The notes beneath the pieces were generated by a model that ran no database searches, was not told the DNA's origin, and was given only the letters and a program-made list of their open reading frames with translations. From positions 6,534-28,095 of the forward strand of contig JBHEMM010000028.1 of the NCBI GenBank assembly GCA_046262595.1: a DNA stretch of 21,562 bases. The letters are read 5' to 3'. This DNA comes from Vulcanimicrobiaceae bacterium (GTDB lineage Bacteria > Vulcanimicrobiota > Vulcanimicrobiia > Vulcanimicrobiales > Vulcanimicrobiaceae). A program made the translations under genes and the position numbers. Below, one piece after another: positions 1 to 21,562 of the stretch (positions within the stretch are counted from its first letter, which is position 1; each line of letters starts with the position of its first letter).

Positions 1-30
1 GGTCGCGTGCGTGGGTCGTGTGCTGGCCAT
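1..30 (-). CDS. 5' fragment of a gene directly following the ComEA-like tail (possibly comEC), running off the window
   Basis: TAG is immediately followed by ATG (MASTRPTHAT). comEA-comEC adjacency is common, but only 10 codons are visible. Confidence 0.25.
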   Translation of the reverse strand, partial: MASTRPTHAT

Positions 31-492
31 CTAAGGCTGTAGCCGCGCCCGCAATGCCTCCATGGTCGCCGGACCGATGCCGCTGATCTGATCGAGGTCC
101 TCGACCGAGGAAATGCCGCCGTGCTGGTCGCGGTGCTCTTGCGGCGGGCTCACGCCCCGCGCGCCGCCCGCGAGCGCCTTTTCGTACGCCGCCTTGCAGT
201 CGTGCACGGCGATCGCGACGTCGCGGACGCCGTCTCCATGGGCGGCGACATGCTGCGTAATTTTACTCTGTGCGCTCAAGGCGGACGTGAGAACGAAGCG
301 CAAATTGTTTTGAACCAACACGTAGGATGCGCGGCCCGCGACGCCGGTTTCCGGGCCCGCATACGCAACTTGGTCGAAGCCGAACGCCGAGCAATAATAT
401 TGCGCGGCTTGCTTGGCGTTGCCGACGTAAAACTCGATATAGTCCCAGTCGATCTTTGAGAGCGGGTTGGCCTTCGGCGTCATCGTTTCCAT
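31..492 (-). CDS. hppD: 4-hydroxyphenylpyruvate dioxygenase, N-terminal domain only (about 126 aa), joined in frame to a ComEA-like helix-hairpin-helix tail; probably chimeric or truncated
   Basis: DYIEFYVGNAKQAAQYY..AFGF..AYAGPETG and HGDGVRDVA are HppD N-terminal motifs. The catalytic C-terminal domain is absent. The last 27 aa (ISSVEDLDQISGIGPATMEALRARLQP) look like a ComEA HhH C-terminus. Confidence 0.85.
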   Translation of the reverse strand: METMTPKANPLSKIDWDYIEFYVGNAKQAAQYYCSAFGFDQVAYAGPETGVAGRASYVLVQNNLRFVLTSALSAQSKITQHVAAHGDGVRDVAIAVHDCKAAYEKALAGGARGVSPPQEHRDQHGGISSVEDLDQISGIGPATMEALRARLQP

Positions 493-530
493 GGGAGGTG
501 GCTTGGCGGGCCGCCCGAAGGCGCCCTCTC

Positions 531-1394
531 ATGACTGCATCGGCATCCCCGCTCCCCATCGTGCGCGAGGCGCTGGGCGCGCTTGTCGATTACGCCGGGC
601 TCTTTCCTCCGGCCGAGTTGCCGCTGGAAGCGGCGCTGTACGAGTACTTCGAAGCGCTGCGCGGGCCGCATTCGTGGATGCTGGGGCGCTTCATCGTGCG
701 CAGCGCGCAGCTCGGCGCGCTCCAGGCTGCGCTTCCGGCGGGCCAAAGCATTGAGCTCAGCGTCATCGCCGGCGGCGACGTGCCGGCCGCATTCGCAGCG
801 CTCGAGCAATTGCGCGAGCGCGGGTCGAACATCCGCATCGAGGTGCTCGAGGCGCCGGCCGGCGAGGACGGCATTGCTGTTTTGGCCGATGCGCGCGCGC
901 GGTCCGGACTTGATGCCGTTCCGCTCTATATCGAAGCGCCGGCCAGCGCCATGGACGCGCTCGCGCGCGCGCGCACCGGTGCGAAGATCCGCTGCGGCGG
1001 TGCTGATGCGGCGGCATATCCGTCGGCTGCGCAGATTGCGGCATTCATCAAGGCCGCCTCTGAGCGCGGCGTGCCTTTTAAGGCGACGGCGGGCTTGCAC
1101 CACCCGGTCCGGGGCTACCATGCGGCGGCGGGGGTAACGATGCACGGGTTTCTCAATCTGCTTGCCGTAACCGCGTTGGCGCGCAGCGGAAGTGATCTGA
1201 CGCAACTGACCGCCGCCGCCGGTTGTGAGGACGCGGCCGCTTTTACGTTCGAACCGGGCGGCTTCGGCTTTCGCGGCCGGTTCTTCAACGCGCACGAGAT
1301 GCGCGACGTGCGGGAGCGCGGCTTCATTGCGTACGGCAGCTGCAGTTTCAGCGAGCCCGTCGAGGATCTTCGGGCCATGGGTATGCTGCCGTGA
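531..1394 (+). CDS. Conserved hypothetical protein of homogentisate clusters (LVDYAGLFPP / FKATAGLHHP family)
   Basis: Motifs LVDYAGLFPPA, AKIRCGG, VPFKATAGLHHP, HGFLN, YGSCSFSEP. GTGA overlap with fahA. Start is ATG 531 or GTG 561; the ORF-track start at 327 overlaps hppD. Confidence 0.85.
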   Translation: MTASASPLPIVREALGALVDYAGLFPPAELPLEAALYEYFEALRGPHSWMLGRFIVRSAQLGALQAALPAGQSIELSVIAGGDVPAAFAALEQLRERGSNIRIEVLEAPAGEDGIAVLADARARSGLDAVPLYIEAPASAMDALARARTGAKIRCGGADAAAYPSAAQIAAFIKAASERGVPFKATAGLHHPVRGYHAAAGVTMHGFLNLLAVTALARSGSDLTQLTAAAGCEDAAAFTFEPGGFGFRGRFFNAHEMRDVRERGFIAYGSCSFSEPVEDLRAMGMLP

Positions 1395-2647
1395 CCGCGC
1401 CGCACGAAGGTTCGTGGGTCGGCGTTCCGGCCGATTCTGATTTTCCGCTGGAGAATTTGCCCTTCGGTGTGTTCGAGCGGCACGGCGTCCGGCACATCGG
1501 CGTTGCGATCGGCGCGAGCATCTTCGATCTGCACGACGCAGCCGGAGCGGGCCTATTCGACGATATCCTCGCACGAACCGTGCTGGAAGCTTCAACGCTC
1601 AATCCGCTGCTTTCGGCGGGCCGCAAAGTGTGGAGTGAATTGCGCGCGCGCCTGATGGAGACGCTGCGCAGCACGACCGTTCTGCTCGATCGCGTCGATC
1701 GTGACAAACTGCTCGCGCCGCAGCACGGCGCGAAGATGCACGTGCCGATGCACGTGGGCGACTACGCCGACTTCTATTCCTCGCTCGAGCACGCGACCAA
1801 CTTAGGCAAAATTTTCCGGCCCGACGGCGAACCGCTGCTGCCGAATTGGCGCTGGGTTCCGATCGGCTATCACGGCAGAAGCAGCACCATCGTCGTTGAC
1901 GGCACGCCCGTGCGCCGTCCAGCCGGCCAACGCAAACTTCCGGGCGCCGCGCAGCCGGTGTTCGGTCCATCGCAGATGCTCGATATCGAACTGGAGATCG
2001 GTTTCGTCACGGGACCGGCGAATGCGATGGGCACGCGCATTCCGGTGCAGCGCGCGCGCGATCATATCTTTGGCGTCGTCCTTTTGAATGATTGGAGCGC
2101 CCGCGACATTCAAGCGTGGGAGTATCAGCCGCTCGGCCCGTTCTTAGGCAAATCCTTCGCGACGTCGGTTTCGCCGTGGATCGTCACGCTGGATGCGCTC
2201 GAGCCCTACCGCTTGCAGGGCCCGCGGCAGGAGCCGCAACCGCTGGAATATCTGCGATCGGCGGAGCCGTGGAACTACGATATCGGTCTCGATGTGGAGC
2301 TGCAGGCGCCGGGCATGAGCGGTCCTCACCGCATCTCGCACACGAATTTCAAACACATGTACTGGAACATGGCCCAGCAGCTGGCGCACCTCACGGTGAA
2401 CGGCACGTCTGCGCAGCCCGGGGATCTTTACGGCTCGGGCACGATATCGGGGCCGCAGGCGGATTCGCTCGGCAGTTTGATCGAACTTTCGTGGCGCGGC
2501 GCCCGCCCGATCGCGCTGCCGGGCGGCCTTAGCCGTTCCTTTCTGCAGGATGGCGATACGATAATCCTCAGCGGCGCCGCCGCGGCCGCAGGAAAGCCGC
2601 GCATCGGCTTGGGCCGTGTTTCGGGTACTATCCTTCCATGCGAATGA
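1391..2647 (+). CDS. fahA: Fumarylacetoacetase
   Basis: SDFPLENLPFGVF, GDYADFYSSLEHATN, PIGYHGRSS, LDIELE, LLNDWSARDIQAWEYQPLGPFLGKSF, GDLYGSGTISG. Confidence 0.97.
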   Translation: MTAPHEGSWVGVPADSDFPLENLPFGVFERHGVRHIGVAIGASIFDLHDAAGAGLFDDILARTVLEASTLNPLLSAGRKVWSELRARLMETLRSTTVLLDRVDRDKLLAPQHGAKMHVPMHVGDYADFYSSLEHATNLGKIFRPDGEPLLPNWRWVPIGYHGRSSTIVVDGTPVRRPAGQRKLPGAAQPVFGPSQMLDIELEIGFVTGPANAMGTRIPVQRARDHIFGVVLLNDWSARDIQAWEYQPLGPFLGKSFATSVSPWIVTLDALEPYRLQGPRQEPQPLEYLRSAEPWNYDIGLDVELQAPGMSGPHRISHTNFKHMYWNMAQQLAHLTVNGTSAQPGDLYGSGTISGPQADSLGSLIELSWRGARPIALPGGLSRSFLQDGDTIILSGAAAAAGKPRIGLGRVSGTILPCE

Positions 2648-2928
2648 CGCTGCTGGGCCTGATCTTCTTTCTCGCGCTAACGCTTTTGAATGCGGTCGCG
2701 TTCAGGCAAAACGCGGATTTCGTGAACGCGCACGATTTTGCGCCGCTGCAACTCACGAAGGCCGGCTCGTCACATTATGAGTGGGATATCTTCCTCGCAC
2801 GTGAGGTTGCGGCGATCGCGGCGACCGCCCTGCTCTTCGGCGCGATTGCGGGCGCGCGGTCGACCCGCGTGCGCCGGCGCAAAGCGCATCCGCAGTTCGC
2901 CCGCCACATCGCAAACCGCCGGCGCTAA
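2644..2928 (+). CDS. Small hypothetical membrane protein (two hydrophobic segments)
   Basis: ATGA overlap with the fahA stop. Hydrophobic stretches LLGLIFFLALTLLNAVAF and VAAIAATALLFGAIAG followed by a basic tail. Stop overlaps the convergent hmgA stop. Confidence 0.55.
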   Translation: MTLLGLIFFLALTLLNAVAFRQNADFVNAHDFAPLQLTKAGSSHYEWDIFLAREVAAIAATALLFGAIAGARSTRVRRRKAHPQFARHIANRRR

Positions 2929-4079
2929 GCTTCGATCCAGGACCGGTAGTAGGACGCGTCTTCGCATTGCGCTGCCTGACGCGCAATGCGCAGCGGTTGA
3001 AATGTGTCGACCATGACTGCGATCTCGTCGGTTGACGTCTTGCCTAAGCTGGCCTCGACCGCTCCGGGCTGCGGGCCGTGCGGCGCGCCCGCCGCATGCA
3101 GCGTGATCGAGCCTTCTTCGACGCCGCGCCGGCTCATGAAATTGCCGCTGACGTAGTACAGCACTTCATCGCAGTCCACGCTCGAATGGTTGTACGGCAC
3201 CGGAATCGCGAGCGGATGATAATCGAACATGCGCGGCACGAACGCGCAAAAGGCCGCGCCGGGCGCCTCGAACGTCGCGTGCGCGGGCGGCGGCTGATGC
3301 AGCTTGCCCGTGATCGGCATGAATTCTTCCAGATTGAACGCATACGGATAGCAGTAACCGTCCCAACCGACCACGTCGCACGGATGGTTCTGCACGACGT
3401 ACGTCGCGCTGCGTCCGTTGTTCGTGACGCGTATCTCGAACTCGCCTTGCTCGCCGCGCGGTGAGCGCAGCACCGGAGCGCGGAAATCGCGCTCGTAGTA
3501 CGGCGACGCTTCTTCGAGTTGCCCGAATTCGTTGCGGTATTTACGCGGTATGCGCACCATGCCCGTTGACTCGTGAACCAGCGCGCGCGTCGGTGCGGAC
3601 GGCACGATGCGGTACGCCGTGCCGGCCGGAATTACGAGATAATCGTGTGCCCGGTATGCCAACTCGCCGAAAGGCGTTTCAAGCGCGCCGGCGCCGTAGT
3701 GCACGAACAGCAGCTCGTCGCCGCCGGCGTTGCGGTAAAACGACCGCATGGGCTCGCTGGCGTCCGCGATCGAAATGAGCAGGTCGGCGTTGCCCATCAA
3801 CGGCGTGCGAGAGTCGATGAAATCGCCCTGCAGCTCGAGCGGTCCAGTCTTGAAATGCCGGTTGCGCAGCGGTTCGTTCGCTTCGAGCTCGACGGCGGCG
3901 CGCTTCCACGGCTTGACGTCCAGCGTCGCGGTTGGCGGATGCAGATGATAGAGCAGCGCGTACACGCTCTCGAAGCCCTTGGTGGAAAAGAGTTCTTCGG
4001 CGTAAAGGCCGCCGTCGGGACGCCGGAATTGAATGTGGCGTTTAGCGGGCAGTTCTCCCGCGCGGACGTAGAACGGCAT
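2925..4079 (-). CDS. hmgA: Homogentisate 1,2-dioxygenase (short bacterial type)
   Basis: FYRNAGGDELLFVH, HPCDVVGWDG, HQPPPAHATF, VPYNHSSVDCDEVLYYVSGNFMSR, TLH..G.PHGPQPG, AVMVDTF. Confidence 0.96.
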   Translation of the reverse strand: MPFYVRAGELPAKRHIQFRRPDGGLYAEELFSTKGFESVYALLYHLHPPTATLDVKPWKRAAVELEANEPLRNRHFKTGPLELQGDFIDSRTPLMGNADLLISIADASEPMRSFYRNAGGDELLFVHYGAGALETPFGELAYRAHDYLVIPAGTAYRIVPSAPTRALVHESTGMVRIPRKYRNEFGQLEEASPYYERDFRAPVLRSPRGEQGEFEIRVTNNGRSATYVVQNHPCDVVGWDGYCYPYAFNLEEFMPITGKLHQPPPAHATFEAPGAAFCAFVPRMFDYHPLAIPVPYNHSSVDCDEVLYYVSGNFMSRRGVEEGSITLHAAGAPHGPQPGAVEASLGKTSTDEIAVMVDTFQPLRIARQAAQCEDASYYRSWIEA

Positions 4080-4325
4080 CTACGGCGTGTCCTCGCTGCG
4101 CGTCTCCTCGCTCGTTCGCACCGCACGCTCGGCAGCCGCGAATCCGGCGCGGCTGTGCGTTCCGTCGCAAAACGGCTTAGTGGTCGAGCCGCCGCAACGG
4201 CACAGCGCGATATTGCCCTTGTCGTCGGCGGTCTCGTACCGGTTGCCGTCGGCATCGACTATGGTGACGAGGCCGGTCACGAGGTAGGGACCGTTCTCGC
4301 GGACTTTGATGCGTACGTCGCTCAT
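4080..4325 (-). CDS. CDGSH-type iron-sulfur domain protein
   Basis: NGPYLV.G and ALCRCGGSTTKPFCDGTH motif. Its stop TAG abuts the hmgA ATG. Confidence 0.93.
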   Translation of the reverse strand: MSDVRIKVRENGPYLVTGLVTIVDADGNRYETADDKGNIALCRCGGSTTKPFCDGTHSRAGFAAAERAVRTSEETRSEDTP

Positions 4326-4371
4326 GGCTGCACCGTTGTCGCAAAACGCACTAGCGGCCTCCTAGCCGTTC

Positions 4372-4380
4372 TGGTATCAT
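4372..4380 (+). promoter_or_regulatory. Extended -10 element for the SRP RNA
   Basis: TGgTATCAT about 8 nt upstream of the SRP stem. Confidence 0.6.
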
Positions 4381-4388
4381 GCTCCGAG

Positions 4389-4504
4389 CCATGACGGGGG
4401 CTGGGCTGCTCGCGGCGTGACCTCGTGAACCCCGCCAGATCCGGAAGGAAGCAACGGTAAGCGAGCACTCACGGGTGCCGGGCACCACCTGGCCCTCGCC
4501 GTGG
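4389..4504 (+). ncRNA. ffs: Signal recognition particle RNA, small (4.5S) type
   Basis: Helix-8 signature CCGCCAGATCCGGAAGGAAGCAACGG with GGAA tetraloop. Long closing stem (CCATGACGGGGGCTGGG / CCTGGCCCTCGCCGTGG) followed by a T-run. Confidence 0.92.
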
Positions 4505-4698
4505 TTTTTCGAACTTTATGCGCCCCAAGTGTTTCGAAGCGTTGCACTGTCCGCGCCGAGCTTGGCGAGAGGGCGCAGGGGCGTTTACGCGAACTTGACG
4601 CGGACTCGCGACACAGAACGCGAGCACGTTCGCACGTTCGGTAAAGCCGTTCAAGGCTGGAACCCCGCGTCCAAATGCGGCGCAAACTGACACGACCG

Positions 4699-5577
4699 AT
4701 GATAAAAGACCGTTACTTCGTTAAGATCGTTCCGCAGCGCGGCGATGTCGTTCATCGCTTCGTCCTCACGCGCCGCCGCATCGTCGGCGGAGCCGCCGTT
4801 TTGGGCGTCTTGCTTGCCGGATCGCTCGCTTTCGGGCTTTTGCAGCTTTGGCGCGCGCACGCGCAGGTCGCTGCGCTGCAGAGCATCGAGAACCGGCAGA
4901 AGGCGCAGCTGCAGACCATCGATCAGAAAACCGCGACGATCCGTACGCAGCTGCAGCGCGTGCAGAGGCAAAACCAGCAGATTCAGCAGCTGATCGGCGT
5001 GCATCCGCCCCGTCAAAAAACCGCCGAAGTGCGCCACAACATCGACGCACTGGTCAGCGACAGCGCGCAGACAAGCGCGCAGTCCGATATGCTGCGCCGC
5101 CTAACGATGCGCGTTCTCAATGTGCGCCATCTTCAAGAACTCGCCCGCGCTGAGTCGCTCGCCGCCATTCCTTCGATCGACCCAGTCGATGGAGCGCAGG
5201 TCGTCGGCTGTTTCTGTTACCGCTCGTACCCGGACAGCGAGTTTCATCCCGGCGTGGATCTCGGCGCAGACTATGGAGAAGTGGTGCATGCGGCGGCGGC
5301 CGGCTCGGTTGCGTCGGCGGATTACGACGGCGGATACGGTGAGAAAATCGACATCGACCACGGTAACGGTTATCACACCTGGTACGCTCATCTCTCGAAA
5401 ATGGAAGTCGCCCCCGGCCAATACGTGCACAAGGGGCAAGAGATCGGCCTGGTCGGCTCGACCGGCTTCTCGACGGGCCCGCATCTGCATTACCAGGTGA
5501 TGCTCAATGGAACGGCGGTCGATCCGCAGCCATATCTGAACGGCGTCCCGTCAAAAGTTTTAGCCGGTCTTCCATAG
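4699..5577 (+). CDS. M23 family metallopeptidase with N-terminal membrane anchor and coiled coil
   Basis: HPGVD (HxxxD), GYG, TWYAHLS, GSTGFSTGPHLHYQV motifs; TM segment then a Gln-rich coil. Start is ATG 4699 or 4675. Confidence 0.93.
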   Translation: MIKDRYFVKIVPQRGDVVHRFVLTRRRIVGGAAVLGVLLAGSLAFGLLQLWRAHAQVAALQSIENRQKAQLQTIDQKTATIRTQLQRVQRQNQQIQQLIGVHPPRQKTAEVRHNIDALVSDSAQTSAQSDMLRRLTMRVLNVRHLQELARAESLAAIPSIDPVDGAQVVGCFCYRSYPDSEFHPGVDLGADYGEVVHAAAAGSVASADYDGGYGEKIDIDHGNGYHTWYAHLSKMEVAPGQYVHKGQEIGLVGSTGFSTGPHLHYQVMLNGTAVDPQPYLNGVPSKVLAGLP

Positions 5578-5595
5578 AAAGCGGCCTTGGCTGCT

Positions 5596-5865
5596 ATGTG
5601 CCAATTCTATAATTCTCTCCACACCGTCATTTACATATACACGCTCATCATGATCGTGTATGCGGTGCTTTCCTGGCTGCCCGACCTTCGCGGCGCCTGG
5701 ACGCGCTATCTGGAGATGCTGGTCGAACCGGTGCTCATACCCGTGCGCCGCATCGTTCCGCCGGCCGGCGGTATCGACTGGTCGTTTCTGATCGTGATGG
5801 TCGGGCTTTGGCTCATTAACACGTTCGTCCAGCGCGCGGCTTTCAACGCCTGTTTTCCGATTTAG
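5596..5865 (+). CDS. yggT: YggT family membrane protein
   Basis: YAVLSWLP, EPVLIPVRRIVPP.GGIDWS motif. Start is ATG 5596 or TTG 5587. Confidence 0.9.
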   Translation: MCQFYNSLHTVIYIYTLIMIVYAVLSWLPDLRGAWTRYLEMLVEPVLIPVRRIVPPAGGIDWSFLIVMVGLWLINTFVQRAAFNACFPI

Positions 5866-5868
5866 ATC

Positions 5869-7698
5869 TTGACCATAAAAGCCGACGCGCCGCACCGGCT
5901 GGAGATTGCGCAGCATGTCCGCAATTTCTGCATTATCGCGCACATCGACCACGGAAAAACCACCCTTTCCGATAGACTGCTCGAAACCACGCGCACCATC
6001 GCGATGCGCGACATGGAAGATCAGGCGCTCGACGCCATGGATTTGGAGCGCGAGCGCGGCATCACGATCCGCATGCATCCCGTCACGCTGAATTACCGCG
6101 CGAAGGGCGGCGAGTTTTACAACCTCAACTTGATCGACACGCCGGGACACGTTGATTTTTCGTACGAAGTTTCGCGCTCGCTTGCGGCCTGCGAGGGTGC
6201 GCTGTTGATCATTGACGCGGCGCAAGGCATCGAAGCGCAGACGCTCGCAAACTATCACCTCGCGCTGGAACACGACCTCACGATTATTCCGGTAATCAAC
6301 AAAATTGATCTGCCGGCCGCCGATCCCGAACGGGTCATGGGCGAGGTTGAAGAGCTGCTGATCATCGAAAAAGGCGATTGCATTTTAGCAAGCGCGAAAA
6401 ACGGAACCGGCATCGATGAGATTCTGGAAGCCATCGTGCACCGCATTCCGCCGCCCCAGGGGCATCGCGACCATCTGCGCGCTCTGGTGTTTAACGCGCA
6501 GTTCGATCCGTACCGCGGCGTCGTCAGTTACGTGCGGGTCGTGGACGGGCAGCTCAAGCAGGGCTCGCGCTTCATGTCCATGGCGCACGAGCACGTCTTC
6601 GAATGCACCGAGGTCGGCGTCTTCGCTCCTCAGATGCGCGCGGTCGAGAGACTCGAAGTGGGCGGCGTGGGCTATGTGATCGCCAATATCAAGTCTTTGG
6701 GAGACATCGACGTCGGCGACACGATCACCGACGCCGTCCGCCCCGCGCACGTTCCGCTCGCGGGCTACCGTAAAGCCGTGCCCATGGTGTACTGCGGCTT
6801 GTATCCGAACGAGGGCGCCGAATATTCGGCACTGCGCGACGCGCTCGAGAAGCTCAAACTGAACGATGCGGCGTTTACGTACGAGCCGGAAACCTCGATC
6901 GCCCTGGGCTTCGGTTTTCGTTGCGGGTTTCTGGGGCTGCTGCACATGGAGATCGTGCAGGAGCGCTTGGAGCGCGACTATGCGCTGGATCTGATTGCAA
7001 CGTCTCCCTCGGTGGTCTTCCGCGTCACGCGCACGGACGGCAGCGTCGAGACGATCGACAACCCGAGCAAAATGCCCGCGATGAACCTCATCAAGATGAT
7101 GGAAGAACCCTACGTCAAAGCGACGATCATGACGCCGCCCGAATATGTGGGCGGCATCATGGAGCTGACGCAAGCGCGCCGCGGAACTCTGGAGAACATG
7201 GAGTATCTGCACGACGGCCGCGTCATTCTGACGTACGAGATGCCGCTCATCGAGGTCATCGTCGATTACTTCGACCAGCTCAAATCACGCACCAAAGGGT
7301 ACGCCTCGCTCGACTACGAGATGATTGGCTATCGCCAAGGCGATCTCGTGAAGCTCGAGATCCTGCTCAATGCCGAGGTGGTCGACGCGCTGTCGTTTAT
7401 CGTCGCGCGGGACAAGGCTCCGGCGCGCGGGCGCGCGCTGGCCGAGAAGCTCAAGGAATTGATCCCCCGTCAAATGTTCGAAGTACCGATTCAAGCGGCG
7501 ATCGGCGGCAAAGTCGTCGCGCGCGAAACCGTCAGCGCTATGCGCAAGAACGTTTTGGCGAAGTGCTACGGCGGCGATATTTCACGCAAACGCAAACTGC
7601 TGGAGAAGCAGAAGGTCGGTAAGGAACGCATGAAGCGCGTGGGCCGCGTCGATCTTCCGCAAGAAGCGTTCATGGCCGTGCTGCGTTTGGAAGATTGA
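5869..7698 (+). CDS. lepA: Translation elongation factor 4
   Basis: [66 protein letters not shown] start. Confidence 0.99.
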
Positions 7699-8291
7699 AG
7701 ACCTACGCCGCAACGAAGAATGCCGGGAAGCTGCTGGAGATGCGCGCCATCTTTGCCGGCAGCGAGCTCGATCTCGATACGTATCCGCTGTACGCCGCGG
7801 CGCCGGAGGATGAAGACAACTATGCCGGCAACGCGGCCGCGAAAGCGTTCGCGCTCCACCGTCAGCTGCGTGCCGCGCACATCGGCGGAGCGGTTGTTGC
7901 CGACGACTCCGGCATCGAAGTTGCGGCATTGGGCGGACGCCCGGGCGTGCTTTCGGCCCGGTACGGCGGCAAAGACGCGACCTGGCCGGTGCGCCGCGAA
8001 AAACTCTTGGAAGAGATGGCCAGCGTGCCGCCGCAGGAGCGTGCCGCAAAGTTTTGCTGTGCGATGATGCTGGTGCTGGAAGACGGCACGACCTTTACGG
8101 GTTACGGCGAGGTGCAAGGCGTGCTCGCGGCCCAGGAGCTCGGGAGAGCCGGTTTTGGGTATGACCCACTCTTTTACTATCCGCCGCACAACCGGACGTT
8201 CGCGCAGCTCGACGAGGCGGTCAAAAACGGACTCAGCCACCGGCGCCGCGCCGCCGATGCATTGCTCGCCGCATTCCGCAACCATGGCTGA
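7695..8291 (+). CDS. rdgB: Non-canonical purine NTP pyrophosphatase (RdgB/HAM1)
   Basis: [40 protein letters not shown] overlap with lepA. Confidence 0.96.
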
Positions 8292-9141
8292 ACCGCTGAT
8301 CGTTCGCGCCGGCGCGGATGAGATTGCCTATTTCGCGCGCCGTAGGCTGCACGACGAGCACGGCCGCACCTTGTATCTGGACCTCGCGCAGATGACGCCG
8401 GACGGCGTCTACGTTGCGAAGGACGAAGGCACGCCGGTTGGTATCGTCGTTGCGCACGCCCTGGAAGACGAGTGGTACGTGTGCGATCTGTTCGTCGAGC
8501 CGTCGTTCCGAAAACAAGGCACGGGCTGGAACCTTTTAAGCGAAGCGGCCGCCGACGCCGGTGACGCGGCGCGCAGCGGCGTGCTCGAGCCCGCAGAGCT
8601 GGGCGGCATCGCGCTGTGCCTGCAGCGCGGCGCCGCGCTGCAGATGCCGCTGCTGCAGATCTCCGGCCCGATACCGCACGAGAACGAGCTCGCGCGCATG
8701 GCCGCCGGCGAATACCGCTTTCAAGCCGAGCCGCTCGACCCCACGGGTTACCGCGCGGCGCTCGCTCAGCTCGATCGTGACATTCGCGGTTCGGCACGGC
8801 CGTTCGATCACGCATACTTCTCGCAAAAGGGCCGAGGCTTCATCTTCGTGCGGGAGAGCGAAATCGCGGGCTATGCGTACGTGTGGCCGAGCGGACGGAT
8901 CGGCCCTTTGGCGGCGTCCTCGCAAGCGTATCTGGTCCAACTGCTCGCTTTTGCACTGGCAAGCGTACGCCAGGTGTTCGACGCCGAATGGTGCACGCTG
9001 CTCGTGCCCGGAACAAATTCCCGCCTCACGCGCGCGGCGATGCGCGCCGGCCTTAAGGTCGATCAGGTCAAAATCTTTGCGAGCGACGGCGGCGCGCACG
9101 ATCTCTCACGCTACGTCGCATTCCACGCCCTTTTGCTGTAA
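8284..9141 (+). CDS. GNAT family N-acetyltransferase (two-domain)
   Basis: Acetyl-CoA motif A (LFVEPSFRKQGTGWNLL); C-terminal GYAYV...GRIGPLAA. ATG 8284 overlaps the rdgB end. Confidence 0.85.
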   Translation: MAEPLIVRAGADEIAYFARRRLHDEHGRTLYLDLAQMTPDGVYVAKDEGTPVGIVVAHALEDEWYVCDLFVEPSFRKQGTGWNLLSEAAADAGDAARSGVLEPAELGGIALCLQRGAALQMPLLQISGPIPHENELARMAAGEYRFQAEPLDPTGYRAALAQLDRDIRGSARPFDHAYFSQKGRGFIFVRESEIAGYAYVWPSGRIGPLAASSQAYLVQLLAFALASVRQVFDAEWCTLLVPGTNSRLTRAAMRAGLKVDQVKIFASDGGAHDLSRYVAFHALLL

Positions 9142-9278
9142 AAACACGGTATAACTGCCCTTTTGCAGGCAAGCGTCCCGATTGTCTGCCTAGCGAATCA
9201 GCTGCCGGATGCAACGAAGGAAATGCGTAAGACGGTGCGTCACTTGCGCCGGAGCCTAAGTTCACTCTGGAGGGATTC

Positions 9279-11192
9279 TTGCATTTACCCCGCGGCTCGG
9301 CGCTTTACGCAGCGTCGGCACTACTTTTTTTGACACAGGGATGCAGCGGCGCCGGAGCGCCCGTTCCCATGACAGCGCAACCGGACACCATTTCGCGAGG
9401 CGCAACGACGACGATGAGTACGACGGTCGCGCAAAGTACCGGCGTGACGACCGCCCTCTCGACGAAAAGAATCGCCGGTCCGATCGTTGCTTTAGGCAGC
9501 AACGGATCGTTTCAAATGAAAGGCCCCACCGGTGTGGGATACACGTGGATCTATCCCACGTCGACGACGGCAAAATTTTATCAGGGCCTTCAGCCCGCGC
9601 TCAATGAATACGCGCAGATTACGGCCACCGGCACGGCGTATACGCCGATCGTGATCGGTTTGTACAAGTCCGCGCCGGCGACGCCCACGTTTACCGGCAG
9701 AATCACGAGCCAACAGGCGTACGGCATTGCCGTTCAAGACAAGGTAACCGGCATTTACGTGCCCGTGGCTCTGTCGACGAGCAGTTCCGTGACCGTCGCT
9801 CTGACGGTGGGCGCGACGGTCACCATTTCCGGCCCCGGTGCCGTTGCGGCGAGCACGGCGCTTTTTGCCAATACGATCGCTTCGACGTCGACAGCGAGCG
9901 TAACGCCGACGCCGTCCACCACACCGGCGCCTACCGCCACGGCGACTGCTTCCGCGACGGCCACACCGTCGTCCACATATCCGACCACCGCGTTTATGCC
10001 CAGTTCGCGCGGGAAGATCAGCGCCTTTCAAATCTTCGATGAAACCGGAAACGGCACGATCACCAGCACGGCCGCATCTAACGACGGCTGGCGTTATGCA
10101 TCCGTGTGGGGAGTGCGGCCCGGCCTCGGCTCAACGTGGCGCAACAGCAACACGGCGCTCAGAAGCGCTTACTACATGCTCATGGACACCGATCAAAGCA
10201 CGACGGCATGGGGCGCGATCGGTCACTCGTTAACCTGGTGGCAGGCGAACCACCCGACGTGGGTGCTCTACGAATGCACGTCAACCGGAACGCCGACGAC
10301 GACGCCGGCGTACGATTCCGGCTTGCCGAACGTGCCGCTCAACATACGGAACTCATCGGTCGTGAATTACCAGATCGCGCAGCAAGCCGTGCCGTACGCG
10401 ATTAAAGAAGGCTATAACACGCTTGCGGTTGACGAAGTCACGTTCTGGTTCCCGGGCGGCGGCCACGGCTATTACCCGTGCGGAACGTGGAGCAACGGCA
10501 CGTTCACGCGTTTGTACAGCGGACCAAACGACACCGCGTGGGCGAGCGATGTCGTGAACTGGGTGAAGGCGGCGCACGCGATTACGAAGGCAAACAACAT
10601 GCTGCTCTTGGTTAATCATCCCGGCGGCAACATCACGACGAACGAAGCGTCGCTGCTGGCGAACGTCGATGCCGACATGGACGAAACCGGTTTTACCGAT
10701 TACGGCAAGTACCTCATGCCGTCCGTTGCCCCTGTCACGCGAGAAGCGAACTGGATGAAGTACGCCCAAGCGCATGGGACGGCTGTCTTGATCAATCAGG
10801 ACTGGGGTTCCATCACGTCCATGGGCGCATCCCAAAAAGATTACTCGATCGCGACGTATCTTTTAGGGAACGAGCAGGCCGCCTCGCTCTTCGCTTCGAC
10901 GCACACGGGTTACGGCGTCGAAAACTACTATCCGGAGTATGGCACGGCGATCGGCTCGCCGTGCGGTGAGTATTACGGCGGATCGTCTTACAGCTCGACG
11001 CATCCGGCCTTGTACTACCGCAAGTTCGCCAACGCGTTTGTCGTCGTAAACGCGGGCGGGAGCGGCACGGAAGCGGCGACGTTGCCTTCGGGTCATACGT
11101 ACTCGGATATCGAGGGACGCTCCGTCACCTCCTCGCTTTCCGTTGCGGCGAACGACGGCTACGTTCTCAAGACGACGAACGGCTGCCAATAA
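9279..11192 (+). CDS. Lipoprotein with N-terminal beta-rich repeats, Thr/Pro linker and putative glycoside hydrolase (GHL15-like) domain
   Basis: Signal peptide with lipobox-like TQG-C; GGAGG RBS before the TTG start; TP-rich linker; aromatic-rich domain with acidic motifs LAVDE and DMDETGF; C-terminal LYYRKFANAFVVVN. Confidence 0.7.
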   Translation: MHLPRGSALYAASALLFLTQGCSGAGAPVPMTAQPDTISRGATTTMSTTVAQSTGVTTALSTKRIAGPIVALGSNGSFQMKGPTGVGYTWIYPTSTTAKFYQGLQPALNEYAQITATGTAYTPIVIGLYKSAPATPTFTGRITSQQAYGIAVQDKVTGIYVPVALSTSSSVTVALTVGATVTISGPGAVAASTALFANTIASTSTASVTPTPSTTPAPTATATASATATPSSTYPTTAFMPSSRGKISAFQIFDETGNGTITSTAASNDGWRYASVWGVRPGLGSTWRNSNTALRSAYYMLMDTDQSTTAWGAIGHSLTWWQANHPTWVLYECTSTGTPTTTPAYDSGLPNVPLNIRNSSVVNYQIAQQAVPYAIKEGYNTLAVDEVTFWFPGGGHGYYPCGTWSNGTFTRLYSGPNDTAWASDVVNWVKAAHAITKANNMLLLVNHPGGNITTNEASLLANVDADMDETGFTDYGKYLMPSVAPVTREANWMKYAQAHGTAVLINQDWGSITSMGASQKDYSIATYLLGNEQAASLFASTHTGYGVENYYPEYGTAIGSPCGEYYGGSSYSSTHPALYYRKFANAFVVVNAGGSGTEAATLPSGHTYSDIEGRSVTSSLSVAANDGYVLKTTNGCQ

Positions 11193-11204
11193 GCTAAAGA
11201 AACA

Positions 11205-11234
11205 GCCGGCCGTCCGCAGGGTGGGACGGCCGGC
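11205..11234 (+). terminator. 11-bp GC hairpin after the lipoprotein gene (terminator or processing stem)
   Basis: GCCGGCCGTCC-gcagggtg-GGACGGCCGGC; no U-tract on the + strand. Confidence 0.55.
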
Positions 11235-11238
11235 AAGG

Positions 11239-11252
11239 CGAACGTATGTTCG
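11239..11252. promoter_or_regulatory. LexA/SOS box (Gram-positive Cheo type)
   Basis: CGAAC-GTAT-GTTCG matches CGAAC-RNRY-GTTCG exactly, 1 nt before ATG 11254. Confidence 0.8.
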
Positions 11253-11253
11253 C

Positions 11254-11694
11254 ATGAAAAAGTGCAGTACGTGCGGGTGCGTGTTGCCGCTTGCGGAGTT
11301 TCGGATAAAGTCGCGCGCAAAAAAGACATACCACTCGGCGTGCCGCGCTTGCTTCGTCATCTACAGCCGCGCGCATTACCGCGAAAACAGCGAGATCTAT
11401 AAACGGCATCGCGCTCGCAATGCACCGCGTTACCGCGAAAACAACCGCCGGCGCGTTCTGGACTACTTGGCCGCCTCACCTTGCGTGGACTGCGGCGAAA
11501 ACGACCCAATCGTATTGGAGTTTGATCACGTGCGCGGCGAAAAGATGGCGAACGTGAGTGAAATGGTCGGCCAATGCTACTCTTGGCGCCGTATAGTTGA
11601 AGAGATACAAAAGTGCGTCGTGCGGTGCGCCAATTGCCACCGGAGGAAAACTGCTGGTCAGTTTAAATGGTTCAGGGGCAGATCCGGGACGTAG
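11254..11694 (+). CDS. Zn-finger HNH endonuclease-like protein (146 aa)
   Basis: N-terminal CxxC...CxxC (CSTC, CRAC); C-terminal CVDCG..DP..LEFDHV...KC..RCANCHRRKT beta-beta-alpha-metal motif. Confidence 0.85.
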   Translation: MKKCSTCGCVLPLAEFRIKSRAKKTYHSACRACFVIYSRAHYRENSEIYKRHRARNAPRYRENNRRRVLDYLAASPCVDCGENDPIVLEFDHVRGEKMANVSEMVGQCYSWRRIVEEIQKCVVRCANCHRRKTAGQFKWFRGRSGT

Positions 11695-11758
11695 CTCAGC
11701 TTGGTAGAGCGCTAGCTTTGGGAGTTAGAAGTCGCTGGTTCGAGTCCAGTCGTCCCGA
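11685..11758 (+). tRNA. tRNA-Pro (TGG), CCA not encoded
   Basis: Acceptor CGGGACG/CGTCCCG; anticodon arm CTAGC-TT-TGG-GA-GTTAG; T-loop TTCGAGT. Confidence 0.97.
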
Positions 11759-11788
11759 TGTTATTTTTGAGGCTCTCTTGCGCCGTCG

Positions 11789-11797
11789 TGGTATCTT
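11789..11797 (+). promoter_or_regulatory. Extended -10 element upstream of tRNA-Arg/His
   Basis: TGgTATCTT. Confidence 0.45.
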
Positions 11798-11842
11798 AAC
11801 GTAGGCAGCGCGCGATGCCCGGATCGCTGCCTGTCGGGTAGT

Positions 11843-11915
<73 letters not shown>

Positions 11916-11923
11916 GACTGTGT

Positions 11924-12002
11924 GGTGGTTGTAGCTCAGTTGGTTAGAGCGCTCGACTGTGACTCGAGAGGTTCGCGGGTTCAAATCCCGTCAGCCACCC
12001 CA
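11924..12002 (+). tRNA. tRNA-His (GTG), with G-1, C73 and encoded CCA
   Basis: G-GTGGTTG/CAGCCAC-C-CCA; anticodon arm CTCGA-CT-GTG-AC-TCGAG. Confidence 0.96.
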
Positions 12003-12120
12003 AACGACAAAAGCGGCGCCGCGATTTAAGACGGCGCTGCTTTCGTTACGCAAGTTTGACCGATTGCATGCCCGGCTGGGCAGAAGAGTGCCGCCCTGCG
12101 GCGCGAACGTCCGCCTAGCA

Positions 12121-14916
12121 ATGGACGCCCGCCGCATGTCTCCCTCGCGCGCATCGCTCGGCGTGCTGGTGACCGCTTTATCAGCGGTCTTTTTGGCATT
12201 TGCGCTCTTGCAGGCGTTCTCTCTCAACGGGCAGGCGGAGCTCCCTGCGCCCGCCCTGATGCGCGAGCGGACCGCCGTGAAGTACGAACGTCTGCTGTAT
12301 CCGGTCATCGTCGATCTCGGGCGGTACCGCGTCAACCGCGAAATGCTTGGCCATCGGCCGTTCGCCCCCGATGCGCGCGCGTCGGTCGATCGGGCTATGC
12401 TCGCCGCGACGGCTTTCACCCGCGCTTACGACGCTGACGTGCAAACGAGCGGGCCGTGGAACGCGGTGCGCAAGGATTGGCAGGCCGCGCGCAGCGTCAA
12501 TGCGCCTTACCGCGGGAACGCGATTGACAACACCATGAGCGATCTCGTCGGAGTGGTTTATCGCGTCGAGGATACAACCGGTCTCGCGTACGAGCCGGAC
12601 AAGTACGCCCAGGACCTCGCCGACATCGCTTTCGCGAAAATTCCTTCTGCCGCCGACGTCATGCTGCATACGCGCCTTCTGGTCGAGAACGCCCTTACGC
12701 GCCACACGATCGACATTGCCGACCGCATACGCTTAGCACGGCACGCCGGCGCTTTGGGCGTCGCAGGCACGGACAGCGATTTCAGCACGGACGACTGGGC
12801 GGCGATCCTTCAGCGGCTGCCAGACCTTCACATGGGCTCTGTCGCGGACGCGGAAGCGTACGGTGCGCACGCTGGCCGGTTTGCGTCGGCCGCGCTCGCG
12901 CTTGCACGGTACAGCAACGCGCACGTCGTCATGCTGCAGACCCCGAGCGGGGATCCGGCGCAAGCGCGGCGCCTCGCCGACGCGATGGTCGGCGTCACCG
13001 CGGCGGTAAACACGGATGTTGCCGCAATGCTCGATCGGTCGCTTTACACGCGCATCGGCTTTGCTCAAAAACGCGAACGGTACGTCTACGCCGTGGTGCT
13101 GCTTTCCGCTGCGTTACTCATCGGCATCATGCTGCTCGTCGCCGAATTCACCGCGCGCCGAGACCGCGATCTGCTGCAGAAAGCCAAGCAAGAATCGGAA
13201 CATTTGGCCGCCGAGTTGGCGCGGCAGAACGCCGAGCGCGCGCTCCGGCTTTCCGAAGCGCAGTTCCGGGCGGTGTTTCACGGCGCGGCGCTTGGGATCG
13301 CGGTGCTCGATCGCAGCGGCGCGGTGTTGGACGCGAATGCGGTCTTCAGAAACGTCTACGGCGAGAACGCCTCGGGCATCCTGGAGGATCGTGACGGCGA
13401 GTTTGCCGAGTTGATGCGCGGCGAGCGCGACCTCTTCGAGTTCGAGCAGCATGTAATGACGCCGTCCGGACAGGAAGCGTGGACGAATTCCACCGTTTCG
13501 TTGGTCAATGACGAAACGGGCAATCCGTATTTTGCCATCTGCATGTTCCGTGATCTCACCGACCTCAAGCGGAACGAGCGGCGCATGCTGCACGATATGA
13601 CGCACGACGGGCTGACCGGCCTGCCGAACCGCGCGCTGTTTGAAGCGAAAGTGCGGGAACAGTTTCTGGAGGCTAAAGCACGTCCGCAATCCTCGTTCGC
13701 CGTCCTATTTGTCGATTTGGACCGCTTCAAGGACATCAACGAATCGCTCGGTCACGATGCCGGCGATTTCGTCATCTCGCAAGTCGGACACCGGCTGCGC
13801 GCCGCAATCGAATCGGCGGATGTCGTGGCGCGCCTGGGCAGCGACGAGTTTGCCGTGCTTGTACGTTCCCTGCCCGATGTGCTGCATGTGGAAGTCATTG
13901 CGAGACGTTTGCTCACGGCGCTGGCCAAACCGGTGGCACTGGGAAGCCGGTCGATCTTTATCTGCGCGAGCGTCGGCATCGCGCTATGCGGAACCGGCTA
14001 TCAGCGCGGCGAGGACGTCATGCGCGACGCGGACATCGCCATGCGTTACGCCAAGAGCGGCGGCGGAGGACGGTTCGCTGTGTTCGATTCGAAGATGCAC
14101 GCTCGAGCCGAAAAGCGGCTGCAACTCACGACGGAGCTGCGCCTGGCGCTCGAGCAGCGCGAGTTCAAGCTGCTTTACCAGCCCATCGTCCGCATCGCGG
14201 ATGGCGAGCTGACCGGATGCGAAGCGCTGCTGCGGTGGAATCATCCCGCCGAGGGTGTGATGCTGCCGATGGATTTCATGCCGCTCGCGGAGCAGACGGC
14301 GCTGGCCGTGCCTATCGGCCGTTTCGTCTTGCGCACGGCCTGTGAACAACTCTCGCACTGGAAACGTGCCGCGGGCAACAACGCGCTTTTTCCGGTCAAC
14401 GTCAACGTTTCGGCCGCGGAATTGTTGCACCCAGAGTTTGAAACGGTATTGGACGCAGCGATCCGCGAGTTCGGCGTTTCACCTTCGGATTTGACGCTCG
14501 AGATTACCGAGAGCGTCGTGCTCGATGCGGGCACGCGACCGAACGCACTCATCGAGCGCCTTCGCGGCAAGGGATTCAGTGTCTGCATCGATGATTTCGG
14601 CACCGGCTACTCTTCACTGCGCTATCTGCAGCAGTTCAAAGTGGATGCGATAAAAATCGATCGCTCGTTCGTCGCGGGACAGGACGGCGACATCGCGAGC
14701 GAACCCATCGTGCGCACGCTGATGACGCTGGCCGAAGCCTTCGATGTGCGCGTCGTTGCGGAAGGAATCGAAACGCCCAGGCAGCGCGACGTGCTCCGGA
14801 ATGCAGCGTGCCGGTTCGGGCAAGGATATCTTTATTCGAAGGCGCTTACGGCCGCGCAGCTCGCCGCGATGTATCCGGCGGCGTTCGGTTTGGAACCGCG
14901 TCACGCGCCCGCATAG
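12121..14916 (+). CDS. Membrane-anchored PAS-GGDEF-EAL c-di-GMP signalling protein
   Basis: Two TM segments flank an extracytoplasmic domain; PAS/PAC; HDGLTGLPNR, DLDRFKDINESLGH, RLGSDEF; EALLRW, LEITE, DDFGTGYSSL, KIDRSF, VAEGIE, QGY. Start is ATG 12121 or 12136. Confidence 0.95.
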   Translation: MDARRMSPSRASLGVLVTALSAVFLAFALLQAFSLNGQAELPAPALMRERTAVKYERLLYPVIVDLGRYRVNREMLGHRPFAPDARASVDRAMLAATAFTRAYDADVQTSGPWNAVRKDWQAARSVNAPYRGNAIDNTMSDLVGVVYRVEDTTGLAYEPDKYAQDLADIAFAKIPSAADVMLHTRLLVENALTRHTIDIADRIRLARHAGALGVAGTDSDFSTDDWAAILQRLPDLHMGSVADAEAYGAHAGRFASAALALARYSNAHVVMLQTPSGDPAQARRLADAMVGVTAAVNTDVAAMLDRSLYTRIGFAQKRERYVYAVVLLSAALLIGIMLLVAEFTARRDRDLLQKAKQESEHLAAELARQNAERALRLSEAQFRAVFHGAALGIAVLDRSGAVLDANAVFRNVYGENASGILEDRDGEFAELMRGERDLFEFEQHVMTPSGQEAWTNSTVSLVNDETGNPYFAICMFRDLTDLKRNERRMLHDMTHDGLTGLPNRALFEAKVREQFLEAKARPQSSFAVLFVDLDRFKDINESLGHDAGDFVISQVGHRLRAAIESADVVARLGSDEFAVLVRSLPDVLHVEVIARRLLTALAKPVALGSRSIFICASVGIALCGTGYQRGEDVMRDADIAMRYAKSGGGGRFAVFDSKMHARAEKRLQLTTELRLALEQREFKLLYQPIVRIADGELTGCEALLRWNHPAEGVMLPMDFMPLAEQTALAVPIGRFVLRTACEQLSHWKRAAGNNALFPVNVNVSAAELLHPEFETVLDAAIREFGVSPSDLTLEITESVVLDAGTRPNALIERLRGKGFSVCIDDFGTGYSSLRYLQQFKVDAIKIDRSFVAGQDGDIASEPIVRTLMTLAEAFDVRVVAEGIETPRQRDVLRNAACRFGQGYLYSKALTAAQLAAMYPAAFGLEPRHAPA

Positions 14917-14932
14917 GGACCGGCCGTGGTGC

Positions 14933-14961
14933 TTGTCAAAGTGGGTAAAGGCGGCTAAACT
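14933..14961 (+). promoter_or_regulatory. Sigma70-type promoter for the tRNA-Lys pair
   Basis: TTGTCA-N17-TAAACT, ending 9 nt before tRNA-Lys. Confidence 0.75.
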
Positions 14962-14970
14962 AGCACGGTT

Positions 14971-15043
14971 GCGCCTTTAGCTCAGTTGGTAGAGCAGTAG
15001 ACTTTTAATCTATTGGTCCCGGGTTCGAGTCCCGGAGGGCGCA
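14971..15043 (+). tRNA. tRNA-Lys (TTT), CCA not encoded
   Basis: Acceptor GCGCCTT/AGGGCGC; anticodon arm GTAGA-CT-TTT-AA-TCTAT. Confidence 0.96.
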
Positions 15044-15048
15044 CGTAA

Positions 15049-15123
<75 letters not shown>

Positions 15124-15126
15124 AAT

Positions 15127-15336
15127 TTATGCCGGCTCGAGCATTCGTTGCAGGGCGGCCAAACGATGGAGTTCGTGACGGTAGAAGTTGAGCGCGTCCG
15201 CCGGAACCGGCTCGTGCGTTTCCGACGCGATCGCGCGAAAAAGCGCCGCGTCCACATAAGCGGCTGAAAGTGACCCGTCCGCAACGTTCGTTGAGAGCGC
15301 TTTTATACGCTCCCATATTCGTTCACCGTTCGTCAT
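15127..15336 (-). CDS. Small hypothetical protein (69 aa, helical)
   Basis: ATG preceded by purine-rich GGAGAGAAGGG; natural-looking composition; stop lies 3 nt from the tRNA-Lys 3' end. Confidence 0.6.
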   Translation of the reverse strand: MTNGERIWERIKALSTNVADGSLSAAYVDAALFRAIASETHEPVPADALNFYRHELHRLAALQRMLEPA

Positions 15337-15617
15337 GTCGCCCTTCTCTCCGCAAAGGGGGACGGCGGCTGCACCCGCCGACCCCTTCGTGCTGCAGAGG
15401 CACGAGATATGGCGTTTCTCGTTGCTCGAACGTACCGTACCGTACGGGCGGTTGCAACCCCTAGATTTGGGGGGAACAACGGACTAAACGCAATTTTTGC
15501 CATATCGTAGTTATAAACTTGATTGACATTCCGAGGGCGGGCGGTGCTGCTCTTGAACGTCAAGCGTAGTGACCCGTAGGCGCTGTCTCTGCGGCGCGCG
15601 CGCAGCGCGACCGCGAG

Positions 15618-16620
15618 GTGGTCCAGCGCACGGCGGAGCTCTTAACGAGCAATCTTCCGCTCGAGGAGCTTTTCCATGCGATCGTTCTCTTTTGGCGCGC
15701 TTCGTCGATGCGCGATGGTCTTTATTGCGCTCAAAGAACAGGAGAGCGCGCAAATCGCCTTCATGCTGGAAAACGGCGTCGTCGGCACGCTGGAGAACCG
15801 GCGCGCGCATCCGCATCCCGAACGATGCACGTGCGCATGCGTTCGGCTATCGCAAGCGAGACCAGAAACGGCCGCGCGCGGCTTCGAGCAGCGATTCGGA
15901 AGCAACACCGCGCACCGGTGCTCGGGCGCTTGACCATCAGCGCGGGTGTGGCGGCGAAAGCAGCGAGCCGCTGTGCGCGACGGCGGATGCCGCGCTTTAT
16001 CTGGCCAAACGTTCCGGGCGCAACCGGGTCGCCGACGAGAACTACCGCTCCGACGCGCCGCCCGCGTATGCAGCAAAACATATCGTCAAAACTTGCAGCA
16101 GGTCGGCAGCAGCGTTGTCGTCGGGCGTTCGGAGCATCTGCGTCAGCTGCGCAAGCTGCTGCGCAGTCGTATCTTATCAACAAACTCGCCGCGGCGGTGA
16201 GCGCGTCGGGTGCCGCGCCGATCGCCTCGAAGCCGGCAGCAGTGTACTTCCTGCATGCAAAGCGCGTGCTAATCGTCCTGGACAACTGCGATCTCGTGAG
16301 CGCGCACGTGGCGAAAACGGCTCTCGCCATTTTGGAGCACGCGCGCAACGTGCGGCTGATGGTGACGTCGCGCACGCCGCTCATGGTCGGCGAAGTCGCG
16401 TTTACGCTGCCGCCGCTCGCGTTGGACGACTCGGTGGCACTGTTTACCGATTGCGCGAAGAACGCGGCGCGCGCGAGTTCTATCGACCGGCAAACCGCCG
16501 AGCGCATCTGCCGGCAACGCGACGGCTCGCCACGCGCGATACAGCTTTGCGGCGGCGCAGTTGCGCTTGATCAACGCCGCAACACTTCTTGAGCGCTTGC
16601 CGGAACGCGCGCATCTTCAG
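15618..16620 (+). pseudogene. Decayed GAF - GGDEF - STAND (NB-ARC-like) ATPase fusion gene
   Basis: Fragments in alternating frames: AELLTSNLPLEELF; LTISAGVA; ADAALYLAKRSGRNRV; NL...VGRSEHLRQLRKLL; LIVLDNC..VTSRTPL..LPPL..ICRQRDGSPRAIQL. The GGDEF core and Walker A are missing. Confidence 0.8.
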
Positions 16621-16879
16621 CGCGAAGCGGGGCGCGGCGCGGGCTCATCGTATCGGCGTACAATGTGCTCTCCCCCACGCGGCAGCCTCCGGATCAGGCG
16701 GATTATGAGAACGTCGTGCGTGAGGCGTGCGCGGCCGTCGGACGCGTGCCCGGCGATAAAGAAACGCGCGGCGCGCATGCCATGAAATGGCCCGAAGCGC
16801 TGCAGGAGGCGCTGCAGATTTAACGCGGAGCGCACAAGGAGAATAGCCCGGGGCGTTATATCTAACGGGGTCGCCACGA

Positions 16880-16961
16880 GGGCAAGTGGCGGAACTGGCA
16901 GACGCGCTGGATTTAGGTTCCAGTGGGGAGACCCATCAGAGTTCGAGTCTCTGCTTGCCCA
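16880..16961 (+). tRNA. tRNA-Leu (TAG), CCA not encoded
   Basis: Acceptor GGGCAAG/CTTGCCC; anticodon arm CTGGA-TT-TAG-GT-TCCAG; long variable arm. Confidence 0.96.
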
Positions 16962-17043
16962 GATTGATCTGCCGCCGCGGCGCGGCGGCACGATCTCAGG
17001 GTCCACGTGCCTGACGAAACTGCGCTGCAAAACAACAGTGCCT

Positions 17044-17115
17044 GCGGAAGTAGCTCAGTGGTAGAGCATCGCCTTGCCAAGGCGAGGGTCGCGAGTTCGA
17101 ATCTCGTCTTCCGCT
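17044..17115 (+). tRNA. tRNA-Gly (GCC), CCA not encoded
   Basis: Acceptor GCGGAAG/CTTCCGC; anticodon arm TCGCC-TT-GCC-AA-GGCGA. Confidence 0.97.
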
Positions 17116-17176
17116 AATTCAACGGTGCGGCGCAACATGCGCGCGCATCTCCGAGCCGCCGTAGGAGCACGTTCGC

Positions 17177-18463
17177 CTGTCTATCTCCACTTTAACCAAA
17201 CTCGCCCCGACCCAAGTCGAACTGCTCATTCCGATCTCGGCCGAAGAGATGCGCGAGGCGGAAGACCGCGCGTTTAAGCGCCTGGTCAAACGAGCCAAGT
17301 TGCCCGGCTTCCGGCCCGGTAAGGTGCCGCGCAAGATTTTTGAACAGACCTACGGTTCGCACACGATCGCAAACGAGGCAATGGAAGATGTGGTTCCGGC
17401 CGTTTATACGAAGGCCGTGCGCGAGCATAATCTCGAGCCCGTGGACCGTCCCAAAATGGAGCTGCTGCCCGAACAAGAGGGGCAGCCCGCGCGAGTCAAG
17501 GCAGTCGTGGACGTCCGGCCCGAGATCCATTTGGGCGAGTATAAAGGGCTAACCGTTACGCACGCGCCGCCCGAAGTGAGCGATGCCGATGTCGAGCGCA
17601 CGCTCACGTCGCTCGCGCGAGAACGCGGAACGTTGGTGCCGGCCGAACGTGAGGCGCGCCTGGGCGACATCGTCACGGTCGACTACGAGGGAAAAATCGA
17701 GGGCGCGCCGTTCGAAGGCGGCGCCGCGAAGAGTCAGCAGACGGAACTTGACGAAGGGCGCTTCATTCCGGGTTTCGCAACCGGAATTGCCGGCATGAAA
17801 AGCGGCGAGACCAAAGACGTACAGGCGCGATTCCCCGATGATTATCAAGAGCAACAACTTGCCGGCAAAACGGCCGTCTTTACGGTGACGCTGCACGAAG
17901 TCAAAGAGCTCGAACTGCCCGAAATCGACGACGCGTTCGCCAAGGCCGCGAGCCGGAAGGAAACGCTCGACGCGCTTAAGGCGGACATTCGCGAACGCCT
18001 CCAAGCCGCTGCCGAACAGCGCCGCAAGCGCGACGTCGGCAACGACTTGGTCGAGCAGCTCGTCAATGCGTACGATTTCCCGCTGCCGGCCGTCATGGTC
18101 GAGCGCGAGACGTCCAACATGCTGCAAGACGCCGAAGGCATGGCGACGCGCATGGGGATGACGTTCGAGCAATATTTAGAAGCCGGGGGGAAAACCGAAG
18201 CTGATTTGCGCGCCGAATTCCAGCCGGAAGCCGTCAAACGCGTAAAGGGCACGCTTCTTTTAGAAGCGATTGCCAAGGCCGAGAACATCGCCTCAACGCC
18301 CGCCGATCTGCAAGCCGAGCTCCAAAGCCTCGCAAAGCAGTACGGGCAACCGCCCGATCGCATCCGCGCGGCGCTCGGCAACAACGTGGTTTCGCTCATG
18401 GACAGCATCGTGCGCACGAAGACGGTCGAGTTTCTTATCGAACACGCCAAAGACGGCAACTGA
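17177..18463 (+). CDS. tig: Trigger factor (probable CTG start)
   Basis: LPGFRPGKVP ribosome-binding motif; FKBP domain (VDYEG..EG.PFEGG, FIPGF); AGGAG RBS at 17163-17167; upstream of clpP-clpX. Confidence 0.95.
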   Translation: MSISTLTKLAPTQVELLIPISAEEMREAEDRAFKRLVKRAKLPGFRPGKVPRKIFEQTYGSHTIANEAMEDVVPAVYTKAVREHNLEPVDRPKMELLPEQEGQPARVKAVVDVRPEIHLGEYKGLTVTHAPPEVSDADVERTLTSLARERGTLVPAEREARLGDIVTVDYEGKIEGAPFEGGAAKSQQTELDEGRFIPGFATGIAGMKSGETKDVQARFPDDYQEQQLAGKTAVFTVTLHEVKELELPEIDDAFAKAASRKETLDALKADIRERLQAAAEQRRKRDVGNDLVEQLVNAYDFPLPAVMVERETSNMLQDAEGMATRMGMTFEQYLEAGGKTEADLRAEFQPEAVKRVKGTLLLEAIAKAENIASTPADLQAELQSLAKQYGQPPDRIRAALGNNVVSLMDSIVRTKTVEFLIEHAKDGN

Positions 18464-18537
18464 CCGCGCCGCAGGCGTGTCAAAACTGCAAGACGGCCGA
18501 GAGATCGAGGCCACCAGCCGGAAAAGGAAGTTAACTG

Positions 18538-19149
18538 ATGGGTCACTTAGTCCCGATGGTCGTCGAACAGAGCGCGCGCGGCGAACGAGCCTTCGACATC
18601 TATTCGCGTCTGCTCAAAGACCGCATTATTTTCGTCGGCGGCCCGATCGACGATCACCTGGCGAATTTGGTGATCGCGCAGCTGCTTTTTCTGGAAAAGG
18701 AAGACCCCGACAAAGACATCGACATGTATATCAACAGCCCGGGCGGCAGCGTCACGGCGGGTCTGGCAATCTACGACACGGTGAAGTTCATTAAGCCCGA
18801 TGTCGCGACGATTTGCGCGGGTATGGCGGCTTCCATGGGCTCCATATTGCTCACGGGCGGCGCGCAGGGGAAACGAATGGCCCTCCCGCATGCCAAAATC
18901 TTAATCCATCAGCCGTGGGTGCAGCAGGTGGGCGGCCAGGCGACCGACATTGAAATCCACGCGCGGGATCTGATTGCGACCCGCCGCATGCTGGCGGGGA
19001 TCTACGAGGACACGACCAAGAAGGCCATCGACCAAATCCTCAAAGACATCGAGCGCGATTTCTACATGACGGCGACGGAAGCCAAAGAATACGGTATCAT
19101 AGATACGATCATCGAAAACCGGACGTCGCTGGCAGCAACGCCGGCCTAG
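18538..19149 (+). CDS. clpP: ATP-dependent Clp protease proteolytic subunit
   Basis: [27 protein letters not shown] (Ser), IHQP (His), ERD (Asp). Confidence 0.98.
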
Positions 19150-19157
19150 GGAGCCCA

Positions 19158-20417
<1,260 letters not shown>

Positions 20418-20622
20418 CAGCCAGGCCCGCGCTCGGTCAGCGCTGTTCATTAAGCGGACGCCTGTATCCGGCGCCGTCATGGCGGCCTAGGGCGCAGGTC
20501 CTAACGATAGACCCCCCTACTTACCACAGCGCTAGCCGAGGCGCTTCACGCGTCCGGCCGGCTTCGCTCGTTACGATGTGTGCGGATTACTTCGCCCGCA
20601 CTTCAAGAGGATACGAGCACAC

Positions 20623-21501
20623 ATGAAAATTTTCCGAGTTTCCGCTTCCGTTCTGACGTTTACCGCGCTTAGTCTCCTCGCTGCCTGCGGCGGCGGCGGC
20701 GGTGGCGGCGGCGGCTTCACACCCGGAGGCGGCGGCCCGACGGCGACCCCGACACCAGGCGGCGGCCCCACGGCGACGCCCACGCCGGCCTCAACTCCCG
20801 GCAGCGTCGGGACCAGTTCACAAGTCCTCAAAGCCGAAGAAAACTTTACGAATCCCGATATGGCAAGCTGGTATACGTCGGGCAGCGCCTCGTGGAGCGC
20901 GCACGCCGGCGACACCACTTCAGGGAATAACGGTGATGGCGACACGTGCGATACGACGATGACGTCCGACGCTACGGGAACGTACTTCCACAGTCACTCG
21001 TTCGTGGGCATTTACTTCAACGGCACGGAAATGGGACTTCCGAGCGCCATCGGCATCGAAAACTCCGTCGAGCCGACGAAGGGAACGCCGGCGCACCCCT
21101 CCGACAACTACGAAGTCGAGAACGGGTCGTGCATGTTCCACGTTCACACGCACGATTTCTCGGGTCTCGTGCACGTCGAGGTGCCGCAGCAGTCGTTCGA
21201 CCCCTCGTATAACAACCTGCCGTCGTACGCGAACCTGCAGACGCTGCTGGATGTCTGGGGCGCGCAGCTCACTTCGAGCGGTCTCGTTGCCGGAAGCAAC
21301 TCCTTGACCGGCGCGACGACGATTTACACGGGCCTGTCGAGCACGAAAGATGCGAGCGGCAATGACCTCGTCAACTCCTACACGCCCGTCATCGGATCGG
21401 CCGCGAGCGTAGCACTGCGCCATCACGAGGCAATCTGGATCGTTATTGGAACGCCGCCGGTTGCCGGTTTGCCGCAAGTTACGTTCGTTATCACCAACTA
21501 G
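20623..21501 (+). CDS. Lipoprotein with His-rich conserved domain of unknown function
   Basis: Lipobox LAA-C; Gly and TP linker; FHSHSF, CMFHVHTHDFSGLVHVE; GAGGA RBS. ATG 20623 is preferred over 20578. Confidence 0.85.
   Translation: MKIFRVSASVLTFTALSLLAACGGGGGGGGGFTPGGGGPTATPTPGGGPTATPTPASTPGSVGTSSQVLKAEENFTNPDMASWYTSGSASWSAHAGDTTSGNNGDGDTCDTTMTSDATGTYFHSHSFVGIYFNGTEMGLPSAIGIENSVEPTKGTPAHPSDNYEVENGSCMFHVHTHDFSGLVHVEVPQQSFDPSYNNLPSYANLQTLLDVWGAQLTSSGLVAGSNSLTGATTIYTGLSSTKDASGNDLVNSYTPVIGSAASVALRHHEAIWIVIGTPPVAGLPQVTFVITN
20689..20788 (+). repeat. Coding low-complexity repeats: (GGC)n poly-Gly and two copies of GGGPTATPTP
   Basis: Nine Gly codons at 20689-20715, then two near-identical units of about 30 nt. 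Confidence 0.8.
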
Positions 21502-21525
21502 ACCGGAGCACACCGATACCAGCAA

Positions 21526-21551
21526 CAGAGGCCGGATCCGTCCGGCCTCTG
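21526..21551 (+). terminator. Probable intrinsic terminator hairpin
   Basis: CAGAGGCCGGA-TCCG-TCCGGCCTCTG followed by CTTCT. Confidence 0.7.
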
Positions 21552-21562
21552 CTTCTATAAAG

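Follow-up and report, generated by a model that had tools for sequence, protein, structure and literature searches.

A predicted HNH homing endonuclease gene set between a LexA-type box and tRNA-Pro in a Vulcanimicrobiaceae chromosome

Introduction

In the genome of a Vulcanimicrobiaceae bacterium (G000), a short nuclease gene begins directly behind a box of LexA type and ends inside a tRNA gene, which raises the question of what a free-standing nuclease does at the head of a tRNA cluster and why a DNA-damage regulator would control it. The locus was examined within a 21,562-nucleotide stretch of contig JBHEMM010000028.1 (the window), to which positions refer unless another contig is named. 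An earlier note on this DNA had proposed a damage-inducible, possibly leaderless cassette, being either a homing element or an SOS-triggered repair or defence nuclease. The features concerned are as follows.

9279..11192, plus strand: gene for a GHL15-like glycoside hydrolase of 637 aa, an insert that separates the GNAT gene from the box here and in G001; a neighbour only
11205..11234, minus strand: 11-bp hairpin with its T-run on the minus strand, in sequence that relatives without the upstream gene do not share, and outside the nuclease cassette
11238..11253, no strand: predicted LexA-type operator GCGAAC-GTAT-GTTCGC, directly 5' of the ATG; bounds the conserved cassette on its left
11254..11694, plus strand: gene for the 146-aa predicted nuclease (PHROG 2255), with an N-terminal Zn module (residues 1-38), a helical linker and a C-terminal HNH module
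11642..11684, plus strand: 3' tail of the nuclease gene, which is also the 5' leader of tRNA-Pro; the sole part left in G001 and G003 of the same genus
11685..11758, plus strand: tRNA-Pro(TGG), carrying the nuclease stop codon and apparently exchanged with the ORF; likely the cognate target gene; variable loop canonical here
11842..11916, plus strand: tRNA-Arg(TCT), invariant among close hosts; internal control
11925..12002, plus strand: tRNA-His(GTG), hypervariable among relatives, with a 6-nt variable loop; second site of the nuclease family in relatives

The nuclease gene and its surroundings

The ORF contains four CxxC pairs (C4/C7, C30/C33, C77/C80, C125/C128), an FDH motif at residues 90-92 and an RCANCH motif at residues 124-129; these, like the box and the 1-nt gap between its core and the ATG, were found as the earlier note had read them. 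The protein matches the PHROG 2255 'HNH endonuclease' profile over residues 1-139 (E 3.3e-34), and D91, H92, H129, C77, C80, C125 and C128 are invariant in 51 sequences. By analogy with EndoVII and HNH enzymes, D91/H92 presumably form the dyad, H129 binds metal and the cysteines bind zinc. No significant family was found for the protein in Pfam (HNH included), NCBIfam or PADLOC, and there was no sequence match in the PDB. In the structure model (pLDDT 94.5), a long helix connects a small Zn module at the N terminus to the HNH module. Foldseek searches with this model gave no match at E<=0.001, although weak HNH rows were listed; the best match in a VIA fold search was to the N-terminal module of Hpy99I, with a middling score (residues 65-105, Z 5.2, rmsd 1.4, 38 aligned), and a Gme HNH structure scored Z 3.6. 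In total, 4305 homologues were found, the family is annotated 'HNH endonuclease' in 230 phage records, and the nearest named homologues belong to the Vulcanimicrobiota. The 146-aa protein is likely to be a zinc-module HNH nuclease of the free-standing homing endonuclease type. Seven homologues of 220-256 aa (P0002, P0004, P0006, P0020, P0027, P0038 and P0059) carry two tandem HNH modules.

The setting is chromosomal. Pfam, with which seven window proteins were scanned, identified GNAT and GGDEF-EAL neighbours, and further neighbours are genes that we take from their sequences to be lepA, rdgB, tig, clpP and clpX. The window also holds a small SRP RNA at 4399-4497 (Rfam RF00169) and, after the tRNA-Lys pair, a disrupted-looking stretch at 15086-16592 holding fragments that by eye resemble a diguanylate cyclase, and weak ones of NB-ARC. 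A recent foreign insertion of the nuclease gene was rejected as an explanation because its GC content (0.56; GC3 0.68) is only slightly below that of its neighbours and same-genus genomes retain the gene tail. The 11-bp hairpin said to separate the gene from the upstream one is indeed present, but it is no barrier to sense read-through: because its T-run lies on the minus strand, it resembles a terminator of antisense rather than sense transcription. Its candidacy as a sense terminator was accordingly rejected, and there is no terminator on the sense strand before the nuclease gene.

Overlap with tRNA-Pro

The nuclease stop codon (TAG, 11692-11694) coincides with positions 8-10 of tRNA-Pro, so that gene and tRNA share 10 nt. 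This overlap had been missed earlier, when the gene was correctly placed at the head of a tRNA cluster (tRNA-Pro, -Arg and -His follow); the absence of an intron was confirmed for the locus with Rfam and ARAGORN. The same 10-nt overlap with tRNA-Pro is found for gp109 of phage JimJam, a member of the PHROG 2255 family, and a stop at tRNA position 8 recurs in 40 of the 160 best-scoring loci, at tRNA genes for Pro, Arg, Phe, Gly, Thr and Lys (20 of the 160 loci could not be anchored in this survey). Conservation of an adjacent tRNA among homologues, a check proposed at the outset, was borne out: a tRNA lies within 300 nt in 141 of 160 loci, comprising 69/80 genome loci, which are spread over many phyla and are the best 80 of 583, and 72/80 viral loci (the best 80 of 528). 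Among these 160 best-scoring loci the tRNA is on the same strand as the nuclease in 101/102 downstream and 77/79 upstream cases. A tRNA for the same amino acid stands on either side of the nuclease in 15/35 cases vs 139/549 neighbour pairs, a weak excess. Other inserts between the tRNA genes of relatives gave a nuclease Pfam match in 0 of 24 ORFs, and the accessible part of PMC13096335 has nothing on the PHROG 2255 family. In public sequencing runs the best share was 0.10, and four runs cover little beyond the tRNAs. As for tRNA-His, its 6-nt loop is the only clean case among the 33 short-loop-class tRNAs parsed in this genome, and it differs from its relatives at 6-23 positions.

Distribution and evolution across hosts

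Thirty-six tRNA-Pro(TGG) loci were compared in relatives, four further regions having been dropped because they hold tRNA-Pro(CGG). The nuclease gene is present in 12 of them (broken in 2), a tail alone is found in 2, and 22 lack the gene; the empty sites for which the earlier note had suggested looking therefore exist. Both tail-only loci (G001 and G003) keep the last ~45 nt of the nuclease gene, and the deletion in G001 takes the box and most of the gene. At this junction (L106) the GHL15-like ORF is joined in frame to the nuclease tail and reads into tRNA-Pro. Across the family, a strong nuclease match was found in 52 of 250 genomes.

By its dN/dS of 0.05-0.16 in six of nine pairs (the other three being saturated), the gene is under purifying selection. 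The trees of the nuclease and of neighbouring rdgB agree at depth, with one promoter change, and since nuclease and host trees agree at this level, long vertical residence dominates the history of the gene. When four host clades, chosen after a quick nuclease tree had been seen, were imposed on the nuclease tree, two were rejected (p-AU 7e-4 and 6e-12) and two were not (0.057 and 0.25). Four close hosts were aligned across the locus: their flanks are mostly 75-94% alike, but from the start codon onwards most of the ORF is only 33-67% identical. Their tRNA-Pro genes have 11-17 differences and their tRNA-Arg and tRNA-Lys(TTT) genes none; likewise, tRNA-Pro here differs from same-genus copies at 13-16 positions and tRNA-Arg at 0. 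The island of divergence, together with the rejected clades, indicates exchange. ORF and tRNA-Pro appear to move as one unit between close hosts, which are related soil bacteria, while each host keeps its own promoter.

Anticodon copies and variable loops

Outside the Vulcanimicrobiota, 25 of 85 non-redundant loci have, in the 130 nt 5' of the gene, an exact copy of the 7-nt anticodon loop belonging to the downstream tRNA (mean 3.7 and maximum 9 in 300 permutations). An inverted pair of the loop lies upstream in 20/115 loci elsewhere (permuted mean 2.3, maximum 7), with a spacer of 12-13 nt in 17 of the 20, and in seven loci outside the Vulcanimicrobiota a truncated 5' tRNA half with the anticodon copy is found upstream. 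Such an anticodon-loop operator was found in 0 of 48 Vulcanimicrobiota loci, this one included. The Vulcanimicrobiota nucleases form one clade (support 92), and rows with the palindrome are scattered elsewhere in the tree, which is unrooted, poorly resolved and limited to 118 rows, about half of the second-motif rows (see below) having been left out by random choice. Nuclease lineages track anticodons, with 39 changes vs 63 when shuffled (85 rows, kin not independent).

The tRNA-Pro variable loop exceeds 5 nt in 18 of 40 carriers vs 0 of 25. In a wider sample (150 of 213 matches, without one odd match, duplicates and five unpublished genomes), such loops occur in 20/36 carrier genomes vs 8/104 (within-genus permutation p 0.0025). 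Among non-carriers with long loops, nuclease remains lie upstream in 5 of 8; for normal-loop controls the figure is 4 of 12. Outside the Vulcanimicrobiota, long loops are not enriched beside the gene, in bacteria (3/21 vs 3/37) or in phage (5/45 vs 37/353), and a tree-aware pair test yielded two supported pairs only and had no power. Since the tRNA-Pro variable loop of the present copy is canonical, no resistance change is visible here.

The box before the start codon

The core repeat CGAAC-GTAT-GTTCG occupies 11239-11252, one further pair extends it to 11238-11253, and the ATG starts at 11254. The consensus of the Gram-positive-type LexA operator is GAAC-N4-GTTC. Upstream of lexA, CGAAC-N4-GTTTG was found in 30/30 loci of the class (27/27 without the unpublished genomes G022, G023 and G036), with which the reading of the box as a LexA-type operator agrees; the further expectation of the same box before lexA and recA held for lexA of the class but not for recA, whose promoters in the class carry it in 0/30 cases. 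The lexA gene itself was not found in this 89.7%-complete assembly and was found in 39 of 40 relatives. The literature, mostly without subscription papers, gave nothing on Eremiobacterota LexA.

Within the window there is one perfect match to the box and six at <=1 mismatch vs a shuffle mean of 2.1. CGAAC-N4-GTTCG occurs 14 times genome-wide, which is not above third-order Markov chance (10-20). With a matrix built from lexA promoters, the box ranks as the second best site in the 2.4 Mb genome; the top-ranked site precedes an ImuA-like gene, whose ImuA match lies below the family cut-off. Because the pattern is not enriched genome-wide, the case for the box rests on this rank and on its position against the start codon. 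In relatives G002, G010, G123, G206 and G187 the box also abuts the nuclease start, DNA similarity to four of these five resumes exactly at 11239, and in G187 the box is kept ahead of an apparently lost nuclease start codon. The box is likely, as predicted from these features, to be a LexA operator of the type that precedes lexA in the host class. It is rare in the family as a whole, being found before the nuclease in 8/160 loci (7/80 genome loci, the best 80 of 583, and 1/80 viral, the best 80 of 528); its conservation among homologues, which the earlier note had proposed to test, is not supported, most sisters using a second motif.

No sigma-70 promoter was found in 10900-12200, nor was a Shine-Dalgarno sequence found before the ORF, the lack of which had already been remarked upon. 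Two possible -10 registers fall inside the box, and as RNA the box would form a 6-bp hairpin touching the AUG. With no sigma-70 promoter found in this interval, the 'leaderless' start suggested earlier is unproven. Elsewhere in the genome, a perfect LexA box lies between TTGACT and TACAAT (G000 C8, L027:2022-2457), followed by an apparently leaderless 135-aa ORF that has no Pfam or NCBIfam match and is upstream of a methylpurine glycosylase gene; another LexA-type box is found near the start of a class II ribonucleotide reductase gene with an intein (G000 C49, L030:1912-3999).

A second promoter motif in sister lineages

In most Vulcanimicrobiota homologues, TGC[CA]A-N6-TG[GT]CA-N10-[TG]AnnnT is located ~39-42 nt before the ATG. 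The strict palindrome is found in 16/32 Vulcanimicrobiota nuclease loci vs 0/128 other loci, and 51 non-redundant Vulcanimicrobiota loci divide into 31 with the second motif (looser pattern), 4 with the LexA box and 16 with neither. At sister nuclease loci a complete promoter of activator type stops 5-8 nt short of the ATG, and the motif also precedes this nuclease at tRNA-His, tRNA-Lys and tRNA-Arg(CCG) sites in relatives. The palindrome TGCCA-N6-TGGCA precedes recA in 17/30 genomes (15/27 without the three unpublished ones). In this genome the full motif occurs four times vs 0 in four simulations: before recA, ssb and a TM0106-type nuclease gene, and once inside namZ, probably by chance. The elements on other contigs are listed here.

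TGCCA-N6-TG[GT]CA-N10-TAnnnT in G000: C51 ~3951-3983 (recA), C12 58153-58185 (ssb) and C45 13138-13170 (TM0106-type nuclease); L031, L303, L304
C19:30493-31485 in G000: WYL-WCX gene, 331 aa, co-occurring with the second motif

The motif is found in 28/29 genomes of two families and 0/11 of a third, and the WYL-WCX protein in 27/29 vs 0/11 of the same families, G005 lacking both (the tallies include unpublished G022, G023 and G036, and kin are not independent). The motif is likely to be WYL-activated, by the C19 protein, whose binding we infer. A second WYL gene, on C34, was rejected as the regulator: it occurs in only 17/29 genomes of the motif-bearing order, though the motif is often upstream of it, and C19 fits better. 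The motif upstream of the C34 gene was seen in several relatives too, and in this genome the motif palindrome, a DEDDh exonuclease gene and the second WYL-WCX gene stand in one run (G000 C34, L306:2418-4208). In many lexA promoters (L041-L070) the LexA box is accompanied by the TGCCA-N6-TGGCA palindrome, which lies downstream of the -10.

Two other kinds of nuclease gene follow the motif. An EndoVII-family gene after tRNA-Phe(GAA) has it in its promoter (G000 C102:1-723, L305; the gene contains an N gap). In G017 (L363-L367) there are ~17 near-identical copies, and those read drive an apparently leaderless TnpB (IS200/IS605) ORF; four of the five copies read have a TnpB-like frame, of which one was scanned. 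Nothing on point concerning TnpB under a DNA-damage or LexA promoter was found in the literature, which was accessible in part and mostly without subscription papers.

Discussion

The locus is probably a free-standing homing endonuclease gene whose product cuts rival tRNA-Pro alleles and is expressed only upon LexA cleavage after DNA damage. At the level of sequence, this is supported by the nuclease family, the tRNA overlap, patchiness, decay, purifying selection, the joint divergence of ORF and tRNA-Pro, and the three promoter motifs. Of the two possibilities raised earlier, decay, allele exchange and the target-like signatures favour the homing element, and the repair or defence nuclease gained no support, with 0 PADLOC and 0 NCBIfam families matched.

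The protein would read the anticodon arm, probably together with the T-arm at a set distance; the anticodon arm is proposed because inverted cognate loops overlie the promoters of relatives and because variable-loop insertions build up in carriers. Should a susceptible allele, whether incoming or resident, be broken, the carrier would serve as the repair template, and ORF and tRNA would be copied as one. In the Vulcanimicrobiota, an ancestral self-repression operator may have been replaced by host damage switches, LexA here and the recA/ssb-type activator site in most sister genera. With the nuclease gated by such switches, cutting would coincide with active recombination. Processing of the tRNA-Pro 5' end at 11685 would sever the mRNA 7 nt upstream of its stop codon and might act as a second brake, as has been proposed for T4 segB.

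Taken further, the nuclease and its own tRNA gene may constitute a chromosomal gene drive that recognises an essential single-copy tRNA gene by its anticodon arm, forces variable-loop and stem changes upon this tRNA, borrows its stop codon so that the message becomes non-stop after maturation, and has traded anticodon-mimic self-repression for two damage regulators. This fuller account is offered tentatively, as a possibility that we consider somewhat doubtful in its entirety.

It is unlikely that the gene is a domesticated SOS effector, once selfish and now kept by the host for damage-induced repair, abortive infection or cell death, the tRNA position being historical. Strong purifying selection and the broad agreement of gene and host trees would suit such an effector, as would the recruitment of the gene to two damage regulons of the host whose other members include ImuA-like, Lhr-like, ssb, recA and TM0106-type nuclease genes. 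However, only 52/250 family genomes hold the gene, remnants are many, and alleles have been replaced among close hosts along with tRNA-Pro; moreover, there is no PADLOC or NCBIfam match and no partner gene, and unrelated selfish nucleases stand behind the same promoter motif.

Another reading, also improbable, assigns the box a silencing role, in which LexA either keeps transcription of the upstream operon from running on or governs the transcript of the three tRNAs (Pro, Arg and His); the nuclease would then be a passenger with hardly any translation, which homed under another promoter. The missing promoter and Shine-Dalgarno sequence, the RNA hairpin at the AUG, the open sense strand before the gene and the box retained in G187 before an apparently lost start codon are consistent with it, but the G001 and G003 deletions lose the box and keep the tRNA, no box was seen by eye in the 130 nt before tRNA-Pro in empty alleles, and sister loci have their complete activator-type promoter 5-8 nt before the ATG. 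That the protein acts on tRNA molecules, as an anticodon nuclease or in tRNA processing, and not on tRNA genes, is very hard to credit: the specificity signal is centred on the anticodon loop and nuclease lineages follow anticodons, yet the anticodon copies are inverted DNA pairs at fixed spacing over promoters, and the nearest folds, as well as the characterised tRNA-cluster nucleases (PMC2330249, accessible part), act on DNA.

The homing reading would explain why the tRNA genes Pro-TGG and His vary far more than their neighbours. Free-standing homing endonucleases have been characterised in phages, and the locus would bear on whether they still home in the chromosomes of bacteria and on how hosts withstand a nuclease directed against a tRNA gene that they cannot do without. 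It offers matched alleles in three states (carrier, remnant and empty), a predicted target region, alleles that are candidates for resistance, and two alternative damage switches. If the gene-drive account is true, the family would amount to a natural collection of 146-aa nucleases whose DNA specificity is programmed by anticodons. Three kinds of selfish nuclease (HNH, EndoVII and TnpB) stand behind damage-type promoters in one lineage.

Comparison with characterised systems

As in bacteria with the Gram-positive-type LexA operator, the motif of the box precedes lexA (30/30 class genomes) and, here, an ImuA-like gene; unlike in those bacteria, recA of the class is without it (0/30), and the site at this locus touches the start codon with no recognisable promoter. 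The second motif may be set beside the sites of PafBC, tGTCgg(N10)tA(N3)T with the same 10-nt spacing to the -10 (PMC8635444), and of DriD (PMC9186387) and DdaA (PMC12392091), which are palindromic and lie before recA. As far as the accessible parts of these papers describe them, the second motif, found before recA and ssb, is palindromic like those of DriD and DdaA and stands 10 nt before the -10 like that of PafBC, whereas TGCCA-N6-TGGCA is unlike all three motifs and the present nuclease copy uses the LexA box instead. In the literature, accessible in part and mostly without subscription papers, nothing on point was found on a homing endonuclease under SOS or LexA control beside a tRNA; nor, mostly without such papers, was anything found on an anticodon loop as operator of a free-standing homing endonuclease.

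The closest parallel for self-repression is I-TevI, in which, according to the accessible part of PMC2988022, an operator resembling the homing site overlaps the gene's own promoter and mediates autorepression. Relatives outside the Vulcanimicrobiota are inferred to be alike in having a target-like operator over their own promoter. I-TevI, however, is an intron-encoded GIY-YIG enzyme with one operator, whereas the relatives have an inverted anticodon-loop pair, which is absent from the present lineage.

HNH genes in tRNA arrays have been described before, namely the F-Tfl enzymes of T5 (named in PMC2330249), those of mycobacterial arrays (PMC5966550, PMC6409571) and all8564 of Anabaena (PMC8421152). 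The accessible parts of these papers report association or suggest homing and give no target, anticodon operator or damage control, and F-Tfl and all8564 are likened to the present gene by neighbourhood, not kinship. SegB of T4 provides the best-described case. According to the accessible part of PMC2330249, this free-standing endonuclease cleaves tRNA genes and propagates together with them, and tRNA maturation has been proposed to sever its mRNA immediately ahead of the stop codon. The position in a tRNA cluster is common to both. SegB is a GIY-YIG enzyme that recognises a T-loop motif, spreads during phage co-infection and has no host damage regulator in that account, whereas the gene described here is of HNH type and chromosomal, has a LexA-type box at its start codon and points, through its relatives, to a signal on the anticodon arm.
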